This document shows, piece after piece, positions 1 through 64,000 of a stretch of 64,000 nt of DNA (positions are counted from its first letter, which is position 1; the number at the start of each line of letters is the position of its first letter). The DNA is taken from assembly GCA_964408235.1 (NCBI GenBank), contig CAYOYN010000002.1:44459-108458 (forward strand), read 5' to 3'. Below the pieces are notes generated by a model. It had not been told where the DNA came from and searched no databases. It worked only from the letters and a program-made list of their open reading frames with translations. Both the position numbers and the translations under genes were made by a program. Source of the stretch: Candidatus Woesearchaeota archaeon (GTDB lineage Archaea; Nanobdellota; Nanobdellia; Pacearchaeales; GW2011-AR1).

Positions 1-178
1 TAGGGCTGTTAATGGTAATTTAGAAATTGGAAAAGAAATAATTCTTAATCTAGAAGAAGGTAATTATATTCTAAGGGTTGATGTCCTATATGGCAACCTT
101 CAAAGAGCATTTGCTGAACAAAGTTTTGTAATTGATAAGAGTTCTAATGCTATTACAGGTCTTGCATTAATTGATTAT

Positions 179-529
179 ATGGACTCTAGAAGAATTACAT
201 TCTCAGTTCTTCTTTTGGTTATTAGTTCAATTATATTGCTTGCTAGCTATTACTATTCGCTGAATCTTTCAAAAAAAGTTGATAATTCTAATTCCTTAAA
301 CGGGATAATCGGATTGGATGTTTACACGAATAGTGGTTTGAAAATAGGAAAAGTTTATGATCTAGTAATCAATGATAATACTATTTACGGTTTAGCTGTT
401 TTAGTGGACAAAGGAGTTCCTGTAAACCACAGCAAGGTAATGATAAGGTATCAATATGTGGAAAATGTAAATGATGTAGTTTTAGTTAATTCTAGTATTT
501 TGGAACATAATCCTCATGAATCTGCATAG
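179..529 (+). CDS. PRC-barrel-like small membrane-anchored protein
   Basis: N-terminal hydrophobic helix, then a GLDVYTNSGLKIGKVYDLVIN... segment resembling PRC-barrel domains. Recognised by motif only. Confidence 0.35.
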   Translation: MDSRRITFSVLLLVISSIILLASYYYSLNLSKKVDNSNSLNGIIGLDVYTNSGLKIGKVYDLVINDNTIYGLAVLVDKGVPVNHSKVMIRYQYVENVNDVVLVNSSILEHNPHESA

Positions 530-562
530 GTTTAAAAGGGATTTTTTATTTCAAAAGCTAAT

Positions 563-637
563 GCTCCCGTAGCTCAGCCTGGATAGAGCATCGGACTTCT
601 AATCCGAGGGTCGTAGGTTCAAATCCTATCGGGAGCG
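563..637 (+). tRNA. tRNA-Arg (anticodon TCT)
   Basis: Cloverleaf folds by hand: acceptor GCTCCCG/CGGGAGC, D arm GCTC..GAGC, anticodon stem TCGGA/TCCGA with loop CTTCTAA, T arm GTAGG-TTCAAAT-CCTAT, discriminator G. No encoded CCA. Confidence 0.85.
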
Positions 638-723
638 TTAACAAGGATTTGAACATCCTGAAGTGAGAAAGTCACTTCAGTCCCTCAAACTTTTCCAAGT
701 CTTGAAGAATCCTATCGGGAGCG
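622..723. repeat. Direct repeat of tRNA-Arg(TCT) 3' end: AATCCTATCGGGAGCG at 622-637 and 708-723, with a hairpin at 658-680
   Basis: 16/16 nt identity seen directly. Between the copies lies a perfect 9-bp inverted repeat, CTGAAGTGA-gaaag-TCACTTCAG. Confidence 0.85.
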
Positions 724-736
724 TTTTAGAGTTGAA

Positions 737-1027
737 CTAAAAGATATCGCTAAAAGTTCTACAAAACTGAATTTTGGCTTTTTCCAATTCCTTTTTTCCT
801 TCTAATGTTAGCGAATAGGTTATTGTTTTGCCTTCTTTATTCTCTTTTATTAAACCATTTTCTTTTAGTTGTTTTAGTGCAGGGTATATTGTTCCAGGAG
901 AAGGCTTGCAACCCTTTCTTTTTTCTAATTCTAATGCTATCTCTTGTCCGTGCATTGATTTTTTAGAGATTATAAAGAGTATTAGGAATGAAAGAAAACC
1001 TCTCATATCACAATATGATTTATCCAT
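737..1027 (-). CDS. PadR-family winged-helix transcriptional regulator
   Basis: 96 aa with a PadR-like core: HGQEIALELEK...SPGTIYPALKQLKENGLIKE. Confidence 0.7.
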   Translation of the reverse strand: MDKSYCDMRGFLSFLILFIISKKSMHGQEIALELEKRKGCKPSPGTIYPALKQLKENGLIKENKEGKTITYSLTLEGKKELEKAKIQFCRTFSDIF

Positions 1028-1066
1028 TATTCTTTAATTAATCAAATGTATTTAATCCTTTGTAAG

Positions 1067-1115
1067 TATCGTATGACCGATATATTTATATAATCCTTAT
1101 ATCGTACATACGATA
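1067..1115. promoter_or_regulatory. Nested palindrome, candidate PadR operator
   Basis: Sits in the divergent intergenic region. TATCGTATG (1067-1075) is the reverse complement of CATACGATA (1107-1115). An inner pair CCGATATA (1077-1084) / TATATCG (1098-1104) is also palindromic, and there is an AT-rich TATA-like core. Confidence 0.4.
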
Positions 1116-1134
1116 TAATGGTGAAAGGAGGTAT

Positions 1135-1305
1135 ATGCAAATGAACGGACAATGTTACAGTTCCTGTGGGACTTCCTCTCGTGGCTTTTTGACTAAAAAA
1201 GAGAAGATCGAGATGTTGAAAGAATACAAGGAAAACCTTGAACTTGAAGCAAAAGGAGTTTCTGAAAGGATAAAAGAATTATCTACTAATGAAGACGAAG
1301 AGTAA
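1135..1305 (+). CDS. Small 56-aa protein with a C-terminal coiled coil (DUF5320-like)
   Basis: GGAGGT Shine-Dalgarno sits 4 nt upstream of the ATG. The C-terminal TKKEKIEMLKEYKENLELEAKGVSERIKEL resembles DUF5320 C-termini. Below the ORF-track length cut-off. Confidence 0.35.
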   Translation: MQMNGQCYSSCGTSSRGFLTKKEKIEMLKEYKENLELEAKGVSERIKELSTNEDEE

Positions 1306-1377
1306 TTTTAATAATTTTTATTTTTATTTTTTTCATTTTGAGAACGTTTAAATAACGTTTTTGAGTTGGGTTTGTAT

Positions 1378-1451
1378 GCACGGATGGCGAAGTGGTTAAC
1401 GCGCTCGGCTGCAGCCCGAGTATTCCAGGGGTTCGAATCCCTTTCCGTGCT
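1378..1451 (+). tRNA. tRNA-Cys (anticodon GCA)
   Basis: Acceptor GCACGGA/TCCGTGC, anticodon stem CTCGG/CCGAG with loop CTGCAGC, T arm AGGGG-TTCGAAT-CCCTT, discriminator U (typical for Cys). Confidence 0.8.
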
Positions 1452-1488
1452 TTTAATATAACGAAAGGTTTAAAGTAAGCCTTTTTTT

Positions 1489-2952
1489 ATGTTTATTATG
1501 GCTGAAAAGAAAGAAGCTCCTAAAATAACTGTTGAAGATTTGGCTATATTTTGTAAAAGACGTGGTTTTGTTTATCCTTCTTCTGAAATATATGGTGGAA
1601 TGAGTGGTATATGGGATTTTGGTCCTGTGGGTGTTGAATTAAAAAATAATATTAAGAAAGAATGGTGGAATTATTATGTCAAAAAGAGAGAAGATGTTGC
1701 TGGAATAGATGGATCCATTATAACTCCTAGAAAAATGTGGGAAGCTAGTGGACACTTATCTAGCTTTTATGATGTGGCTGTAAAATGCAAGAAATGTAAA
1801 AACGCTACTAAGATTGATGGAAATGAAGTTGGAAAAGTAAAATGTGATAAATGCGGTGGAGAATATGAAGTTTTAGGAAAATTCAATCAATTATTTCCAT
1901 TGCAAGTAGGAGCACTTAACCCTACTGAAGCTTACTTAAGAGGAGAGACTGCTCAAGTAATATTTGCTAACTTTAAACTAGTTGCCGAAAACGCAAGAAT
2001 GAGCTTACCTTTTGGAATTGCTCAAATAGGAAAAGTATTTCGTAATGAAATCTCTCCTCGTGAGTTTATTTTCAGAGATAGAGAATTTGAACAAATGGAA
2101 CTAGAATACTTCATTGCACCTAAACAAGATTGTCCTTACGAATTAATTGATCAAGAAATTCTAATTTATTCTCAAGAAATGCAGACCCATAAAAAAGAAG
2201 CTGTTAAAATGAAATTATCTAAAGCGCTAAAAGAAAAAGTAATCAAAAGGGATTGGCATGCTTATTGGATAGGTCAACAACTTAATTGGTTTAATTCATT
2301 AGGGCTTAATTTGGACAACTTTAGATTAAGACAGCATTTAATGGACGAAAAAAGCCATTATTCTACAGATACCTGGGATTTAGAATATAAATTCCCCATG
2401 GGTTGGAAAGAATTGCAGGGTTTTGCTGACAGATCTAATTATGATTTAACGCAACACCAAAAGTTTTCTGGAAAGAACCTTGAACTTACTGATCCTCAAC
2501 TAGGAAAAGTATTGCCTGAAGTAGTATGCGAACCTTCTTTGGGAGTAGAACGCGCTTTCATGATTATTATGCTTGATGCATACAACTACGATAAAGAAAG
2601 AGATAATGTCGTACTTAAATTGCACCCTAAACTTGCCCCTATTAAAGTCGGAGTTTTCCCTATTGTAAGGAAAGATGAAGAAGTTGTTAAAATGTCTCGT
2701 AAAATTTTTGAGGAACTAAACGAAGAATTTGAAACAACTTATGATGATAGCGGGACTGTTGGAAGAAGATACGCTAGAAATGATGAAATAGGTACGCCTT
2801 ATTGTGTTACAATTGACGGAGATTCATTAAAAGGTAAAGATGTTACAATTAGAGATCGCGATACTACAAAACAAGTAAGAGTTAAAGTAAAAGATTTAGC
2901 GGAAACAATTAGAAAATTGATCAATGGAAAAGTTTTGTTTTCTCAACTTTAA
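1489..2952 (+). CDS. glyS: Glycyl-tRNA synthetase, archaeal/eukaryotic alpha2 type
   Basis: 487 aa, class II core with typical archaeal GlyRS blocks (FRNEISPREFIFRDREFEQMELEYF; GVERAFM). The start may be the internal MAEKKE. Confidence 0.9.
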   Translation: MFIMAEKKEAPKITVEDLAIFCKRRGFVYPSSEIYGGMSGIWDFGPVGVELKNNIKKEWWNYYVKKREDVAGIDGSIITPRKMWEASGHLSSFYDVAVKCKKCKNATKIDGNEVGKVKCDKCGGEYEVLGKFNQLFPLQVGALNPTEAYLRGETAQVIFANFKLVAENARMSLPFGIAQIGKVFRNEISPREFIFRDREFEQMELEYFIAPKQDCPYELIDQEILIYSQEMQTHKKEAVKMKLSKALKEKVIKRDWHAYWIGQQLNWFNSLGLNLDNFRLRQHLMDEKSHYSTDTWDLEYKFPMGWKELQGFADRSNYDLTQHQKFSGKNLELTDPQLGKVLPEVVCEPSLGVERAFMIIMLDAYNYDKERDNVVLKLHPKLAPIKVGVFPIVRKDEEVVKMSRKIFEELNEEFETTYDDSGTVGRRYARNDEIGTPYCVTIDGDSLKGKDVTIRDRDTTKQVRVKVKDLAETIRKLINGKVLFSQL

Positions 2953-2995
2953 TATTTCTGCTTAGGTTTATAAATAAGATCTTCTAAATTATGTT

Positions 2996-3241
2996 ATGGG
3001 GATGATGGATTTATTGACTTGGCAGTATGGTTTCCTTTTCGGAGGTGCTATGTTTCTATTTGGTTTGATCGCTCTTGTATTTTGGATATGGTTGTTAATT
3101 GATTGTGCTAAACGTAAATTTAGGAATAATGTTGAAAAAGTAATATGGATAGTAGCCTTTGTTTTCTTAGGTCTTCTTGGGGCACTAGTTTATTTAATAG
3201 CTATCAGGATGTACAACCCTTCTGGTTTATTTAAGAGGTGA
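2996..3241 (+). CDS. PLDc_N-domain small membrane protein
   Basis: Two TM helices flank WLLIDCAKRKF...WIVAFVFLGLLGALVYL, as in the cardiolipin-synthase N-terminal domain. It is 44 bp downstream of glyS and 4 bp upstream of the next gene. Confidence 0.55.
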   Translation: MGMMDLLTWQYGFLFGGAMFLFGLIALVFWIWLLIDCAKRKFRNNVEKVIWIVAFVFLGLLGALVYLIAIRMYNPSGLFKR

Positions 3242-3244
3242 AAT

Positions 3245-4051
3245 ATGGTAAAAACACTTGGTTTCATATCTTTAAAGGGGGGTGTTGGGAAAACTACTAT
3301 GTCTGCTGCTGTTGCAACCCATCTTGCAAATTCATATCATAAAAAAGTTTTACTTATAGATGCTAATTTTTCTGCTCCTAATTTGGGGCTACACATGGAC
3401 ATTGTTTCCCCTCAAAAAACCATACATGATGTTTTGAATGGAGAACCTATTTCTTCAGCAATTCATTTACAATATGGGGTGGATGTTATTCCAGGTAATT
3501 TTTTGAATAATAAGGAGTTGAATCCTATGCTTCTTAAGGATAGGATTGGGCATATAAAAAAGGATTACGACTTTGTAATTTTAGATTCTTCTCCTTCTTT
3601 AAATGATGAAATGCTTGCAACTATAATTGCTTCAGACCATATTTTTGCAGTTTCTACTCCCGACTACCCTACTTTAAGTTGTACGATTCGTGCCGCTCAA
3701 TTAGCCAAGAGTAGACATAGGCCAATAGCAGGCATTATTGTAAATCAATCTCATGGGCATTATGATGTTAATGTCGATGAAATACAGGAGTCTACTGGGA
3801 TTCCAGTTGTTGCTAAGATAAAATACGATGATGTTCAACATATGGCTTTGCATGAAAGAATTCCTGCTCCTTTATTTGCTGGAAGAACTCCTTTTACAAC
3901 GGAAGTTGATAAGTTTTGTCGCGCAATATTAGGTTTGCCTGAGAAATCTTCTTGGTTTGCTAATCTTTTTTCTAGAGATGCTAAACTTGAACGCGTGAAC
4001 AGGGCTTTAATGTCAAAGACTTTTTATAAGGGCGTTTTCAAGCACGATTAA
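3245..4051 (+). CDS. MinD/ParA-family P-loop ATPase
   Basis: Deviant Walker A motif SLKGGVGKTT and Walker B motif VILDSSP. Confidence 0.75.
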   Translation: MVKTLGFISLKGGVGKTTMSAAVATHLANSYHKKVLLIDANFSAPNLGLHMDIVSPQKTIHDVLNGEPISSAIHLQYGVDVIPGNFLNNKELNPMLLKDRIGHIKKDYDFVILDSSPSLNDEMLATIIASDHIFAVSTPDYPTLSCTIRAAQLAKSRHRPIAGIIVNQSHGHYDVNVDEIQESTGIPVVAKIKYDDVQHMALHERIPAPLFAGRTPFTTEVDKFCRAILGLPEKSSWFANLFSRDAKLERVNRALMSKTFYKGVFKHD

Positions 4052-4052
4052 T

Positions 4053-4415
4053 ATGAAGGCAGGTAAGGATTGTGTTTTTTGTAAAATACTTCGAGGGGAA
4101 ATAAAGTCAGAGGTTGTTGCTGAAAGCAATTCTTTTTTTGCTATACTAGATATAAAACCTCATGCCATGGGTCACACTTTAATAATTCCTAAAAAACATT
4201 TTGTAACCTTACTTGATATTCCAAACAATCTAGGGGAAGAGCTGTTAAAATTTACTAAACAAGTAGCAAATGATTTAATGGCTAGAAAACTTGGAGATGG
4301 ATTCAATTTAATTATGAACAATTTAGAAGTTGCAGGTCAAGTTGTAATGCACGCTCATTTACACGTCATTCCTCGAAATGAAGGAGACGGTCTTAGGTAT
4401 ATGACTAAGGTTTAA
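4053..4415 (+). CDS. HIT-family (histidine triad) hydrolase
   Basis: HAHLHVIPR histidine triad and N-terminal CVFCKI. Start is 2 nt after the ATPase stop. Confidence 0.8.
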   Translation: MKAGKDCVFCKILRGEIKSEVVAESNSFFAILDIKPHAMGHTLIIPKKHFVTLLDIPNNLGEELLKFTKQVANDLMARKLGDGFNLIMNNLEVAGQVVMHAHLHVIPRNEGDGLRYMTKV

Positions 4416-4602
4416 TTTTCTTCAATTTTAATTCTATTTTCTTTAATCTTTCATTTATTTCTACTAATATCAACCTTCTTTTTCTATTATAATACATCGT
4501 TATTGCTTGAAAAATAATCCATAAAATAACTACCAATCCTACTGCTTGTATCCAGAGACCGACTTGTCCCAATTCAACCACTAAATCATCTATTACTGCC
4601 AT
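4405..4602 (-). CDS. Hypothetical small membrane protein
   Basis: 65 aa with one TM helix and a basic tail. Overlaps the HIT gene 3' end by 11 nt, so it may be spurious. Confidence 0.25.
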   Translation of the reverse strand: MAVIDDLVVELGQVGLWIQAVGLVVILWIIFQAITMYYNRKRRLILVEINERLKKIELKLKKIKP

Positions 4603-4652
4603 GATATCTTGATGTTCAAAGAGTTTAAAAAAGGTCTCTCGTACTTATTTTT

Positions 4653-4725
4653 GGCTATGTAGTTCAGTGGTAGAACACTGCTCTCATAAGGCAGGGGTCG
4701 AGAGTTCAATTCTCTCCATAGCCAT
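4653..4725 (+). tRNA. tRNA-Met (anticodon CAT); could be tRNA-Ile2
   Basis: Acceptor GGCTATG/CATAGCC, anticodon loop CTCATAA, T arm GAGAG-TTCAATT-CTCTC. Not initiator-like, because the 5' end is not AGCGGG. Confidence 0.8.
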
Positions 4726-4973
4726 CAAGAATATGAGGTACTTTCAGAAACGTCGCTTTCCTTTCTTACTTTAACTACAGGGTTTTCACGAGCAATTCTT
4801 TCAGCTTTCTTTAATCTTGCAATGTAACCTGCTATCTTATTTCTTACTTTTTTAGAGGGCATTGTTCTTCCAAGAATTATTTTATTAGGGGCAAAATCTT
4901 CTGCAAATGAAGCTTCTTTTACCATGAGCTCCTTGCTAGCTCTTTTAACCATTAATTGTTTTATTCTACCCAT
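4725..4973 (-). CDS. rps17e: Ribosomal protein S17e
   Basis: Starts MGRIKQ and contains SKKVRNKIAGYI, the S17e signature. Confidence 0.8.
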   Translation of the reverse strand: MGRIKQLMVKRASKELMVKEASFAEDFAPNKIILGRTMPSKKVRNKIAGYIARLKKAERIARENPVVKVRKESDVSESTSYS

Positions 4974-5014
4974 ATGACTGAGCTTGTTATTGAGGCTTTT
5001 TAAGGCTTTTGGAC

Positions 5015-5923
5015 TTAGAAATTGATCTTTTGATGTTTAATCAAATTAGACCATTCCTTATAATATTCTAATGCTTTTTTATCTATCTCGCCAGGGCTTA
5101 GAATTAATGCAGGCATTTTTTCTGATTGAGCTTTCTGTAGCGTAGAGACTAAATCTTCTAAAGTTATCTTTTTCTTATCTTTTACTGTTAAATATAGTTC
5201 TTGAGCGCCTAAATTTGTATTTAATTTTATTTTTGCGCTAAACTCTTTCTTTTTTGATAGGATTTCTTTTATGACTTCATATTCTCTTTCAGATAAGATT
5301 TTTTTTACATTATCTAAGAATGTGGATGACGTTTCTTTTTTCAATTTTTCCTTTACTGTTGTCTTTTCTTGAATTGTCTTTTCTAGTTGAATTTCATTCA
5401 ATAATTCCTTTGTTTGATCTTTTTCTACTTTTTTTTCAATTTCCTTAACTTCTTGTTTTTTAGGGGAAATTATTTTTTCGATTAACTCTTTTGTTTTATC
5501 GTTTGATAATGTATGAATTTTCCAAAAAGTTTTCTCTTGACTATTATCTATTATTTTTACAGGTATTGCAAAGTCTTTTATGCTTCTTAACGCCACCCGG
5601 ATTGCAGGTTCTTGTTCTGCATCTTCTAAAATTTCATTTTGTTTTAATAATTTAAATGCTTCTTTTTCTTTATGGTTTAAATATTCTGTAAATCTTTGTA
5701 ATTGTTCTTCTTGGCCCGGAATAAAATATAGAGGTGAGCCTCCTACTCGCATACTGCTTAATTTTAATTTTTGTTCTCCTACCAATTCTGACATAAATGC
5801 TGCTGTAAATATATTATTTTGACCTATTATGCTAGCAACTCTTACAGGGAATTCAGGACCTCTTTCTTGGATTACTTTAATAATTCTATTTTTTGTTTCT
5901 AGAACTTTCTGCATATCAGGCAT
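5015..5923 (-). CDS. Hypothetical protein with an N-terminal winged-helix-like domain, a Lys/Glu-rich linker and a C-terminal helical domain
   Basis: 302 aa; family not recognised. Not TFE, which is found elsewhere in the window. Confidence 0.4.
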   Translation of the reverse strand: MPDMQKVLETKNRIIKVIQERGPEFPVRVASIIGQNNIFTAAFMSELVGEQKLKLSSMRVGGSPLYFIPGQEEQLQRFTEYLNHKEKEAFKLLKQNEILEDAEQEPAIRVALRSIKDFAIPVKIIDNSQEKTFWKIHTLSNDKTKELIEKIISPKKQEVKEIEKKVEKDQTKELLNEIQLEKTIQEKTTVKEKLKKETSSTFLDNVKKILSEREYEVIKEILSKKKEFSAKIKLNTNLGAQELYLTVKDKKKITLEDLVSTLQKAQSEKMPALILSPGEIDKKALEYYKEWSNLIKHQKINF

Positions 5924-5963
5924 ATATGTGGGACAAGATTGTTTGTTATAAAGATTGCTGTAA

Positions 5964-6476
5964 TTAAGGCTTTAACCAAGATACCTCGTAGTATAAAACA
6001 TCATTTTCATCATCAACTATGGCTATAAGGAGTTTTTTCTTAGTTGAATGGGCTACTCGGTTCTTTGCAGCAAAATCGTGCCATGTATGTGGCTCTGATT
6101 CTCTAACTGCATATGCTAACCATAATGCATGATCTTGGCCGAATTGACTGTTTTTTTTATAAATTCGAAAATCTGCTCCGAATTTTAGGGCAGTCTTTAC
6201 TATGTATCCTTTTTCTCTTAGATTTTCAAAAACAGAGAGTTTTGTTTCAATTCTTTTGTCATTTTTCTTTGCTAGAGATATTGCTTTGTTAAAATCAATT
6301 TCTTTATTTTTGAAGTATAATGTTAATTTCTTTTTATTTTGTAAAAATAATGCTTCTATCCAAGAGTATTCTATTCTATCTCTTACTTTCTCCCCAAATT
6401 TAGATTTTTCATATAATGAAAATGCATCGCTAGAAGTTGAATGTATTTTCTCGCTTGTGATGTGTGCGGTTATCAT
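5964..6476 (-). CDS. endA: tRNA-splicing endonuclease catalytic subunit
   Basis: GYIVKTALKFGADFRIYKK...H...ALWLAYAV matches the EndA catalytic-domain motifs (catalytic Tyr/His/Lys). Confidence 0.8.
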   Translation of the reverse strand: MITAHITSEKIHSTSSDAFSLYEKSKFGEKVRDRIEYSWIEALFLQNKKKLTLYFKNKEIDFNKAISLAKKNDKRIETKLSVFENLREKGYIVKTALKFGADFRIYKKNSQFGQDHALWLAYAVRESEPHTWHDFAAKNRVAHSTKKKLLIAIVDDENDVLYYEVSWLKP

Positions 6477-6510
6477 ATTGAGGCTAGTCTTTTTTGTTAT
6501 TTAAGTATTC

Positions 6511-7494
6511 TTAAAGGAAGAAGTTTGCTACTATAAGATATGTAACTATAGATAAAGAATCTGAAATAACTGTTCCAAATGGTCCTCCCCCTAAGGCAGG
6601 ATCTCCTCCTAATTTTTTGATTCCCAAGATTATTATAAAAGAACTTATTGTTGCTAAAGTTAAAGAAATGAAAGTTGCTAAACTTATTATCGAAGCTATC
6701 CCTCTAGCTTGCCAGAATGAAGATATTGTAAGAAATAGTAAGGCGCTCATCATCGAGGCTATTATCATGCTTATTGCTGTTTGTTTAATTACATATTTGG
6801 AGATTTTCAGATCTTTACCCATTACGGCTAAATCTCTTACTAAAAGAGTTTGTATTTGAGTTCCTAATGCGTCGCTAATATAGACTACAACTGGTATAAA
6901 AAATGCCAGAATTATATTATTTTCTAATGTATTTTCAAATAATCCTATAAATGCTGCTGTTGCTAGAATTCCTATTAATCCGCTGATAAGCCATGGAACT
7001 CGATGCACTACACTTTCCATTATTGGAACTTCCATCGTACTCTCATATTCCATGTGTGATTTATGAATACCTGCGAAATGGAAAGAATCTTTTGTAGAAG
7101 ATTGATTTATTATTTTTATTAAATTTTTAGAAGACACTACCCCTACAATTTTATCACTATCCACAATTGGAACTGCTTTTATTCCATGCCTAAGTGCAAT
7201 ATGTGCTACTTTTTCTGTTTCTGTTTTGGCTGAAGCTGTAATGACCTTTCTTTGCATGAATGCTTCTATAGGAGTTTTTGCATGAAATCTAAAGATGTCT
7301 TTAATTGAGAAAACTCCGATTAACCTTCTATCTCCTTCTATTACATAGATATAGTCCATTACTTCATAGAGGTTTGATTTCTTTCTTAGTAAATCATATA
7401 TTTCGGCAACTCTTTGGTTTTTTCTTACCGTTAAGAATGCTTTATCCATAATCTCTCTAACAGGCAATGCAAGAAGAGATACCCCGTTTTTCAT
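6511..7494 (-). CDS. MgtE-like divalent cation transporter (CBS pair plus membrane domain)
   Basis: Two CBS motifs (IGVFSIKDIF; VPIVDSDKIVGVVS) followed by about 5 TM helices. Shorter than canonical MgtE; the N domain is missing. Confidence 0.65.
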   Translation of the reverse strand: MKNGVSLLALPVREIMDKAFLTVRKNQRVAEIYDLLRKKSNLYEVMDYIYVIEGDRRLIGVFSIKDIFRFHAKTPIEAFMQRKVITASAKTETEKVAHIALRHGIKAVPIVDSDKIVGVVSSKNLIKIINQSSTKDSFHFAGIHKSHMEYESTMEVPIMESVVHRVPWLISGLIGILATAAFIGLFENTLENNIILAFFIPVVVYISDALGTQIQTLLVRDLAVMGKDLKISKYVIKQTAISMIIASMMSALLFLTISSFWQARGIASIISLATFISLTLATISSFIIILGIKKLGGDPALGGGPFGTVISDSLSIVTYLIVANFFL

Positions 7495-7547
7495 ACCTTA
7501 GTTAGGGTATTAGAAACTTTTAAATCCGTGCTTTTTTAATTATTATT

Positions 7548-10007
7548 ATGAAGACCGTGAACTTTTCTACGATTGATAAAAAATGGCAGAAAGAATGGGA
7601 AAAGTCAAAGATCTTTGAGTCTAAAGAAGACCGTAAGAAGGAAAAATATTACGTTTTAGAAATGTACCCCTATCCTTCAGCTCATGGATTGCATATGGGC
7701 CATGCATTCAATTATACTATAGGAGATATTGTTGCAAGATTTATGAAAATGAACGGTAAATCAGTTCTTCATCCAATGGGTTTTGATAGTTTTGGGTTGC
7801 CTGCAGAAAACGCTGCAATAAAGGAAGGAACTCACCCAAGAAAATATACTGATGTTGCAATAAAAAGATTTATTGAACAACAAAAAGCTTTGGGGTTGAG
7901 TTACGATTGGTCTAAAAAAATACAAAGTCACGATCCTAACTATTACAAATGGAATCAATATTTCTTTTTGCAATTTTTAAAAAAAGGTCTTGCTTATAGA
8001 AAGGAATCTCCTGTTAATTGGTGTTCAAAATGCGAGAGTGTTTTAGCAAATGAACAAGTTCATGATGGAAAATGTTGGAGGCATAACGATACAGAGGTAA
8101 TTGTTAAAAATTTAGAGCAATGGTTCATTAAAACAACAAAATATGCTGAAGAACTTTTGAGGGATGTTGATTCTTTGGACTGGCCTCAAAGGATTAAATC
8201 TATGCAAAAAAATTGGATTGGAAAGAGCGAAGGAACTGAAGTATTATTTGAAATAGAAGGAGAAAAATGGCCTGTTTTTACAACAAGAGTAGATACATTA
8301 TTTGGAGTTACTTTCTTAGTTGTTAGTGCTCAACACTCTAAACTTTCTGAATTAGTCACTAAGGAACAGAAGAAGCATGTTGATGCTTTTTTGAAAAAAG
8401 TCAAAAGTACTAAACAAGAAGATATGGACAAAATGGATAAAGAGGGAGTATTTAGTGGGAGTTATGCTATTCATCCTTTGACAGGTAAGAAAGTCCCCAT
8501 ATGGATTGGAAATTTTGTAGTTGCAGATTATGGGTCGGGCATTGTAATGGCTGTTCCTGCCCATGATTCTCGTGATTTTGATTTTGCTAAGAAATATGAC
8601 ATTCCATTAATTCAAGTAATAAAGCCTGTTAAGGTAGAACATGCAAAAAGTAAATTATTTGAAGATTTTGGAATTTTAACTAACTCTCATGATTTTAACG
8701 GCTTGACTAGTGAAGAAGCTATAAAACATATTCAGGTGGTTTTGAAGGAAAGAAAGCTTGGAGGAGCAGTTACAAATTATAAATTGCGCGATTGGTTAAT
8801 CTCTAGACAAAGATATTGGGGAACACCTATTCCTATAATTTATTGTAATGATTGTGGTGTTGTTCCAGTTCCGGAAAAAGAATTACCTGTTTTATTGCCT
8901 GAGAAGGTTACATTTGGAAAGGGGAACCCTCTTCTTACTAATGAAAAATTCGTAAATTCAAAATGTCCTACTTGTGGTAAGAATGCAAGACGTGAAACTG
9001 ACACGATGGACACTTTTATGGATTCTAGTTGGTATTATATGAGGTTTACTGATCCAACTAATAATAAAATGCCTATAAGTGTAGATTGTGTTAATTATTG
9101 GATGCCTGTTGATTTTTACAGCGGTGGTGCAGAGCATGCTTGTATGCATTTAATTTATGCAAGATTTTTTACAAAGGCTTTACGTGATTTGGGTTATTCG
9201 AAAGTTAATGAACCATTTGTAAAATTGTTTAATCAGGGAATGCTTCATGGGGAAGATGGTTTTGTTATGTCCAAATCTAGAGGTAATGGGGTCGATCCTC
9301 TTGATGTTAGTAAGAAGTATGGTGCAGATACATTAAGGTTATTTTTAATGAGTGTTGCTTCTCCAGATAAAGATTTTACCTGGAGTACTACAGGTGTTGA
9401 GTCCATGTATAAATTTGTTAGTCGTGTTTGGGATTATGCTCATAAGGTAAATTTCGAAAAATCTTCTGCTAGAATTAAGCACAAGTTGAATAAAGGGATT
9501 ATCCAGATTGGAGAAGATATAAAAAATATTAATTATAATTTGGCTGTAATTAAGTTGCGTTCTTTATTTGATAGTTTTGAGGATCAAATAGATAAGGCGG
9601 ATTTTGCAACCTACTTACAGCTTCTTTCTCCATTTGCTCCGCATATTGCCGAAGAGTTGTGGCACAATGTTTTAGGATATGATACTTTTGTAAGTGATAG
9701 TGATTGGCCTATCGCAGATAAAAGTAAAATAAATGATTCAATTGATGTAGCCGAAGAAAGTTTTGAAAAAACGGTTTCAGATATTCAGAATATCTTAAGA
9801 ATTATCAAGGAAAAAGATGGTAAAGATGCTAAACATATTTATCTTTATACTATTCCTCCAGAAGTAAAGAACTTTGATAAAGAAATATTATCTAAAAGGC
9901 TCGGGATTGATGTAAGCATATTTGCTGTTAACGATAGTAAAAAATATGATCCCTCTTCTAAAGCAACTAAGGCAAAACCTGGAAAACCTGCAATTTATGT
10001 AGAATGA
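7548..10007 (+). CDS. leuS: Leucyl-tRNA synthetase, archaeal type
   Basis: Class I HIGH-type motif (PYPSAHGLHMGHAFNYTIGD) and KMSKS motif (VMSKSRGNGVDP). Confidence 0.9.
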   Translation: MKTVNFSTIDKKWQKEWEKSKIFESKEDRKKEKYYVLEMYPYPSAHGLHMGHAFNYTIGDIVARFMKMNGKSVLHPMGFDSFGLPAENAAIKEGTHPRKYTDVAIKRFIEQQKALGLSYDWSKKIQSHDPNYYKWNQYFFLQFLKKGLAYRKESPVNWCSKCESVLANEQVHDGKCWRHNDTEVIVKNLEQWFIKTTKYAEELLRDVDSLDWPQRIKSMQKNWIGKSEGTEVLFEIEGEKWPVFTTRVDTLFGVTFLVVSAQHSKLSELVTKEQKKHVDAFLKKVKSTKQEDMDKMDKEGVFSGSYAIHPLTGKKVPIWIGNFVVADYGSGIVMAVPAHDSRDFDFAKKYDIPLIQVIKPVKVEHAKSKLFEDFGILTNSHDFNGLTSEEAIKHIQVVLKERKLGGAVTNYKLRDWLISRQRYWGTPIPIIYCNDCGVVPVPEKELPVLLPEKVTFGKGNPLLTNEKFVNSKCPTCGKNARRETDTMDTFMDSSWYYMRFTDPTNNKMPISVDCVNYWMPVDFYSGGAEHACMHLIYARFFTKALRDLGYSKVNEPFVKLFNQGMLHGEDGFVMSKSRGNGVDPLDVSKKYGADTLRLFLMSVASPDKDFTWSTTGVESMYKFVSRVWDYAHKVNFEKSSARIKHKLNKGIIQIGEDIKNINYNLAVIKLRSLFDSFEDQIDKADFATYLQLLSPFAPHIAEELWHNVLGYDTFVSDSDWPIADKSKINDSIDVAEESFEKTVSDIQNILRIIKEKDGKDAKHIYLYTIPPEVKNFDKEILSKRLGIDVSIFAVNDSKKYDPSSKATKAKPGKPAIYVE

Positions 10008-10049
10008 ATACTGGAAGGTTTAAAAAATCGATTTATTATTTTTTCTCCC

Positions 10050-10553
10050 ATGAAAATTTATCTTGTTTCCCCTGGCGAAAATGACTCAAGAAATCTTACT
10101 GATAATGGCAAATCCGATATTTATTCTCTAATTAGAAAACTAACCAATGACAAAATTAAGGTAAAAAGAATTTATGTCAATGGACATAATGTATCTAGGC
10201 AAACAGGCAGTATGCTGAGTAAGGCTTTTGAAGTTCCAATTGTAGGCGATGAAAGGTTCTCTGAAATAGGGAAGGGCGTTATTTTAGGAAGTTTTAACGA
10301 TCTTGATTTAGAAAACTTAAAATATGTAAATCTTTTTATTGATGAAATTGTTGCGAGAAAAAATGATGCCATAATTACTATAGGTGCAGGAGTTCATAGA
10401 GCTATAATTAGCAGGTTAACCGGATTGCCTTTGCAAGAAACAAGACACTTTTCTTTTAAACCTGCAGGAATTTCTACATTACATTATGATGATGGTACTG
10501 GAAGATGGAGAATTAACTCTCTTAACGATGTAAATCATTTGAGGCTTCCTTAG
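10050..10553 (+). CDS. Histidine-phosphatase (phosphoglycerate-mutase-like) family protein, atypical
   Basis: Fold-typical layout, but the catalytic RHG motif is replaced by SPGEN. The second-His region is retained (GAGVHRAII). Confidence 0.5.
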   Translation: MKIYLVSPGENDSRNLTDNGKSDIYSLIRKLTNDKIKVKRIYVNGHNVSRQTGSMLSKAFEVPIVGDERFSEIGKGVILGSFNDLDLENLKYVNLFIDEIVARKNDAIITIGAGVHRAIISRLTGLPLQETRHFSFKPAGISTLHYDDGTGRWRINSLNDVNHLRLP

Positions 10554-10714
10554 TTACATCTTTTTGTCTTTTTTTGGTGAAACTGTTTATAAATAGCTTA
10601 ATTGTTACTAAAAAGTTGTTTGCTATTTAATGATAAATATTCAATGAAAGATATATTATTGTTTGTTGTTTGTATATAAAGAAATTTAGTTTTTAGATCT
10701 TGGAGGTGATGGTG

Positions 10715-10870
10715 ATGACTAATTTAAACGGGCTTAAAGATAGGAGAGTTGTGGCTTTGGTTGAAAAACTTGAGGCTGTTGACTCTTTCTATGGTATAAC
10801 TCCTGAAGAAAGAAATGTCCTTGATGTTATCCATGGAGTCTCTGATTTAGCTGAAGAATCTGAGGAATAG
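10715..10870 (+). CDS. Hypothetical small acidic protein (51 aa)
   Basis: GGAGGTG Shine-Dalgarno 6 nt upstream. Not in the ORF track because it is under 60 aa. Confidence 0.3.
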   Translation: MTNLNGLKDRRVVALVEKLEAVDSFYGITPEERNVLDVIHGVSDLAEESEE

Positions 10871-10904
10871 GTATTTTTATTAACTTTATTTTTTTTAGGT
10901 TCTA

Positions 10905-11672
10905 ATGGATATTTCGTTTTTGATTTTAGCATTGGTTCAAGGGATTCTTGAATGGTTTCCTGTTTCAAGTTCTGGGCATATGGTCATTACAGAAATGTTT
11001 CTTGGAATTTCAAGCGGTCTTGAATTTGAAGTAGCCTTACATTTTGGAACATTAATGGCAGTTTTTGTTTACTTTAGAAAAGATATAGTTTATATTATAA
11101 GAGATTTGTTGCATGCTAAATTCAAAACCATTCATGCGCGTCTTGGTTTGTTAATCTTGGTTGCTAGTATTCCTGTAGGTTTTTTAGGTTTTATTTTTAG
11201 AAAATATTTTGAGCTATCTTCTAGTTTAGCAATTCTAGGTCTTGGATGGGGGGTTACCAGTTTAGTCTTATTTGCAGGAAGTTTTTCAAAGAATAGTTTA
11301 AGAAATTCTTCCTCTTTGAGTTATTCTAAGGCATTAGCTCTAGGTTTTGCACAGGTTTTATCTTTAATTCCAGGAGTTTCAAGAAGCGGTATGACTATTT
11401 CTTCAGGTTTGTTATTTGGGTTGAATGAAAAAGAAGCAATTAAATTTTCATATTTGCTTTCAATTCCTACAATAATTGGAGCTAATTTAGTCACTTTTGG
11501 AAATAAGGCTATTCCTTTTGAATTTTTATTACCTACAATTATTTGTTTTGTTTCTGGGTTAGTTTTTATGCATATTTCATTTAATTATGTTTTAAATAAC
11601 CGAAAAAATTTGAGGTGGTTTGGAGTTTATACTTTAATCTTAGGAATAATTTGTTTGTATTTTGCTTTCTAA
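10905..11672 (+). CDS. uppP: Undecaprenyl-diphosphatase (BacA/UppP)
   Basis: LEWFPVSSSGHMVI and GVSRSGMTISSGLLFG motifs; polytopic membrane protein. Confidence 0.85.
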   Translation: MDISFLILALVQGILEWFPVSSSGHMVITEMFLGISSGLEFEVALHFGTLMAVFVYFRKDIVYIIRDLLHAKFKTIHARLGLLILVASIPVGFLGFIFRKYFELSSSLAILGLGWGVTSLVLFAGSFSKNSLRNSSSLSYSKALALGFAQVLSLIPGVSRSGMTISSGLLFGLNEKEAIKFSYLLSIPTIIGANLVTFGNKAIPFEFLLPTIICFVSGLVFMHISFNYVLNNRKNLRWFGVYTLILGIICLYFAF

Positions 11673-11751
11673 TCTTCAACAATTGCTTTACTTCTTCCTA
11701 CATGCTCTTTTAGAAAAAGGCCATCTAGGAGTTCAGAAAACTAATATTGGG

Positions 11752-13515
11752 CTATTCAACAATAGCCTTTATACGACGGACTCCTGCTGAAACTGAAGAT
11801 TGTTCTATTATTTTAATCTTGCCTATTTCTTTTGTGTTTTTTACATGCGGGCCTGTGCAAATTTCTCTGCTAAAGTATCCCTTTTCTTCTTCTTTATCTA
11901 CTACTGTGTAAACGCTTACTTTTTCTGGATATTTATGCCCAAATTCTCCTTTCGCACCAGATTCTATTGCTTCTTTATAGGTTAAATCTTCTGATTTTAC
12001 TACCAATCCCTTTTTCACCACTTTATTTACTAAGTTCTCAATTTTCTCTATTTCCTCATTAGTTAGTTTTCTATTGAATACAAAATCAAATCTTGTTCTT
12101 TCAGGGGTTATGTTGCTTCCTCTTTGTGCTACTTCTGGCCCTAGAACTCTAGATAATGCTTCATTAAGTAAATGGGTAGTGGTATGTAATCTTGTAGTTT
12201 TTTCGGAATGGTCTGCAAGCCCTGATTTGAATGCTCCTGCTGAAGTGGTTCTTGATAATTCTTGGTGTCTTTGATATTCTTCATCAAATCCTTTTTTGTC
12301 AATTTTAACCTTGATTTCATTAGCCATCTCAATAGTCATTTCTATTGGGAAGCCAAATGATTGGAATAAAAGAAACGAATCTTTTCCTGAAATGTTTTTG
12401 CTTTCAGATGCAATTTTTTCGAATTGTTTTGTTCCTTTTTCAATAGTTTTTCTAAACTTATTTTCTTCTTCCTCTAATTTTATTATGATGTTATCTTTAT
12501 TATCTTCTAATTCTTTATAATCGTTGTATATTTCAAAAATTGGCTTTATTATTTCCTTTGTAAAATTTGTTTCTATTCCTAATATTTTGCCGTATCTTAT
12601 TGCTCTTCTGATTAATCTTCTTAATATGTAACCTTGTCCAGTATTTGAAGGGTGGATTCCGTCTGCAATTATGAATACTGAGGCTTTTAAATGGTCTGCA
12701 ATTATTCTCATTTCTTTTTTATGATCTAAATATTTCTTTTTAGAGACATTTTCTACTCTTTTTATTATTGGCATCCATATTTCTGTCAGGTAATTATCGT
12801 CTAACTCGTTTAGAGCAGCAAGGGTTCTTTCTAGACCCATGCCAGTATCTACATTTTTTTGTTTTAGTTGAATATATTTTCCTTCTAAGGTTTTATCATA
12901 CTGCATGAAAACATCATTCCATATTTCTACCCATTTCGGATCTTCAGGATCAAAGTTTTTGGGAGCTTTTTTTCCGCTGTAAAAGAACATTTCTGTATCC
13001 GGTCCACAAGGGCCTGTATTTCCGGCTGGGCCCCACCAATTATTCTTTTTTGGAAGAAATGCTATTCTTTCTTTGGGCATTCCTAAAGAAGTCCAGGTGT
13101 TGTAAGATTCTAGGTCTTTATCTGCATCTTTATCGCCTATGAAGCAAGTTACTGCTAATTTTTCTAATGGTATTTTTAGGATTTTTGTTAAAAATTCAAA
13201 AGAATATTTTATTGCCTCAACTTTAAAATATTCTCCAAGGGACCAATTTCCAAGCATTTCAAAAAAGGTATGGTGGGTTGTATCTCCTACTTCATCAATA
13301 TCATCTGTTCTTACACATCTCTGTACATTTACTAATTTTTTTCCCAATGGGTGTTTTTGACCTACTAAATAAGGGACTAATGGGTGCATTCCAGCAGTCG
13401 TAAATAAAACAGTAGGGTCATTTACGGGAATTAACGAAGAGTTGGGAATCTCTTTATGAGCTTTTGACTTAAAAAAATCAATATATTTTTGAATTAGTTC
13501 TTGCCTACTTATCAT
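11752..13515 (-). CDS. alaS: Alanyl-tRNA synthetase, bacterial type, truncated (587 aa)
   Basis: N-terminal NDPTVLFTTAGM...RCVR...HHTFFEMLGNWSLGEYFK is the bacterial/eukaryal AlaRS signature; archaeal enzymes have RHLTFFEMMGHHAFN here. Editing-site HTTTHLL and CTGPHV are present, but there is no C-terminal C-Ala domain. Confidence 0.85.
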   Translation of the reverse strand: MISRQELIQKYIDFFKSKAHKEIPNSSLIPVNDPTVLFTTAGMHPLVPYLVGQKHPLGKKLVNVQRCVRTDDIDEVGDTTHHTFFEMLGNWSLGEYFKVEAIKYSFEFLTKILKIPLEKLAVTCFIGDKDADKDLESYNTWTSLGMPKERIAFLPKKNNWWGPAGNTGPCGPDTEMFFYSGKKAPKNFDPEDPKWVEIWNDVFMQYDKTLEGKYIQLKQKNVDTGMGLERTLAALNELDDNYLTEIWMPIIKRVENVSKKKYLDHKKEMRIIADHLKASVFIIADGIHPSNTGQGYILRRLIRRAIRYGKILGIETNFTKEIIKPIFEIYNDYKELEDNKDNIIIKLEEEENKFRKTIEKGTKQFEKIASESKNISGKDSFLLFQSFGFPIEMTIEMANEIKVKIDKKGFDEEYQRHQELSRTTSAGAFKSGLADHSEKTTRLHTTTHLLNEALSRVLGPEVAQRGSNITPERTRFDFVFNRKLTNEEIEKIENLVNKVVKKGLVVKSEDLTYKEAIESGAKGEFGHKYPEKVSVYTVVDKEEEKGYFSREICTGPHVKNTKEIGKIKIIEQSSVSAGVRRIKAIVE

Positions 13516-13552
13516 TTCAATGAACAGATTATACTGTTTTTAAAAATATTGA

Positions 13553-13885
13553 TTATGCTCCCAACATTGCAATTTTCTTTCTTATGTTTTGGATTTCTTG
13601 TTCTAACGAATCTCTTTTGCCAGGAACTGTTTTTATTAATTCTGCGCTAGTCTCTTTAACTTTTATGTTTGGAACATATTGGGTTATTGTTTCCATTTCT
13701 TTTTTCATGTCCATAATTACCTTTTTTAGAAGACTTTTAAGGGCTAATTCTTCTTTCCTTAATTTCTTGTAACTATTGTATTTCTTTAAACATGTTAGAA
13801 CTTCCATTTCTGCGTAAAGTAGGTGTTTTTTTCCAGCAACGACATGTGGTTTTTCTAAACCCACGAATTGTTCTTCAGTAGGCAT
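13553..13885 (-). CDS. Hypothetical coiled-coil protein
   Basis: ATG at 13885 (the ORF-track start is an upstream TTG). Its start overlaps the stop of the upstream gene in an ATGcctacTGA arrangement, which implies translational coupling. Confidence 0.4.
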   Translation of the reverse strand: MPTEEQFVGLEKPHVVAGKKHLLYAEMEVLTCLKKYNSYKKLRKEELALKSLLKKVIMDMKKEMETITQYVPNIKVKETSAELIKTVPGKRDSLEQEIQNIRKKIAMLGA

Positions 13886-14474
13886 TTTCAAATATCTCTT
13901 TATTAATAAAGAGTATTCTTGCTTTTATGCTTTCAATATCCTTTTCCCAACTAGTTATTTCTTCATCCTCTTTTGCTTTCAGGTCTTTTATCATTCTTAA
14001 TAATTCATCCATCTGGTCTAATTTTTCAGATATTTTAAGCAGCGAATCTCTTGCTTCTTTGAATTTTTCAAGCTTTACGAATAAAGGCCTTTTATCACTA
14101 ACTTGACTATTAGGAGCAGTCATTCTTAACGCATCTGCCATTGTAGGTCTTTGAACAATTGGAGCGGGCATTGTAGGTTTAGGAGACCATTCATCTAATT
14201 CCATGGTCCTCATTGGTTTCATTTGAATTGGCTCTGCATTCCATTCAGGTAACTCAGGTAAATTTTTATCTTCATCTTCAACTGCACTTTTTATCATGCT
14301 TTGGCTGAATCCTTTATTCATTAATGAATCTGGAAATGAAGGTAAGCCATGTACTTCTTCCTGAGCAGATTCTATCGGAGGAAGCATAGATCTTTGATAG
14401 TCTCTCATTGAGGCAGGACCTGTTATTGGCAAATCAGGTAATTCTCCTTCAGAATCTTTCTTTTTTCCAAACAT
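13875..14474 (-). CDS. Hypothetical protein with a Pro-rich disordered N-terminus and a C-terminal coiled coil
   Basis: 199 aa, no recognisable domain. Coupled to the downstream 110-aa ORF. Confidence 0.4.
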   Translation of the reverse strand: MFGKKKDSEGELPDLPITGPASMRDYQRSMLPPIESAQEEVHGLPSFPDSLMNKGFSQSMIKSAVEDEDKNLPELPEWNAEPIQMKPMRTMELDEWSPKPTMPAPIVQRPTMADALRMTAPNSQVSDKRPLFVKLEKFKEARDSLLKISEKLDQMDELLRMIKDLKAKEDEEITSWEKDIESIKARILFINKEIFENAY

Positions 14475-14637
14475 ATTTTCATATATTTAGAAGTTTATTT
14501 ATATAGGTTTATCTTAATTATCAAGTGGTTACATATTTTCTCTTAATTTTTTTCTATCTAAATTCTTTTATTTAATGAAAAAATTAATTAGTTTTTCAAT
14601 AGAAAGGTTTTTATTGTTAGATTGATGGAAGTTTTTC

Positions 14638-15303
14638 ATGCTTGAGAAGTTTTTGAAAGAGTATGTTTCTATCGTCGCAGGTTCAGGTACAGATAAGATT
14701 GTTGATGTTTTATTTAATAAAAAAAATGTTAATGAATTTTTAATTGCTAAGAAACTTAATTTAACTATTAACCAAACTAGGAATATTCTTTACAAGCTTG
14801 CAGATAGCGGCCTTGTTCGTTTTATGAGGAAAAAAGATCTAAAAAGTGGCGGATGGTACACTTATTTTTGGACACTGGATGAGTATAAGTGCTTGGTAAA
14901 TTATCGTGCTTCTATAAATAATGAGATCTCTATTCAGGAAAACGTTCTTGCAGCTAGAAAGACTAAACAGTTTTATATCTGTAAAAACTGTAATATCGAG
15001 GTTTCTGATGAACATGCTTTGTTAAATGAATTTACTTGTGCTGAGTGTGGGGAAGTTTATTCTTTAAAAGATCCTATTGAAGGAATAAAAGAAATTGAAA
15101 AAATTGTTCAGAAATTGGCTGACAAATCTGCTCAAATACAAGTAGAAATTGAAAAACTTAACGTGGAAAGAGCGCCTAAACCTGTTAAAAAAGAAAAGGT
15201 AAAGAAAACTAAGACCTCTTCTAAATCTAAGGCTGGATTAAAATCTGTTAAAAAAGAAAAGAAAGCTACTAAGAAACCTACCAAGAAGGGGAAAAAGAAA
15301 TAA
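14638..15303 (+). CDS. tfe: Transcription factor E (TFIIE-alpha homolog)
   Basis: Winged helix with a GGWYTYFW-type motif, a CxxC...CxxC zinc ribbon (CKNC...CAEC) and a Lys-rich tail. Confidence 0.8.
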   Translation: MLEKFLKEYVSIVAGSGTDKIVDVLFNKKNVNEFLIAKKLNLTINQTRNILYKLADSGLVRFMRKKDLKSGGWYTYFWTLDEYKCLVNYRASINNEISIQENVLAARKTKQFYICKNCNIEVSDEHALLNEFTCAECGEVYSLKDPIEGIKEIEKIVQKLADKSAQIQVEIEKLNVERAPKPVKKEKVKKTKTSSKSKAGLKSVKKEKKATKKPTKKGKKK

Positions 15304-15307
15304 CGAA

Positions 15308-16156
15308 ATGGTTTATAGGAGAGACTACAGACGTTCCAAAGTATCTGTTAAAAAAAGAAAAATATTCAGTTTGACTACTTCAATTATATTTGTAAATGTA
15401 GTTTTATTTTTTTTATTTTCTATCGTTTCTTTATTTTATCCTAATTTTATTAATTTCATAGCTATCAAACCTTCTTCAGTTTTATCTGGGGATTATGTCT
15501 GGACAATTTTTACTAGTATGTTTATGCATGGAAGTTTCTTTCATTTATTTGTGAATATGCTTTCTCTATTTTTTTTAGGTAGTCTAACTGAACAAATAAT
15601 AGGTAGGAAGAGATTTTTCTGGTTTTATCTTCTTGCAGGAATAATGGGTGGATTATTTTTTGTTTTGTTTGCATACATAGGAAGCTTTTTTTCAAGAGGA
15701 GATTTTATTTTTGGAGGAATTAATGATTTTGCAGTCGGTGCAAGTGGGGCTATTTTCGGCTTACTAGGCATCCTTGCGACATTGTTGCCTAAGAAGAAGG
15801 TATACCTTATTATTGGACCTTTAATAGTAATTGTTCTTCAAGTTTTAATTTCTGGATTAATTCCTTCAATATCAGGGTTGCTAGATATAATCGGAGGAGT
15901 TTTAATATTTTTAATGATCTTTTCCATATTTTCGCCTAACCCTCTATTTAGAAAGGTTGCTATTCCATTAAGTTTACCCTTTTGGCTTGCCCCTATAATC
16001 GCTATTGTTCCTTTGTTAATGATTGGTTTTTTTGTTAAACTACCTATTGGAAATATGGCTCATCTTGGGGGTTTAGTGGTTGGATTAATTTATGGTTATT
16101 ATTTAAGGAATAAATATAAGCAAAAGGTTAAATTGCTAAATAGAATTATTAGATGA
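15308..16156 (+). CDS. Rhomboid-family intramembrane serine protease
   Basis: GASGAIFGLLG active-site motif (GxSG) and the catalytic His in AHLGGLVVG; about 6 TM helices. Confidence 0.8.
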   Translation: MVYRRDYRRSKVSVKKRKIFSLTTSIIFVNVVLFFLFSIVSLFYPNFINFIAIKPSSVLSGDYVWTIFTSMFMHGSFFHLFVNMLSLFFLGSLTEQIIGRKRFFWFYLLAGIMGGLFFVLFAYIGSFFSRGDFIFGGINDFAVGASGAIFGLLGILATLLPKKKVYLIIGPLIVIVLQVLISGLIPSISGLLDIIGGVLIFLMIFSIFSPNPLFRKVAIPLSLPFWLAPIIAIVPLLMIGFFVKLPIGNMAHLGGLVVGLIYGYYLRNKYKQKVKLLNRIIR

Positions 16157-16749
16157 TGAAAAAAAATAAATCTTCTTGGAAAAAAGAATTCGCTAATTCT
16201 TTTGAAGAATCTTTAAGATATATCTCCTTATGTAAGAATTATGTCTACTTGATAATCGCTGTTTTTTTAATTAGTTCTTTATTCGGATATTTCAACTCTA
16301 ATCAACTTGGATTCATTGACGAAGCAATAAAAGACATCTTATCTAAAACTCAAGGACTTGATGCCCTTGAACTTTTATGGTTTATATTTAGCAATAATGT
16401 AACTAGCGCAGTTTCATCTTTATTTTTAGGTTTATTGTTCGGTGTTTTTCCTTTGTTTAATGCAATATTTAATGGGGCTCTATTAGGCTATGTTTATTCT
16501 AAGGCTGTTCCTATTGCAGGTTTCGGAGTGATCTGGAAAATTTTACCTCATGGAATATTTGAATTGCCTGCAATTTTTATTTCACTGGGGCTTGGGTTAC
16601 ATTTGGGAATGTCCATTTTTACAAGAAATAAACTGAAGACCGTAAAAGAAAGATTTATTGGATCGCTTAAGGCTTTCTTGGCTGTTGTTGTTCCCTTGCT
16701 TATGTTAGCAGCAATAATTGAGAGCTTTTTGATCTTTTTTGTTGGCTGA
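16153..16749 (+). CDS. SpoIIM-like / DUF95 membrane protein
   Basis: ILPHGIFELPAIFISLGLG motif; polytopic. Overlaps the rhomboid stop by 4 nt. Confidence 0.5.
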   Translation: MMKKNKSSWKKEFANSFEESLRYISLCKNYVYLIIAVFLISSLFGYFNSNQLGFIDEAIKDILSKTQGLDALELLWFIFSNNVTSAVSSLFLGLLFGVFPLFNAIFNGALLGYVYSKAVPIAGFGVIWKILPHGIFELPAIFISLGLGLHLGMSIFTRNKLKTVKERFIGSLKAFLAVVVPLLMLAAIIESFLIFFVG

Positions 16750-16782
16750 AATGTTTTTAAATTGCATTCGGGTTAAAGTTTA

Positions 16783-17340
16783 ATGGAAGATAAAGGTTTT
16801 GTAGGAAATGTTACCGAACTTGATGAGGCTCGTGAAATAGATAATATTCGTAAAGTTGAAGCAGCTCTTTTTGTTTCAGGGAAGTTCATGAATTTAAAGG
16901 AACTTGTAGCTTTAACTGATGTCAATCCTTTGTTATTAAGAGATATACTTAGGACATTGGAAGAAAAATATAAGGGTAAAGGGGTTGAAATAGTTCACAG
17001 AGAAGATTTATGGAAAATGGATGTTCATCCCGATTTCGTCTATATGGTTAATAGATTAGCTACTGGTAACTCCGAGTTTACAAAGGCTGAACAAGAAACT
17101 CTAGCTATTATTGCCTATAAGCAACCAATGAAACAATCTATTTTAATTAAAATTAGGGGTAATAAAGCGTATGATCATATTGCTAAATTTGTAGAGATGG
17201 GTTTAATAAACAAAAAAAAAGTTGGGCATACTGCAGAAATTTCTTTGAGTGAAACATTCTATAATTATTTTAATATTTCTGGAGATGAAAAGAATAAATT
17301 TCCTTTAGCAGATGAAGTCGGAGAAAAGGTAGAAAATTAA
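16783..17340 (+). CDS. scpB: Segregation and condensation protein B
   Basis: VEAALFVSGKFMNLKELVAL winged-helix motif; two wH domains. Confidence 0.7.
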   Translation: MEDKGFVGNVTELDEAREIDNIRKVEAALFVSGKFMNLKELVALTDVNPLLLRDILRTLEEKYKGKGVEIVHREDLWKMDVHPDFVYMVNRLATGNSEFTKAEQETLAIIAYKQPMKQSILIKIRGNKAYDHIAKFVEMGLINKKKVGHTAEISLSETFYNYFNISGDEKNKFPLADEVGEKVEN

Positions 17341-17341
17341 C

Positions 17342-18580
17342 ATGTTTAATTTTGTTGAAATTGTATTTTACATATATCTTTTTGTTGGTTTGTATATGAC
17401 TAGCCTTCTTATTTTTATATGGTTTCCAAATAGGAAGAGGCTTTTTCATCACCCTATCGGAAAACCTGTCCCTGTTAGTATAGTTATGCCTTGTTATAAC
17501 GAGTCTGCAACTGTAGCTAGCGCATTAGATTCATTACTAAAAATGGAATATCCTCAAGATATGATTGAAATAATTGTAGTTGATGATATGTCAAAAGATA
17601 ATTCTGTAGATATAATTAAGGAATATGTAAAAAAGTACCCGGGTAAAATAAAATTAATTGTCAATTCAAGAAATTCTGGTGGTGCCGCTGAACCTACAAA
17701 TATAGGGGTCAGGGCATCAAGGCACGATTTTATTGCGGTGACTGATGCAGATTCAACCCCTCAACCTGATGCATTAATAAAAATGATAGGTTTTTTACAA
17801 GAAAATGAAAAAGTTGCAGCGGTAACTTGCGCAGTTATGGCCCATGGTGCAAGTACATTCATGCAAAAATTACAGATGATTGAATATTCAATTATCTCTT
17901 GGTCAAGAAAACTCCTTGATTGCGTAGATGCAGTTTATGTTACCCCTGGTCCATTTGCTTTATATCGGAAAAAAAATCTTTTAGAAGTTGGACTTTTTGA
18001 TACAAAAAACTTGACTCAGGATATAGAAATTGTTTGGAGATTAAGATCGCATGGGTACTTAGCTAGAATGTGTCTTTCTGCGAGAGTTTATTCAGTAACT
18101 CCTAATAAATTTTCAAAATGGTGGAAGCAAAGAATTAGATGGAATATTGGAGGGACTCAATGTCTCTTTAAATACAAATCTTATATTTTTAAGAATGGAA
18201 TGCTTGGAGGATTTATAATTCCTTTTTTTAGCTTTTCCCTATTTCTTGGCCTTTTTGGACTCGGGTTATTTATTTATCTTTTTTTCAAAAGAATTGTCAT
18301 AAATTTTTTAGCTACAAAATATTCTATTTATGGAGGCACTACTCTTTTTAGGCTTCAAGATTTAAGTTTGCATCCTACTGTCCTTAATTTTTTCGGGATA
18401 GTTTTATTTATTTGGTCTTTCATTTTTGTATTGATTGGTTTGAGTTTAATGGATATGAGGGGTAAAAAAGAAACTAATTGGTTTAACATATTTTTTTACC
18501 AGTTAATCTACCTTGCAATCTACCCATTTATCATGATAACTGCTTTGTACAAATATTTAAGAGGAAAATACTCATGGTAA
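17342..18580 (+). CDS. Family-2 glycosyltransferase, processive type (QxxRW), membrane-integrated
   Basis: IVMPCYNE, VVDDMSKD, DADS (DxD) and QRIRW motifs, flanked by N- and C-terminal TM segments. Confidence 0.8.
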   Translation: MFNFVEIVFYIYLFVGLYMTSLLIFIWFPNRKRLFHHPIGKPVPVSIVMPCYNESATVASALDSLLKMEYPQDMIEIIVVDDMSKDNSVDIIKEYVKKYPGKIKLIVNSRNSGGAAEPTNIGVRASRHDFIAVTDADSTPQPDALIKMIGFLQENEKVAAVTCAVMAHGASTFMQKLQMIEYSIISWSRKLLDCVDAVYVTPGPFALYRKKNLLEVGLFDTKNLTQDIEIVWRLRSHGYLARMCLSARVYSVTPNKFSKWWKQRIRWNIGGTQCLFKYKSYIFKNGMLGGFIIPFFSFSLFLGLFGLGLFIYLFFKRIVINFLATKYSIYGGTTLFRLQDLSLHPTVLNFFGIVLFIWSFIFVLIGLSLMDMRGKKETNWFNIFFYQLIYLAIYPFIMITALYKYLRGKYSW

Positions 18581-18598
18581 TAATTGAGGTAAATAAAA

Positions 18599-19267
18599 AT
18601 GACTAAACATGCTTTTTGGCAGGCTCTTGTTTTTACGGTAATTGTGTTTTCTTTAGGGATGCTTTTGGGTTTTTTTCTGGAATTTGGTCAATCGCAATCA
18701 GTTTATTCTAACCTTGTTAGTTCTGAATTAAATATTCTTGATGAACAAATTCGTCAGAGAGTTATTTCAGATAATAATGTTTCATGCGAACTTGGTAAGG
18801 AAAGTCTTTTTTCTTTTGCAGATAAAATATATGATGATGCCATAGAATTAGAGGAAATTGATGGTACTGGCAGGTTAGGGGATCTTACGACATTGCATAA
18901 ACGGTATGATTTGCTTAGGACTTTGCTTCTTTTAGAAGCGGAGAAATTGAAACAAAGATGTGGGGAGGATTTCCATATTTTAACTTACTTTTATTATTAT
19001 AATTCAGATGATATTCAAACTTCTTCCGAACAAAATTATCTTTCAAGGCTATTATTTGATTTTAAAAATGATAATCCTGAATCTGTTATTCTTATTCCTA
19101 TTGCCATAGATACTGGCGTTGCATCTGTAGATTTATTAGTTGAATCTTTGAATTCTGACCAATATCCTGCAATTATAGTTAACAAAAATTTGGTTATTAC
19201 AGATATGGTTAGTTTAGAAGAATTATCTGAATTGGTGTTAAATGAAAGTGGCATTTATTCACCATAA
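18599..19267 (+). CDS. Hypothetical membrane-anchored protein
   Basis: One N-terminal TM helix; no recognised domain. Confidence 0.4.
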   Translation: MTKHAFWQALVFTVIVFSLGMLLGFFLEFGQSQSVYSNLVSSELNILDEQIRQRVISDNNVSCELGKESLFSFADKIYDDAIELEEIDGTGRLGDLTTLHKRYDLLRTLLLLEAEKLKQRCGEDFHILTYFYYYNSDDIQTSSEQNYLSRLLFDFKNDNPESVILIPIAIDTGVASVDLLVESLNSDQYPAIIVNKNLVITDMVSLEELSELVLNESGIYSP

Positions 19268-19298
19268 ATGATTTAAAGAGGTTTTTTGTATCATTTTT

Positions 19299-19895
19299 AT
19301 GGATTATATTGGTTTAAAGCACGATGATGGAAATTATGTCGAAGCAATAAAAGATGGAGAGATTGTAAGGGTTGAAGAAAAAATTGCTCTTCTCGAGGAT
19401 TTATTTATCTTAAGAAAGATTGGAGGCTCTCAAAATTCAAGTTCTGTTTCTCCGCCTTTGCAAAGTTCAGCAATTAAATCAAAAGAGCCTATTATTAAGA
19501 ATAGTTCTATTATGTCTGATTGGAAACACGGAAAATTTGGAGGTAAAAAAAACAATGCAGCCCAGGATTTAATCTCTAACTTCAATTGGGAGATCTCTAA
19601 AAATAGGAAGGCTAAAAATATGACTCGGTTGAAGTTGGCTCAAATGATAAATGCTACCGAGGATCAAGTAAAAATGTTAGAACTTGGAGAATTGCCTGCA
19701 GATGATTTTGTTTTGATTTCAAGAATAGAACAAGTATTTGGAATAAATCTTAGAAAAAACCCTGGTTCTATTGCACACGTTAGTCTTGCAGATTTACAAA
19801 AGAGAAATGAGGAAAAAAAGCAGGAAAGGTTTCAAACCAATGTCTTTAAAGATTCAACTAATTTAGCTGGAAACGATATAGAAATTTTAGATTAA
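19299..19895 (+). CDS. HTH (XRE/MBF1-like) domain protein
   Basis: Central HTH (RLKLAQMINATEDQVKMLELGE) resembles archaeal MBF1, but the N-terminal zinc ribbon is absent. Confidence 0.45.
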   Translation: MDYIGLKHDDGNYVEAIKDGEIVRVEEKIALLEDLFILRKIGGSQNSSSVSPPLQSSAIKSKEPIIKNSSIMSDWKHGKFGGKKNNAAQDLISNFNWEISKNRKAKNMTRLKLAQMINATEDQVKMLELGELPADDFVLISRIEQVFGINLRKNPGSIAHVSLADLQKRNEEKKQERFQTNVFKDSTNLAGNDIEILD

Positions 19896-19955
19896 AGATT
19901 CAAATTTAATTTCTTGGCTAAAGGATATCGAAGGCTTTAAAAACCGTTATTTCTG

Positions 19956-20219
19956 ATGATTAATATGAATATTGAAATAATCTCTGAAGAAAACGACCTT
20001 ATCGAGCTTAGGGTAGATAACTTGACCGTTGCAGAGATTTTGAGGGTATATCTTAATGATCAAGGCATTAAGTTTGCAGCTTGGAGAAGAGATCATTTAA
20101 CAAAGCCAGTTATATTTAGGATCGAATCTTCTGGGAAAAACGTTAAAAAAGCTATAAGTGAAGCTATAAGTGCCGTGAACAAGGATTTAAGCGTTCTTTC
20201 AAAGATTTCTTCTAAGTAA
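19956..20219 (+). CDS. rpoL: DNA-directed RNA polymerase subunit L (Rpb11 homolog)
   Basis: 87 aa. LELRVDNLTVAEILRVYLNDQGIKFAAWRRDHLTKPVIFRIESSG matches the RpoL/Rpb11 dimerisation fold. Confidence 0.75.
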   Translation: MINMNIEIISEENDLIELRVDNLTVAEILRVYLNDQGIKFAAWRRDHLTKPVIFRIESSGKNVKKAISEAISAVNKDLSVLSKISSK

Positions 20220-20282
20220 TTAATTCGTAGACAGATTTATTAATGATTTTTAACTACTTTTATTGGATGAAAGGAGGTTGAT

Positions 20283-20483
20283 ATGAATTGTAAATGCAAT
20301 TGGGTTGAATCTATTCTTGCGATAATCATAATAGTATTTGCTTATATGGGGAGTCCTTCTTCTCGATGGGTGATTATTATTGCAGCGGTTATCTTGTTAT
20401 TACATGCTTTGATGTGCAAGAACTCTAAAATGTGTGAAGAACCTATGATGGTTGAATCTAAGCACAAGAAGAGGCGCAGATAA
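20283..20483 (+). CDS. Hypothetical small Cys-containing membrane protein
   Basis: AAGGAGGT Shine-Dalgarno; one TM helix; 5 Cys. Confidence 0.3.
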   Translation: MNCKCNWVESILAIIIIVFAYMGSPSSRWVIIIAAVILLLHALMCKNSKMCEEPMMVESKHKKRRR

Positions 20484-20550
20484 TTTTGCCTTTTTTATTT
20501 TAGTTATTTTTTGTAATTATTCTTTTATACTATTCTTTTCTTTTACTTTT

Positions 20551-21273
20551 ATGGTGAAAGTTTCGGCCGGAAATTATGACTTAAATGCTTGGTTAAAAGG
20601 TGGATATGATTCTGGGATCGTAACTACATTGTATGGAGGTCCTGGTTCTGGAAAAACTAATTTTTGTATGATTGCCGCAGTTTCTCAAGCAAAAAAAGGA
20701 AATAAGGTGATTTTTATAGATACTGAAGGCGGATTTTCTTCGGAAAGGGTTAAACAACTTTTTTCTTCTAAATCTGCTAATGGAAATGAAAAGAACCTAA
20801 GCATAAATGAAGTTTTAGAAAATATTCTTGTCTTAAAACCTACAAATTTTAAAGAACAGCAGCAGTCTTTCGATCAATTGCTTAAGCATTTGAAGGAGCA
20901 GGTTTCTTTAATCATAGTTGATGGAATGACTATGCTTTATAGGTTAGATTTTGCAGATGCTCGATCTAGTGAAAAAGATATAGAAAATATACAAATTGTA
21001 AATGCTACCTTGACTAAACAAATGAGGCTTCTTGTAGAAATTGCTAGGAAGAATGATATTCCTGTTTTAGTTACAAATCAAATATACAATTGGGATAACG
21101 AGATTAGAATGGTTGCTGGGGATATAATAAGGTACTGGAGTAAATGTTTAATTGAGCTTACAAATGAATCCGGTAAAAGAACTGCATTTTTAGTTAAACA
21201 TAGGTCCATAGGAGAAAAATCATTAGCTTTTCAGATTTATGATGGGGGTATAAGAAAGAGGGGTTGGCTGTAA
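20551..21273 (+). CDS. radB: RadB (RadA/RecA paralog)
   Basis: Walker A motif GGPGSGKT and Walker B motif IIVDG, with RecA-fold spacing. Start placed at the internal MVKVSAG; the ORF track begins at 20452 in a hydrophobic leader. Confidence 0.75.
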   Translation: MVKVSAGNYDLNAWLKGGYDSGIVTTLYGGPGSGKTNFCMIAAVSQAKKGNKVIFIDTEGGFSSERVKQLFSSKSANGNEKNLSINEVLENILVLKPTNFKEQQQSFDQLLKHLKEQVSLIIVDGMTMLYRLDFADARSSEKDIENIQIVNATLTKQMRLLVEIARKNDIPVLVTNQIYNWDNEIRMVAGDIIRYWSKCLIELTNESGKRTAFLVKHRSIGEKSLAFQIYDGGIRKRGWL

Positions 21274-21318
21274 ACTTTGAAATCGGTTTATTTATAAAGA
21301 TGATTTCTAAAGAATTTT

Positions 21319-22563
21319 ATGAAAAATTACTTGTTATTTGCTGTTTTACTGGTTTTATTTGGCACATGCCTTGGTTTTTCAGCAGCATACCCAGATCAAG
21401 ATTATTTTGGGTTTCTTGATTATACTCCTAGTTTTAATGTTACTTACCTCTTTAATATAGACTCTGGCTATAACACTATTAGTTTTATAGGTATAAATGA
21501 TAGCAATTTAGATCATTATGCTTTGTTTCCTCTTGACTATTCAAATTCATTTACTCAGAGAATAAATTATGTTTGGTATTATGGGATATTTAATGAAACC
21601 CATTTGATGGTTAATTCTTATGTTCCTGCGGAAATCTTTTATGTAGGTAATTTTACTAAACTTTCCGATGGGGTTTATTCTTCTTACTTTTCACTAAATA
21701 ATTCTTTTTTTGATTTTGGAAATTCTTCTTTTAATGTTACATTAGATCTTAATTCAAATCTAAGTTTTATTCAGTCTAATGACAATTTACTAAATAGCTC
21801 TAATTCTTCATTGCTTTATGCTCCGGATTTTAGGATGGCTGCACATTTACAAAATCAAGGCCTCATTGAGACTAGATTAGTTCAAAATCAAACTATCGAA
21901 TCTTTAGAAGTTCATTTATGGGTAAAGGAAGATTTATCTAGAAATGGTTTAGGATATCAATGGATAAATCAAATTTATCCAGTAAATAACTTTAGTTTTG
22001 AATTAATCTCTCCTTCAAATAATCAAACATTACTTACTGAAAATAACTTTCTTGATGTTAAATTTGACTTTTTGACAAATAGTACATATCCTTTTGTTAT
22101 TAACAATTGTTCAGTAAATGTCAATTCAAATAATTTTAGCATATTTTTGAATTCTAGCTTAAATGGAAGCTATAACTCTGCAATTTATAATTTATCTTTG
22201 GGAAGTTATGAGTGGTTTGTTTCATGTGCTTTTGAAAGTTTAAACTGGGTTAGTAATAAAAGTTTTTTTACCATTCAACAAAAAGTCTCAGAGCCTGAGG
22301 TAATAAGATTAAACTCTGATTCGGAAGAAGGTGGCAGAAGAAGAAATATTTTACCTCTTGAAAACTTGAGCTTTAATCCTTTAACTCTTGAAGAAAAAGA
22401 TTCTAATAATACGATAATCTCTTTGATTACCGGAGCAGTTACTGGAGTTTTAGGAAATAAGAGTCTTCTTGGGTTAGTGGTTTTACTGTTATTGGTAGTG
22501 TTAATTGCTTTTTTAATTTATAATCGTCAGAGGTTTGGGATTGTTAAGGCATCTAAACCATAA
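21319..22563 (+). CDS. Secreted surface protein, N-glycosylation-sequon rich, C-terminal TM anchor
   Basis: Signal peptide, many N-x-S/T sequons, and a C-terminal hydrophobic helix followed by RQRFG. Confidence 0.5.
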   Translation: MKNYLLFAVLLVLFGTCLGFSAAYPDQDYFGFLDYTPSFNVTYLFNIDSGYNTISFIGINDSNLDHYALFPLDYSNSFTQRINYVWYYGIFNETHLMVNSYVPAEIFYVGNFTKLSDGVYSSYFSLNNSFFDFGNSSFNVTLDLNSNLSFIQSNDNLLNSSNSSLLYAPDFRMAAHLQNQGLIETRLVQNQTIESLEVHLWVKEDLSRNGLGYQWINQIYPVNNFSFELISPSNNQTLLTENNFLDVKFDFLTNSTYPFVINNCSVNVNSNNFSIFLNSSLNGSYNSAIYNLSLGSYEWFVSCAFESLNWVSNKSFFTIQQKVSEPEVIRLNSDSEEGGRRRNILPLENLSFNPLTLEEKDSNNTIISLITGAVTGVLGNKSLLGLVVLLLLVVLIAFLIYNRQRFGIVKASKP

Positions 22564-22595
22564 GATTTAAGATGAAATCTTTCTCTTTAGTTTAG

Positions 22596-24296
22596 ATGTT
22601 ATACTCAGATTTTGTTCAATTATATGAGAAATTATCTTCAACTACTAAAAAGCTTGAAAAAATAGAGATTTTAGCTTCTTTCTTGCCCAAATTAAAAGGT
22701 GAAGAAGATCTTATTTATTTGCTCAGAGGAAAGGTATTTCCAGACTATGATGTAAGAGAGCTTGGTATTTCTACACAATTAGTAATTAAGTCTATAAGTA
22801 TCGCTTCAGGCTTTTCAATTTCAGAGGTTAATTCTAAGTTTAAATTAATAGGGGATTTAGGAGACGTATCCGTTGAACTTTTGAAAATAAAAAAACAAAA
22901 CTCTCTTTTTTCTAAAAAACTAACAGCTCAACATGTTATGGACAGTTTGAGAAAGATTTCTTCTATATCAGGTACTGGTACAATAGATAAAAAGATTGCC
23001 ATAATTTCTGAGTTACTAATAGAATCTACTTTTAGGGAAGCTTGCTATATCATAAGAACTTTACTTGGAGATCTACGTATTGGTGTAGCCGATGCCGTTT
23101 TATTGGGGGCGATAAATAATGCTTTTTTTCAAGATAAAAATATGCTTGATAAAATAGAAAAAACTTACGATTTAATTAACGATTTTGCACAATTATTGAA
23201 ATTATCTCTTTCTGGAAAAGAATCATTTGAACATATTTCTTTAATTCCTGGGAGACCTATTAATGTTATGCTTGCTACTAAAGTTTCTAGTATTCAAGAG
23301 GCTTTTGAAATTTGCGGAAAACCTGCAGCATTCGAGCATAAATATGATGGTTTTAGGGTAATAATAAGTTGTGATGGTAAAAAAATAAAATTGTTTACTA
23401 GAAGACTTGAAGAGGTAACAAATCAATTTCCAGATATAGTTGAAATTGTTTCAAAACACGTTAAAGCTAAAAGTTTTATTCTAGATGCAGAAGCTGTTGG
23501 CTTTGATTCAAAGACTGGTAAATATCTTCCATTTGAATCTATAAGTCAGAGGATAAAACGCAAATACGATATTGGAGAACTTGCTTCTAAAATGCCTGTA
23601 GAAGTTAAGATTTTTGATGTTCTTTATTTGAATGGTGAAAATAAGCTTGAAAGTACATTTATTGAGCGTAGAAAGTTAATAGAAGAGGTCATAGAAAATG
23701 TCCCGTGGAAAATTTCGATTTCTACCCAGATAATTACAGATTCTGAAAAAGAAGTTCAAAAATTTTACAAGGATGCTTTGAAAATTGGTGAAGAGGGGAT
23801 AATGATAAAGAATCTTAATTCTTCTTATGTTTCTGGACGTTATGTTGGAAATCTTGCAAAATTGAAACCTGATGTTTCTGATTTAGATTTAGTAATTGTT
23901 GGTGCAGAATATGGTACTGGAAAAAGGGCTGGTGGCCTTACTAGTTTTATTGTTGCATGTAAAAGTGGGGATAAATTTTTGGAAGTTGGAAAAGTTTCTT
24001 CAGGTTTGAAAGAAAAAGAAGGAGAAGGCACTACTTATAATGAAATAAACGCCCTCTTACAACCCTTAATTATTGATGAAGATGATTCTTCTGTAAATGT
24101 AAAACCTAAAATTGTTGTTTCAGTCACTTACCAAAACATTCAACCAAGTCCTACTTATTCATCTGGATTTGCATTACGCTTTCCAAGGATTACCCATTAT
24201 AGGCCTGAAAGAGGAATACATGACATCGCTACATTAGAGGATATTAAGAAGGAATTTAGTAAAACTTTTAGAAGGTTAAATAAAAAGGGCATCTAA
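22596..24296 (+). CDS. lig: ATP-dependent DNA ligase
   Basis: Adenylation motif I (FEHKYDGFR), motifs III-V, and an OB domain. Confidence 0.9.
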   Translation: MLYSDFVQLYEKLSSTTKKLEKIEILASFLPKLKGEEDLIYLLRGKVFPDYDVRELGISTQLVIKSISIASGFSISEVNSKFKLIGDLGDVSVELLKIKKQNSLFSKKLTAQHVMDSLRKISSISGTGTIDKKIAIISELLIESTFREACYIIRTLLGDLRIGVADAVLLGAINNAFFQDKNMLDKIEKTYDLINDFAQLLKLSLSGKESFEHISLIPGRPINVMLATKVSSIQEAFEICGKPAAFEHKYDGFRVIISCDGKKIKLFTRRLEEVTNQFPDIVEIVSKHVKAKSFILDAEAVGFDSKTGKYLPFESISQRIKRKYDIGELASKMPVEVKIFDVLYLNGENKLESTFIERRKLIEEVIENVPWKISISTQIITDSEKEVQKFYKDALKIGEEGIMIKNLNSSYVSGRYVGNLAKLKPDVSDLDLVIVGAEYGTGKRAGGLTSFIVACKSGDKFLEVGKVSSGLKEKEGEGTTYNEINALLQPLIIDEDDSSVNVKPKIVVSVTYQNIQPSPTYSSGFALRFPRITHYRPERGIHDIATLEDIKKEFSKTFRRLNKKGI

Positions 24297-24349
24297 CTAT
24301 TTTTCTAAAAACTAAGGTTTATAAAGCCCCCTATTTAAATACCAATAAG

Positions 24350-24919
24350 ATGTCTGACGTAAAATCAAATCTGACAGTTCAGAATATTGTTGCGACAGCT
24401 TCTCTTGGAAAGGAAGTTTCTTTAACAAAACTTGCTAAGATGCAAAGTAATACTGAATATAATCCTGAACAATTTCCAGGTCTTGTTTTAAGAGTTAAGA
24501 AGCCTAAATCTGCAGTTCTTGTTTTTTCAAGTGGGAATCTTGTTTGCACAGGAACAAAAAGTATCGCTCAAGTTAAGGAAGTAGTGGACCAAGTAATAAA
24601 ACAACTTGCTAAAATAGGGGTCAGAATAACTACTAAACCAAAAATAACTGTTCAAAATATTGTGGCTTCGGGGAGTATTGATGTTGATTTGAATTTAAAC
24701 ATTTTAGCTTTGGAATTGGAAAATACGGAATATGAACCTGAACAATTTCCAGGTCTTGTCTATAAATTAGGAACTCCTAATGCTACTTTCTTGTTGTTCT
24801 CTAATGGTAAGCTTGTTTGCACAGGAACTAAAAATAAAAATGAACTTGATGATTCAATGGTTCAGTTGAATAAGAATGTTAAGGATGTTCTTAAGAGACT
24901 AAAGAAAGAGAATGAATGA
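24350..24919 (+). CDS. tbp: TATA-box binding protein
   Basis: Two direct repeats: NIVATASLG...PEQFPGLVLRV...LVCTGTKS and NIVASGSID...PEQFPGLVYKL...LVCTGTKN. Confidence 0.9.
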   Translation: MSDVKSNLTVQNIVATASLGKEVSLTKLAKMQSNTEYNPEQFPGLVLRVKKPKSAVLVFSSGNLVCTGTKSIAQVKEVVDQVIKQLAKIGVRITTKPKITVQNIVASGSIDVDLNLNILALELENTEYEPEQFPGLVYKLGTPNATFLLFSNGKLVCTGTKNKNELDDSMVQLNKNVKDVLKRLKKENE

Positions 24920-25368
24920 TGATTAATAATATATTTTTACAGGCTTTAACTTTGGATAGCACTGACGCTCCTCCTTTAGTTTTTCTTCTTGCTTTAATCG
25001 CTGCTTTAGGCGTTTTTATATTTCTATTTATTATTTTAGCATCTTACTTGTATTTGTCTTTTGCCTATTCTGCTGTTGGCAGAAGGGCTAAGGTTAAGTC
25101 TCCAGGTCTTGCTTGGATTCCAGGTATAGGTCCATTAATAATTGCTTATAAGGCTTCTAAAATGCCTTGGTGGCCATGGCTTTTGATTATAGCTATGTTC
25201 ATACCAGTTGTTGGATTTATCGCAAATATTATCTTTTTGGTATTTACGGTTATTTGGCATTGGAAAATGTTTGAATCTGTAAAAAGGCCTGGATGGTTTA
25301 GTATTTTGATGTTAATCCCAATAGTTAATTTTGTAATTATAGGTATTGTTGCTTGGGGCAAAAGATAA
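24916..25368 (+). CDS. Hypothetical polytopic membrane protein
   Basis: About 4 TM helices. Overlaps the tbp stop by 4 nt. Confidence 0.4.
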   Translation: MMINNIFLQALTLDSTDAPPLVFLLALIAALGVFIFLFIILASYLYLSFAYSAVGRRAKVKSPGLAWIPGIGPLIIAYKASKMPWWPWLLIIAMFIPVVGFIANIIFLVFTVIWHWKMFESVKRPGWFSILMLIPIVNFVIIGIVAWGKR

Positions 25369-25370
25369 TT

Positions 25371-26540
25371 TTACTTAAAAAATTGGTTTAATTTGCTCTG
25401 AGACTTTTTTATCTTTAATATTACTGATTTCTCTATATAATTTGATACTGGCTGTTTTAGTCTTGTTTGGATATTTTGCAATGCTTCATCTAAGGTGTTA
25501 AATAATTTTGGTTTACTTTTGAATGCTTCTCTGCTTGTTTCTCTAAGGATCCCTACCCCACAAGGAGCATAATATTGAGGTTTTATTTCTCTGAAAACTA
25601 GGCATGTGCCTTGGCGTTTTATTGATTCTAAATATTCTGTTAATGCTAACCTATTTGCATAATATGCTCCAGTTACCGAGTCAGCATATTTTTTTCTTGA
25701 AAATATTGTTTCATAATCCTGCCAAACTCCTTGCGAAAATGGATTTTTTAGGCTAATTTCTATTACTTCAAATGCAAATGAATCTGGGATTAACAGAAAT
25801 TCATAATGGTTTCCCAGATATTCTGAATGGAATAATTGATATTCGCTAATTTCTTGATATTGTTTTATTTTTTCTAGTTTATTTTTTGATATAGTATCAT
25901 CGACTGCGGTAATGCTCCATCTTGTAGGCACGAGTTTTCTATTCTTTTTTAACCCTAAAATTCCAGCTGAAAGTATTTTTATTATAGTAGAAGTTTGAAT
26001 GTTTGCTTTGTGTAATTCTTGTATTGCTATTGAAGATTTTGTCTCTTTATCATTTACTAAATAATCTACCTTGGGTTTAACAGGGGCGTTTTCTTGTAAC
26101 TCTGCTTTTTCTATTTCTGCGGATTTTGGAATAAGCGGACTCCTATCATCTTGTTCTTTGTTTGCAGTTACTGGTTTTTTAAGATGGAATTCTGTCGCAA
26201 TTGATTTATGAGTCATAGCAACTTCTTTCATTACAGATAAAAATTTTGTTTCTAATTTTTTTATGTTGCTTTGAGTCCTGCCGTAAATTAATTGATTTCT
26301 GTAACCCATTATATCTGAAATAGCTAATTTGTTTTTGTGCCATTCTTCGGGAGAAGACATTATGCTCGTATCTCCTGTTTCTTGAGGTGCTAGGATGCCT
26401 GTATAGACATTAGGATAATTCCACTTTCCTACAAATATTTCTGGAGGGGTTGAGCCCGAAAAATTTTGTAATTTTACAGTTTTTCCTAGAAAGAAATTAT
26501 GTTTGTCGCACTCTTCTTCAAAACATGTTTTGCAAATCAC
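25371..26540 (-). CDS. NreA-like putative DNA-repair protein with a C-terminal PCNA-interacting (PIP) box
   Basis: N-terminal CKTC...C cluster and VPTRWSITAVDD block. The protein ends ...QSKLNQFFK, which fits Qxx(L)xx(F)(F). The NreA assignment rests on memory of that family's architecture. Confidence 0.4.
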   Translation of the reverse strand: MICKTCFEEECDKHNFFLGKTVKLQNFSGSTPPEIFVGKWNYPNVYTGILAPQETGDTSIMSSPEEWHKNKLAISDIMGYRNQLIYGRTQSNIKKLETKFLSVMKEVAMTHKSIATEFHLKKPVTANKEQDDRSPLIPKSAEIEKAELQENAPVKPKVDYLVNDKETKSSIAIQELHKANIQTSTIIKILSAGILGLKKNRKLVPTRWSITAVDDTISKNKLEKIKQYQEISEYQLFHSEYLGNHYEFLLIPDSFAFEVIEISLKNPFSQGVWQDYETIFSRKKYADSVTGAYYANRLALTEYLESIKRQGTCLVFREIKPQYYAPCGVGILRETSREAFKSKPKLFNTLDEALQNIQTRLKQPVSNYIEKSVILKIKKSQSKLNQFFK

Positions 26541-26574
26541 TTCTTATTTTATTTTTAAGTCTTTATAGAAATTA

Positions 26575-26835
26575 TTATTCTTCAGCCTCTAACCTTATCC
26601 TGCTTTTATGTAATCTATATTCTATTAGCCCTATTATCCCTAAAATAAAGCCTCCTATAATTGTAGCCATCCCTACTTTTAACATCGAATTATTTTGATT
26701 AGAAAACTGTATTAATGCAAAACCTAAAATCAAGGCTGAAAAAGTTGTTCTTATATATGACAAAAGGGTTCTTTCATTAGCCAATAGGGCACTTTCTTCT
26801 TCTAATTTTAATTTTTTATTCCCCTTATTTTTCAT
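26575..26835 (-). CDS. DUF202 (YidH-like) membrane protein
   Basis: LANERTLLSYIRTTFSALILG motif; 2 TM helices. Confidence 0.6.
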   Translation of the reverse strand: MKNKGNKKLKLEEESALLANERTLLSYIRTTFSALILGFALIQFSNQNNSMLKVGMATIIGGFILGIIGLIEYRLHKSRIRLEAEE

Positions 26836-26874
26836 AAATACAAAAGAAGAGTTTTGTTCTTAAATATTGCTCTT

Positions 26875-27072
26875 TTAATTTTTCAAGTCGGAAATACCTA
26901 GAAGTATGAAAAGAACACCAATCATTGTTACGAGCCAGAATAATCCTCCTTTAAAGAATTCTCCTGCAGCGTTCCAAAAATTCCATGCTCCCCAGTTCTG
27001 AGAATAGTATGCAATAAGTATTGCACCTACCACTAGGATAAGACCCACAAGAAGTTCGGACCATTTATTCAT
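26875..27072 (-). CDS. Hypothetical small membrane protein
   Basis: 65 aa, 2 TM helices. Confidence 0.3.
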   Translation of the reverse strand: MNKWSELLVGLILVVGAILIAYYSQNWGAWNFWNAAGEFFKGGLFWLVTMIGVLFILLGISDLKN

Positions 27073-27125
27073 ATTATCATTTAATAATTTGGGTATTTAA
27101 AGATTCTTGTAATTAAAAAGTTCTT

Positions 27126-28532
27126 TTATAGAAGGCCTAGAAGACTAAGTCTAGGGAATGTTAATCCATTTACATTATCTGTAATTTGGGTCTGAGATTT
27201 CATCAAAAACCTGTTGATTTTTAATGTTCCAATTAGGTTTCTTTTAAAATTGTTATTGTATTTTTGTCTTACTAAAGCAACTGCTCCAGCAACGTGTGCT
27301 GCTGCCTGAGATGTTCCGCTACAAGTTCCAATTGCTCCTACTCCTGCTCCGCAAACTGTTCCGTTTGATGCAGCAGTAGAAGTTATTGTGGCTCCTGGGG
27401 CTACTAATTTTAGATTATCTCCAGTATTTGATGCACAAGCTATTTTATCTACAACTCTTAATTCTTGACAAACTCCTATCCAGTTAAATGTGAATGGTGT
27501 GACTGTTTTATCATAGGTTGCTCCTACAGATGTTGCATTTGGAGAACATGCTGGATAAGATATTCCATTTTTATATCCTTGATTACCTGATGAAACAATT
27601 ACCGGGATTCCATATCCTGCTGCAGTGTTTATTCCAGTATCCATCCAAGTAGGGCATGTATTTGATGTGCTATTGTAACTCTGTCCATCACCGATACTCA
27701 TAGATATTGCACTAAGTTTCTTATAGCCTATTGTTGTTAGACAATGGTTTAGTCCTGCAATCATATTAATATTTGAACAAGAACCTGCTGAATTACATAC
27801 TTTTTCTGCAATTATTAATGCATCCGGTGCTACTCCTCTAATGCTTTGATTATTAGAGGGGTTTACTCCTTTTGCCGCGATTATTCCTGCTAGGTGTGTT
27901 CCGTGACCGTTATCATCCATTGGGTTTGAATCGTTATTTACAAAGTCCCAACCACCTATTATTTTAACACCCCATCCTGCTCCAAGTGCATTGTGGTTAT
28001 AATCTACTCCTGTATCTAATAAACACACTACTTGTCCTAATCCTGTTAGGTTTGTTGTCTGAGATCCATAAGGAACTTGAACATTCCAAGCATTTGTAGC
28101 GTTTATTAATTGAAGGCTTTCTTGCAATTGTATCTCTAAGGTACTTTCTGCAAAGATTTCTTCTACAAGGTTACTTTCTTTAAGAGCTTCTATTGTTTTT
28201 TTATCTGCTTCTATTGCTAATGAGTTTAAAGAATCATATGTGTAAATTATTTTCAATTCTTCCCCTTGTTTTTCAGAAAATTCTTTGGACAATGCATCTA
28301 TGTTATTTTTTGAATACTTGATTATCTTGCTTTGATCTTCAGTATCAAAGTTTCTTCTTAAATTTACAATAACTCTTACTTTATCATTATTTTCTACTTG
28401 TTTGTAAACTTCAGACTCAACTTTTACTTCTACTTTTTCGTCTGATTGAGCTATAGAAAATGAGTTAAAATATATTATAGATAATATAGAAAATAATGCC
28501 AAAATTGCTACGCTTAATTTTACGCCTTTCAT
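27126..28532 (-). CDS. Secreted subtilisin-like serine protease (S8) with an N-terminal propeptide
   Basis: Catalytic triad motifs in order: Asp in VCLLDTGVDYNH, His in HGTHLAGIIAA, Ser in GTSQAAAHVAGAVAL. Signal peptide present. Confidence 0.85.
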   Translation of the reverse strand: MKGVKLSVAILALFSILSIIYFNSFSIAQSDEKVEVKVESEVYKQVENNDKVRVIVNLRRNFDTEDQSKIIKYSKNNIDALSKEFSEKQGEELKIIYTYDSLNSLAIEADKKTIEALKESNLVEEIFAESTLEIQLQESLQLINATNAWNVQVPYGSQTTNLTGLGQVVCLLDTGVDYNHNALGAGWGVKIIGGWDFVNNDSNPMDDNGHGTHLAGIIAAKGVNPSNNQSIRGVAPDALIIAEKVCNSAGSCSNINMIAGLNHCLTTIGYKKLSAISMSIGDGQSYNSTSNTCPTWMDTGINTAAGYGIPVIVSSGNQGYKNGISYPACSPNATSVGATYDKTVTPFTFNWIGVCQELRVVDKIACASNTGDNLKLVAPGATITSTAASNGTVCGAGVGAIGTCSGTSQAAAHVAGAVALVRQKYNNNFKRNLIGTLKINRFLMKSQTQITDNVNGLTFPRLSLLGLL

Positions 28533-28650
28533 GACTAATGTTTAACTATTAAGTAGTATATAAATCTTTGTATGTTCGTTTAATTTTTTACTGTTCAAAT
28601 AGGATTGAAGCTTAAAACGGGTTTAAATATTAGATAAATTTGTATCTGAT

Positions 28651-31047
28651 ATGGATAAGAGTATTAGTATAGATTTAGGAGACCCTAGAACGGGATTAGT
28701 GGCTGAGGCTTTGTCTAACAAGACTTGTGTTAAGATTTTAGATCTATTGGCGGCTCAGGAACTAACTGCAAGTGATATTGCTTCTAAATTAAATATTCCT
28801 TTGAATACTACAGGGTATAATTTAGAAAAATTGATTAAGGCAGGTTTGGTTGAGAAATCTAATAACTTCTTTTGGAGTGTCAAAGGGAAAAAAACTCCAA
28901 TTTATAGGGTAGCAAATAAAAAGATAGTTATCTCTCCAAAGAGAATGGTTGCTAAAGTAGTTCCTTTTGTTTTAGTTGCAGGAGTTTTAATGTTGCTTGC
29001 TGTTTCTTTCATGTTTAATGATTCTAGGTCTACTCAAGGAAGTTTGTCAGGTAATTTAGAGCAATTCGAGTCATACGAAGAACTTAATGAGTATGTAGAA
29101 AAATCTAGGTCTTTACAGAGCGGGGATTCATACAGTTTATTTGGAAGGCAAGAAGATGCAGTTTCTTCTGGGGACTCAATGGTTGCAGCTCCAGCTTTAG
29201 GTGAGGCTGGTACAAAATCTTCTGTTGGAGGAAGCGGAGCTAGCGATTATTCTAGTACTAATATTCAAGTTTTAGGAGTTGATGAAGCAGATATTGTAAA
29301 AAATGATGGTAAATATATTTACACAGTCAGCACTAATAAGGTAACAATTGTTGAAGCTTATCCTGCTGACTCTATGAATATTGTTTCAGAGTTAGAATTT
29401 GAGAATTATGTAAATGGAATATTCCTTTACGATGGTAAACTGATTGTAATAGAATCCTCTTATGGTTATTCATTGTATGGTGGAGCTGAGTTAGATAAAG
29501 TTGCTGGAACAAGTATTCGTGCACCGGACTATTCAAGAAATGAAGTAAATGTACATGTTTATGATGTAAGCTCGGACAAAATTTCAAAGCCTGAAAAAAT
29601 TCAGACCTTTGTAGTTGATGGTAGTTATCAGACTGCTAGAATTCTTAATGGGTATGTTTATCTTATAGCTAATAAATATATTGATTCTTCGCCTATTATT
29701 CCATATTTTAGAGCCGGAGATCAAGTTGAGACTGTATCTGCTGACAAGGTTTATCACTCTGGGTACTATGACTCGAGCCTTATATTTACCTCAGTTATGG
29801 CAATTAACTTAGATAATTTGGAATATAACGGGAATGTATTTCTTTTAGGAAGTAGCACTTCGGTATATGTATCTGAAAACGCAATTTATTTGACAAGTAG
29901 CAAAACATATGATTATTCAAAGGTTCAGGAAGGGGCTTTAAACATTATTTTAGAAGTCTTACCTGGTAAATTTAGATCGGATGCTGAGAAAATTATCTCC
30001 TCCGATGATGAATATTATATTAAATCTGATAAGATTTCTTTTATTGTTCAAGAATACTTCAATTCCTTGAGCATTGATGAAAAGAAAGAATTTGAAAATG
30101 CACTTACAGAGGCAGGAAATGAATATTATTTAGGAGTTTCAAAAGAATATGAAAAAACCTTAGTTCATAGGATCGATTTAGATGGTTTAGATATATCTTA
30201 TTCTAATTCAGGGGAAGTTCCAGGTTATGTTCTCAACCAGTTCTCTATGGATGAATTTGATGGACACTTTAGAATTGCGACTACTACAGGAAATAGCTTT
30301 GGATCTTTTGAAAATTCCTTTAATCATCTTTATATCTTAAATGAAGATTTGGAAATAGTTGGTAGTGTTGAAGATTTAGCAGAGGGTGAAAGAATTTATT
30401 CTGCTAGATTTGTAGGAGATAAAGCCTATTTAGTTACATTTAGACAAGTCGATCCGCTTTATGTGATTGATTTGTCAGACGCTAGAAATCCAAAAGTGAT
30501 GGGTTATTTGAAAGTGACTGGTTTTTCTAATTATCTTCACCCTATTAAAGATAATTTGCTTTTAGGTATTGGAAGAGAAACAACTGAAGAAGGAAGAGCT
30601 GAAGGCTTGAAGGTTTCTCTTTTTGATATTTCTGATTTCGAAAATCCTAAAGAATTGGATAAATATGTTGTTGATAGTGATTGGTCTTATTCTGAAGCTG
30701 AATATGAACATAAGGCTGTTTTGTTTGATGAAGAACGTGACTTGTTAGTTATCCCAGTTACTTATTCTCAGCAATTAGGTAACAATTGGGAATATTGGCA
30801 AGGAGCTTTTGCATTTACAGTTACAGATAATGATATCTCTCTGAAGGGAAAAATCTCTCATGATGTGAAAGAGCAAAAAACTGAGGAATATTATGGCTCT
30901 CAAGGATATGTTTCAAGATCTATATTTATGGATGAAGTGTTATATACTATTTCCAATTTAATGATCAAGGCTAATTCAATTAGCGATTTGAAACTAATTG
31001 GAGAAATCAATTTACCATTTGATGAGCCTGTTTATTATGCATTTTAG
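28651..31047 (+). CDS. Membrane-tethered ArsR-type HTH protein with a large extracellular beta-propeller-like domain
   Basis: N-terminal wHTH (CVKILDLLAAQELTASDIASKLNIPLNTTGYNLEKLIKAGLV), one TM helix around residues 105-125, then about 670 aa of beta-rich repeats like the Beta_propel family. Confidence 0.6.
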   Translation: MDKSISIDLGDPRTGLVAEALSNKTCVKILDLLAAQELTASDIASKLNIPLNTTGYNLEKLIKAGLVEKSNNFFWSVKGKKTPIYRVANKKIVISPKRMVAKVVPFVLVAGVLMLLAVSFMFNDSRSTQGSLSGNLEQFESYEELNEYVEKSRSLQSGDSYSLFGRQEDAVSSGDSMVAAPALGEAGTKSSVGGSGASDYSSTNIQVLGVDEADIVKNDGKYIYTVSTNKVTIVEAYPADSMNIVSELEFENYVNGIFLYDGKLIVIESSYGYSLYGGAELDKVAGTSIRAPDYSRNEVNVHVYDVSSDKISKPEKIQTFVVDGSYQTARILNGYVYLIANKYIDSSPIIPYFRAGDQVETVSADKVYHSGYYDSSLIFTSVMAINLDNLEYNGNVFLLGSSTSVYVSENAIYLTSSKTYDYSKVQEGALNIILEVLPGKFRSDAEKIISSDDEYYIKSDKISFIVQEYFNSLSIDEKKEFENALTEAGNEYYLGVSKEYEKTLVHRIDLDGLDISYSNSGEVPGYVLNQFSMDEFDGHFRIATTTGNSFGSFENSFNHLYILNEDLEIVGSVEDLAEGERIYSARFVGDKAYLVTFRQVDPLYVIDLSDARNPKVMGYLKVTGFSNYLHPIKDNLLLGIGRETTEEGRAEGLKVSLFDISDFENPKELDKYVVDSDWSYSEAEYEHKAVLFDEERDLLVIPVTYSQQLGNNWEYWQGAFAFTVTDNDISLKGKISHDVKEQKTEEYYGSQGYVSRSIFMDEVLYTISNLMIKANSISDLKLIGEINLPFDEPVYYAF

Positions 31048-31058
31048 CTTTTTAACAA

Positions 31059-32144
31059 ATGTTAAAAACCCAGTTTTGTCTCTTTCATTGGAATAATATG
31101 TTAACAAAAAAACAACTTTCTGAAATTCGAGAACATCTTGAAAAGGCCCAAAATCCTATATTTCTTTATGATAATGATGTTGATGGGCTTTCTAGTTATA
31201 TTATTTTAAGAAAATTTAGTGGAAAGGGTAAGGGTGTTGCAGTTAAATCTCACCCAAATATAGATGTAAATTATGCTAAAAGGGTTCAAGAGTTAGGAGG
31301 AGATTATGTTTTTGTTTTAGATAGACATTCATTGGGAAATGATTTTGTAAATGAGGTCTCTATGTTACAAATACCTATTGTTTGGATAGATCATCATGAT
31401 GTTTCTGATGAAAAATTTTCTTACTCTATGTTACATAGGTATAACCCTATGAAAAATAAGAAAAAAAGTGCTGAACCTACAACGTATCTATGTTATAGTG
31501 CAACTCAAAGAAAGGAAGATATTTGGCTAGTGGTTATTGGAAGCATAGCAGACCATTATATGCCGGACAAGAAAATTGTTAATGAATTTGTTGAAAGATA
31601 TTCTAATTTATGGGGCAAGGATATCAAGGAACCCTTTCAAGCACTATATTCTACTGGAATAGGAAGGATTGCAAGATCTATGAGTTTTGGATTAAAAGAT
31701 TCTGTTAGCCACGTGGTTGAACTTCAAAACTTTCTTATTAATTGTGATGGACCATACAGAGTAGAAAATGAACTAGATACTAATAGTGCTTTCGCTTTAA
31801 AATATAAGGAAATTATAAAAAAATATTCTGCTTTAATTGAAGATGCTAAGAAGAAAGGAGAAGAAAAACTTATATTTTATAATTATAGTGGCCAACTAAG
31901 TATTAGTTCTGATTTGTCTAATGAACTTTCTTATTTATTTCCTAAGAGTTACGTATGTGTTTGTTATAGTTCCGGCCCAATAACTAATGTTTCATTTAGA
32001 GGAGATAATGTAAAAAAAATACTTTCTGAGATATTGCCTTTATTAGATGGTGCAACAGGTGGAGGTCACAGAGATGCAGTAGGGGCTAGAATCAATACAT
32101 TAGATTTGGATAAATTCAGAAGGGAGATAGAAAATAGAATTTAA
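31059..32144 (+). CDS. DHH/DHHA1 phosphoesterase (NrnA/RecJ-like)
   Basis: DHH motifs I-IV (DNDVDGLSS, IDHHD) and the DHHA1 GGGH motif (ATGGGHRD). Confidence 0.7.
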   Translation: MLKTQFCLFHWNNMLTKKQLSEIREHLEKAQNPIFLYDNDVDGLSSYIILRKFSGKGKGVAVKSHPNIDVNYAKRVQELGGDYVFVLDRHSLGNDFVNEVSMLQIPIVWIDHHDVSDEKFSYSMLHRYNPMKNKKKSAEPTTYLCYSATQRKEDIWLVVIGSIADHYMPDKKIVNEFVERYSNLWGKDIKEPFQALYSTGIGRIARSMSFGLKDSVSHVVELQNFLINCDGPYRVENELDTNSAFALKYKEIIKKYSALIEDAKKKGEEKLIFYNYSGQLSISSDLSNELSYLFPKSYVCVCYSSGPITNVSFRGDNVKKILSEILPLLDGATGGGHRDAVGARINTLDLDKFRREIENRI

Positions 32145-32168
32145 AAACCGAATTCTTAATTATTTTAA

Positions 32169-32858
32169 ATGACTGGTAAAAAAATCCCTTTGCACATTGG
32201 AATCATTCCAGATGGTAATAGAAGATGGGCACTTTCTAAAGGCATGGAAAATATCAAGGGCTATTCTAAGGTAGATTATACTCATATTGAACGTTTATTG
32301 CTTGAAGCCAAAAGGTTAGGTTCTAAATATGTTAGTTTATGGTTGTTTTCTACGGAAAATTGGAAGCGTCCAAAATATGAAGTTAATTTTTTGTTTGATC
32401 ATTTTTCTAAAAATTTAGATTTAATGTTGCAAGGATCTTTGAAAAATAAGATAAGGATTATCCATTTAGGTAGAAAAGATAGGTTACCTAAGAAAGTTGT
32501 TGATGGGTTGAATTTATTAGAATCTGAGACTTCAAAATTTGAAGATTTTACTGCCTTGTTATGCATGGACTACGGAGGCAGGGATGAAATTTTGAGAGCA
32601 ATTAATAAATTGTTAAAATCAGGTCAATCTAGTATTAATGAAGAATCTTTTAAAAGATATCTTGACTCTTCAGATATTCCTGATCCTGATTTAGTTATAA
32701 GGACTTCAGGTGAAAAAAGACTAAGTGGATTTATGCCTTTTCAAACTACTTATAGCGAATTTTATTTTACAGATTTACATTTTCCAGATTTTGGCGTCAA
32801 GGAACTAAGGGAAGCTATTGAAGACTACTCTAAAAGAAAGAGAAATATGGGTAAGTGA
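32169..32858 (+). CDS. uppS: Undecaprenyl-diphosphate synthase (cis-prenyltransferase)
   Basis: HIGIIPDGNRRWA and the C-terminal RTSGE...SGF motif. Confidence 0.85.
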   Translation: MTGKKIPLHIGIIPDGNRRWALSKGMENIKGYSKVDYTHIERLLLEAKRLGSKYVSLWLFSTENWKRPKYEVNFLFDHFSKNLDLMLQGSLKNKIRIIHLGRKDRLPKKVVDGLNLLESETSKFEDFTALLCMDYGGRDEILRAINKLLKSGQSSINEESFKRYLDSSDIPDPDLVIRTSGEKRLSGFMPFQTTYSEFYFTDLHFPDFGVKELREAIEDYSKRKRNMGK

Positions 32859-32871
32859 TTAACTTAATATA

Positions 32872-34263
32872 TTGCTTATTTTTGATTACATTATGAATAA
32901 ATTAAAATGTGGCCTTGAAATACACACTTATCTTTTGACTAATGAAAAACTTTTTTGTAGATGTAATGCATCTCGTGAGAGGGGACTTGAGCCAAATATC
33001 TTGATTTGTCCAATTTGTACTGGGCAACCTGGTGCAAAACCTATGTCTCCTAATTTAGCTGCTATTGAAAAAGCTGTTAAGATTGCTTTAATGCTTGGGT
33101 GTAAGGTTAACGATGCAATGCCTTGGATGAGGAAGCATTATGACTGGCCTGACTTACCAAAAGGATACCAAAATACCATGAGTGGTGCTCATGCTACTCC
33201 GCTCGGAGTAAATGGCAAATTCGAAGGAATTACTATTGAAAGTATGCACTTGGAAGAAGATCCTGCAAGTTGGGATCCAAAAACTGGATCTGTAGATCAT
33301 AATAGGAGTGGTTTGCCATTAGTTGAAATTGTAACTGCTCCTGAATTTACTTCTGCGGACGAGGTTTATTACTGGGTTAACAAATTAGTTCATGCTTTGA
33401 ATTATCTGAAGGCAATTGACACAAATGCGGGAGTTAAGGCTGATGTTAATGTTTCGATAGTCGATCAAAATGGTAAACAAAAAACTGAAAGGGTCGAAAT
33501 CAAAAATATAACTTCTATTGAAGCTATGAAGTCTGCTGTTCTTTATGAATTTGATAGGCAGATCAAAGAAGGAAGTGTTCGTGAGACTAGAAGATACGAT
33601 GAAGCTAAGGGTATTACTATGAGGATGAGAGGTAAGGAAAAAGAAGATGATTATCGATTTATAGTTGATCCAGATTTAATGTCTGTAAATTTAAAGAAGT
33701 CTTTTATAGATGAACAAAAAAGGTTGATTCCTGAATTGCCAAGCGTTAAACTCGAGAAATTGATTAAGAAATATAAAATAGATTCTATTAATGCTTTAGT
33801 TTTAGCTAGGGATGTTGATATAGTCTCTTTTTTCGAGAAGGTTGCTGAAAAAGTGGAGGGTAAATTTGCTTTACCATGGGTTACTGTGGAACTTCTTAGG
33901 GTTTTGAATTATAACAATAAAAAATTATCTGAAGTTTCTATTTCCGTAGATCATTTCATTAGGTTATTGAATCTGGTTAAAGATAAGAAAATAACTGAAC
34001 TACAAGCTAAACAAATATTGAATAAATTTATTCCTGAAAGTTTTGACCCTTCTAAGACTGAAGGTAAAATTGAAAGTGAAAAAGAACTTGTCCCAATTAT
34101 TTTAAAAGTTTTGAAAGAACAAGAGAAAGTTGTAATTGATTATATTAATGGAGATATTAAGTCTTTTAATTATTTGATTGGGGAAGTTATGAAAGCTACT
34201 AATAGGCGTGCGGATTCCAATGTCGTTCGTAAATTGCTTGAAAAATTAATAAAAAACAAATGA
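32872..34263 (+). CDS. gatB: Asp/Glu-tRNA amidotransferase subunit B
   Basis: GLEIHTYL...KLFCRC...ICPICTGQPGAKP; both Zn-Cys pairs present. 463 aa. Confidence 0.8.
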   Translation: MLIFDYIMNKLKCGLEIHTYLLTNEKLFCRCNASRERGLEPNILICPICTGQPGAKPMSPNLAAIEKAVKIALMLGCKVNDAMPWMRKHYDWPDLPKGYQNTMSGAHATPLGVNGKFEGITIESMHLEEDPASWDPKTGSVDHNRSGLPLVEIVTAPEFTSADEVYYWVNKLVHALNYLKAIDTNAGVKADVNVSIVDQNGKQKTERVEIKNITSIEAMKSAVLYEFDRQIKEGSVRETRRYDEAKGITMRMRGKEKEDDYRFIVDPDLMSVNLKKSFIDEQKRLIPELPSVKLEKLIKKYKIDSINALVLARDVDIVSFFEKVAEKVEGKFALPWVTVELLRVLNYNNKKLSEVSISVDHFIRLLNLVKDKKITELQAKQILNKFIPESFDPSKTEGKIESEKELVPIILKVLKEQEKVVIDYINGDIKSFNYLIGEVMKATNRRADSNVVRKLLEKLIKNK

Positions 34264-34273
34264 CCTCACGAGG
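34261..34273. repeat. Partial copy (12/13 nt) of the tRNA-Arg(TCG) 3' end, 85 bp downstream of that tRNA
   Basis: TGACCTCACGAGG here versus TGACCCCACGAGG at 34359-34371 (the tRNA 3' end on the minus strand). Overlaps the gatB TGA stop codon. Confidence 0.7.
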
Positions 34274-34358
34274 TACTCGCTGATGGACATCATTGGTAAC
34301 TTCAAAACAAGCATATTTTGAAGTAATCCAACCTCTTCTCGGTTCGATTTAAATAAAA

Positions 34359-34431
34359 TGACCCCACGAGGAATCGAACCTCGATCACAGGATCCGAAGT
34401 CCCGTATTCTAATCCATTAAACTATGGGGTC
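34359..34431 (-). tRNA. tRNA-Arg (anticodon TCG)
   Basis: Reverse complement folds: acceptor GACCCCA/TGGGGTC, anticodon stem CGGGA/TCCTG with loop CTTCGGA, T arm CGAGG-TTCGATT-CCTCG, discriminator A. Confidence 0.8.
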
Positions 34432-34470
34432 TTAACTTTGCGAAGTGATTTGTTTTTTAAAACTATTGTA

Positions 34471-36978
34471 TTAATAATTTTTTAGAAATTCTTTATTCTT
34501 TTCAATGAATTTAAGATTCATATCCATTATTTCAAATGAGTTAGTTTTAGACATTTCATATTTTACCCCATTTTTATTTAGGAAGCTTTCTATTTCTATT
34601 TTCTTTGATTTTTCAACTTGGGAGATAATTAATGCTTCTAGAAAATCTTCGAATATATAATGTGTCTCTTGATGTTTTTTTAACTTATCCCAATTTGTCT
34701 TTGACCAATTAATTATCACTTTTTGAGAAGCAGGATTTACTAAAACTGTCCCAAATACATTTCTAAGGTTTTGGGCTCTTACTTTGTCAGTCATTGCATA
34801 ATCTAATGCTCTGCTTAATATGCTATCATTCCTGAATAAATATAATGCGCTCAGCAACTTTAATTTTTCTTCTACATTATCTGTCTTTTCATACTTATTT
34901 ATCAGGTCTTCAAACAAAATATTATCTCCATTTTGGGCTAATATTGAATAAACGCTTCCCGCAGTATCTAAGTCCAAATTATTTTTTTCATATCTTTTTT
35001 TGGCTTCATTTATTATTTCTGGATCTTTAGCAAAGCCGCAAAAACTAATGCAAAGAGTTCTTAGCAAAATATCCTCAGTAGAATCTGAACCTTTTTTATC
35101 CCAACCTAGCACATTCAAATTATTTTTATATGTTGGCAATAATAATTTAATTAATTTATCTTTTGTTTTAGGCCACCAAGTTTCGTAATAATAGAGTCTA
35201 TCTAATTTCCTTATACTTCCTGCAATTTCAGCTAATATTGTGTACTCTTTTTCATTTAAATAATTCTTTATGAAGTCTAAATAATTTTCTACGCTTTCCT
35301 GGCTTAAGTTACATAAGGCCCATAAATCATTATGAATCCCCCACTTATCTTCATCATTTAGTTTGTTCTCTTTTACTAAATTGCTTAAGCTTTGCAGCAA
35401 ATCTTTAGAATATTTTGTCCTATAGAATCCAAACTGATTATGGTTGAATTTTACATATTTCTTGTTTATTTTTATTTTTTCAACTTTTTTTTGTAAAAGC
35501 AGCTTATGCTCTTCATAACCGTCATAAATTGAAATTGGAATTGGCCATATTTGATTTGTCTTTTTATTTATTCTTTCTTGATTTATTTTTAATTCATCTT
35601 TTTCTTTTTCAACTCTAATAAGTGGGTATCCGGGTTGTGAAATCCAATATTTCATTAGATCTTTTACTCTTTTACTTTTGTCTATTTTGTCTAAAGATTT
35701 CCACAGATCTATAGCTTCAGCATTAGAATAAGCATTTTCCTTTAAATAATTTGAAACTCCCTTTCTAAATTTTTCTTCTCCCATGTAATTTTCTAACATT
35801 CGCAGAACGCTTCCTCCTTTGGAGTAACTTATTTCATCGAAAATTTCTTCTATCTCTTCAGGGCTATTTACTTTTACCTCAATTGGATGGGTGGACTTTA
35901 AACTATCTTTAAACAAACCAGAAGCTAGCTCTCCAGATAAATAGTCCATCCATATCTTCCATTCAGGATTATAATGGTCTACAGCTTTATAGGCCATGTA
36001 ATTAGCAAAACTTTCGTTAAGCCATAGATCGTTCCACCATTTCATTGTTACAAGATTGCCTGACCATTGGTGCCATAATTCGTGGGCTATCACCTCAGCT
36101 GCTCTTTTTTTAATGCTTACAGAAGTTTTGTTTTCATCAATTAAAAGAAGTAATTCTCTAAATGTAATCGCTCCCCAGTTTTCCATTGCTCCGGCTCCAA
36201 AGTCTGGTACTGCTAGGAGGTCTAATTTTTCTAAAGGATAAGGTATTCCTGAAAATTCTTCAAAATATTTAAGGTATTTTTTAGTATAATCTAATGCAAA
36301 TGACGAAACTTTACTTTTACCTTTGGTCGTTACTAATCTAAGCTTAACATTTTTGTAATCACTTTCACTAAATTCAAAATCTCCAATTCCTAAATAGAAT
36401 AGATAAGTGGACATTTTAGGAGTTGACTTAAATTCAATTACTTTTTTGTTATCCTCTATTTTTTCATTTAGTACCGGTGTGTTACTTATTGCATGAAACT
36501 TTTTATCTATTTTAATTTTTAAATTGAATACAGCTTTTTTATCTGGTTCATCAAAACATGGAAATATTTTTCTAGCATATGAGGCTTCACATTGAGTCGT
36601 TAGAATATACTCTTCTTTTTCTTTATACTCGTATTTGCTTTTATATATGCCCGATAGATCATTAGTCAATTTACCTCTAAATTCTATATGTATTTCTATT
36701 TCTCCTTTTATAGCTTTTTGATTTTCTAAACTAATAGTTTCTAGTTCTTTATTTTCTTTTAATTTTGGTAATAAACACTGGTTTCCTATACAAATTGTTG
36801 CGGTACTTAACTCTAAATTTTTTGAATGGAGGATTATCTTTTTAGTTGGTTTTGTTAGGTTTGCTTTAATCTGAACTGAACCAGTATAAGAATTAAAGTC
36901 TTTAGCAGGTTCAATTAATATTTTGTAGTTTGATGGTATAACAAAGTCGTCCAATCTAACCACTTCTTTTTTGTTCAT
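34471..36978 (-). CDS. pepN: M1-family aminopeptidase N
   Basis: HELWHQWSGN...WLNESFA (HEXXH-18-E) and GAMEN (GAGAMENWG) motifs. Confidence 0.85.
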   Translation of the reverse strand: MNKKEVVRLDDFVIPSNYKILIEPAKDFNSYTGSVQIKANLTKPTKKIILHSKNLELSTATICIGNQCLLPKLKENKELETISLENQKAIKGEIEIHIEFRGKLTNDLSGIYKSKYEYKEKEEYILTTQCEASYARKIFPCFDEPDKKAVFNLKIKIDKKFHAISNTPVLNEKIEDNKKVIEFKSTPKMSTYLFYLGIGDFEFSESDYKNVKLRLVTTKGKSKVSSFALDYTKKYLKYFEEFSGIPYPLEKLDLLAVPDFGAGAMENWGAITFRELLLLIDENKTSVSIKKRAAEVIAHELWHQWSGNLVTMKWWNDLWLNESFANYMAYKAVDHYNPEWKIWMDYLSGELASGLFKDSLKSTHPIEVKVNSPEEIEEIFDEISYSKGGSVLRMLENYMGEEKFRKGVSNYLKENAYSNAEAIDLWKSLDKIDKSKRVKDLMKYWISQPGYPLIRVEKEKDELKINQERINKKTNQIWPIPISIYDGYEEHKLLLQKKVEKIKINKKYVKFNHNQFGFYRTKYSKDLLQSLSNLVKENKLNDEDKWGIHNDLWALCNLSQESVENYLDFIKNYLNEKEYTILAEIAGSIRKLDRLYYYETWWPKTKDKLIKLLLPTYKNNLNVLGWDKKGSDSTEDILLRTLCISFCGFAKDPEIINEAKKRYEKNNLDLDTAGSVYSILAQNGDNILFEDLINKYEKTDNVEEKLKLLSALYLFRNDSILSRALDYAMTDKVRAQNLRNVFGTVLVNPASQKVIINWSKTNWDKLKKHQETHYIFEDFLEALIISQVEKSKKIEIESFLNKNGVKYEMSKTNSFEIMDMNLKFIEKNKEFLKNY

Positions 36979-37006
36979 ATTTGTATTTGGAGATAAGCTT
37001 TAATAA

Positions 37007-38443
37007 GTGTTATCCTTCATTTTTGTTATGGTAGATAACAAGGGTTTGACTGTTAAAAAGAATGAAAATTTTTCTGAATGGTTTACTGAAGTTGTCCAAA
37101 AAGCAGAATTAGCGGATTACTCACCAGTTAGAGGTTTTATGATCATACGTCCTCGTGCATACGCTTTATGGGAAAATATTCAAGTAGACTTTAATAAAAC
37201 TTTGAAAACTAAAGGGGTCTCAAATGCTTATTTTCCTTTACTCATTCCAGATTCTTTTTTTAAAAAAGAAGCTGAGCACGCAGAAGGGTTTGCACCTGAA
37301 CTTGCATATATTGAACAGAAAGATGATGAGCAGAAACTAGCTATAAGGCCTACTAGCGAAACTATAATGTATGATTCTTACTCAAAATGGATTCGTTCTC
37401 ATAGAGATTTACCTTTAAAGTTAAATCAGTGGTGTAATGTTTTAAGGTGGGAAGTTAAACAGACTAAACCCTTTGTACGTACTCGTGAATTTTTATGGCA
37501 GGAAGGACATTGCGCTTTTGCAACTAAAGATGAGGCAGAAAATAATATGGTTGAAATGATGGGGTCTTATCAACAACTAGTTGAAGATTTACTTGCTATT
37601 CCAGTTATTGTAGGGCGCAAATCTAAACTCGAGAAATTTGCCGGAGCTATAACTACTCTTACAATGGAAGCGATAATGCCTGACGGTAAAGCGTTACAAA
37701 TGGGCACTTCTCATAATTTGGGACAAAATTTTGCAAAATCATTTAATGTAATGTTTAAAGATAAAAATGAAGAAGATCAATATGTTTGGCAAACTTCTTG
37801 GGGATTTTCTACTAGATTAATAGGTGCTTTAACAATGGTTCATGGAGATGATAAAGGATTAATTATTCCTCCAAAAGTTGCTACTAATAAAATTGTAATT
37901 GTGCCTATATTATTTGAGGATTCAAGAAGTAAGGTTCTTGAACATTGTAGGAACCTTGCAGATCATTTGAAAGAATATGGTGCCTTTGTTGATGAAAGTG
38001 ATAAAAGTCCTGGTTGGAAATTTAGTGAATGGGAAATGAAAGGAATTCCATTACGCATTGAAATTGGACCTAAAGATCTTGAAAAGAAACAAGTTATTTT
38101 TGTTAGAAGGGACAATAATAAGAAAGAAATTGTTGCTGACAAGGATATTTTGAATACTGTACAGAAAACTCTTGATGAAATTCAAAAAGATTTATATTTG
38201 AACGCTAGAAAGATGCTTGAAAGTAAAATGGATTCTGCGAGAGATGTTAAGCAGTTAATTAAGAAACTTGATGAAGGAAAGTTTGTAAAGGTCTTTATGA
38301 TTGATGATAAAAAAGTTGAAGAAAAATTGAAAGAAGAAACCGGGGCAAATTCAAGAATAGTAGAAGAAGATAGTGCTGAAGGTGAATGTATAATTACAGG
38401 GAATAAAACTAAAACAGTGGCTTATGTTGCTAGGAATTATTAA
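37007..38443 (+). CDS. proS: Prolyl-tRNA synthetase, archaeal/eukaryotic type
   Basis: Class II motifs and a C-terminal Zn-binding-type domain ending in Tyr (…VARNY). The start may be the internal MVDNKG. Confidence 0.9.
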   Translation: MLSFIFVMVDNKGLTVKKNENFSEWFTEVVQKAELADYSPVRGFMIIRPRAYALWENIQVDFNKTLKTKGVSNAYFPLLIPDSFFKKEAEHAEGFAPELAYIEQKDDEQKLAIRPTSETIMYDSYSKWIRSHRDLPLKLNQWCNVLRWEVKQTKPFVRTREFLWQEGHCAFATKDEAENNMVEMMGSYQQLVEDLLAIPVIVGRKSKLEKFAGAITTLTMEAIMPDGKALQMGTSHNLGQNFAKSFNVMFKDKNEEDQYVWQTSWGFSTRLIGALTMVHGDDKGLIIPPKVATNKIVIVPILFEDSRSKVLEHCRNLADHLKEYGAFVDESDKSPGWKFSEWEMKGIPLRIEIGPKDLEKKQVIFVRRDNNKKEIVADKDILNTVQKTLDEIQKDLYLNARKMLESKMDSARDVKQLIKKLDEGKFVKVFMIDDKKVEEKLKEETGANSRIVEEDSAEGECIITGNKTKTVAYVARNY

Positions 38444-38448
38444 TTTTT

Positions 38449-39723
38449 ATGGCTGAATTTAATTTTAATTTTGGAGATAGAGTTAAACTGCGACTTGCTC
38501 GCGAGGAAATTGAAGGGGTAGTTTTAGAGAGTTACGATAGTGGCGTTGTTCTTTTGAAATTGCATTCAGGATATAATATTGGGATTCCTAAAGAAAATAT
38601 TTTAGATTGCGATGTTGTTGAAGAGTTTAAAGAGAAAATAAAAGGTGAAAAAGCTGTTATCTCTAAGTCTAATGATAAACCTTCTATTGGATTAGTTATA
38701 ACTGGAGGGACTATTGCCGCTAAACTTGACTCTAGAACTGGTGGAGTCTCTTGGTTAACAGATGTTAATGAATTTGCTAAGTTTTATCCCAAGGTTTTTG
38801 AAAAAGCAAATGTGAAAAAAATCTCTGTTCCATTTATGGTTGCATCTGAAAACATGACTTCAGAGCACTGGATAACTATTGCAGAGTATGTTAAAGAAAT
38901 GTTAAATGATTCAGAGATAAAAGGAGTTATTGTAACTCATGGGACTGATACCTTGCATTATACTTCTTCTGCATTGAGTTTCTTTTTGAGAGATTTAAAA
39001 AAACCAGTTGTTCTTACTTTTTCTCAAAGAAGTATTGATAGGGCTTCTAGTGATGCTGAATTAAATTTAGAATGTGCAGTAGAAATGGCATTAAGTAATT
39101 GTGCAGAAGTTATGCTTGTTGGACATGCTACATTAAATGATGATTATTGCTTTGCTTTGCGTGGAACTAAGGTGCGTAAAATGCATTCTTCTAGAAGAGA
39201 TGCTTTCAAATCAATCAATTGCGAACCAATTGCTAAAGTATTTTCAAATAAAATTGAATTTTTATCTAATTATAATTCTCGTTCTGATGGACTAACAAAA
39301 CTTGATGTTCAATATAGTAATAAGGTTGGATTAATTCATTATTATCCTGGACAGGATCCTAGCATATTAGATTATTATTTGGTTCAAGGCTACAAAGGAA
39401 TAGTTATTGCAGCTACTGGTTTTGGCCATGTAGCTACAGGGGATGTAGATCACTCTTGGGCTCCTACTTTAAAGAGGTTGATTAAACAAGGAGTTACTGT
39501 TTGTTTTGCTCCTCAAACTTTTTATGGAAGGCTTAATCCTAAAGTTTACTCTCCTGGAAGGGAACTTGAAAATCTTGGAGTAATATACTTAGATGATATG
39601 TTACCTGAAACTGCAATGGTTAAATTAGGGTGGGTTTTAGGACATAAAAATTGGAAAGGACTTGTTAGAGAGAAGATGCTTGAGAACATCTCTAGCGAAT
39701 TTAGTGGAAATTTGACTGAATAG
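38449..39723 (+). CDS. gatD: Glu-tRNA(Gln) amidotransferase subunit D (asparaginase-like)
   Basis: N-terminal AspRS-like barrel, then the asparaginase motif LVITGGTIAAK and HGTDT. Confidence 0.85.
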   Translation: MAEFNFNFGDRVKLRLAREEIEGVVLESYDSGVVLLKLHSGYNIGIPKENILDCDVVEEFKEKIKGEKAVISKSNDKPSIGLVITGGTIAAKLDSRTGGVSWLTDVNEFAKFYPKVFEKANVKKISVPFMVASENMTSEHWITIAEYVKEMLNDSEIKGVIVTHGTDTLHYTSSALSFFLRDLKKPVVLTFSQRSIDRASSDAELNLECAVEMALSNCAEVMLVGHATLNDDYCFALRGTKVRKMHSSRRDAFKSINCEPIAKVFSNKIEFLSNYNSRSDGLTKLDVQYSNKVGLIHYYPGQDPSILDYYLVQGYKGIVIAATGFGHVATGDVDHSWAPTLKRLIKQGVTVCFAPQTFYGRLNPKVYSPGRELENLGVIYLDDMLPETAMVKLGWVLGHKNWKGLVREKMLENISSEFSGNLTE

Positions 39724-39763
39724 TTGTAACTATTAAGAGGTTACAAATAGTAAGGTTTAAAAG

Positions 39764-41128
39764 GTGGCTTTAAGCTTATATTTTATGAAAACTAAGAGAA
39801 CTGTAGTACATAGTGTACCTTATGAATTTCCTTTAGATAGGCATCTCTATGGGCAAACTTTTGTTATAGCAGACCATGTTAGGCACTCAGAAAATAATAC
39901 TGCTGTTTTTACTCAATCCCCTTATAATCTAAATGATAGTAATTTTGGTAAGCTTCAAAGAAGAGTTGCCAGAGATAAATTAGGTACTGAACTTGTTTTT
40001 TCACAAGATTTAACAGTACAACATCCAAAAAGAGCTTATGATGTTTCTAGAACCGCATTATTCCCATTTTTAGATGCGCGTGTTAATGAAGGCCCTGTTT
40101 CTTATGATGCCCATTATTTTAGAGATGGAAACTATCCTGAATTTGAACAAATAAAGCAAAGATTTGGAGATGACGTTGATTTTTTTGTTCATTTACACTG
40201 CTTGTCTACTCTTTTTTTGGGAGACCTTAATGTGTCTGAATTGACACATAGACAAAAAAAAGTTAGAGATAATTTGCTTAGAACAATGGATAAATATTCT
40301 CCTAAAATTATTGCGGTTTCAAATGCCGTAAGAGATTCTTTTTACCAACACGGCATATTACCTAATGGTAGTGTTGAGGTAGTTCATAACGGCGTAGAAA
40401 CAGATTTGTATCGTAAGGCAAGTGATAAAGAAAAAGAAGATTTTCGTAGAGAGCTAGGAATAAATGCTTCAAGACTTGTTGGTTATGTTGGACGTATTGA
40501 AGATATCAAAGGCGCAGATACGCTTTTAGGGATATTATCCAGGCATCCAGATTTAGGACAAGATGTGGGTTTTGTTATTGCTACAACTGATGGGAGAAAG
40601 GCTGGAGCTTTTCTTGATAAGGTTAGAAGAGACCTACCTGAATTAGTAGAAGATAATAGGATTAAATTTTGTGTTGATGCTTCTAAATTAACTGCTGGTT
40701 TTTATAAGAGGGATAGTGAGGTTTGTCGATATTTCGATGGACTAGCTCAAAATCTTGGATTTGGAAAATCTTTCGGAGATGTTTTAACTCGTCCTCTTCA
40801 TCCTCATTTGGATGTTTATGTTCAACCTTCGAATAGTGAGGCTCTTGGTTTGTCAGTGGTCGAAGCTGGAATGAGCGAAGTTCCAGTTGTTGCTTCAGAA
40901 ATAGGCGGAATTCCTGAAGTTGTTAATGTTAATGCTGGAACTTTAGTTCCAATAAAAGATCGTAAACGCGAGGATGTAGTTGATGATTTCACTTTCGCTA
41001 TAAAACATCATCTTTCTACTCAAACCAATCCTGTTGTTTCCGATAGCAACCGTACAAATCTCATAAGAAAGGGATTTGATGCTAGAACAATGGCTTCAAA
41101 GTTAGATGGCTTATACTCTAGAGATTAA
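39764..41128 (+). CDS. GT-B glycosyltransferase, family-4-like
   Basis: C-terminal EALGLSVVEAGMSEVPVVASEIGGIPEVV (E-x7-E type). Arg-rich and Lys-poor composition, and more CG-containing codons than its neighbours. Confidence 0.7.
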   Translation: MALSLYFMKTKRTVVHSVPYEFPLDRHLYGQTFVIADHVRHSENNTAVFTQSPYNLNDSNFGKLQRRVARDKLGTELVFSQDLTVQHPKRAYDVSRTALFPFLDARVNEGPVSYDAHYFRDGNYPEFEQIKQRFGDDVDFFVHLHCLSTLFLGDLNVSELTHRQKKVRDNLLRTMDKYSPKIIAVSNAVRDSFYQHGILPNGSVEVVHNGVETDLYRKASDKEKEDFRRELGINASRLVGYVGRIEDIKGADTLLGILSRHPDLGQDVGFVIATTDGRKAGAFLDKVRRDLPELVEDNRIKFCVDASKLTAGFYKRDSEVCRYFDGLAQNLGFGKSFGDVLTRPLHPHLDVYVQPSNSEALGLSVVEAGMSEVPVVASEIGGIPEVVNVNAGTLVPIKDRKREDVVDDFTFAIKHHLSTQTNPVVSDSNRTNLIRKGFDARTMASKLDGLYSRD

Positions 41129-41163
41129 GTAATCTTTAATAATAACGATTTTGTTTCTGAGTT

Positions 41164-42609
41164 ATGCATAAGTATAATGAATTAGGATTTAAGGCAGGGC
41201 TTGAAATACATCAACAGCTTGATACTCCAAAACTATTTTCTGGAGCTCCGTCATTTTTACGAAATGATGAACCTCATTATGTTATTTCAAGAAAGTTGCA
41301 TGCTGTGGCTGGTGAAAGCGGAAATGTTGATGAAGCTGTAAAACATGAGTCTACTTTAGACAAGACCTTCTTTTATGAAGGATACAAAGATACTGTCTCT
41401 CTTGTTGAACTTGATGAAGAACCTGCTCATGCTGTAAACGAGGAGGCTTTGAATACGGCTCTTACTGTTGCACTTTTGCTTAATTGTGAAATTTATCCAG
41501 TTACTCAAGTTATGCGTAAAACTGTAATTGATGGAAGCAATACCTCTGGTTTTCAGAGAACAGTACTAATTGCACATGATGGAAAAATTGAAACCTCTTA
41601 TGGAGATGTTCGTGTAGCAACTGTTTGCCTTGAAGAAGATTCGGCTCGTGTTATTTCCCGTACTAAGGAAAAAGTTGTTTATCGTTTAGATAGATTAGGA
41701 ATTCCACTTATAGAAATTGCAACTTATCCTGATTTACATAATCCTGAACAAGTTAAAGAATGTGCATTGAAAATTGGAGAAATATTGCGTGCTTGTAAGG
41801 TTAAACGTGGACTTGGAACAATAAGGCAAGACGTTAATATTTCTATTAAGGGACATGATAGGGTCGAAATAAAGGGATTTCAAGATCCTAAGATGATGAT
41901 TAAAACAATTGACCTTGAAATTGATAGGCAACTTATTAATTTGAAAAACAAGAAAACTATTGGAGATGTTAGGAATGCAAAGGAAGATGGTACAAGTGAA
42001 TTCTTACGTCCAATGCCTGGAGCAGATAGGATGTATCCAGAAACTGATTTGAGCTTGCTCAGGGTTGGAAAATTAAGGGTTGATAATTTGAAGAAGAGTT
42101 TGCCTAAACTTAAAACAGATATACGAGCAGAACTTGAAAAGAAAGGAGTTAGTGAAGATTTGATTGAATTAGTTGTTGAAAATTCTGAACTACTTGATGA
42201 ATTTGAAACTCTTCTTTTGATTTATCCTATGGATGCTAATTTAATTGCTAAAATGGTTACTTTGTGGAGAAATGAATTTGCTACAAAAAATAAAAAAACA
42301 ATTTCTCAAATTAAAAATATTTTAAGTGAAGCAGTTTATGCAGAAGTTTTAAGGGAACTTGCAGATGAAAATATTGTTACAACTGACGTTAAACCAATTT
42401 TAATGAAAGTTCTTGAAGGTGTTGATTTGAAAGATGCTTTAAAAGTCGAGAAGATAGATGACAATGAAATTGAAAAAGAAATTAGAGAAATTATTAAGTC
42501 TAAACCTGGAATGAGGGCTAATGCTTATATGGGTTTACTTATGGCTAAGTTCAAAGGGAAGTTGGATGCTAAGAAGGCGATGGAATTAATAAATAGGGTT
42601 TTAGGTTAA
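41164..42609 (+). CDS. gatE: Glu-tRNA(Gln) amidotransferase subunit E, short form
   Basis: Strong similarity to the GatE core (GLEIHQQL...LVELDEEPAH...MRKTVIDGSNTSGFQRT...YRLDRLGIPLIEI...GTIRQDVNISI). The N-terminal Cys pair is replaced (KLFSGAPS). Only 481 aa. Confidence 0.75.
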   Translation: MHKYNELGFKAGLEIHQQLDTPKLFSGAPSFLRNDEPHYVISRKLHAVAGESGNVDEAVKHESTLDKTFFYEGYKDTVSLVELDEEPAHAVNEEALNTALTVALLLNCEIYPVTQVMRKTVIDGSNTSGFQRTVLIAHDGKIETSYGDVRVATVCLEEDSARVISRTKEKVVYRLDRLGIPLIEIATYPDLHNPEQVKECALKIGEILRACKVKRGLGTIRQDVNISIKGHDRVEIKGFQDPKMMIKTIDLEIDRQLINLKNKKTIGDVRNAKEDGTSEFLRPMPGADRMYPETDLSLLRVGKLRVDNLKKSLPKLKTDIRAELEKKGVSEDLIELVVENSELLDEFETLLLIYPMDANLIAKMVTLWRNEFATKNKKTISQIKNILSEAVYAEVLRELADENIVTTDVKPILMKVLEGVDLKDALKVEKIDDNEIEKEIREIIKSKPGMRANAYMGLLMAKFKGKLDAKKAMELINRVLG

Positions 42610-42639
42610 TTTTTTAAATAGGGTTTTTATGTTTTTAAT

Positions 42640-43632
42640 ATGAGTTCTTTAAGAAATCTCTCTATAATTGGTGCTGGTAGTTATCTCCCTGAAACAGTTG
42701 TTAGAACAGAGCAGTTTGAAGGGGTCCCAATGTGGGCTTATGATAAAAAAGGGAATAGGGTAGGGAATTCAAGAGTTTTTACTGCTGAAAAACTATTGGA
42801 TTTAACAGGGATTTATGAAAGAAGAAAAGCTAGAAATGATCAGTGGCCTTCTGATCTTGGATATATTGCTTCTTCAAGGGCTCTTGAAATGGCGGGAGTT
42901 TCTCCTGAAAGTCTTGATGGAATAGTTGTTGCTACGGTAAGTGAAAGAGATAATTTTCCTTCTGCTGCAATAAAAATTCAAGAAAAACTTGGGGCAAGAA
43001 ATGTTAGGGTCGCTTACGACTTACAAAATGCTTGTGCAGGTTTTCCAACTGCATTAACTACTGCAAATGCTTTGTCCAGAGATTCAGATGGTAATTGGCT
43101 TGTTGTTGCTTCTGAGACTTTAACCAGGGTAAATGATTACACTGATATTAATTCTCATTTATTCGGAGATGGTGCAGGCGCAGTTGTTCTTACTCCCAAA
43201 AAAGGAATAGGGCAGATAGTTAGAACATATTCAAGAAGTGAGCCTTTTGATGATAATAATCAGATGATTTTTAGGGATTCCAAGGCTAATTGTATAAGGA
43301 TGCCAGACGGAGGTGCTGTTCTTAAAAAAGCAGTTGCTTCGATGGTAGATTCGGCAGTCCAACTTAAAGCGGAATGTGGATGGGACAGGGCTGATGTGTA
43401 TATCCCTCATCAAGCTAACGAAAGAATTATTGCCGGGGTTGAAAAGAAACTCTCAGGTGATGGGGCAATCGTTTATAGAAATATTTCCCAATATGGAAAT
43501 ATGTCTGCTGCTACATGCGCTGTTGCTTTAGATGAAGCAATTAGAGATGGAACGATAAAAAAAGGAAGTAGGGTAATAGTAACTTCTTTTGGAGCAGGAC
43601 TTGTTACAAGCGCGGTTGCTATTCAATTTTGA
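42640..43632 (+). CDS. FabH-like 3-oxoacyl synthase III (KAS III / thiolase-fold condensing enzyme)
   Basis: Active-site Cys in NACAGF, His in IPHQAN, Asn in GNMSAAT, and the C-terminal SFGAG. Arg-rich composition. Confidence 0.7.
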   Translation: MSSLRNLSIIGAGSYLPETVVRTEQFEGVPMWAYDKKGNRVGNSRVFTAEKLLDLTGIYERRKARNDQWPSDLGYIASSRALEMAGVSPESLDGIVVATVSERDNFPSAAIKIQEKLGARNVRVAYDLQNACAGFPTALTTANALSRDSDGNWLVVASETLTRVNDYTDINSHLFGDGAGAVVLTPKKGIGQIVRTYSRSEPFDDNNQMIFRDSKANCIRMPDGGAVLKKAVASMVDSAVQLKAECGWDRADVYIPHQANERIIAGVEKKLSGDGAIVYRNISQYGNMSAATCAVALDEAIRDGTIKKGSRVIVTSFGAGLVTSAVAIQF

Positions 43633-43675
43633 TATTGAGGCACTTTAACATAATGCTTAAAAAAGCTGTTTTACT

Positions 43676-45001
43676 TTGAGAAATATGGATTATTGGAAAC
43701 TTCTTAAAAATAGAAAAATGGTTGATTCACTTACAGCTAAAGATAATGGTGAAAGCGTAGTTATAGCCGGATGGGTTTACGATCAACGTGATTTGGGTAA
43801 AATAAGATTTTTAGTATTGAGAGATATTAGCGGAGAGATACAAGTTATAGCTCATAAAGATAAAGCTCCTAAGGAAGTTTTTGATTTGATGCAAAAAGTT
43901 TCTAGGGAAAGCGTCATTTTGATCTCAGGGAAGGTTCAAAAGAGTGAGAAAGCAACTGGAGGGCGTGAATTAGTTGCAGAACACTTTGAAATATTAAGTC
44001 CTGCAGAATATCCACTACCAATTGATGTGAGTGATTTTTCCAAGACTGAGTTGCCTAAGAGACTTGATTATCGATATGTTGATTTTCATAGGCGCAGGGC
44101 TCAGGCTATTTTCAAAATACAGAGTACAATTTCCACAGCCTTTAGAGAATTTTTTGTTAAAGAAGGTTTTCTTGAAATGCAACCTCCTTGCTTAATTGGA
44201 GTTGCTTCAGAAGGTGGGGCTGATGTTTTCAAAGTAAAATATTTTGAAAGAGAAGCTTGTTTGGCTCAAAGTCCTCAATTGTATAAGGAAATGGTTGCAT
44301 GTTCTATGGAAAAAACTTTCATGATCACTCCTGTTTGGAGAGCTGAAAAACATAATACTATTAGGCACATCAATGAGATAAGGCAAATGGATATTGAATG
44401 CTCTTTTATGTCTCAAATGGATGTTATGAAAATTGAGGAAGAATGTGTAAAGTATGTTGTTTCAGAAATTATCAAGAAAAATAAAAAGGAAATCGACTTA
44501 CTTGGTTTAAAACTTAAAGTTCCTTCAGCTAAATATTTGACTTATGATGAAACTATTGCTTTGCTTAAGAAAAATGGAATTAAAATCTCAGTTGGAGATG
44601 ATTTAAATCCTGAAGCTGAAAAGAAGCTTGGAGACCTTTATCCAGATACTTTGGTTTTTGTTCATTCATGGCCCTCTTCTTTGAAACCATTTTATATAAT
44701 GCCTAAAGATGGAGATGCAGATTCTGATTATTCTGAAGGATTTGATTGTATTTATAGAGGTCTTGAAATAACTTCTGGAGGTCAGCGTATACATACTCCG
44801 GAATTATTGTTAAAGAGGATAAAGCATAAGGGTATGAAAACAGATGGTTTGATGGATTATGTTAATTCCTTCAAATATGGTGCTCCACCTCACTCCGGTT
44901 GGAGTATAGGTCTTGAGAGATTTACTATGCTTGTTTGTGAATTAGATAATGTTCGTGAAGCGACAATGTTCCCTAGGGATAGAGACAGATTAACACCTTG
45001 A
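43676..45001 (+). CDS. aspS: Aspartyl-tRNA synthetase, archaeal type; likely non-discriminating
   Basis: N-terminal OB fold; class II motifs (FRAE..., QSPQLYKE, GLERFTM). gatCAB-type subunits in the window suggest it is non-discriminating. Confidence 0.85.
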   Translation: MRNMDYWKLLKNRKMVDSLTAKDNGESVVIAGWVYDQRDLGKIRFLVLRDISGEIQVIAHKDKAPKEVFDLMQKVSRESVILISGKVQKSEKATGGRELVAEHFEILSPAEYPLPIDVSDFSKTELPKRLDYRYVDFHRRRAQAIFKIQSTISTAFREFFVKEGFLEMQPPCLIGVASEGGADVFKVKYFEREACLAQSPQLYKEMVACSMEKTFMITPVWRAEKHNTIRHINEIRQMDIECSFMSQMDVMKIEEECVKYVVSEIIKKNKKEIDLLGLKLKVPSAKYLTYDETIALLKKNGIKISVGDDLNPEAEKKLGDLYPDTLVFVHSWPSSLKPFYIMPKDGDADSDYSEGFDCIYRGLEITSGGQRIHTPELLLKRIKHKGMKTDGLMDYVNSFKYGAPPHSGWSIGLERFTMLVCELDNVREATMFPRDRDRLTP

Positions 45002-45007
45002 TATTAA

Positions 45008-45226
45008 ATGGAAGAAAAAATAAAATCTGAAGCAAGAAAATTACTTGATAAATTTGGAAAAGATTTGAAAAATGTTAAAATTTCTAATACAGCTAGATCT
45101 TTTGGAAAGTTGAGGGAAGAAGAAAAAGGGTTTGAATGTGATAGCTCTTTTAAAACAATAATGTTTAAAAATGCGAAACACAAGAATGATTTATACCTTT
45201 TGTTAGAAAAAGGTTCTTGGAATTAA
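45008..45226 (+). CDS. Hypothetical small protein
   Basis: 72 aa, directly downstream of aspS. Confidence 0.3.
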   Translation: MEEKIKSEARKLLDKFGKDLKNVKISNTARSFGKLREEEKGFECDSSFKTIMFKNAKHKNDLYLLLEKGSWN

Positions 45227-45227
45227 T

Positions 45228-45836
45228 ATGCAACAAAATAATCATAACTCAGCACTTAATGTTTCTACTCTTGTTGGTAAGAAAGCCCCAGATTTTATTG
45301 CTCACGCTTATCATCAAAATAAATTCAAAGATATTAGGCTTAGTAGCTTGAAGGGTAAATGGGTTATTCTTGCTTTTTATCCTGGAGACTTTACATTCGT
45401 ATGTCCTACTGAACTGTCTAGGTTTGCTGATTTGTATGGGGACTTCAAAAAAGTTAATGCTGAAGTTTTAAGCGTGAGTACAGATAGTGAGCATGTTCAT
45501 AAAGCATGGGCTGATCAATCTGCTTCAATAAAGAAGATACAATATCCTATGCTTGCAGATAGCTCTGGAAAAATTGCTAAGATGTACGGAGTTTACATTT
45601 CTGAAGGAGTAGATGAAGGTCGCTCTCTAAGGGCTACATTCATAATTGATCCGGATGGAGTTGTTAGAAGCGCGGATGTGCATGATAATTCTATCGGTAG
45701 AAGTGTTAAAGAAGTCTTAAGAAAGTTACAGGCTGCTAATTATGTTAGGACGCATGGTGGGGAAGTTTGTCCTGTTGAATGGGAAGCTGGAAGTAAGACT
45801 CTAAAACCTGGAATTGGATTAGTTGGAAAGATTTAA
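45228..45836 (+). CDS. Peroxiredoxin (AhpC/TSA, typical 2-Cys)
   Basis: FTFVCPTE peroxidatic-Cys motif and the C-terminal EVCPVEW resolving Cys. Confidence 0.85.
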   Translation: MQQNNHNSALNVSTLVGKKAPDFIAHAYHQNKFKDIRLSSLKGKWVILAFYPGDFTFVCPTELSRFADLYGDFKKVNAEVLSVSTDSEHVHKAWADQSASIKKIQYPMLADSSGKIAKMYGVYISEGVDEGRSLRATFIIDPDGVVRSADVHDNSIGRSVKEVLRKLQAANYVRTHGGEVCPVEWEAGSKTLKPGIGLVGKI

Positions 45837-45844
45837 TCATATTT

Positions 45845-46213
45845 ATGACTTATAGTTCGAATATAGAAAAAGAGACATTGAATAATTTGTTTTATCGTAA
45901 AGTTTTGTATACTTCCGATAATTTGCAACTTGTAGTTATGTCTCTTAAACCTAAAGAGGAAATTCCTCTTGAAACTCACAAGGATATTGACCAATTTATA
46001 AGAGTTGAATCTGGTGAAGCGGAGGTTTTTGTTGAAGGTAAGAAGTTTTTGTTGAAAGATGATGATATAATAATAATCCCTTCAGGTAAAGAACATAAGG
46101 TTTGTAATATTGGTAGCCGAGATTTAAAGCTATATTCTATTTATTCGCCTCCTGAGCACCCGAGAGGTACAATTCATAAGACTAAACAAGAATCTGATTT
46201 AGCGGAACATTGA
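45845..46213 (+). CDS. Cupin-domain protein
   Basis: Cupin_2 layout: H..D...E ... IIIIPSGKEHKVCN. Confidence 0.6.
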   Translation: MTYSSNIEKETLNNLFYRKVLYTSDNLQLVVMSLKPKEEIPLETHKDIDQFIRVESGEAEVFVEGKKFLLKDDDIIIIPSGKEHKVCNIGSRDLKLYSIYSPPEHPRGTIHKTKQESDLAEH

Positions 46214-46237
46214 AGTAATAATATTTAAAAATCAAAT

Positions 46238-46522
46238 TTGGCCTTAGATTATATGAATATCGTGAAACAATCTAAAGCATTGACTCAGGTAAAGAAGGGA
46301 GATTTTATTACGGTTAATGGCAAGAAACTGGAAGTTGATGCACACTATGTTTTTGAAGATTATAAAACTACAAAAGAAATGCTGATTGAATTATTTGATC
46401 CTAAAACCGATAAGGATTATCAAATAAGATATTTTGATGATCAGGTTAAGGAAACTCTAAAGTTCTATGAGCTTAAAGAGATAGTTTATGACGAAGTAGA
46501 TATTGAAAAGATTGAGTGGTAG
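46238..46522 (+). CDS. Hypothetical protein
   Basis: 94 aa; no recognised motif. Confidence 0.3.
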   Translation: MALDYMNIVKQSKALTQVKKGDFITVNGKKLEVDAHYVFEDYKTTKEMLIELFDPKTDKDYQIRYFDDQVKETLKFYELKEIVYDEVDIEKIEW

Positions 46523-46556
46523 TAAGATATTTAATCAGTCTTTTTGATTAGTTTCT

Positions 46557-47861
46557 ATGGGTTTAGTTGAAGATAAGGTCAAAACATATTTGGCTGCAAT
46601 AAAAAAATACAATAAAATCGTTAATGCTTTTTTAGAGGTTAGAGATGAAAAGGAATTAATTGAGGAAGCAAGAAAACTTGATTCTAAGTCTAAAAAAGGT
46701 AAACTTTACGGATATGTAATAGGTGTTAAAAGTAATATTTGTGTTAAGGGTTTACATGCTTCTTGTGCTTCTAAAACTTTGGAAGACTATGAAGCTCCTT
46801 ATGATGCAACTGTTGTTTCTAAAATTAAGTCTGAAGATGGTTTGATAATCGGAATGCTTAATTGCGATGAATTTGCATGTGGTTGGACTGGTGAAACTAG
46901 TGCTTTTGGAAAGACGGATAATCCTACAGTTCCTGGACATATTCCCGGAGGTTCAAGTAGTGGTAGCGCTGCAGCAGTTGCTGCAGGATTTTGCGATGTA
47001 GCTTTGGGAAGTGATACTGGAGGGTCAATTAGAGTTCCTGCATCATTTTGTGGAGTGGTTGGAATAAAACCTTCTTATGGATGTGTTTCTCGTTATGGTT
47101 TAATTGATTTGTCTATGTCTTTAGATCAAATTGGTCCTATTGCAAGAAATGTTGAAGGTGCTTCAATATTATTAGATGTAATAAAAGGAATTGATGAAAA
47201 AGATACTACTACTTTTGATTCTAAGCCTATTAAGAATGAGAATGTTGAAAAAATGAAATATGGTTTAGTAAGTGTTCCACAAGTAGATGTTAGAATTATG
47301 GATATGGTTGCGTCTGTATTTGCTGGAGCTAATGAAAAATTAAAATGGTCTGAAAAAAAAGTTACTCTAAAAAATATTGACTTAGCTATTCAAACTTATC
47401 ATCCTCTTGTTTGGACGGAGTTTTTTTCTGCAACTCGTAGAATGGATGGCAGAAGATTTGGAAAGAAAATTGAAGATAGTGCTGGAGATGAAGTTTTACG
47501 TAGGCTTTCAGGCGGAAGTGAAATATCTAAGGCAGAATCTGAGGGGCAATATTATCACAAGGCTCTTGCTGTTAAAGAACTAATCAAAAAAGAATTTGAA
47601 AGAGTTTTAGATGAGGTAGATTTTATCGTTATGCCTACGACTCCATTTTTGCCTTGGAAATTTGGTACAAAGGTTGACCTTGAAAAATTATATGCTGTTG
47701 ATGCTCTTACCATCCCAGGTAATTTGGCTGAAATATGTGCTATATCCATTCCAATCGGAAAAATTGAAGAAAAACCAGTTGGTATGCAGATAGTTTGTGC
47801 TAAAGGGCATGAGTCTAGAATGATTAGTATTGCGAAAGAGATTGAAAAGATAGTTGCATAA
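46557..47861 (+). CDS. gatA: Amidase-signature enzyme, Asp/Glu-tRNA amidotransferase subunit A
   Basis: GGSSSGSAAAVAAG amidase signature with the Ser-cisSer-Lys spacing. Confidence 0.8.
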   Translation: MGLVEDKVKTYLAAIKKYNKIVNAFLEVRDEKELIEEARKLDSKSKKGKLYGYVIGVKSNICVKGLHASCASKTLEDYEAPYDATVVSKIKSEDGLIIGMLNCDEFACGWTGETSAFGKTDNPTVPGHIPGGSSSGSAAAVAAGFCDVALGSDTGGSIRVPASFCGVVGIKPSYGCVSRYGLIDLSMSLDQIGPIARNVEGASILLDVIKGIDEKDTTTFDSKPIKNENVEKMKYGLVSVPQVDVRIMDMVASVFAGANEKLKWSEKKVTLKNIDLAIQTYHPLVWTEFFSATRRMDGRRFGKKIEDSAGDEVLRRLSGGSEISKAESEGQYYHKALAVKELIKKEFERVLDEVDFIVMPTTPFLPWKFGTKVDLEKLYAVDALTIPGNLAEICAISIPIGKIEEKPVGMQIVCAKGHESRMISIAKEIEKIVA

Positions 47862-47891
47862 CATTATAAAATCGAATTATTCTAGATTATT

Positions 47892-48725
47892 ATGAAAATT
47901 CAGTTTAATCCAAAAACTTTTTTTCTGTTTTCTCTCTTTCTTTTGATAGGAGTCACTTTTATTATTTACCCATTTACTGATTCTAGTAAAAGTATAAGAG
48001 ATTCATACGGTAATTTATTATTCAATCCTACTGAACCATCATTGGGTTCTATGGGGGGGCACTTGAATGCTCCTGGCAGACCTCATGATACAGAAGATAT
48101 TCCAGAGGGATGGATTCATAATGACTTTAAGGGAAATGTTTATGATACCCTAATAGTTCAAGGAAATAGGTTACATAATAACTTTCCTGGAAACCCCTAT
48201 CACACTTTAAGATATCCTCCCGGATACGAACATGTAAACAAACAAACAAGCCCTGATTATACTTATAGGGTAAGCCCGGAACCTGGGAGACATCAAGAAA
48301 AACCCCGACAATTACATAATAACTTTCCTGGAAGACCTGGAGATACTTTAATGTACGACTCTGGAAAAAAACATTATGACTTTCCTGGAAGACCTGGAGA
48401 TACTACCAGACATGAGCCAGATTATGAACATAGTAATTTCCCAGGAAATCCTTATGATACGGACTCAAACCCTCCGGGATGGAAACACAATGATCACGCT
48501 GGCCCGAGCCAAACTTCATCGTATCCTCCTACTTACGAACACAATAGTTTTCCTGGAAGACCTCAGGATACTAGGATGTTTCCTCCAGAATGGAAACATA
48601 ATGATAGACAGGGAAATCAATATGATACTCAGAGATTTCCTCCAGGAAGTAAACATAATAATAGTCCCGGCCCAAGTCAGACTTCTATGAATTGGCAATC
48701 ATCTCAAAACCCGCCTGGAGCTTGA
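47892..48725 (+). CDS. Secreted or membrane-anchored repeat protein with ~7 degenerate FPG(R/N)P-x-DT...PP-x-KHN repeats
   Basis: N-terminal signal/anchor helix, then repeats such as HNNFPGNPYHTLRYPPGYEHVN, HNNFPGRPGDTLMYDSGKKHYD, FPGRPGDTTRHEPDYEHSN, FPGNPYDTDSNPPGWKHNDH, NSFPGRPQDTRMFPPEWKHNDR. Rich in His, Asn, Pro, Gly, Tyr and Asp. Confidence 0.5.
   Translation: MKIQFNPKTFFLFSLFLLIGVTFIIYPFTDSSKSIRDSYGNLLFNPTEPSLGSMGGHLNAPGRPHDTEDIPEGWIHNDFKGNVYDTLIVQGNRLHNNFPGNPYHTLRYPPGYEHVNKQTSPDYTYRVSPEPGRHQEKPRQLHNNFPGRPGDTLMYDSGKKHYDFPGRPGDTTRHEPDYEHSNFPGNPYDTDSNPPGWKHNDHAGPSQTSSYPPTYEHNSFPGRPQDTRMFPPEWKHNDRQGNQYDTQRFPPGSKHNNSPGPSQTSMNWQSSQNPPGA
48170..48700. repeat. Tandem degenerate ~66-bp DNA repeats underlying the protein repeats
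   Basis: For example, ACTTTCCTGGAAGACCTGGAGATACT occurs twice (about 48318 and 48381). The repeats generate spurious ORFs in other frames at 48376-48690 and 48516-48698. Confidence 0.7.
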
Positions 48726-48762
48726 TTTTATATATCTATATAAATAAGATTTATTTTTATTA

Positions 48763-49875
48763 ATGATGAATAAAGACTTTTTTACCTGGGATAAATTAAT
48801 CATTATTTTATTTTTTGGTTTATTGGCTATGGTTATTATCGGCTTAATTAGTGGTAATAAAATTGAGAATCTTAAAATTGATGATAAATCATTTTTTACG
48901 CAAGGCGAATTAATGGAAGATCTTGCTAATACTTCTGTTAATATGAGTGATGCACTAGATGTTTTTAGATATGTTTTTCACAGGATGGAAGATGAAGTTA
49001 CAATATATCAATCTGAAAACAATCTTTACTTGAGATTTGCCGCCCATGGGAGAATATTTGGGGGAATTATTACTCTTGCTATATTGACGCGAGATGAGGG
49101 AGTTATTAGTCTTAGTTACATTGAAAGAAAAGAGAATCCTAATGAAGCTCCTGTTAGAGATTTTATTGGAGGGGGGAATTCATTTAATGCTACCCATGGA
49201 GTTATTGTTGAGAAACTGAATGATTGGAAATATCAAGCAACTTTTGAAAATAAAACTGTGATCTTTAATTTGTACAATCCTGGTATGAGTCCTCCAAAAA
49301 AAGCTAAATTATTGAAGGCTGAAGAATATGTTGGACCGGTTTTTGATGAATCTGGTATTGAAATGTATCTTGTTTTCAATAAAAATGTAAATAGATTATA
49401 TTTAATATTAAATGAGGATAGATATGTTAGAGAGCAATTTTTAGATATTGGAGAAGGTGTTTTAATCGGACACAGGACATCTTTTGCATTCTACAATGAT
49501 TCTGTAAACAATAGGAAAATATTGATTGGGGTTAGAGGAGAAAATACTATTCAAAACAATTGGTATGACGGGCCGCATGATCAGATGCCTGATAATTATG
49601 TGCATTACGGATATATTCCTAAATATTTAGAGTATCTGGAAGCAGCTTACCCGGAACTAAAAGGTAGAATGGACAAATATGGCCACTTTTTAGAGAAGGA
49701 TACTGGAAGAGTTGCTGTAGCGCCATATTATGTTTATTTTTATGAACAAGATTTATTGGATATTGTTTCTGCTTGTAAGAAAATGAAAGATCAATCCGAA
49801 ATGTATGATTGCATGACTCTGCAAATATATGACATTCCAGAAGAAAAACAATATTTAATGCATTATTACGAATAG
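48763..49875 (+). CDS. Hypothetical membrane-anchored protein
   Basis: 370 aa, N-terminal TM helix, Tyr-rich C-terminal region; no recognised family. Confidence 0.4.
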   Translation: MMNKDFFTWDKLIIILFFGLLAMVIIGLISGNKIENLKIDDKSFFTQGELMEDLANTSVNMSDALDVFRYVFHRMEDEVTIYQSENNLYLRFAAHGRIFGGIITLAILTRDEGVISLSYIERKENPNEAPVRDFIGGGNSFNATHGVIVEKLNDWKYQATFENKTVIFNLYNPGMSPPKKAKLLKAEEYVGPVFDESGIEMYLVFNKNVNRLYLILNEDRYVREQFLDIGEGVLIGHRTSFAFYNDSVNNRKILIGVRGENTIQNNWYDGPHDQMPDNYVHYGYIPKYLEYLEAAYPELKGRMDKYGHFLEKDTGRVAVAPYYVYFYEQDLLDIVSACKKMKDQSEMYDCMTLQIYDIPEEKQYLMHYYE

Positions 49876-49903
49876 TTATAAAATAAGAGTTGTTTTCATT
49901 TTT

Positions 49904-50569
49904 ATGAAAATCCATAGTGGGGAATTACAGTTTCTAGGTCACTCAGGATTTTTGGTTAAGGTTCAAGGCAAAGCTATTATCATTGACCCTTACAAATTAT
50001 CAGATAATGTTCCTAAAGCTGATATTGTGCTTATAACTCACAGCCATAACGATCACTGCAGCATCAAAGATATACAGAAAGTTTCTAGGCGAGGAACTAT
50101 TGTTTTATGTCCTGTAGACTGTCAAAGTGCTTTGATGAAAGTAAAAAATGTTGAGGTTCATATAGTTGAAAAGAGAGATATTCTTGATTTTAGAAATTTT
50201 AAAATAGAATGTGTTCATGCTTATACAAATAATAAACACCATCCTCAAAATGAAGGGTGGTTAGGTTACTTGATTAAATCTGGGAAAGATATAATTTATT
50301 TTGCAAGTGATACAGATTTAACAAATGATTTGAAGAGCTTAAGTGGATATGGTAAGGATGGCAATAATTTTATTACTATATTACCTGTTAGTGGTACTGT
50401 CGCAATGGATTCAATAGAAGCATCTAACGCAGCTAAAATTCTTAACTCAACTCTAGCTATTCCTCATGGATATGGTGCAGGTTTATACGGTTCTCAAGAA
50501 GATGCAAGTAGATTTGTTGAACTTTGTATACAAAACGGTTTGAATGCTGTTGTGCTTGATAAAATTTGA
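49904..50569 (+). CDS. MBL-fold metallo-hydrolase
   Basis: HSHNDH (HxHxDH) motif and a downstream His/Asp ligand. Confidence 0.7.
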   Translation: MKIHSGELQFLGHSGFLVKVQGKAIIIDPYKLSDNVPKADIVLITHSHNDHCSIKDIQKVSRRGTIVLCPVDCQSALMKVKNVEVHIVEKRDILDFRNFKIECVHAYTNNKHHPQNEGWLGYLIKSGKDIIYFASDTDLTNDLKSLSGYGKDGNNFITILPVSGTVAMDSIEASNAAKILNSTLAIPHGYGAGLYGSQEDASRFVELCIQNGLNAVVLDKI

Positions 50570-50589
50570 TTAGATACTCTTAAAAAGGG

Positions 50590-51591
50590 ATGTTTAGACT
50601 TTTTGATATGGATAATGAAAAAATAGCACGTGAAAATTTACTTAGAGAAAGCTCTGAGCCTGAAGGATTAAGTATACGAGGATATGATTTTAGCTTAGGA
50701 GTTAATTATTCTAGTTTAATTGAATCTTTTGCTACAAGCGGTTTTCAAGCGAGTCATTTATCACAAGCTATAGATATAACTAATAGAATGATTTCTGATA
50801 AGGCATTCATATTTTTAGGGTACACTTCTAATATGGTTTCTTCAGGTTTACGGGACATAATTAGTTATCTTGTACAAAATAAAAAAGTAAATGTTCTTGT
50901 TACTACCTGTGGTGGAATTGAAGAAGATATAATCAAATGTTTGGGTAGTTTCAAATTAGGAGAATTTGATGCAGATGGATCTAAATTACGCGAGGCTGGA
51001 GTTAATAGGATAGGAAATATTTTTGTGCCTAATTCTAGGTATGTTGCTTTTGAAAAATTTGTTCAACCAATACTTGAAGATCTTTATCAAGAAAGTAAAA
51101 AAACTGGTAAGCAGGTTACAGGAAATCAATTAATTTGGAAGCTTGGAGAGAAAATTAAGGATGAAAATAGTATTTATTATTGGGCTTGGAAAAATCAAAT
51201 TCCTGTTTATTGTCCTGCTCTACTTGACGGAGCACTTGGTGACAATGTTTACTTTTTCAAATTCAAAAGACCTGATTTTGTAATTGATCAAACACATGAT
51301 GTGGTATGGTTTAATAATACTACAATTGGCTTAAAAAAATCTGGAGCTATAATTCTTGGAGCAGGAGTTGTAAAACACGCAATCCTCAATGCAAATATGT
51401 TACGTAATGGGTTGGACTATTGTGTTTATGTTAATACTAGTCAAGAATTTGATGGTTCCGACGCTGGTGCTCGACCTGATGAAGCGGTATCTTGGGGAAA
51501 AATATTGCCAAAAGCAAAAAGTGTCAAGGTATTTTGTGATGCCACGATAGCTTTTCCAATTTTAGTTGCAGAAACATTTGCTAAAAACTAA
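50590..51591 (+). CDS. dys: Deoxyhypusine synthase
   Basis: Typical DHS blocks: TSNMVSSGLRD, VTTCGGIEEDIIKC, GDNVYF. 333 aa. Confidence 0.85.
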   Translation: MFRLFDMDNEKIARENLLRESSEPEGLSIRGYDFSLGVNYSSLIESFATSGFQASHLSQAIDITNRMISDKAFIFLGYTSNMVSSGLRDIISYLVQNKKVNVLVTTCGGIEEDIIKCLGSFKLGEFDADGSKLREAGVNRIGNIFVPNSRYVAFEKFVQPILEDLYQESKKTGKQVTGNQLIWKLGEKIKDENSIYYWAWKNQIPVYCPALLDGALGDNVYFFKFKRPDFVIDQTHDVVWFNNTTIGLKKSGAIILGAGVVKHAILNANMLRNGLDYCVYVNTSQEFDGSDAGARPDEAVSWGKILPKAKSVKVFCDATIAFPILVAETFAKN

Positions 51592-51706
51592 ATTTGTTAC
51601 TCTTATTTCGTTAGTAAAACATGTTTTTTTATTACACACAATTATTTAAAGCGAAAATACAATAAAAAATCAATTATTTGAAAGGAGGTATGAAAAAAAG
51701 AAACAA

Positions 51707-52798
51707 ATGGTTCTAGATTTTGCAAAAGAAGCAATTGCAAATGCGTCCACGCATAGCATCAATTTTGATGAACTTCGAGCTGGAAAGGCTAACATAAAAG
51801 TTTTTGGAGCAGGAGGTGCTGGTTGTAACACAATTACTTGGTTATTTAACAAAGGGATTAATGGTGCTACTATTTACGGTACTAATACTGACGCTCTACA
51901 CTTGAGCATTACAAAGGCTGATGAGAAAATTTTAATGGGAAAAGAGATTACTCGTGGTCTTGGTTGCGGAGGTTGGCCTCAAAAGGGAAGAGAAGCTGCT
52001 AAGGAATCTTTATCTGAACTTAAGAAATCAGTCAGTAATGCTGATATGGTTTTCATCTGTGCAGGTATGGGTGGTGGAACAGGTACTGGATCTGCTCCAG
52101 TTATTGGTCAACTCGCAAAAGAGGCTGGCGCTGTAGTTATTGCAGTAGTCACAATGCCTTTTGAATGTGAGAAGGCTAGAATTGACAAAGCAGAATTCGG
52201 ATTACAAGAGTTACGTGAAGTAGTTGATACAGTTATCGTTATTGATAACAACAGACTAGTAGATATTGCTGGTAACTTGCCAATGGAACAAGCTTTCGCA
52301 GTTGCGAACGAGCTAGTAAGTACAATGATAAAAGGTATAGTGGAGACTATTACTTTGCCTTCATTGATCAACTTAGACTACGCTGACGTTTCAGCAATTA
52401 TGAAGGGTGGTGACGTTGCAGTTATAGGAGTAGGTGAGTCTGACAGTTCCATGAGAGTTGAAGAGGCTGTAAGACAGGCTCTTACACATCCACTTTTGGA
52501 TGTAGACTACAGGGGCGCTACAGGAGCTCTAATCCACATTACTTGCGGTCCGGACTTTAAGCTTGAAGAGTTCTCTGGCGTAGGAAACTTAGTCACAGAA
52601 AACTTAAGCGGTGAAGCTCAGGTAATTATTGGTGCGCGTATTAACAAAGAATTTGGATCTAAAGTGCGAGTCATAACTATTATGACTGGAGTTAAATCTC
52701 CATATGTACTTGGAAAAGAATTGGCCTCATCTGTTAACAATAACAGAAGTGGGACAAAATCTGAAATGTCTGATTTAGGCATTGAGATTTTCCGTTAA
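51707..52798 (+). CDS. ftsZ: Cell division GTPase FtsZ
   Basis: Tubulin signature GMGGGTGTGSAP; FGAGGAGCN. AGGAGGT Shine-Dalgarno upstream. Confidence 0.9.
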   Translation: MVLDFAKEAIANASTHSINFDELRAGKANIKVFGAGGAGCNTITWLFNKGINGATIYGTNTDALHLSITKADEKILMGKEITRGLGCGGWPQKGREAAKESLSELKKSVSNADMVFICAGMGGGTGTGSAPVIGQLAKEAGAVVIAVVTMPFECEKARIDKAEFGLQELREVVDTVIVIDNNRLVDIAGNLPMEQAFAVANELVSTMIKGIVETITLPSLINLDYADVSAIMKGGDVAVIGVGESDSSMRVEEAVRQALTHPLLDVDYRGATGALIHITCGPDFKLEEFSGVGNLVTENLSGEAQVIIGARINKEFGSKVRVITIMTGVKSPYVLGKELASSVNNNRSGTKSEMSDLGIEIFR

Positions 52799-52840
52799 TT
52801 AGGCGTATTTAGTATTTTATTTTTTTATTTTTATCTTTTT

Positions 52841-53413
52841 TTATTCATATGTAGTAGAATCTTCATATGGGTATTTTCGAGGTTTATTTTTTTCATTCCA
52901 TTTTTCCCAGAATATTTTTCCTTCTAATTCAATTTTTCTTGCTTTCTTTTGTTTTTTGTTTTTTGGATATCCCACAGGAATTATTGCTTCAACTTCCCAA
53001 GAATCTGGAATCTGGAATTTTGATTTAATTTCATGTTCTGAAAATGAACCTATCCAACAAGCACCTAATTCTTGATCTGTTAGGCTTAACAACATATTTT
53101 GTATTGCTGCTCCAGCTTGTTGTTTACCATATATTAGCCCCCTATCTTGATAAAGTTGTTCCAATCTTTTCAATTCAGAACAAACTATTATTATCCATTG
53201 GGCATCATTCATCCAATATTGTTGGCAAAATTCACTCACAAAGTTTTTGTTTTCTTTGGATTCTATTATTATAAATTTTAAATTGTTTATATTTCCTGCA
53301 AAAGGAGCCTGATTTGCTGCATCTATTGCTTCTAAAATTTTATCAAATTTAACTGATTTATTTGAAAAATCTCTTGTGGATATTCTCTTATTTATTGCCT
53401 CTTCTGTTTTCAT
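52841..53413 (-). CDS. Nitroreductase-family protein
   Basis: N-terminal RISTRDF and FMN-binding-region pattern. 190 aa. Confidence 0.6.
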   Translation of the reverse strand: MKTEEAINKRISTRDFSNKSVKFDKILEAIDAANQAPFAGNINNLKFIIIESKENKNFVSEFCQQYWMNDAQWIIIVCSELKRLEQLYQDRGLIYGKQQAGAAIQNMLLSLTDQELGACWIGSFSEHEIKSKFQIPDSWEVEAIIPVGYPKNKKQKKARKIELEGKIFWEKWNEKNKPRKYPYEDSTTYE

Positions 53414-53444
53414 GGTTTTACCTAGTTAATAATGGTTAAAAACT

Positions 53445-54521
53445 TTAGTATGTGATCTCACCGCCGCCAAGCATAATTTTTGATTTGGTGTAGATGACTG
53501 CTGATTGGCCTTCTGCTACACCTTCTATTGGTTTGTTTAAAATTACTTTATTTCCTTTTATTTCTGCTTTATGTAGTTCTCCTAGGTGTCTTATCCTTAC
53601 TAATATCTTAGATGATTTTGGTTTGGCTGAAATATAGTTTATATCTTTAATTTTGAATTCATTTTTCTTTAATGCTGTATGATTTTCTGGTGCTACAATT
53701 AAAATGTTTTTTTTGAGATCTTTACTTGCTATGTAGATTTTTGACTTTACTTTATTTCTATATTCATTATTTATTTGAATGTCTTGATTTTCTCCCAATC
53801 TTTCTCCTATTGTATAAAACATCATTCCATTATGCTTTCCTACGATATTTCCTTCTGGATCTTTTATTATCCCTTGTTTATTTTTTATCTTTTGTTTAAG
53901 GAAGTCTTTTACATCTATATTTCCTACAAAACATAACCCTCTTGTACCTTGTCTATTCCAGTTTTGAAGATTGCTCTTCTTTGCAATATCTCTTACTTCA
54001 CTTTTTGTATATTCGCCTATCGGAAATAATGTGTGTTTAAGATCTTCTTGAGATAGGCCGTATAGAAAATAAGATTGGTCTTTTTTATTATCTTTTGGTA
54101 TTTTTAGATAGAATTTATTTCCTTTTTTTATTTTCTTAATGTAATGGCCTGTTGCTATAAATTGGCATCCAAGCTTTCTTGCTTCAAACCACAGATAAGG
54201 AAATTTTACTATTGTATTACAAGCAGAATCTGGATTAGGGGTTAAACCTCTTGCATAATCTCTAAACATCGGTTTTATTACTTGGTTTGTATATTCTTTT
54301 TCATAATTTAAGGTTATGAATTTTATCCCCAACATGCTTGCTATTTTTTGAGCACTTTTTCTATCTTCTATCCATGGGCATTCTCCCGTAATCTTATTTT
54401 TCTTTTCAGAGAAGCAACGCATAAAAGCTCCTATTACTTCGTAGCCTTGCTTTTGCAAAAGAAGAGCTGCTACGCTTGAGTCTACGCCTCCTGAGAGGCC
54501 TAATAATACTTTTTGTTTCAT
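53445..54521 (-). CDS. mnmA: tRNA 2-thiouridylase, MnmA type (PP-loop ATPase)
   Basis: PP-loop SGGVDSS and MnmA-typical Cys positions. 358 aa. Confidence 0.8.
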   Translation of the reverse strand: MKQKVLLGLSGGVDSSVAALLLQKQGYEVIGAFMRCFSEKKNKITGECPWIEDRKSAQKIASMLGIKFITLNYEKEYTNQVIKPMFRDYARGLTPNPDSACNTIVKFPYLWFEARKLGCQFIATGHYIKKIKKGNKFYLKIPKDNKKDQSYFLYGLSQEDLKHTLFPIGEYTKSEVRDIAKKSNLQNWNRQGTRGLCFVGNIDVKDFLKQKIKNKQGIIKDPEGNIVGKHNGMMFYTIGERLGENQDIQINNEYRNKVKSKIYIASKDLKKNILIVAPENHTALKKNEFKIKDINYISAKPKSSKILVRIRHLGELHKAEIKGNKVILNKPIEGVAEGQSAVIYTKSKIMLGGGEITY

Positions 54522-54560
54522 ATTTAGTTTAGTTTTTTTTAGTATATAAAATATAGAGAA

Positions 54561-54611
54561 ACGTCCCCTGCTGGACTCGACTTGACAAAAGACGTCCCCT
54601 GCTGGACTCGA
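54561..54611. repeat. Perfect 20-nt direct repeat ACGTCCCCTGCTGGACTCGA (54561-54580 and 54592-54611); the second copy is the 3' end of tRNA-Asn
   Basis: 20/20 identity, 11-bp spacer. Seen directly in the sequence. Confidence 0.85.
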
Positions 54612-54665
54612 ACCAGCGACCCCGCGGTTAACAGCCGCGTGCTCTACCTGCTGAGCTAAGAGGAC
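54593..54665 (-). tRNA. tRNA-Asn (anticodon GTT)
   Basis: Reverse complement: acceptor GTCCTCT/AGGGGAC (one G-U pair), anticodon stem CGCGG/CCGCG with loop CTGTTAA, T arm GCTGG-TTCGAGT-CCAGC, discriminator G. Confidence 0.85.
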
Positions 54666-54895
54666 TTGAAAATAAGAGCCATTTTATGTTATTTAAATCT
54701 TGGTTTTATGTCATTTTTGATTAATTTTTATTTGAAATTTTATTTTTTAATTTTTTTAAGAAAATTTTCTATTATTTTTTCTCGACGATAAATTATTTAT
54801 CTAAAATTAAAAAATTATTTTTTTTGAAAAATTCTGCATAGTTTTAAATATAAGTTTGTATATTTTATTTTAAAGAGGTATATGATAGAGTGGCA

Positions 54896-54982
54896 ATGAA
54901 AAAGGCTAAGAAATCTGCAAAAAGATCTTCTGTAAAGAAATCTTCGAAAAGATCTAGCAAGTCAAAGGCTAAACGCAGATAA
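54896..54982 (+). CDS. Possible 28-aa Lys/Ser/Arg-rich peptide
   Basis: MKKAKKSAKRSSVKKSSKRSSKSKAKRR. Very short, sits in a 230-bp AT-rich spacer, and could be a non-coding accident. Confidence 0.2.
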   Translation: MKKAKKSAKRSSVKKSSKRSSKSKAKRR

Positions 54983-55034
54983 CCTTACCTTAAATTTTTT
55001 AGTTTTATTTATTTTTATTTAATCTTTTTATTTT

Positions 55035-55598
55035 TTATTGAAGATCTTCTAGGTCTTCATCTTCAGGATCAATTCTTGAATTTTCTTTTTTGTTTATTTT
55101 CTTAGGATTTTCTTTTTTGTCTTTCTTTTGAGTATTTATTCTCTCAAGATATTTGTAAGCATTTGCTTGTTTTGTCCCTTTTATGATATTAGTTACTGCA
55201 GTCAGTGCACTTTCGGTTACTTCTGCTGAACCAATTATACCTACTTGATTATCATGGATCGAAATATCACATTTTGTTATTTCTTCAATTGTTTTCTTTG
55301 TTTTTCCATGTGTTCCTATCAATCTACTTCTTACCACTTCTAAATTTTTTGTATTCGCATGGTCTTTTATGTTTATTTTAATAAAATCGTTTTCTTCATC
55401 TAACACTTTAAGAGATTTTTCCACTGAAAAACCTAAATTGATTGCATCAAAAACTCTTTGAGCTTCATATTCATTGAAAGGATCCGTATCAATAGTTATT
55501 GTTTTATCTTTGATTTGTATCTTACAATTTAGTTTTTGTTCTAATTTTTCTTTATTTTTTAGAACTTCTCTTTTTCTAGATATTTCTATTAAGATCAT
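55035..55598 (-). CDS. KH-domain RNA-binding protein (Dim2/Pno1-like)
   Basis: Two KH modules (GxxG-type loop in IGTHGKTKKTIEEI) and an acidic tail. Located next to aIF-1A. Confidence 0.65.
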   Translation of the reverse strand: MILIEISRKREVLKNKEKLEQKLNCKIQIKDKTITIDTDPFNEYEAQRVFDAINLGFSVEKSLKVLDEENDFIKINIKDHANTKNLEVVRSRLIGTHGKTKKTIEEITKCDISIHDNQVGIIGSAEVTESALTAVTNIIKGTKQANAYKYLERINTQKKDKKENPKKINKKENSRIDPEDEDLEDLQ

Positions 55599-55984
55599 TA
55601 GAATTCTTGTGTTAAGGTATTTAGAAGACCCTTTTTCTTTAATTGAGTAACTTCATTAGGTTTGTATTTATAGATTATATCCCCTTTATCTTTGTCAAAT
55701 TCCCATAGTTTTACTAATACTATGTCCTTTGGCCTTAACCATAATTGTCTTTTGTATTTTCCGGGAACTCTACAATTTCTTGTTTTACCATCAGTAGTAA
55801 GGACTTCCATTCTATTTCCTCCATATCTTTGTACTATGGTTCCTATGATTTCGCCATTCTTTGGCCATCTAGCTCTTACAAACCCTTCTTGTTCTGTTGG
55901 AGCTTCGACTTCTTCTTCTTGAGATCCATCTAGAATTTCTTCAAAATCTCCGAATTCATTATCTTCTTCTTGCATAAATTTCAC
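55598..55984 (-). CDS. eif1a: Translation initiation factor aIF-1A
   Basis: S1-like OB fold: RVPGKYKRQLWLRPKDIVLV..WEF. Confidence 0.85.
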   Translation of the reverse strand: MKFMQEEDNEFGDFEEILDGSQEEEVEAPTEQEGFVRARWPKNGEIIGTIVQRYGGNRMEVLTTDGKTRNCRVPGKYKRQLWLRPKDIVLVKLWEFDKDKGDIIYKYKPNEVTQLKKKGLLNTLTQEF

Positions 55985-56050
55985 AGGCTAAACAGGGTTT
56001 TAAAAGCTTCTGGTGGGGCGTTTTGAATCACCTAATTTTTTAGGTTAAAC

Positions 56051-56350
56051 TTAGTTTATTATCAGAGTAAATGGAATATTTTTTACCTTTGAAAACTCTG
56101 TTTTTTCTATTATTCCTGCTTGGATTGCAGATTCTATTGATTCTTTTCCTACGATGTTAAATGTAGAGCTTGCTTTAAACTCATATCTCATTAAAGAAAT
56201 TACTTCACTTTTTTCCAATTTTTCTCCTTTATAGAATGATTCTGTTAGTTGTAGTTGTTTTATTCCTTCAACAAACTTCTTTCCTAAAAGATCTTCATCG
56301 CAAATAGCGACTACAGTTCTAGAAGATTTGTGGAGTTTTACCCACATCAT
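56051..56350 (-). CDS. DUF424-family archaeal protein
   Basis: 99 aa; VAICDEDLLGKKF...FYKGEK pattern typical of DUF424. Confidence 0.55.
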   Translation of the reverse strand: MMWVKLHKSSRTVVAICDEDLLGKKFVEGIKQLQLTESFYKGEKLEKSEVISLMRYEFKASSTFNIVGKESIESAIQAGIIEKTEFSKVKNIPFTLIIN

Positions 56351-56383
56351 ATTAAAAATATATAAAAAATTAAACTTTCTTGA

Positions 56384-56557
56384 TTACTTCAGCTTTGCTG
56401 CAGCGTCTTTGCCTACTACTTTCCAACATTCGTGTGTACCAGCAGGGGACTTTGCAACAATGAAGAATCTTCCGCTTCTTTCTACTAATTTATAGTCATC
56501 AGTACTAAATTTGTTTTTAGTCTTAACGTCGTAGAATTCTTGTTTCGGTTTAGCCAT
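56384..56557 (-). CDS. Small 57-aa basic protein of unknown function
   Basis: MAKPKQEFYDVKTKNKFSTDDYKLVERSGRFFIVAKSPAGTHECWKVVGKDAAAKLK. GGAGGT Shine-Dalgarno 7 nt upstream. Absent from the ORF track because it is under 60 aa. Confidence 0.4.
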   Translation of the reverse strand: MAKPKQEFYDVKTKNKFSTDDYKLVERSGRFFIVAKSPAGTHECWKVVGKDAAAKLK

Positions 56558-56611
56558 GTATAACCTCCATACCTCCTAAAATCAAGGCTATTTTAAATGT
56601 TTGCTCAATTC

Positions 56612-57022
56612 TTATAGGTTGTAACGTAATGGGGACTTGGCTCCACAAGCAAGGCAGTGCTTGAATTTAACTCCTTTTTCAGTTACTATTTCTGTGTCTG
56701 GTTTTTTACATTCTATGCAAATAACAAATTCTTTAACATATAGTTCTAATTTTTCATTTACCTTACTTGAATTTAACATTGTTTTTAATACTAATCTGTC
56801 TTTTTCTAATACTCCGGCTACCGCTAATTCTTTTTGAAGGAATTTTGCCAAATTTTCAACAGGTCTTCTTATATATGAAGCAATTTCATTAATATTTGTA
56901 ATAAATGTGTTTTTTCCAGATACTTGGCCTTTAACCTTTGGGACTTCAAACCTATCGGAAGAAGTTTGAACTACCTTTATTTTCTTATAGGCTGTATCAA
57001 GCATAGATTCATATGATTCCAT
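56612..57022 (-). CDS. eif2b: Translation initiation factor aIF-2 beta subunit
   Basis: C4 zinc ribbon (CIECKKPDT...CLACG) and the conserved N-terminal helices. Confidence 0.85.
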   Translation of the reverse strand: MESYESMLDTAYKKIKVVQTSSDRFEVPKVKGQVSGKNTFITNINEIASYIRRPVENLAKFLQKELAVAGVLEKDRLVLKTMLNSSKVNEKLELYVKEFVICIECKKPDTEIVTEKGVKFKHCLACGAKSPLRYNL

Positions 57023-57073
57023 TGAATTTGAACACTTATGAAGGTTTATAAATTTGATTTAATATCCTTTTAG

Positions 57074-57649
57074 ATGAAATTTAAGAACTTTATTTTGGGG
57101 CTTGGCATATTTATCGTATTTGCATTGTCTCTTTTTCAAGGACTTGAAACATTTTATCCTACTCCTCAATATGATGATTTCTGTGAATTTAGGTCTGGAC
57201 CTATTGTAACTAAACCTACTGAATGTACTAATAATCTCGAATTACAAAATAGGGCAGATCAATGCTGGCAGTCTAATGGAGAATTTGTTTACGAGTATGA
57301 TTCAAATGGTTGTGCTATTGATGGATATTGCGATGGTTGCAGAATAGATTATGAGGACGCTTTAGATGAACATTCTAAGTATGTTTTCATTATATCTATC
57401 GTTATAGGTATAATTGCTTTTATAGCTGGAATGGTCTTGCTTAAGACTGAACCAGTTGGAAGCGCTTTAATGGCTTCTGGAATTTGGTCAGTATTTTATG
57501 GAGTGGTGAAGAACTGGAGAAACTTTACAGATAGTTGGAGATTTTTGCTCTTATTTGTATTGCTAATAGTATTGATTTGGGTAGCATTAAGATTTAACAA
57601 AAAGAATGAAGGTTTTGTTTCTAAAATAAAACATAAGCTTAGAAGATAA
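57074..57649 (+). CDS. Hypothetical membrane protein with a Cys-rich extracytoplasmic segment
   Basis: Signal/anchor helix, 8 Cys within about 60 aa, then 2 TM helices. Confidence 0.4.
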   Translation: MKFKNFILGLGIFIVFALSLFQGLETFYPTPQYDDFCEFRSGPIVTKPTECTNNLELQNRADQCWQSNGEFVYEYDSNGCAIDGYCDGCRIDYEDALDEHSKYVFIISIVIGIIAFIAGMVLLKTEPVGSALMASGIWSVFYGVVKNWRNFTDSWRFLLLFVLLIVLIWVALRFNKKNEGFVSKIKHKLRR

Positions 57650-57712
57650 ATTAGTTTTATTTTATTCTTTTTTTAATGACCTATATTTTCCAAAAAATTA
57701 AATCTTGTTCTT

Positions 57713-58324
57713 TTATCCTAGATATCTAACTTTTCCTGGTCGAGGTTCGTATATTGCTCCTTCTTCTAAGAGTTTACGAATTTCTTGATTTATTGCTTCT
57801 GATTTTGCTTGAAGTTCTTCGGTTAGTTTTTTTATGTCTGCTCCACCATTTGCCTCTTCTCTTTTTATTATGTCGATTATTTTTTCCTTGATATCTGTTG
57901 ACTCTTTTCTATCCGATTCAGAGGGCTTATTCTTTTCATTCTCTAATTTTCTTAGAAGTAAGTACTCTGCTTGTTTTTTCTTTATTATTTCAGGAGTTAC
58001 ATAAATTTCCTTGTTCCACTCACGGATCATTCCTATAGCTAGAACTGTATCTCCTTGTTCGAATGATTTTAATTTTTCAATATCGTCTCCAAAAGTTTTT
58101 AATTTTATTTGGCCTGATGCATCATCTAGCGTAATTGAAGCGAACTTTTTTTCATCATCTTGAATAAATTTATCTACCACATTTGCAATCAGGTTTACTC
58201 TTGCAACATTTTTTCCATTTGTTTCTATAAATTTTAATTTCTCACCATCTGTAATTTGATTTCCTGCAAGTACATCTCCTATTTTTAGTTTAAACGCTGT
58301 GTGTCTTTTGAATTCTTCGGCCAT
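57713..58324 (-). CDS. OB-fold nucleic-acid-binding protein with a C-terminal winged helix (RPA2-like)
   Basis: Anticodon-type OB-fold pattern (VARVNLIANVV...ITLDDASGQIKL...GDTVLAIGMIREW) plus a C-terminal wH. Adjacent to mcm. Confidence 0.45.
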   Translation of the reverse strand: MAEEFKRHTAFKLKIGDVLAGNQITDGEKLKFIETNGKNVARVNLIANVVDKFIQDDEKKFASITLDDASGQIKLKTFGDDIEKLKSFEQGDTVLAIGMIREWNKEIYVTPEIIKKKQAEYLLLRKLENEKNKPSESDRKESTDIKEKIIDIIKREEANGGADIKKLTEELQAKSEAINQEIRKLLEEGAIYEPRPGKVRYLG

Positions 58325-58358
58325 TTTCTTTTTTATTTTGTTTGTTATTTAAGTTTTA

Positions 58359-60368
58359 TTATAGTTTCTGAATATAACCTGCTTTTGGTTTGAAAATATC
58401 TCCTGATTTAGAGAGTTGATTTATTGCATCTTCAATTTCTTCCTTTGTTAGCCTTTCTCCTATTTCTTTTTCTAATTCTATTGTAGGAATTAATTTGCCC
58501 ATTGATGCTTCTAACTTAGATATGGTATCTCTAACAACAATTATTTTATTTCTTTTTGAAGCGGGGATGCCTGTAGTTATTCTATCAACATCAAATGTTT
58601 GAGTCTCTTCGTCAAAACCTACTTGCATCATCGAATATTTTAATAGTTTTATTGCCCGTTTAGCGTCTTCTACTGCTACATAATTGCTTAATCTTATTTT
58701 AGCACAAGCTTCTGATAATCTAACTATTGCTTCTAATTGTCTTGCTGTAATTGGTATTGCCTTTACTTCTGAATTTCCAGATAGGGTTTTATTTCTTATA
58801 GAAATATAAAATTCTTTTATTTCTTCTGCAGCCTCATCTGTTAATTTAGGTTTTATTTTTCTTGCATGAGCTACATATTTTCTTAATAACATTGGAGGAA
58901 TTACATCTCTTTCAACTTGTTGTTTGTGCTCTTCTAGAACGTGAGAAGCGATTGCTTCATCTTGAGCCCTATTTGGCATATCCCTCAGTACAAAAATTAC
59001 ATCAAAACGTGAAAGTAGTGCTGGTGAAATATTAATTTGTTGAGGGATAGGAATTACTGGATCAAATCTTCCTAGCTTTGGGTTACCTGCTGCAAGAACT
59101 GAAGTTTCTGAACGTAATGTTGCTTGAATATTTGCTTTAGAGATTGTAACGGTCTGCTGTTCCATGGATTCATGCATAGTTGATCTATCGTGTTCATCCA
59201 TTTTTTCTATTTCGTCTATACACACAGTTCCTTTATTTGAAAGAACCATTGCTCCTGCTTCTAATGACCAACCCTTTAGGAATTCATCCTTTACAACTGC
59301 TGCAGTAAGTCCGGCTCCAGTTGCAGCTTTTCCTGAAACATAACGTCCTTTAGGAGCAATTCTTGAAACAAATTTTAGAGTTACTGATTTCGCTACTCCG
59401 GGATCTCCCACTAAAAGAACATGAATGTCTCCTCTTGTATTTCCGCCATCAGAACGTTTTTTCTTGACCCCTGAGAAAAGTTGTAATAGTATAGCTTCTT
59501 TTACTTCTTTAAAACCGTAAACACTTGGAGCGATACTGGCTGTTAGGCGTTCAAATGCTTGAGGATCTGAAGATATTTTTTTTATTTCAAGTTCATCTTT
59601 TTCATTTACTTCTAGATCGTCAAATGTTTCTTCTAAAGGGATTGCATTATTTGCTTCAATTGCCAGGTCAAATCTTGTAGATATTGAACCTTGTTGAAGA
59701 GGAACTGGAACTTCTTTTAATACTCCTATGATTTTTACTTTACTTCCAGGGGTTGTTCTATCTTCCATTTTTGGATCTACTAGGTCTTCTTTAAGAAATA
59801 CGTTCATTCTTCTTGGTTGTTCTCCTCCTTCTAAAGAGTCTGGAGATTCTTCAATAACTAATCTTTGGGCGTCAACCATTTCTTTAGATAATAATTTGAA
59901 TAAACCTTTACGTCCACAAGAACACCTTGAAGGTTCACGAAATTTTCTATCTATCTGTAAGACTGATAGAATGGCTCCGCAAGTAGGACACTCAAATCTT
60001 GCGTTTACTACTTGAGGTCTTACGTCTGAAGCTTGTCGGACTATCCCTTCTATAGTTATGAATTGATCCAGGTGTTTTGCTCTAATTTCTTTTATTTTTA
60101 TTTTTACTGAATCTGGAAGTGATGTAAATCTTATTCTTGGAGGTTTTGGTAAAAAACCTTGTTCTTCTAAACATATCTCTAAAAGGGCAATTATTTCTTC
60201 AGGAGTTTCTACAAGTTTTTCAGAAAGCATTGGAGAAAATTTAGATAATTGATGGAAATCTAATGGAACTACCTGATCATTTTTTACAGATCTAATTATG
60301 TCTTTTTTATTATTTTGGAAGAATTCTTTTGCTTCTTTTTCAAATTCTTGTTTCTTTCCAAGCTCCAT
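58359..60368 (-). CDS. mcm: MCM replicative helicase
   Basis: Zn finger (CPTCG...CSCG), Walker A motif GDPGVAKS, Walker B motif CIDEIEKM, the arginine-finger region, and a C-terminal wH. Confidence 0.9.
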   Translation of the reverse strand: MELGKKQEFEKEAKEFFQNNKKDIIRSVKNDQVVPLDFHQLSKFSPMLSEKLVETPEEIIALLEICLEEQGFLPKPPRIRFTSLPDSVKIKIKEIRAKHLDQFITIEGIVRQASDVRPQVVNARFECPTCGAILSVLQIDRKFREPSRCSCGRKGLFKLLSKEMVDAQRLVIEESPDSLEGGEQPRRMNVFLKEDLVDPKMEDRTTPGSKVKIIGVLKEVPVPLQQGSISTRFDLAIEANNAIPLEETFDDLEVNEKDELEIKKISSDPQAFERLTASIAPSVYGFKEVKEAILLQLFSGVKKKRSDGGNTRGDIHVLLVGDPGVAKSVTLKFVSRIAPKGRYVSGKAATGAGLTAAVVKDEFLKGWSLEAGAMVLSNKGTVCIDEIEKMDEHDRSTMHESMEQQTVTISKANIQATLRSETSVLAAGNPKLGRFDPVIPIPQQINISPALLSRFDVIFVLRDMPNRAQDEAIASHVLEEHKQQVERDVIPPMLLRKYVAHARKIKPKLTDEAAEEIKEFYISIRNKTLSGNSEVKAIPITARQLEAIVRLSEACAKIRLSNYVAVEDAKRAIKLLKYSMMQVGFDEETQTFDVDRITTGIPASKRNKIIVVRDTISKLEASMGKLIPTIELEKEIGERLTKEEIEDAINQLSKSGDIFKPKAGYIQKL

Positions 60369-60477
60369 TGAAAAGAATGGTTATGTTTGCTTTATATGAT
60401 TTATTGCATTTATTTGGATGGTTGTTTTGAACATGCATTCTCAATAAGCTTATAAAACTGATAATTTAGCTCTATCG

Positions 60478-62523
60478 ATGAAACTCAAGTTATTGTTAAT
60501 CTCTATTTTTTTTATTTTTTCCTCTCTATTAGTTAGTGCTCAAAATTTAGTTCCCGGGACAGGATGGACTGGAGTGACTGCTGTTCCTTCTGCTAATGGT
60601 TTTTCAGGACAGTACGGTTATGATGCTAATGTTATTGCTCACTGGGATCATGTGCCTTATCAAGATGCAGAAGGCACAATTAATCTTGGAATACTTGCAT
60701 ATCATATTAGTGGAATACAAAAAGTTTCATTTAGCGTCAATAACGGGCCATGGGTTGATGTTACATCTCCTAGTTTGAATCCTGAAACTGGCGTGGACGA
60801 ATACTGGGTAGTTCTTAACGAAAACTCTTTCCCAACTAACTTTGCAGGTAATGTTGAAGTTAGAGCAATCGCTTACCCAAATGTTGGGGCCCCAAAGGTT
60901 TTGCAAGGTACCTCTGTAATAAGACATAATAACTCAATGATTGTCAGTGTTGATAGGGCTGGCACCCTTCCAGATAATATAGCTTACGTTACAGTTGGTG
61001 GAAATGATGGAAATAATTGTTTGACTCCAGCTACATCTTGTGCAACTATTACTCGTGCAATGAATGCTATTGCTATTGCTGGAAATCTTGATGGTGCGGA
61101 AGTTAGATTGGGAGAAGGGGCTTGGACCTTACCTAGTAGCTCAGGCTTTAGTACTCCTACTAGATGGTTTACAATTACATCAATTACGGGCACAAATAGG
61201 GATAACGTAATAATTAACAGTTATGCTTCCGGTGCTGCTACATCTAAGTATAAACTTTCAAGGCTTTCTCTTTTGAGAGGGTCTAATCTTTATTATCCAA
61301 TGGGGGAAATTTGGATAGATAATTCTAAGATTTACAAACCAACTGCTTGGACTTGCGCAGATGGAAGTTACGAAGGTGGAGATATGTTAGGTTATGCTGG
61401 ACCAGAGGGCGGAAATGAATACCATGCTTATTACACTGATGTTTACATTAATAATGTTGGACACGGACCTTCCAACTTAATTTTAGGGAGAAATATTACT
61501 GCAGAGGTAACTAATGATGCACATGCTTCTGGAACTATTACTTTGATAAATTATTGGATAAAAAATGTTATCCAAAACTGCGGAGCTCATGCAGATTATT
61601 ATCAATTTTATGCAAACTATGATGATATCATAATTAAAGGCGGGGGGAATATTCAAGGAGGAAATCCGGTGACTAGAGGGTTGGCTACTAGCTCAGGAGG
61701 TTTAATTGATGTTGCAATAGATGGAATTAATTTGAGTTGGAACGGTTGGGTATTTTCTATTTGTGGTCCAAATGTAAGAAATATTATTCTCAAAAATTCT
61801 TACTTTAGTGGTTCTGGAAATTGGTGTGGCGAATCTCCTACTCCTGTTGCTTCATTTAATGCTATGAACATGGCTAATGTTTTAATTAAAGATAGTACTT
61901 TTAATTTTGGAAATCCTTACAATTTACCTCTTAATCTTATAACTTTACAACCTATCCCATCTCCGACTGTGACTTATGTTAATGGTAGTTCTCCTATTTG
62001 TTCTAACGGGGCGATTCAATTTTGTTCTTTACAACAAGGTGTTTGTTCCGGATCTCAACAGGTATGTACTGGAAATAATTGGCCTGGTTGCAATTATGCT
62101 TCTATTTCTAACTATCAATCTTCTGAAAGTTCTTGTGATTCTCTAGATAATGATTGTGACGGGGTTATTGATGAGGGCTGTCAAGTGGAGAATAATACTA
62201 CCCAAACTCAAGTTAGTTCATCATCTGGAAGTTCTTCTGGGGGATCCTCAGGATCTTCAGGGGGAAGTGGTGGTTCTTCAAGTAGTTCTTCTCAAACTAG
62301 TGGTCAAACTAAAACAATTTCCAATTCATCTAGTAGTGGAGCTTTAGAAGGAGAAGATTTGGGAGATAATTTAAACTTAGAATCCGATAATTTAGAAGCT
62401 CAACCAGAAGAAGAAAAATTTTCTAAATTTTTCTGGTTTGTTTTATCTGGTTTAATATTCTTTATCCTTTTAGTGGTTATTATATCTTTAAGATATCTTA
62501 AGAAAATAAATATGTATTCTTAA
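60478..62523 (+). CDS. Secreted surface protein: beta-helix-like repeats, MopE-like Cys motif, Ser/Gly stalk, C-terminal TM anchor
   Basis: Signal peptide; parallel beta-helix-like repeats; CDSLDNDCDGVIDEGC; SSSGSSSGGSSGSSGGSGG linker; terminal hydrophobic helix. Confidence 0.55.
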   Translation: MKLKLLLISIFFIFSSLLVSAQNLVPGTGWTGVTAVPSANGFSGQYGYDANVIAHWDHVPYQDAEGTINLGILAYHISGIQKVSFSVNNGPWVDVTSPSLNPETGVDEYWVVLNENSFPTNFAGNVEVRAIAYPNVGAPKVLQGTSVIRHNNSMIVSVDRAGTLPDNIAYVTVGGNDGNNCLTPATSCATITRAMNAIAIAGNLDGAEVRLGEGAWTLPSSSGFSTPTRWFTITSITGTNRDNVIINSYASGAATSKYKLSRLSLLRGSNLYYPMGEIWIDNSKIYKPTAWTCADGSYEGGDMLGYAGPEGGNEYHAYYTDVYINNVGHGPSNLILGRNITAEVTNDAHASGTITLINYWIKNVIQNCGAHADYYQFYANYDDIIIKGGGNIQGGNPVTRGLATSSGGLIDVAIDGINLSWNGWVFSICGPNVRNIILKNSYFSGSGNWCGESPTPVASFNAMNMANVLIKDSTFNFGNPYNLPLNLITLQPIPSPTVTYVNGSSPICSNGAIQFCSLQQGVCSGSQQVCTGNNWPGCNYASISNYQSSESSCDSLDNDCDGVIDEGCQVENNTTQTQVSSSSGSSSGGSSGSSGGSGGSSSSSSQTSGQTKTISNSSSSGALEGEDLGDNLNLESDNLEAQPEEEKFSKFFWFVLSGLIFFILLVVIISLRYLKKINMYS

Positions 62524-62568
62524 TTCAACAACCTTTATAAATCAACTTTTCGTCTCTATTTTGTAATG

Positions 62569-64000
62569 AAGAAGGGATTTTTCTTATTCGTAGTAATTGC
62601 TTTTGCAGTACTTTCTGGTTTTGTTTTTTATTTAGACTCTTATCTTGATTGTGGTTCTGTTGTTTGCCTTAAAAATTATATTACTGGAAACGTTGTTTAT
62701 GAAGAACAAGTATTACCTGTTACTGGAAATGTTATTGTTACTCCTGAAAATCAAAATTCCCTTGGAGGAATTTTTGAAAACTTAATTGAAACAATAATAA
62801 GTCCTTTTACTGGGGGATCAGGAGGTTCTGAATCTGATGGTTCTGTACTACTAGGTCCAAGTCATGTATTAACTCCTGGAACAGGATGGGCTGGGTCCAC
62901 ATCTACTCCCCCTGCTGTTGGTAATTCAGGGATTGCAGGATATGATGCTAATGTTGTTGCTCACTGGGACGAAGTTCCATTTAGAGATATTTCTACTACT
63001 GAAAATGTAGGGGTTCTTGCTTATCATATTAATGGTATAGAAAAAGTTTCATTTAGCGTCAATAACGGGCCATGGGTTGATGTTACTCAAAAAACTATAA
63101 ATCCTGAAACTGGTGTTGAAGAATATTGGGCGGTTTTGAATCCTGCTTCTTTTGATCCTAATGTTGTTGCGGAAGTTAGAGCAATAGTTTATCCTTTAAC
63201 TGCCGGGCAACCTAAAGTTCTGCAGGGAACTTCACCTATTGACCAAGATAGTTCTATGATATTCAATGTCAATCCTCCTGCAAAAGCAGTTAGATATGTT
63301 TCAACAAATGGAAATGATGGAAATAATTGTCTAACTAGCGGAACTGCTTGTCAAACTATTACTAGGGGAATTAATAGCATAGGTTCAAATCTTAATGGCG
63401 GAGAACTCAGACTCGGAGAGGGAACTTGGAGCTTAAATTCTGTTTCAGGAGTAAGCACTACAAATAGATGGTTTACATTTACTTCTTCGGAAAATGCAAA
63501 TCCTAACAATGTTATAGTTAGTCCTAGAAGTCCTGCAGTTCCTTCAAGTGGTACTGGATTTTATGTAAGGAATTTTAGAATCTTCAACTTAACTTTAATC
63601 GGTGTTCCAGTTGATCCAGGTGTTGAGTCTTATGTATGGATGGATAAAGTTAGAGCTACTTATTTTGGAGATGTAATCCCTACTGGAAGTTATAGTGCAC
63701 AAACTCCTGGCGGTCTTTGTTACCCTGGTGAATGGTATGGAGGTTATGGAAGTAGTCCAAGAGAAGGTTATATGACTGATTCTTACATAAATAACTCTTG
63801 TAGTTCTGCTTATGAGTTTACATTTATTAGGAATGTTTTTTCTGAAAGGACTGGATTTGGGTGGGGCGGGAGTTATACTACAATAAATTATACTGTTCAG
63901 AATATTGTTGGTAGTCTTGCGCCTGTTGGAGGTCCTGACTATCACGGAGATGTATTTCCTAGACAGCACGGCGATGGTATAATCTATGGTGGAGGAACTG
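62569..64000 (+). CDS. Paralog of the preceding surface protein; 5'-partial view, continues past the window end
   Basis: Open frame from ATG 62569 to 64000 with no stop. Shares the GTGW.G...GYDANV.AHWD.VP...LAYHI.GI.KVSFSVNNGPWVDVT...NPETGV.EYW module, including a 46-nt identical DNA stretch (60719-60764 = 63041-63086). Confidence 0.55.

Follow-up and report, generated by a model that had tools for sequence, protein, structure and literature searches.

Positions 47892 to 48725 (+ strand) of the window, the 64,000-nucleotide stretch of archaeal DNA analyzed here, hold an ORF (REP) that begins with ATG and runs for 277 codons plus a stop, and the question raised by this locus was whether its repetitive product is a genuine exported protein and, if so, what such a protein could be doing at the surface of its host, a DPANN archaeon of the Woese-/Pacearchaeota type. 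Evidence for the reading frame came from both close and distant comparisons. REP differed from contigs of the same species by three SNPs, all of which were at third codon positions and synonymous (none was non-synonymous), and its homologues were found in the 47892–48725 frame alone, with the repeat register kept in other organisms. An exact copy of the 277-aa protein was present on five public contigs, including NCBI assembly GCA_053576675.1 (the look-up used finds exact sequences alone), and the three of these contigs that were read were 99–100% identical in nucleotide sequence to the window. Samples SRR12487035 and DRR685535 are among those in which the gene occurs. As originally predicted, the repeats open ORFs in two other frames, at 48376–48690 (+, 104 aa) and 48516–48698 (−, 60 aa), both of which we regard as by-products of the repetition; the SNP at 48608, which is synonymous for REP, falls at codon position 2 of the former. 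These comparisons pointed firmly to 47892–48725 encoding a real protein, in the frame first proposed rather than in an alternative one. A TTATAAAA box at 47864–47871 (+), 21 nt 5' of the REP ATG, was read from the sequence as a candidate archaeal TATA element, and may hint at a promoter of its own for REP and a leaderless or near-leaderless mRNA. TATA-like boxes were found at a similar distance before the gene that follows REP (TATATAAA, a candidate element at 48737–48744 (+), 19 nt 5' of the ATG), before the MBL-fold gene beyond it, and before the MBL gene of three relatives (L011, L012 and L014); all such boxes are weak evidence because the genome is AT-rich.

The N-terminus of REP (47892–48059, +) was assigned as a membrane anchor or signal segment (aa ~9–28) with a short linker (aa 29–56). 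The helix that had been expected there was apparent both as the maximum of the Kyte-Doolittle plot (best 19-residue window aa 10–28, score 2.36) and in the AlphaFold2 (AF2) model, in which a helix spans aa 7–43 and the first 30 residues have pLDDT values of 71–94. REP homologues also begin with signal-like segments, and among orthologues the best-conserved region is the N-terminal segment together with the first three to four repeat units.

The remainder of the protein (48060–48722, +) is an array in which a 19-aa (57-nt) unit occurs 11 times, as delineated by a unit table, autocorrelation, DNA spacing and a unit HMM, which identified 11 domains. The units start at nucleotides 48060, 48117, 48174, 48231, 48315, 48372, 48429, 48486, 48540, 48597 and 48654 (aa 57, 76, 95, 114, 142, 161, 180, 199, 217, 236 and 255); that at 48231 is 28 aa long, that at 48486 is 18 aa, and the last is partial and followed by the tail. 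The protein-level repeats are significant, beyond chance: self-identity at lag 19 was 0.267, compared with a best value at any lag that averaged 0.116, with a maximum of 0.157, across 2000 shuffles. The original prediction of about seven copies of a ~22-aa (66-bp) repeat was thus right about the presence of repeats and their motif and wrong about period and count. Its 22-aa motif counts "HN" at both ends, and a 22-aa period was rejected given the autocorrelation peak at lag 19 and the DNA spacing of 57 nt. The proposed richness in His, Asn, Pro and Tyr and the motif itself were both recovered; over aa 57–277 the composition is 14.9% P, 9.5% N, 9.0% G, 7.2% H and 7.2% D, and the consensus derived from 69 archaeal units is H-N-N-F-P-G-R-P-x-D-T-x-R-Y-P-P-G-W-K/E. 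In unit alignments the His is invariant and the Gly is ~90% conserved, while Asp occupies unit position 10 in 64% of the archaeal units; REP holds 10 copies of the minimal motif H-x2-4-G-x0-4-[ST]. Membership of the collagen-like proteins was rejected, as REP has no run of at least four G-X-Y triplets and its period is 19 aa. AF2 returned a pLDDT of 54 for the full-length protein and 65 for aa 142–277, with low values over aa 31–153. The model of aa 142–277 is, at moderate confidence, a regular non-helical repeat that is neither a clear beta-solenoid nor clearly disordered, with two short beta-bridges in each unit, always at the same places (unit positions 19/1 and 13/14), and strands of 2 residues. 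That the array model is of moderate confidence alone (pLDDT 54/65) is a point against the functional explanation that we favor below.

The motif had been described as unfamiliar, and fairly so. No family matched REP in Pfam (E ≤ 1) or NCBIfam (E ≤ 10), the repeats of 10 of its homologues were likewise without a match in either, and searches of the PDB by sequence and by profile found no match for REP or for the protein encoded next to it. Fold searches with two AF2 models of REP gave nothing significant, including no solenoid or amyloid fold match. A word-indexed homology search with the REP protein and then with a three-unit profile was blank, a single-protein search of genome, viral and metagenome collections found no relatives, the pattern PPGWKH[NG][DP] returned chance matches alone, and literature searches with motif strings produced nothing relevant. 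Just 11 relatives were identified among 1.84 billion cluster representatives (E 2e-27 to 1.5e-6). Four of the 11 appear to be cargo of the type IX secretion system (T9SS) of Bacteroidota. Three of these (P0001, the best-scoring homologue, and P0006 and P0008) have 18-aa versions of the repeat followed by a Por_Secre_tail domain (PF18962, E 2e-10 to 4e-9), and the fourth (P0011) has a C-terminus very similar to theirs, the domain scan having covered the other three. The combination of the repeat with a T9SS sorting domain implies that the repeat works outside the cell. REP itself is archaeal, lacks the C-terminal ~75-aa PF18962 domain and has an N-terminal anchor instead; membership of the T9SS cargo was rejected on the absence of Por_Secre_tail. 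Across the domains of life unit lengths range from 8 to 34 aa, with the positions of the His, Gly and Thr kept. There is a lesson for methods here, in that a protein almost invisible to homology search (11 matches among 1.84 billion representatives) could be found via its conserved neighbor.

That neighbor (the partner), which the original prediction missed, changes what the object is. The partner gene (48763–49875, +) starts 37 nt 3' of REP on the same strand and encodes 370 aa, with an N-terminal transmembrane helix at aa ~12–30 (Kyte-Doolittle maximum 3.05, aa 12–30) and a predicted extracellular domain of ~330 aa; both proteins have a single N-terminal hydrophobic helix. Homologues of the partner form 1136 clusters in Archaea and Bacteria, every one of them labelled hypothetical, and no relative of known function or fold was detectable in Pfam, NCBIfam or the PDB. 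Neither the REP family nor the partner family has an entry in any of these three databases. The partner family is marked by the motifs ENYYYF, FDESG and NNWYDGPxDQxPxNY, and the window partner contains NNWYDGPHDQMPDNY. When 47 diverse members are compared, twenty residues are invariant, among them E85, N86, Y89, E187, D195, R238, D246, R251, D269, D273, R316, Y322 and Y325; most of the twenty are Asp, Glu, Asn, Arg or Tyr, and as a set they look like an active or binding site. None of the invariant residues is a His or a Cys, which argues against a typical metalloenzyme or thiol enzyme, and no protease motif was recognizable. An enzyme acting outside the cell would, in addition, have no ATP.

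The arrangement of REP and partner recurs well beyond this genome. The gene order in the window is gatA–REP–partner–MBL, and the pair is an insertion between gatA and the MBL-fold gene; in most relatives the MBL gene directly follows gatA. In one relative (L010, GatA 94% identical) REP and partner are in swapped order, in another archaeon (L137–139) the two genes are again side by side but in an unrelated place, with YdjM on one side and RadA on the other, and at two loci (L054 and L055) one partner gene is flanked on both sides by REP genes. The distant repeat proteins P0009 and P0005 are each followed, after 39–48 nt, by a partner homologue (44% and 41% identical), and a partner remnant lies upstream of P0003. 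To put numbers on the association, we retrieved partner loci blind from metagenomes and added seven pairs that were already known, which gave 82 evaluable loci; an adjacent same-strand ORF with at least five H-x2-4-G-x0-4-[ST] motifs was present at 25 of them, whereas such motif density was seen in 2 of 1265 control ORFs. Where the partner was at least 39% identical to that of the window, the proportion with a motif-rich neighbor was 15/28. By a measure of periodicity, 20 of 70 loci had a strongly periodic upstream ORF (z > 8, repeat identity ≥ 0.2), and z > 8 was reached by 1.6% of control ORFs. About two thirds of partner loci had no such neighbor within the flank examined and P0001 had no partner within 6 kb, so that the pairing, which recurs across archaea and bacteria, is frequent and not obligate. 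The borders of the two-gene insertion showed no direct repeats and no integrase, and an origin as a mobile element or defense system was rejected, as neither REP nor partner had a match in PADLOC, PHROGs, or the plasmid and phage/viral-contig collections.

The two genes also differ sharply in rate of evolution. Between relatives REP is 31–56% identical, with 5–13 units, whereas the partner is 82–92% and GatA 89–94% identical; the rates are strongly asymmetric, with REP fast relative to its conserved neighbors. In the window, an N-terminal anchor, 10 motif copies (the proposed H-G-S/T module calls for at least five) and an adjacent same-strand partner occur together, and the bacterial counterparts of the module proteins carry signal peptides, lipoprotein boxes, T9SS C-terminal domains or PG_binding_1 domains. 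REP is one half of an apparently undescribed two-gene module, made up of a variable repeat protein and a strongly conserved extracellular partner of ~350 residues. As to what the module does, the chances seem to us evenly balanced that REP is a multivalent extracellular array which the partner binds or modifies. REP would be held in the archaeal membrane by its N-terminus and display its eleven 19-residue units outside the cell, each presenting the invariant His, a Gly 4–5 residues on, a Thr/Ser and an aromatic-Pro-Pro-x-Trp/Tyr turn. As the variable half of an extracytoplasmic module, it would be served by a constant half, the adjacent 370-aa protein, likewise membrane-anchored and facing outward, which most likely would recognize each H...G...S/T unit and then bind it, or chemically modify or process it. 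The array would in this manner be a multivalent client, free to drift in copy number and sequence while the short motif is kept. The interaction between REP and partner, whether physical or enzymatic, is inferred, as are the kind of chemistry involved and a part, if any, for metal ions. A more specific and distinctly tentative proposal is that the pair is the archaeal representative of a widespread undescribed extracytoplasmic system, in which a conserved ~330-aa enzyme would subject hypervariable tandem-repeat envelope proteins to a new post-translational reaction at every H-x-G-x-S/T unit; this reaction might modify, cross-link or cleave the protein at either the His or the Ser/Thr. If the pairing is functional, it would constitute a new two-component envelope system. 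That system would be common to genome-reduced DPANN archaea, to Bacteroidota-like organisms, to Acidobacteria and Aquificota, and to bacteria of marine, soil and groundwater habitats. With a minimal motif and two secreted proteins of small size, the module offers a cheap, concrete experimental handle on microbial "dark matter" and on the surface of DPANN cells, which is little understood and through whose proteins contact with hosts is believed to be made.

The alternative that survives best, although we consider it unlikely, is that REP is a stand-alone metal-binding array on the cell surface, its His and accompanying Asp/Asn serving as ligands for Zn, Ni, Cu or Co. Such a protein would soak up metal like a sponge or hand it off, and the partner would be at most a receiver. 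The invariant His at a fixed spacing and the frequent Asp at unit position 10 are consistent with such a role, as are the second His present in several units, the "RPHDTE" of close relatives (giving two His per unit) and the regularity of the AF2 repeat, which could bring matching residues of consecutive units into register. There are also precedents for extracellular zinc handling by histidines. The streptococcal polyhistidine-triad (Pht) proteins are co-encoded with the zinc-binding AdcAII and carry HxxHxH triads inside folded domains, and they resemble REP in being surface proteins with several short His motifs, an adjacent conserved extracytoplasmic partner, and a repeat protein that is the more variable of the two. 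However, REP usually has one conserved His per 19-aa unit and shares no sequence similarity with Pht proteins, and its membership of that family was rejected when a regular-expression search found no HxxHxH in its 277 aa; unlike AdcAII, the window partner is not a solute-binding protein by any profile. The second precedent is ZepA, a secreted 27-kDa two-domain globular zinc-acquisition protein with one H-X2-9-H-F/Y-H site and a PEP-CTERM signal (PMC10957091). ZepA is similarly secreted, has conserved histidines proposed to be functional and is patchily distributed across distant phyla (PMC10957091), but it is neither a tandem array nor provided with a partner of the family described here, has no similarity to REP and proved to be unrelated. 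It counts against chelation that the usual single His is accompanied by no H-x-H and no Cys in REP, that bacterial versions keep Ser/Gly beside the His and not a second ligand, that there is no recurrent metal transporter or Zur/Fur-type gene among the neighborhoods examined, and that the partner is devoid of invariant His and Cys.

It is improbable that REP is simply a passive spacer or stalk, that is, a proline-rich and largely extended linker with no specific ligand that sets a distance or fills the pseudo-periplasmic space, with its adjacency to the partner reflecting mere co-expression of envelope proteins. A linker would account for the 15% Pro and 9% Gly, the low pLDDT over aa 31–153 and the quick turnover of sequence and copy number. 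It would, however, have no need of a His, a Gly and a Thr that stay invariant and in place from one domain of life to another and in units of anything from 8 to 34 aa; REP has nothing distal to the array to be held out, and the pair stays together through rearrangement and relocation.

Still less probable is a multi-copy precursor from which the partner, or some other protease, would release short His-containing peptides by cleaving at every unit. Multi-core precursors such as the Kex2-processed fungal RiPPs and the substrates of BURP-domain cyclases similarly pair a single conserved processing protein with a short conserved motif that is repeated many times in tandem, and the enzyme-like conservation of the partner versus its hypervariable "substrate" mirrors such RiPP systems. 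Some bacterial arrays are near-perfect concatemers of 8–13-aa units (e.g., "KKTQSHLKTGSPH" in at least 20 copies, or "RSWH" units), and two loci have a gene for an S8 peptidase on the downstream side. Against this, many bacterial arrays are C-terminal tails on large envelope proteins (~700-aa conserved domains with peptidoglycan-binding modules), the N-terminal third of the archaeal protein is conserved like a functional scaffold, the units of REP are too dissimilar for one product, and the partner matches no known RiPP enzyme family and has no recognizable protease motif.

We see only a slim prospect that REP is a self-assembling surface fiber or matrix protein, with stacked units that polymerize and the partner as anchor or nucleator. 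Repeat systems with a dedicated companion include curli (CsgA/CsgB) and the serine-rich repeat glycoproteins with their Gtf/aSec accessory genes, and in its logic the REP module is comparable, being a fast-evolving exported tandem repeat with a conserved co-encoded protein that would act on it. The pairing of one variable and one conserved gene, and beta-bridges at fixed unit positions that suggest a ladder-like regular repeat, would fit a fiber. Yet strands of 2 residues and a high Pro content disfavor cross-beta structure, the model is of moderate confidence and has no solenoid or amyloid fold match, and the REP motif is His-Gly-Ser/Thr, not the Q/N ladders of known functional amyloids or SxSx runs, with no sequence or profile similarity to either system; the REP module, moreover, consists of two genes with both products outside the membrane. 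Finally, a chance ORF that merely owes its length to repetitive DNA, the real product being absent or encoded in a different frame, would suit the extra ORFs and the blank word-indexed search, but it was effectively refuted by the three of three synonymous SNPs and by the existence, in unrelated organisms, of in-frame homologues that bear signal peptides and T9SS sorting domains, besides which the orthologues are syntenic and a TATA-like box is at the expected distance.

At the DNA level, the tandem structure that had been proposed to match the protein repeats is present and is highly degenerate. Direct repeats in the array are spaced at 57, 114 and 111 nt, identity at lag 57 is 0.46, and Tandem Repeats Finder reported nothing over 47500–49200, even at a score of 30, because the DNA repeats are too diverged. 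For the same reason, the suggestion that repeat number varies by slippage was not supported, and the 277-aa protein was identical on the five contigs found by the exact-match look-up; slippage-driven variation within the species was rejected, and it is among related species that the number of units differs (5–13). One unit pair alone reaches 88% identity, over 41 nt. These are the two most similar adjacent units (48307–48404, +), they contain the 26-mer ACTTTCCTGGAAGACCTGGAGATACT, which had been quoted as occurring twice and has exactly two copies, at 48322 and 48379, and they are probably the product of the most recent unit duplication.

The gene at 47892-48725 (+), hereafter REP, was present as originally predicted and encodes a 277-aa protein in which a hydrophobic N-terminus (hydrophobicity maximum at aa 10-28; helix at aa 7-43 in the AlphaFold2 (AF2) prediction) precedes repeat units from aa 57 on, in keeping with the proposed signal or anchor helix. 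The spurious ORFs anticipated in two other frames were also located, at 48376-48690 (+) and 48516-48698 (-), and represent by-products. An exhaustive phmmer search of 1.84 billion cluster representatives identified 11 REP homologues (P0001-P0011; E 2e-27 to 1.5e-6), and in all of them an N-terminal signal-like segment leads into the same repeat, in matching register. Since these features are shared, the REP frame is the coding frame and not one of the alternative frames, which had been put forward as a way in which the call might fail, and the possibility that REP is a spurious ORF is effectively excluded. An identical protein is encoded on five public contigs; the three of these that were read are 99-100% identical to the window in nucleotide sequence, and the two that differ carry the same three substitutions within REP, all at third codon positions and with no residue changes. 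GC content is 0.39 in REP, compared with 0.33 over the window and 0.32 in the adjacent downstream gene; the Pro/Gly codon load of REP, rather than a foreign origin, probably accounts for this. A TTATAAAA box lies at 47864-47871 (+), 21 nt 5' of the REP ATG, and similar boxes occur ~19-29 nt before the start codons of consecutive genes (47864-47871, 48737-48744 and ~49876-49885) and likewise upstream of an MBL-fold gene in the relatives L011, L012 and L014; in a genome of 33% GC these faintly suggest that each of the consecutive genes may be transcribed from a separate archaeal TATA promoter as a leaderless mRNA.

Splitting REP at its recurring His gave 11 units, beginning at aa 57, 76, 95, 114, 142, 161, 180, 199, 217, 236 and 255. 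Eight of these measure exactly 19 aa; the others comprise one unit of 18 aa, one of 28 aa and, at the end, an incomplete unit with a tail. Self-identity was maximal at a lag of 19 (0.267) and showed secondary peaks at lags 37/38 and 56, and no lag exceeded 0.157 in 2000 shuffles of the protein. The tandem repeats described in the original prediction therefore stand in substance, with a period and count of 19 aa and 11 rather than 22 aa and about seven. DNA copies in the array are spaced by 57, 114 or 111 nt, and the 26-mer that had been quoted as occurring twice does so, 57 nt apart. The array is nevertheless degenerate at the DNA level: identity at lag 57 is only 0.46 and Tandem Repeats Finder reported no repeat in the region. 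A change of repeat number by slippage, as had been suggested, is unsupported within the species.

Alignment of double and triple units from 12 proteins produced a family consensus with an invariant His1, Gly6 in ~90%, Ser/Thr at 10/11, Pro-Pro preceded by a hydrophobic or aromatic residue at positions 14-16, and an aromatic at 18. Two length classes were apparent: 19-aa units ('HNxFPGxPxDTxxYPPxWK'), to which the window protein belongs, and 18-aa units ('HNxxxGPxKSxMFPPxYK'). Three 18-aa members terminate in a T9SS sorting domain (Por_Secre_tail), as detected by a domain scan, and P0011 has the same C-terminus as judged by sequence likeness; these four proteins therefore appear to be Bacteroidota-type secreted cargo. 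Bacterial relatives have secretion signals, and the archaeal protein has an N-terminal hydrophobic anchor. The repeats had no match in Pfam, NCBIfam or PDB, and literature searches with the motif strings returned nothing. When supplied with the 11 homologues, AF2 modeled REP at a mean pLDDT of 54, and modeling of aa 142-277 with a register-aligned alignment yielded a pLDDT of 64.6 and pTM of 0.53, with the middle units at 70-80. The modeled repeat is regular and non-helical, and at this moderate confidence it resembles neither a clear beta-solenoid nor a clearly disordered chain.

The adjacent downstream gene (48763-49875 (+), 370 aa), hereafter the partner, was missed in the original prediction, which had found a real and unusual protein while mis-measuring its period, and the resulting two-gene module is a more interesting object than the repeat protein alone. 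The pair resides among genes for GatD, a GatE-like protein, GatA, archaeal-type ProRS and AspRS, deoxyhypusine synthase and FtsZ. In NCBI contig L001, from the same species, the 3' flank matches the window to 56000, and eIF-1A and MCM are among the genes beyond FtsZ. A GTDB scan with GatA grouped the window with MAGs of DPANN archaea carrying the labels Woesearchaeota, Pacearchaeota or Nanoarchaeota. In most archaeal relatives (GatA 62-89% identical) the MBL-fold gene directly follows gatA, and REP and partner are therefore an insertion. That insertion is internally reversed in L010 (GatA 94%), where the order is gatA-partner-REP-MBL, the partner is 92% identical and the REP protein, of 340 aa, is 56% identical over its N-terminal part. 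P0007 (186 aa, ~6 units) directly follows a GatA that is 89% identical to that of the window, so it is the syntenic REP orthologue, at only 31-37% identity. In L137-139 an 82%-identical partner followed by a 273-aa REP orthologue (51% overall) is found at another genomic site, flanked by YdjM and RadA, and in L054 and L055 one partner is flanked on both sides by REP genes. REP and partner have thus been kept together through inversion, relocation and duplication. Rates are asymmetric among these relatives, with identities of 82-92% for the partner and 89-94% for GatA versus 31-56% for REP, which has 5-13 units. The paralogues in L054 (2843-3877 and 5124-5933) and L055 (321-1217 and 2332-3129) have diverged within each pair, one carries 13 'NFPGRPHDTE' units that are nearly perfect, and these metagenome contigs hold the closest metagenomic partner homologues (64-69% identical).

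The pairing extends to bacteria. P0009 (843 aa, at least 20 units) and P0005 (355 aa), from unrelated bacterial contigs, are each followed 39-48 nt downstream by an unannotated 350-369-aa gene whose product is 44% and 41% identical, respectively, to the window partner (E 8e-97 and 3e-88), the two being 50% identical to each other. The partner recurs beside such repeat proteins in both domains of life. No partner was present within 6 kb of P0001, a T9SS homologue. Just upstream of P0003 is a 35-aa remnant of a partner C-terminus (L005 7765-7869; L006 3688-3792) adjoining an HTH_38 (IS30-like) gene of opposite orientation, an arrangement suggesting that a partner there was disrupted by an insertion. 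Two tandem partner paralogues in L134 (5913-8236) and L135 (7001-9417) are preceded by genes for an ECF-type sigma factor and a lipoprotein of ~220-240 aa in which H-x3-G-x3-S-x-Y units recur in degenerate form, and followed by one for an S8 peptidase (1460-1510 aa) that contains FG-GAP repeats.

A profile built from four partners matched 1136 clusters at E<=1e-3, which derive from Acidobacteria, Kapabacteria, Aquificota and Woesearchaeota as well as many unnamed metagenome bins; all are annotated as hypothetical, none has a Pfam domain, and the family was unrecognised in profile searches of Pfam, NCBIfam and PDB, also when 47 diverse members were used. Of 459 loci confirmed in a blind scan of metagenomes with the partner profile, 79 were kept. 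The REP unit HMM matched flanking ORFs in five metagenome loci (E<=1e-12), which are among those with the closest partners (46-70% identity). More distant partners are preceded by repeat proteins with periods of 8, 9, 13, 16, 17, 22, 24, 27, 28 and 34 aa, the units of which each again hold a His with nearby Gly and Ser/Thr (e.g., 'RSWHRxG', 'GSHNKKRSHART', 'KKTQSHLKTGSPH', 'FPQSxHLPxGSNPxH', 'HIRTGDxxSKIYP' and 'KHASEEGPDKSKY'). Of the 70 loci whose upstream flank spanned at least 400 nt, 20 had a same-strand ORF of strong periodicity (z>8, repeat identity >=0.2) directly upstream, and only 1.6% of control ORFs from the same contigs reached z>8. At least three copies of H-x3-4-G-x3-4-[ST] were identified in 19/73 loci versus 2/1265 control ORFs, and at least five copies of the general motif H-x2-4-G-x0-4-[ST] in 25/82 versus 2/1265 (15/28 among partners >=39% identical to that of the window); the 73- and 82-locus sets include seven previously found pairs. 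The association is frequent, not universal. The ORFs directly upstream of the partner in L080, L083, L087, L089, L114, L124 and L131 encode large bacterial proteins (~950-1270 aa) that all terminate in long arrays of short His-Ser repeats, and those of L080, L083, L089 and L124 share an unannotated N-terminal domain (ERGGxRNLG, GYGY, GDxLCS). Some bacterial arrays form a C-terminal tail behind a conserved domain of ~700 aa, in three cases with PG_binding_1 (L083, L087 and L114), implying a cell-envelope location.

The partner has a single N-terminal transmembrane helix (aa 12-30) and an ectodomain of ~330 aa with a calculated pI of 5.0; bacterial members have signal or lipoprotein-like N-termini. 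Twenty positions are invariant in 47 members (36-87% identical to the window partner): M2, E85, N86, Y89, E187, D195, G198, G236, R238, D246, R251, N265, D269, G270, P271, D273, N278, R316, Y322 and Y325. The start Met aside, the set consists of acidic, amide, Arg, Tyr and Gly/Pro residues and lacks His and Cys, and on alignment the degree and kind of conservation are more like those of an active or ligand site than those of a scaffold. We give an even chance to the array being the client of the partner, which would bind or chemically act on a minimal determinant in each unit, His...Gly...Ser/Thr plus, in the class of the window protein, an aromatic-Pro-Pro turn, with the rest of the unit and the unit number free to drift. 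Within this reading, the conservation pattern of the partner makes enzymatic action (modification, cleavage or cross-link) appear somewhat more likely than pure binding. It is unlikely that the array instead binds metal on its own, by analogy with Pht/AdcAII or with ZepA as a metal-handling comparison (PMC10957091), as each unit usually has only one conserved His, triads and Cys are absent, and metal genes do not recur nearby. A passive spacer is doubtful given the invariant residues and the persistent pairing, and a multi-copy peptide precursor slightly more so given that many arrays are tails on large envelope proteins. Least probable of these four is a self-assembling fibre, for which structural support is weak.

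REP belonged to none of the curated families tested and does not show the features that define T9SS cargo, Pht proteins or collagen-like repeats. The logic of the pair, a repeat protein plus a companion, resembles that of Pht/AdcAII, of curli and of serine-rich repeat proteins accompanied by accessory genes, but no sequence, motif or partner type is shared with them. Neither gene was found in PADLOC, PHROGs, viral contigs, plasmids or phages. With no curated, defence, phage or plasmid match, we therefore treat the pair as a putative undescribed module, new in the sense of unannotated and unmatched.

Other differences between strains were observed nearby. The interval between GatD and the GatE-like gene differs by a strain-level swap (window 39764-41128 versus L001 1446-3560), containing a GT4 glycosyltransferase in the window and, in L001 (98-99% identical), a 333-aa gene (-) without a Pfam match plus a Fic-domain gene. 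A cupin-domain gene (45845-46213), present in the window, L002 and L011 and missing at that position in L001, is another small presence/absence polymorphism. Apart from these strain differences, a 94-aa ORF with a TTG start (46238-46522), which has only two marginal Pfam matches (E ~0.1) and lies at a variable distance upstream of gatA, is likely a real small gene, with 80-93% identity in closer archaeal relatives and 60% in L022.

Follow-up and report, generated by a model that had tools for sequence, protein, structure and literature searches.

The tRNA-Asn(GTT) gene in the 64-kb stretch of archaeal DNA analysed here (hereafter the window) is followed by a partial copy of its own 3′ end which, to judge from the empty site of a relative, is a species-specific insertion of 31 bp made up of an 11-nt filler and a 20-nt repeat. 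We tentatively favour, at somewhat less than an even chance, the reading that this insertion is a break-and-repair scar in the T-loop DNA of the gene, likely triggered by a tRNA-targeting mobile-element enzyme and devoid of function.

The repeat, ACGTCCCCTGCTGGACTCGA on the plus strand, occurs at 54561-54580 and at 54592-54611. Exact searching returned the two copies as a perfect 20-nt direct repeat, as the initial annotation had reported, and four assemblies of this species obtained independently (L001-L004) carry the duplication unchanged, which excludes an assembly artefact. No third match with up to 3 mismatches was found on either strand of the window, and none appeared in 100 dinucleotide shuffles. 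The tRNA gene itself lies on the minus strand at 54593-54665 and was placed by ARAGORN and Rfam (RF00005, 67.5 bits). It is intact, has neither an intron nor an encoded CCA, and is identical in sequence to its counterpart in the single-copy reference L016, a Woesearchaeota MAG with ~89% average nucleotide identity (ANI) to the window. This placement bears out the earlier description of the second copy as the last 19 nt of the tRNA plus one flanking base, with 11 bp of spacer. On the minus strand, the proximal copy (X1, 54592-54611) comprises tRNA positions 55-73 (19 nt) plus one trailer T, and the repeat accordingly starts at T55, the second base of the T-loop, and ends 1 base beyond the discriminator. 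The 11-nt filler (54581-54591, minus strand), which reads CTTTTGTCAAG on that strand and contains a T4 run, is unrelated to the ancestral trailer and its source was not found. The distal copy (X2, 54561-54580, minus strand), a perfect 20 nt from T55, abuts without a gap the ancestral tRNA trailer (54522-54560, minus strand), which doubles as the promoter region of MnmA and holds a TTTTATATA box ~24 nt 5′ of the ATG. The minus-strand order is the tRNA ending in TCGAGTCCAGCAGGGGACGT, then CTTTTGTCAAG, TCGAGTCCAGCAGGGGACGT, the sequence beginning TTCTCTATATTTTATATAC, and the MnmA ATG. On the other side of the tRNA gene, the AT-rich stretch of ~230 bp described previously does have only 16% GC (54666-54895/6), but a 28-codon basic ORF begins at its edge, at 54896.

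Relatives were collected through the 19-nt tRNA segment, which gave 13 related archaeal loci (one genome per species) and ~35 metagenome loci. In L016, the identical tRNA-Asn is followed directly by TTTCTCTATATTTTATATACTAAAAAAAACTAAACTAAATATG and only one copy of the repeat is present. The sequence after the tRNA in L016 matches that after X2 in the window, comprising the trailer and the first MnmA codons, at 45 of 45 positions, and it is this single copy followed by the same 45 nt that identifies the 31 bp as an insertion. The insertion is young, as it is present in all strains at ~99% ANI and absent at ~89% ANI; all three tRNA insertions of the window (see below) are carried by every strain of the species. 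The initial annotation had taken the repeat for the surviving edge of an old insertion whose other end had been lost. Both ends are present, 31 bp apart, and the event is young.

Downstream of the insertion, NCBIfam and Pfam matches on the minus strand agree with the earlier identification of MnmA, the tRNA 2-thiouridine(34) synthase (53445-54521; NCBIfam equivalog, 362 bits against a cut-off of 284; Pfam tRNA_Me_trans, 5e-71), and of a nitroreductase (52841-53413; Pfam, 3.5e-27). The archaeal identity of the genome follows from its genes for MCM, aIF-2 beta, aIF-1A, deoxyhypusine synthase, FtsZ, TBP and TFE. The initial annotation took the two bacterial-type genes for part of a possible horizontally acquired island, one boundary of which would be marked by the duplication and the other lost. 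MnmA does belong to a bacterial-type family (NCBIfam equivalog) and the repeat is att-like. However, L016 keeps the order tRNA-MnmA-nitroreductase-FtsZ with a single copy, so that the synteny comparison suggested by the annotation speaks against its own island. In 20 other single-copy loci of Woese-, Pace- and Nanoarchaeota (DPANN), MnmA is likewise found no more than 700 nt downstream of tRNA-Asn, no step in identity at the tRNA was seen in the comparison of the window with L016, and the insertion of 31 bp is younger than the gene order. Because the tRNA-Asn to MnmA arrangement recurs in these 20 DPANN loci, MnmA appears to be old and vertically inherited beside tRNA-Asn. The conserved order and the lack of an identity step likewise argue that both genes are long-standing residents rather than cargo, and that the repeat is not an island boundary. 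We consider the island reading almost certainly wrong. What stands of the att-like intuition behind it is the anatomy, a segment from the T-loop to the 3′ end with a displaced copy downstream; no full element lies between the copies.

The initial annotation had counted three tRNA 3′ duplications in the window, that of tRNA-Asn being the cleanest, and this count holds, with an 18-nt repeat at tRNA-Arg(TCT) and a 16-nt repeat with 1 mismatch at tRNA-Arg(TCG). The tRNA-Arg(TCT) gene (563-637, plus strand; ARAGORN and Rfam) carries the proximal copy AATCCTATCGGGAGCGTT, which extends from A58 to 2 nt beyond the tRNA end (622-639). The 68-nt filler (640-707) opens with the conserved trailer motif AAGGATTTGAACAT, which is an inverted T-loop copy, and continues into a perfect 9-bp hairpin. 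The distal copy (708-725) is identical at 18 of 18 positions and is absent from the relative L075, where tRNA-Arg(TCT) and PadR lie ~40 nt apart without a second copy. All three of these features are on the plus strand. The tRNA-Arg(TCG) gene (34359-34431, minus strand; ARAGORN and Rfam) carries the proximal copy CCTCGTGGGGTCATTT, from C61 to 3 nt beyond the tRNA end (34356-34371). It is followed on the minus strand by an 82-nt filler (34274-34355), which folds together with the adjoining distal copy into three hairpins (z = -4.6), and by the 16-nt distal copy CCTCGTGAGGTCATTT (34258-34273), which differs at 1 position and contains the GatB stop codon (34261-34263). In L080, L081 and L084, tRNA-Arg(TCG) runs directly into the trailer found after the distal copy of the window, with no second copy (L081 and L016 are the same genome). 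The point mutation seen in the Arg(TCG) distal copy differs from strain to strain (TGAGGTC, TGTGGTC and TGGAGTC against TGGGGTC), which indicates that this copy, apparently descended from a perfect one, is decaying; it is unconstrained. Two further candidate tRNA fragments in the window, 12-mers at 56439 and 63380, lie within coding sequence and were set aside.

The duplications are concentrated at tRNA genes. Three of the five tRNA genes in the window are scarred, compared to none of 13 bystander tRNA genes in relatives (Fisher p = 0.012). Leaving low-complexity sequence aside, the 64 kb hold just two perfect short-range direct repeats, both at tRNA 3′ ends; tRNA genes make up 0.6% of the window, and the chance of both repeats landing there is ~3e-5. 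Independent tRNA-Asn events were found in other lineages, namely L028/L034/L062 (three copies, 29-nt period), L039 (26-nt repeat, 31-nt period, the repeat running 6 nt into the trailer) and L048 (22-nt repeat, 30-nt period). Repeat lengths are 16, 18, 20, 22, 22 and 26 nt, the perfect repeats being identical at 20/20, 18/18, 22/22 and 26/26 positions, and the periods of the Asn type fall within 29-31 nt. The boundaries are sharp: the distal copy starts at tRNA position 54, 54, 54, 55, 58 or 61, in or at the edge of the T-loop, and ends 1-6 nt beyond the tRNA. Among 81 tRNA instances, every extra copy lay downstream, on the same strand and within 101 nt, and no upstream, inverted or long-range extra copy was found. 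No full element was found between copies in ~90 loci or in the same 81 instances. The duplications of L039 and L048 appear to be orthologous, with an unchanged distal copy between diverged flanks; conservation, conversion or recurrence may account for this.

The fillers bear directly on how the copies arose. In the window, the 12 nt between the two Asn 19-mers (TCTTTTGTCAAG) and the trailer (TTTCTCTATATT) agree at 4 of 12 positions, and the corresponding comparisons for Arg(TCT) and Arg(TCG) gave 18/70 and 28/85. An X-Y-X-Y layout, with the spacer repeated after the second copy, is not seen in the window and is approached in L028 and L039 only. Since its filler is unlike the trailer, the window repeat is not a product of simple slippage. 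Local slippage, the fallback of the initial annotation, is also at variance with the recurrence of duplications at the T-loops of different tRNAs. In a broader form of this explanation, fork stalling, an R-loop or a hairpin at a GC-rich, highly transcribed tRNA gene would lead to slippage or template switching as a spontaneous error of replication or repair. L028 is close to what such an error would give, a plain tandem triplication whose 29-nt unit combines the 3′ part of the tRNA with ~8 nt of the trailer that belongs to it, and the 6 trailer nt within the L039 repeat point the same way. The tRNA genes are islands of 64% GC in a genome of 33% GC, no mobile-element gene lies nearby, and the Arg(TCG) filler holds an inverted 9-nt T-loop copy (p = 0.019) as snap-back synthesis would give. 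On the other hand, the window fillers are neither related to the trailers nor built from local sequence, and a constant process predicts neither three of five against none of 13 nor a sharp T-loop boundary across different tRNAs. We therefore regard a spontaneous error as rather unlikely for the window.

Two matches give an indication of what the fillers are. In L032, a relative with a single copy, the trailer opens with the very sequence of the L028 spacer (TTCTATTC). The Arg(TCT) filler opens with AAGGATTTGAACAT, which agrees with the L075 trailer at 14 of 14 positions; after the distal copy, only a diverged version of the motif is present. On the strength of these matches the fillers look like continuations of tRNA loci, the cell's own in L028 and one from another source in the window. 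Inverted T-loop copies lie 7-10 nt past both Arg tRNAs; that of Arg(TCT) spans 11 nt (p = 0.001) and is also present in L075, and the 9-nt copy of Arg(TCG) lies within the new filler, 10 nt from the tRNA. No donor of the fillers was found in the DNA examined, no filler matched a viral contig in IMG/VR, and the filler ends showed no significant inverted or direct similarity, that is, no terminal inverted repeats. Several other origins were considered and rejected. A decayed second whole tRNA is not compatible with the fillers, which are unlike the tRNA 5′ part and the upstream flank in either orientation (p = 0.5-0.84); a resemblance of the Asn filler junction to the upstream flank of the tRNA (10/13 by eye) was not reproduced in L028 or L039. 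Coverage of the fillers by patchworks of local sequence was the same as for shuffles, and each filler occurs once in the window, which speaks against a repeat family or a MITE. As to a C/D-box sRNA in the Arg fillers, inspection by eye gave one C-box-like heptamer and no D box.

The anatomy of the duplications is shared with attL/attR pairs in tRNA genes, in which the repeated 3′ part starts in the T-loop, the intact tRNA lies upstream, the partial copy lies downstream and is followed by the native trailer, and empty sites exist. The insertions could accordingly be remnants of classical integrative elements. A virus or plasmid would have integrated through a tyrosine integrase that crosses over within the T-loop; its attP would have supplied X1 and the first part of the filler, X2 would be the displaced resident 3′ end (attR), and the body of the element would later have been almost wholly deleted. 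An identity block from the T-loop to the 3′ end is the standard att anatomy (Williams 2002, cited in PMC9897764; Islander, PMC4383910), and the resident trailer after X2, the empty sites in relatives and the non-local fillers are all in keeping with it. L082 and L083 have the tRNA-Arg(TCG) gene in inverted orientation, and Thermococcales provide examples of rearrangements driven by integrases at tRNA genes (PMC5495485). However, the copies in the window are separated by just 11, 68 and 82 nt instead of a 5-25 kb element with an integrase, and for published tRNA fragments the distance to the parent tRNA is 9-23 kb (PMC9897764). The explanation would require three independent elements to have lost >99% of their length, each with its distal copy spared, within the divergence from 89% to 99% ANI. 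No attP-bearing element and no full element were found in the loci and tRNA instances surveyed, and no integrase was found in the window. Moreover, the L028 spacer is the host's own trailer and the identity in L039 runs 6 nt into the host trailer. The Asn and Arg(TCG) segments had 0 matches in IMG/VR, the sampling of viruses from these archaea being poor; the matches to the Arg(TCT) segment, evaluated as attP candidates, were chance matches or phage tRNA-Arg(CCT) genes. Remnants of integrative elements are thus an unlikely explanation, though one that we take seriously.

Transposon-like target-site duplication would also yield long, perfect repeats. Staggered cuts in the T-loop and past the tRNA end by a casposon or a miniature derivative, followed by excision or collapse of the element, would leave two target-site duplications (TSDs) flanking a footprint. 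[quoted passage not shown] The perfect copies that include trailer bases are what fill-in of staggered cuts predicts, and the 29-31 nt periods of the Asn type are tight. The fillers nevertheless lack terminal inverted repeats, no Cas1, PolB or transposase gene and no element was found, and the repeats differ in length (16 to 26 nt). Over its first 19 nt the Arg(TCT) filler resembles an ordinary trailer, and casposase-mediated excision and a 'footprint' are absent from the casposon paper (PMC4779613). This origin is, in our view, improbable.

Relatives carry candidate endonuclease genes at the very 3′ flank of tRNA-Asn. An ORF of ~100 codons with CxxC...HH...CxxCH motifs lies directly after tRNA-Asn in L023, L024, L030 and L047, as HNH homologues with 68-71% identity. 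The HNH-like ORF of the L051 type matches Pfam HNH only marginally (E = 5e-4; 20.5 bits, the cut-off being 21.4) and has no NCBIfam match. L047 and L058 differ by a ~400-bp HNH cassette, present in one and missing in the other. In L051, the order is a tRNA-Asn of a different type (tRNA-Asn′), the HNH-like gene, an orphan fragment of the standard tRNA-Asn starting at T54, and then a trailer of the native type with the native downstream genes. The tRNA-Asn′ is complete, and its acceptor and T stems are internally co-adapted. To judge from this arrangement, demonstrably foreign DNA has been joined to the resident gene at the T-loop position at which the short duplications begin. The L051 contig ends 7 nt upstream of tRNA-Asn′, and L051 could alternatively be the right end of a larger integrated element, its junction then being an attR as in the integrase-based explanation above. 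In the window itself, Pfam analysis of ~40 ORFs returned housekeeping genes only, with no endonuclease, integrase, transposase, Cas1 or reverse transcriptase gene, and tblastn found no HNH homologue.

These loci resemble known homing endonuclease loci, that is, SegB of phages T4 and T6 and the HNH genes of Patescibacteria with tRNA-Asn group I introns, in that a mobile HNH-like gene follows tRNA-Asn in relatives, in many cases together with a group I intron at 35/36. They differ in that the window has no such gene or intron, and the repeated unit is 29-98 bp compared to ~700 bp for SegB. SegB, a free-standing homing endonuclease, makes double-strand breaks in the phage tRNA region that result in tandem segmental amplification (PMC13096335), so that endonuclease breaks in a tRNA region are known to give tandem duplications.

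The break-and-repair scar that we favour would form in three steps. The DNA of the tRNA gene would first be broken in the stretch encoding the T-loop. A homologous tRNA template would then serve to re-extend the upstream end, past the tRNA 3′ end and for another 1 to ~85 nt into the template's own trailer; this template may be the sister chromosome, the allele of another strain or a copy on a mobile element. Finally, the extended end would be joined without homology to the downstream end, which still begins at the T-loop. Only products restoring an intact copy of this single-copy, essential tRNA would survive, and this would account for extra copies being without exception partial, downstream and on the same strand. 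The perfect copies, one of which extends 6 nt into the trailer, fit copying from a homologous tRNA locus. The breaking agent would most likely be a mobile-element enzyme aimed at tRNA genes, given the HNH gene cassette at the exact 3′ flank of tRNA-Asn in relatives; such a trigger would also fit the burst of duplications in one species (three of five against none of 13) and the SegB precedent.

The proposed scar has a close formal parallel in homology-facilitated illegitimate recombination and in synthesis-dependent repair coupled to end joining, where one junction is homologous (here in the tRNA) and the other is not. As in these processes, the filler continues like a foreign trailer and recipient sequence is kept at the break; unlike in them, the non-homologous junction is fixed at the T-loop and not scattered. 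We know of no demonstration of either process in archaea of this clade, nor of homology-independent end joining in these archaea. Other observations also weigh against a scar. No candidate enzyme gene was found in the window, and no donor of the fillers was found. Three different tRNAs have been hit, so that more than one enzyme, or a single one recognising the T-loop box that they share, would be needed. Finally, the distal copy conserved in L039 and L048 between diverged flanks is not what a neutral scar predicts.

The distal copy could instead have a function, serving the pre-tRNA as another 3′ end or as a partner in folding, acting as a processing or termination signal, or being a decoy for tRNA-targeting enzymes; its identity in L039 and L048 between diverged flanks would fit this. 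L028 retains three perfect copies, and in the minimum free energy structure predicted by RNAfold for the tRNA with filler and X2 (-42.8 kcal/mol), the distal copy base-pairs with the 5′ half. On the other side, the copy is absent from the closest relatives, which have an identical tRNA and promoter, the Arg(TCG) distal copy is mutating differently in each strain, and the T4 run in the Asn filler probably ends most transcripts before X2 is reached. A function of the distal copy is therefore highly improbable. A bulge-helix-bulge intron or a split tRNA was rejected, as RNAfold gave 1-nt bulges and a 5-bp UCGA-based helix and the tRNA is complete without the insert.

The T-loop boundary could also reflect RNA. 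Archaeal tRNAs carry the T-loop modifications m1Psi54, Cm56 and m1A57/58. In a retro-duplication, a nick in the A-run opposite the trailer T-run would prime reverse transcription of an unprocessed pre-tRNA from its U-tail, synthesis would stop at the modified T-loop, possibly with a jump to another RNA that became the filler, and the cDNA would be joined back. This would explain the restriction to tRNA genes, the absence of CCA, the 1-3 T's that follow both copies, the start at positions 54-61 and the seamless join to the trailer. No reverse transcriptase was seen in the window, and we give this route only a very small chance. If it proved right, processed-pseudogene-like retrocopying would be described in an archaeon for the first time.

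Mobile DNA is well known to duplicate parts of tRNA 3′ ends, and the duplications described here are a variant of this. They are unusual in being miniature (periods of 29-98 bp), free of an element, recurrent at several tRNAs of one species and sharply bounded at the T-loop. Such repeats alone should not be used to call island boundaries or horizontal transfer; here, two vertically inherited genes would be mislabelled. They do offer a countable signature, a tRNA 3′ segment repeated within ~100 bp, which could be used across thousands of MAGs to map the proposed activity at tRNA genes and to find the enzyme behind it. If the insertions are indeed break-and-repair scars, a T-loop-directed activity would have hit several tRNA genes of one species within a short time, and these micro-duplications would record where tRNA genes are broken, and how they are mended, in ultra-small DPANN archaea.

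The flank of tRNA-Arg(TCG) is a rearrangement hot spot among relatives of the window (L082:5001-5073, L083:3901-3973 and L092:1999-2581). A single-gene inversion places tRNA-Arg(TCG) in the opposite orientation in two of them (L082 and L083), and a two-gene cassette, encoding a 65-aa ORF and a nucleotidyltransferase-fold protein, is inserted between GatB and the tRNA gene in L082 and L092. The partial second copy of the tRNA 3′ part, or distal copy (window 34258-34273, also in L085-L089), carries a differing single substitution in its G-run in each strain group (~99% ANI). In the window, GatB terminates inside this copy (stop codon at 34261-34263), and the gene has two codons more than its counterparts in relatives.

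Downstream of tRNA-Arg(TCT), 7 nt past the gene, 11 nt of the T-loop and T-stem recur as an inverted copy (AAGGATTTGAAC; window 643-654). It is kept in L075 (3194-3207), a relative at ~79% ANI lacking the second tRNA copy, despite an altered acceptor stem (p = 0.001). The element might be a trailer hairpin under conservation or a protein-binding site.

Around tRNA-Asn(GTT), the window was compared with L016, a relative at ~89% ANI carrying the empty site. The AT-rich spacer upstream of the tRNA and its small ORF (54666-54982) are 95-96% identical to L016, compared with ~90% for the flanking protein genes; this difference suggests that the segment holds a small gene or a regulatory sequence under constraint. 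The ORF (54896-54982) has 28 codons and is rich in lysine and serine (MKKAKKSAKRSS...). MnmA shows just 70-80% identity to L016 from its middle to its C-terminus (53445-54300); its neighbours show 88-100%, with FtsZ nearly identical. No sharp identity boundary was seen within this MnmA region in the comparison with L016. The low identity could mean that constraint on MnmA has relaxed or that alleles were exchanged at an earlier time. Elsewhere in the window, a 41-nt unit (..ACATAATAACTTTCCTGGAAGACC..) occurs in four imperfect copies (48166-48572) within a 277-aa ORF (47892-48725), whose product is presumably a repeat protein.

A tRNA-Asn duplication is common to two related groundwater or metagenome lineages (L039:5639-5688 and L048:14638-14686). 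The distal copy (22-26 nt) is identical between them; the spacer separating the two copies has diverged, and the downstream intergenic sequence especially so. Conservation, conversion or recurrence could each account for an unchanged copy beside diverged flanks.

In other genomes an HNH-like ORF of ~100 aa, with CxxC..HH..CxxCH motifs and a marginal Pfam HNH match, lies directly downstream of tRNA-Asn (L051:986-1300, minus strand; also L023, L024, L030 and L047). In L051 the tRNA-Asn that it accompanies is divergent and lacks an intron, and an orphan piece of the standard tRNA-Asn 3′ end comes after the ORF. Between the close relatives L047 and L058, the HNH-like ORF forms a ~400-bp presence/absence polymorphism.

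Short introns at position 37/38, directly 3′ of the anticodon, interrupt many of the clade's tRNA-Asn genes (L014, L015, L020, L022, L031, L035, L038, L052, L053, L059, L063 and L066-L072) and differ greatly in length and sequence; the window gene has none. ARAGORN assigns wrong names to several of these intron-bearing genes. Several Woese- and Nanoarchaeota contigs harbour a group I intron inside tRNA-Asn(GTT) (L024:1400-1618 and L058:5228-5564, both minus strand; also L023, L030, L033, L047 and L057), scoring 73-77 bits against Rfam RF00028 (threshold 50). These introns interrupt the anticodon loop at position 35/36; both the gene and the position are those reported for a group I intron in Patescibacteria (PMC13011429). 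Since all 39 archaeal group I introns of a 2018 survey were in rRNA genes (PMC6125680), tRNA-hosted group I introns may be previously unreported in archaea. CPR bacteria and DPANN archaea could also have exchanged these introns.

Follow-up and report, generated by a model that had tools for sequence, protein, structure and literature searches.

Tandem, probably membrane-anchored surface proteins of a Woesearchaeota archaeon carry a predicted Ig-like and beta-helix head

Contact with other cells is essential to DPANN archaea, and the molecules that make it are largely unknown. The closest described proteins are those of Nanobdella, itself a DPANN archaeon: they are extracellular, Ig-like folds and a parallel beta-helix occur together in them and were seen only by structure prediction, and attachment to, or action on, the host envelope has been proposed for them. 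Here we describe two genes, A and B, both on the forward strand near the end of a 64-kb window (the whole stretch of DNA analysed, 64,000 nucleotides), which provide concrete candidates for such contact. Among genome records, the nearest are MAGs of Candidatus Woesearchaeota, which bears out the earlier impression of a DPANN-like cell. Proteins of this type are already known from DPANN archaea and are a kind of gene expected in such an organism. We judge it reasonably probable that A and B are membrane-anchored surface proteins whose head, composed of an Ig-like domain and a beta-helix, binds or cleaves a glycan of another cell or of the matrix, and that a 46-nt run identical between the two genes is mostly a matter of local conservation.

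Set against the published descriptions, A and B differ from the Nanobdella proteins in three features: 36–52 N-glycosylation sites are reported for the latter, whereas A and B are poor in sequons; A and B carry MopE-type Cys modules; and B has a QYGITWTF domain. Compared with the phage tailspike and tail-fibre depolymerases (for example KP34p57, 8bke; CBA120 TSP2, 5w6p; HK620, 2vji), A and B are cellular and, by prediction, membrane-anchored, have no recognised trimerisation or particle-binding domain, and share 7–14% identity with solved tailspikes. The PL31 alginate lyase (6kfn), the GH28 polygalacturonase (1bhe), AlgE4 (2pyg), RbmB (9ozd) and BT_1002 (5mqp) have no family-level sequence match to the head. 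GH28 enzymes are marked by the motifs NTD, DD, GHG and RIK; these are not evident in A and B, whose conserved set reads W-x-D, T-D, R-N and H-x-D-x-x-Q. PfbA, a beta-helix adhesin of Streptococcus pneumoniae (3zpp/4mr0), is alike at the level of fold only, being bacterial, sortase-anchored and without the Ig-like N-module.

Layout of genes A and B

Gene A (60,478–62,523; 681 aa) consists, in order, of a signal peptide, an Ig-like domain, a beta-helix, a Cys module, a Ser/Gly stalk and a C-terminal transmembrane (TM) helix. A TATA-like box, TTATAAAA, read from the sequence at 60,450–60,457, lies ~25 nt upstream of the ATG and suggests an archaeal promoter of its own and a leaderless mRNA. The signal peptide (aa 1–21, MKLKLLLISIFFIFSSLLVSA, followed by QN; 60,478–60,540) belongs to a hydrophobic segment of aa 1–26 and ends in a VSA-Q cleavage-type motif, at which it would be cut. 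The Ig-like N-module (aa 22–165; 60,541–60,972), where conservation within the family is highest, is followed by the right-handed parallel beta-helix (aa 166 to ~500; 60,973–61,977) and the Cys-rich module (aa 506–568; 61,993–62,181), and A contains 14 cysteines in all. The Ser/Gly-rich stalk (aa 580–621; 62,215–62,340) has an AF2 pLDDT below 50, consistent with disorder. Hydropathy places the TM helix at aa 651–671 (62,428–62,490), where AF2 predicts a helix of aa 647–678, and a basic tail, RYLKKINMYS, follows. The hydrophobic segments of A (aa 1–26 and 647–679) and of B (aa 1–27) agree with the extracellular, membrane-anchored topology proposed from the sequence, as do the stalk and anchor proposed for A. 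The hydrophobic N-terminus of each protein would serve as its export signal, and the C-terminal TM helix, on which a flexible Ser/Gly stalk stands, would anchor it in the membrane. A has a relative at 99% identity (P0001) and orthologs at 66–79%, and between strains A is under purifying selection (dN/dS 0.08).

Gene B starts at an ATG at 62,566, with a TATA-like box, TTTATAAA, apparent ~29 nt upstream (62,534–62,541), and its frame is open to the window end, giving the first 478 codons (62,566–64,000). The leader (aa 1 to ~95; 62,566–62,850) comprises a hydrophobic helix (aa 1–27), the sequence CGSVVC, two (I/V)TGNV motifs and a Gly/Ser linker; the 'ITG' motif is absent from the other ORFs of the window. 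Then come the Ig-like N-module (aa 100–241; 62,863–63,288) and the A-like beta-helix (63,289–64,000), which is cut by the window end and reaches ~aa 595 in L062, a 98.8%-identical strain.

A and B are tandem paralogs, as had been supposed: BLASTP aligns them at 44% identity over 400 aa (E 6e-86), and the homology runs past the N-module through the beta-helix. No further paralog was found within the window. The sequence-only reading had placed a conserved module of ~50 aa directly behind the signal peptide of both proteins. The shared module is there, with the size of an Ig-like domain of ~140 aa, and in B it starts at aa 100, behind the ~95-aa leader.

The full length of B is taken from the L062 scaffold, which has a 100-N gap. 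In that strain B (4,718–10,921; found via the cluster mate P0164) matches the 478 aa of the window at 99.8% identity and extends to ~2,067 codons; its C-terminus has an S/G stalk followed by a TM helix and a basic tail. B does run past the window, as predicted, and the suspicion of a pseudogene interrupted just beyond it is answered by the open frame in L062. The description of B as a second A-like protein gives way to that of a mosaic of ~2,070 aa, which is A-like only over aa 100–600 and in one Cys module and also carries the QYGITWTF domain. Word-indexed protein searches returned no close B ortholog (8–13 matches each, probably swamped by low-complexity words), and JGI metagenome scans gave no continuation of B. 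The QYGITWTF domain does not occur within the window and has no match in a PDB sequence search.

The Cys-rich module of A ends in CDSLDNDCDGVIDEGC (aa 553–568; 62,134–62,181). The MopE-like motif reported for A is therefore present, in the form C-x-D-x-L-D-N-D-C-D-G-x-I-D-E, but as a single copy whose match to PF11617 (Cu-binding_MopE), one partial repeat at 19.9 bits (E 9e-4), stays below the gathering threshold of 27 bits. By phmmer, aa 515–570 of A resemble hundreds of multi-repeat proteins; such relatives, with 6–16 copies, pass PF11617 at 97–277 bits. By this sequence likeness, the module counts as one MopE-type (PF11617) repeat. MopE itself has a copper site made of two His and a kynurenine (PMC3423442), so metal binding by a PF11617-type motif is only nominal. 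The module may serve as a disulfide-rich spacer that possibly binds a cation. The Pfam name of PF11617 itself describes the metal binding as 'putative'.

Fold, family and probable action of the head

Structure prediction and fold comparison show the head of A and B as an Ig-like domain packed on a right-handed beta-helix of the pectin-lyase-like fold, in accordance with the beta-helix-like region seen earlier. The predicted helix has the stacked, right-handed parallel coils of the pectin-lyase-like superfamily, and the N-module has the beta-sandwich of Ig-like folds (bacterial Ig-like/X1 Fn3-like modules). At the level of sequence, the head of A and B has no Pfam or NCBIfam match (Beta_helix, DUF1565 and the Pectate_lyase families included), aa 22–165 of A have no Pfam match (Big_* and fn3 included), and the PDB profile matches of the head are confined to a generic beta-helix N-cap motif. 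Among the relatives, four of 58 match DUF1565 and one of 58 is Pel9A-like. A match of the shared module to a characterised enzyme family had been named as the finding that would count against an adhesin; none was obtained for the head at sequence level in Pfam, NCBIfam or the PDB profiles.

Nine residues of the A beta-helix are conserved family-wide: Gly175, Asp177, Trp279, Asp281, Thr320, Arg338, Asn358, His371 and Asp373. In the Ig-like module, Trp56, Asp57, Gln62, His76, Glu108, Tyr109, Glu127 and Arg129 are conserved. Across phyla, Trp279 is invariant (100%), and Asp281, Thr320, Arg338, Asn358, His371 and Asp373 are retained at 86–94%; this set of seven matches no known PL or GH family signature of CAZy. 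We note that Asn358, Thr320 and Arg338-Asn339, which occupy equivalent positions of successive coils, could form structural ladders instead of being catalytic.

The folds closest to the head are those of polysaccharide lyases, hydrolases and phage depolymerases. A search of viral folds (BFVD) gave only generic, low-TM beta-helix matches, and A has no match in PHROGs. The head family is large and unnamed, with 2,599 cluster representatives at E ≤ 1e-3, and occurs in DPANN archaea, CPR bacteria, Planctomycetota, Bdellovibrionota and phages, with predatory bacteria among its carriers. It is present at 39 genome loci (Woesearchaeota, Paceibacteria, Zambryskiibacteria, Planctomycetota, Bdellovibrionota, Hydrogenedentota and others) and at 17 IMG/VR viral loci, of which the two checked are real phages. 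Family members are extended by CBM_6, CBM_35_2, Dockerin_1, sialidase-like CBM and Laminin_G_3 modules. The CBM6, CBM35, dockerin and sialidase-like CBM modules, together with the lyase, hydrolase and depolymerase folds, lead us to lean towards glycan recognition or cleavage.

The heads of A and B thus resemble sugar-chain-cutting enzymes and phage tailspikes, and probably serve to grip or digest the surface of another cell. The head would most likely bind, and probably cleave, a glycan on the surface of another cell or in a matrix (for instance an S-layer glycan, capsule or extracellular polysaccharide), acting in the manner of a phage tailspike depolymerase or of a surface-anchored polysaccharide lyase or hydrolase. 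Should a defined glycan prove to be bound or cut by the head, the head would stand for a new family of carbohydrate-active proteins and would mark partner specificity.

A pure adhesin, the role suggested by the sequence-only reading, in which the beta-helix is a rigid scaffold and the head binds a host protein or glycan without catalysis, is a less probable alternative that deserves some weight. It sits poorly with the relatives fused to CBMs and dockerins, the usual companions of catalytic modules, with polar residues that are invariant across phyla at 25–30% overall identity, with enzymes and phage depolymerases as the top structural neighbours, and with the abundance of the head family in free-living, polysaccharide-degrading Planctomycetota. 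Far more remote is the reading of A, B or both as structural, S-layer-type glycoproteins of the envelope and not interaction proteins. Surface anchoring, the Ig-like and fn3 domains and the Ser/Gly stalk would fit such a role, but archaeal S-layer glycoproteins are recognised by a high sequon density and an archaeosortase-type C-terminal signal, and neither is found in A and B: N-glycosylation sequons fall below the shuffled expectation (4 versus 8.9 ± 2.6 in A; 3 versus 5.2 in B), and NCBIfam detects no PGF-CTERM or other archaeosortase signal. Moreover, sister species carry different cassettes in B, which is unlike a lattice-forming protein, and the head family is also found in phages and in bacteria without S-layers.

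The 46-nt run identical between A and B

The first copy of the run, in A (60,719–60,764), encodes KVSFSVNNGPWVDVT and is identical at DNA level, as had been observed, to the second copy in B (63,041–63,086), both on the forward strand; the sequence is present only these two times within the window. The next longest identical run between A and B inside the window is 22 nt, and a second identical island, of 27 nt, is located in the Cys modules. Outside the 46-nt run the two genes are saturated (dS 1.14, 54% synonymous codon identity). RNA structure gives no signal at the core, with z-scores of +0.3 to +1.6 for both strands of both copies.

The explanation first offered, that A and B have recently undergone gene conversion or still evolve in concert, predicts a tract longer than codon usage would produce, and in this respect the run qualifies. 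All 13 of 13 degenerate codons are identical, rare ones included (AGC, 10%; GTC, 7%; AAC, 21%; GGG, 14%), and 14 identical codons in a row have a P of ~5e-5 under the codon usage of the window itself, or ~3e-4 at the empirical A/B synonymous identity of 54%. In addition, strain L062 shows the same full identity; at one codon the window A reads AAC, as B does, against AAT in strain L001 A and in all A orthologs; and the 27-nt island and short imported tracts elsewhere in A and B favour this reading too.

Conversion also predicts an excess confined to the pair within one genome, but synonymous identity over the same 14 codons is raised even between genomes that are unable to convert each other: 10 of 12 for B versus L005 A, 9 of 12 for A versus L002 A, and 7 of 11 for a distant homolog (L044), with flanks at ~50%. 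At this locally raised synonymous conservation (62–83% across all family comparisons), P becomes ~0.02–0.05. The gene-conversion reading is weakened because the elevation is seen in every comparison, between genomes included, and concerted evolution of the whole genes is contradicted by the saturation of the rest. We therefore regard recent conversion as unnecessary and rather unlikely. The peptide encoded by the 46-nt run is conserved more strongly than any other in the family, and the identity would mostly reflect such conservation of the local sequence; gene conversion would add little at most.

A fast-evolving locus downstream of MCM

At least three large genes for surface proteins lie in a row downstream of MCM, in an array that evolves fast. 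The domain content of this locus varies between sister species, whereas the neighbouring MCM gene is 98% conserved; in the comparison of the window with L005, dN is 0.174 for A and 0.016 for MCM at equal dS. The leader of B also heads the downstream gene in related species, at 80% amino-acid identity in L005 and 72% in L002, and this homology ends at about 62,815–62,850 of the window.

Comparison of the full-length proteins places a cassette site in B. Residues 1–99 of L062 B correspond to residues 1–100 of L005 B (80% identity), and residues 671–1452 to residues 1468–2274 (73.5% identity), while the intervening segments are unrelated. Between the conserved leader and the conserved C-terminal body, L062 B holds the A-like head and two fn3 domains; in related species this position is taken by other cassettes or left empty, and in L002 the leader is fused straight onto the body. 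A reading in which the B body had 'replaced' that of L005 and L002 was dropped, since L062 shows the A-like unit to be a cassette ahead of a conserved body.

A more far-reaching proposal, which we consider speculative and quite improbable as a whole, is that the MCM-adjacent locus is a modular host-range system, in which glycan-recognising heads are swapped by recombination into a site between a conserved export leader and an equally conserved stalk and anchor, the exact A/B islands serve as recombination anchors between the tandem paralogs, and the head, whose Ig-like module is unusually conserved, is a new polysaccharide-active enzyme family common to phages, predators and episymbionts. The heads named for this proposal are the A-like Ig and beta-helix unit, the QYGITWTF domains and LamG, and the recombination anchors are the 46 nt of the Ig module and the 27 nt of the Cys module. 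Such a system would be likened to the cassette exchange of phage tail fibres, but in an episymbiotic archaeon.

A strain-variable patch lies in a beta-helix loop of B (63,640–63,711), where the window differs from strain L001 by 16 nt and 7 aa in a gene that is otherwise 99% identical. With dN of 0.21 and dS of 0.19 against a background dS of 0.024, the patch looks like an imported tract, and with the patch left out B has a dN/dS of 0.086 between strains.

Genes A and B and their locus

The tandem genes A and B bring to light a widely distributed, unnamed head family and a giant gene with a variable cassette. Gene A (60478-62523, + strand) is an open reading frame of 681 aa, and gene B, from an ATG at 62566 on the same strand, stays open for 478 codons, up to where the window stops. 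As the sequence-only reading had proposed, the two are paralogs, with residues 17-390 of A matching residues 95-477 of B at 44% identity over 400 aa (BLASTP, E = 6e-86). No further copy was found by tblastn in the 64-kb window. Their common head is predicted to comprise an Ig-like N-module and a right-handed parallel beta-helix. The shared module, described at that stage as ~50 aa long and directly following the signal, in fact measures ~140 aa, with homology running on through the helix, and in B (hydrophobic segment at aa 1-27) it begins at aa 100, behind a leader of ~95 aa. The features claimed for A are in place, i.e., the Cys motif CDSLDNDCDGVIDEGC (aa 553-568), the Ser/Gly-rich stretch (aa 580-621) and the C-terminal hydrophobic segment (aa 647-679); another hydrophobic segment spans aa 1-26, and the protein has 14 cysteines.

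TATA-like boxes, read directly from the sequence, lie 5' of both start codons (TTATAAAA at 60450 for A and TTTATAAA at 62534 for B), each 25-29 nt from its ATG. In archaeal promoters, such a spacing is expected for leaderless mRNAs, and A and B would thus be transcribed separately as leaderless messages.

Upstream of A is an MCM helicase gene (58359-60368, − strand; identified by the Pfam families listed for its orthologs). The order MCM(−), A(+) and a large downstream gene(+) recurs in the near-identical strains' loci L001 and L062 and in the related species' loci L002/L003 and L005; in L004, MCM and A are present and the contig stops there. When one genome per GTDB species was scanned, the closest locus proved to be L005, from a Candidatus Woesearchaeota MAG. 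Between the window and L005, MCM (dN 0.016, dS 0.88, 98% amino acid identity) and A (dN 0.174, dS 0.98, 77%) have similar dS, so that A split over the same time as MCM, with protein change about 10 times faster. MCM and its adjacent OB-fold gene (57713-60368, − strand) have 98% and 96% protein identity to L005, with dS of ~0.8-0.9 and dN/dS of ~0.02, in sharp contrast to the adjoining surface genes. Candidatus Woesearchaeota is placed by NCBI in the kingdom Nanobdellati (DPANN group); a partial cluster mate of A in NCBI, MGV8130995.1, is labelled Candidatus Pacearchaeota, in conflict with the nearest genomes of the GTDB set, which are titled Candidatus Woesearchaeota. An Rfam scan of the window located five tRNA genes (563-637, 1378-1451, 4653-4724, 34359-34431 and 54593-54665) and no other RNA family at or above the gathering score.

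Gene B beyond the window and its variable cassette

The exact A protein is recorded from an NCBI contig of 112,676 bp. The continuation of B was read from the ENA scaffold L062, reached via P0164, a cluster mate of A, and 98.8% identical to window 60616-64000. The L062 B gene (4718-10921) comprises 2,067 open codons with one 100-N scaffold gap, and its first 478 residues differ from the window's B only by N72S. The earlier concern that B might be a pseudogene is unsupported, given this open frame; outside one patch, dN/dS between strains is 0.086, indicating purifying selection. L062 B consists of a hydrophobic signal and leader (aa ~1-95), the Ig-like module (aa ~100-240), an A-like beta-helix (to aa ~595), two fn3 domains (aa ~605-790), the domain Q(Y/N)GITWTF..CGQFVNGDWWV..YRRCCTAN (aa ~795-1305; hereafter QYGITWTF), Ig-like and fn3 domains, a MopE-type Cys module 57% identical to that of A (aa ~1697-1765), a further domain, an S/G stalk and an acidic region, and finally a TM helix with a basic tail. 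A third gene starts at L062 10980 and was read for 1,232 codons to the locus end (14675), the gene call in the record extending past it to 1,891 residues. It encodes a related leader, a QYGITWTF domain, a MopE-type module, and fn3 and TIG domains, making the locus an array of at least three surface-protein genes.

Comparison with L005 B revealed a conserved leader (L062 aa 1-99 and L005 aa 1-100, 80% identity) and a conserved body (L062 aa 671-1452 and L005 aa 1468-2274, 73.5%), separated by unrelated segments. This cassette holds an A-like head and fn3 domains in the window lineage, and two QYGITWTF domains, fn3 domains and a LamG domain in L005; it is empty in L002, where the leader is joined directly to the body. 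Homology of the leader at the nucleotide level stops at about window position 62815-62850. A QYGITWTF giant likewise comes after a head protein in L006, a distant Woesearchaeon, from which the pairing of the two gene types is old and the domain content fluid.

The QYGITWTF domain spans ~500 aa, is marked by the motifs Q(Y/N)GITWTF, CGQFVNGDW(W/Y)V and YRRCC(T/S)AN, and has no sequence match in Pfam or PDB. It is found once, twice or three times in a giant protein (L062 7100-8630; L005 12386-13870, 14159-15655 and 16865-18490; L002 9888-11507; L006 12997-14463) and, among the loci examined, was met in Woesearchaeota only, always beside a head-family gene.

The 46-nt identity and tracts between strains

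The 46-nt identity between A (60719-60764) and B (63041-63086) is exact, occurs nowhere else in the window and had been attributed to recent gene conversion or concerted evolution. The longest other identical A/B run in the window is 22 nt. The Cys modules share another exact island, 27 nt long. Fourteen identical codons, four of them rare, would arise by chance with P ~5e-5 under window codon usage and P ~3e-4 if the observed 54% synonymous identity of A and B is used, values that count for gene conversion. Yet these codons show unusual conservation whichever pair is compared, also between genomes: synonymous identity in the core is 9/12 for A against L002 A, 10/12 for both A and B against L005 A, and 7/11 for each against the distant homolog L044, compared with 33/69 (about 50%) for A against B in the flanking Ig-module codons. 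At this raised local rate P becomes ~0.02-0.05, and A and B are saturated elsewhere (dS 1.14). The run is complete in L062, has one mismatch in the A gene of L001, and gave no signal of RNA structure. The exact run stands, and a micro-conversion may have contributed but is not required to account for it; by these sequence comparisons, it appears to reflect mainly local codon conservation in a peptide that is the family's most conserved.

Short imported tracts are evident between strains. In B, 63640-63711 differs from the 99%-identical L001 by 16 nt and 7 aa, within a beta-helix loop just past the invariant W-x-D motif; dN and dS are both ~0.2, this dS being eight times the background of 0.024, and the patch looks like a tract imported from an unseen donor. 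Clustered differences from L062, i.e., 13 in 70 nt at 63852-63921 of B (all of them silent) and, in A, 5 within 19 nt at 60876-60894, suggest short-tract recombination between strains.

Structure, distribution and possible role of the head

An AF2 model of A, built with a 14-sequence alignment, is confident from aa 20 to ~450 (N-terminal pLDDT 80-95, falling to 70-90 over the body). The head belongs to the beta-helix fold class, its likeness to structural matches being at fold level only, as sequence identity is 7-15%. Neither the Ig-like module nor the beta-helix is recognised by Pfam or NCBIfam, and a head-family profile matched only the generic beta-helix N-cap motif in PDB (BT_1002 at E = 1.5e-4).

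In an alignment of 96 sequences, the Ig-like module is the most conserved part of the head, with 36/144 positions at least 85% identical against 18/~315 in the helix, where W279 (100%), D281, T320, R338, N358, H371 and D373 stand out. Within the module (60541-60972, aa 22-165 of A), A54, N101 and P134 are 100% conserved, and W56, D57, P60, Q62, H76, E108, Y109, E127 and R129 exceed 90%. Across phyla it is conserved far better than the beta-helix. Accessory Ig domains do not usually behave in this way, a hint that the module is central to function.

When 1.84 billion cluster representatives were searched exhaustively with phmmer, A matched 2,599 proteins at E <= 1e-3, in two classes: heads, matching aa 20 to ~480, and multi-repeat proteins, in which the match is confined to the Cys module (aa 515-570). 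Heads were found in other Woesearchaeota (one contig with three copies), in the CPR groups Paceibacteria and Zambryskiibacteria, in many Planctomycetota (the isolate Fontivita pretiosa among them), in Bdellovibrionota, Hydrogenedentota, Acidobacteriota and Chloroflexota, and in 17 IMG/VR viral contigs. Two phage homologs of the Ig-like module and helix start (L045 4800-6518 and L047 4806-6578, 31-36% identity) directly follow a block of primase, thymidylate-synthase and ribonucleotide-reductase genes, and the L045 protein weakly matches a PHROG tail protein. Some of 58 scanned members bear fn3, Big_7, Dockerin_1, CBM_6, CBM_35_2, Laminin_G_3, PKD, PG_binding_1 or sialidase-like CBM domains.

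Glycan recognition by the head, with cleavage probable, is the role we favour, on the strength of its CBM and dockerin partners, its enzyme-like neighbours and its conserved polar residues. For the mechanism, the nearest models are the tailspike depolymerases of phages and beta-helix lyases or hydrolases anchored at the surface. Extracellular Ig-like/beta-helix proteins of the DPANN archaeon Nanobdella have been proposed to bind the host wall or break it down. At sequence level the head matches no characterised enzyme family, and the earlier proposal that the proteins are adhesins is kept alive, in its pure form, by the absence of a known catalytic signature from the heads.

The Cys module of A (aa 506-568) is a single copy of a ~55-aa repeat, the C-terminal half of which corresponds to PF11617 (Cu-binding_MopE, 'putative metal-binding motif'). 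On its own, A reaches 19.9 bits against this family, under the threshold of 27, and relatives with 6-16 copies score 97-277 bits, so that the motif had been correctly recognised as MopE-like; metal binding by the module of A is only nominal. On the archaeal contig L044, the complete homolog P0005 (10001-11911, 636 aa) has a B-like 'ITGNV' leader, terminates inside a MopE-type motif and lacks a C-terminal TM helix; a toxin-antitoxin pair of VapB/ParE type (12189-12676) comes next.
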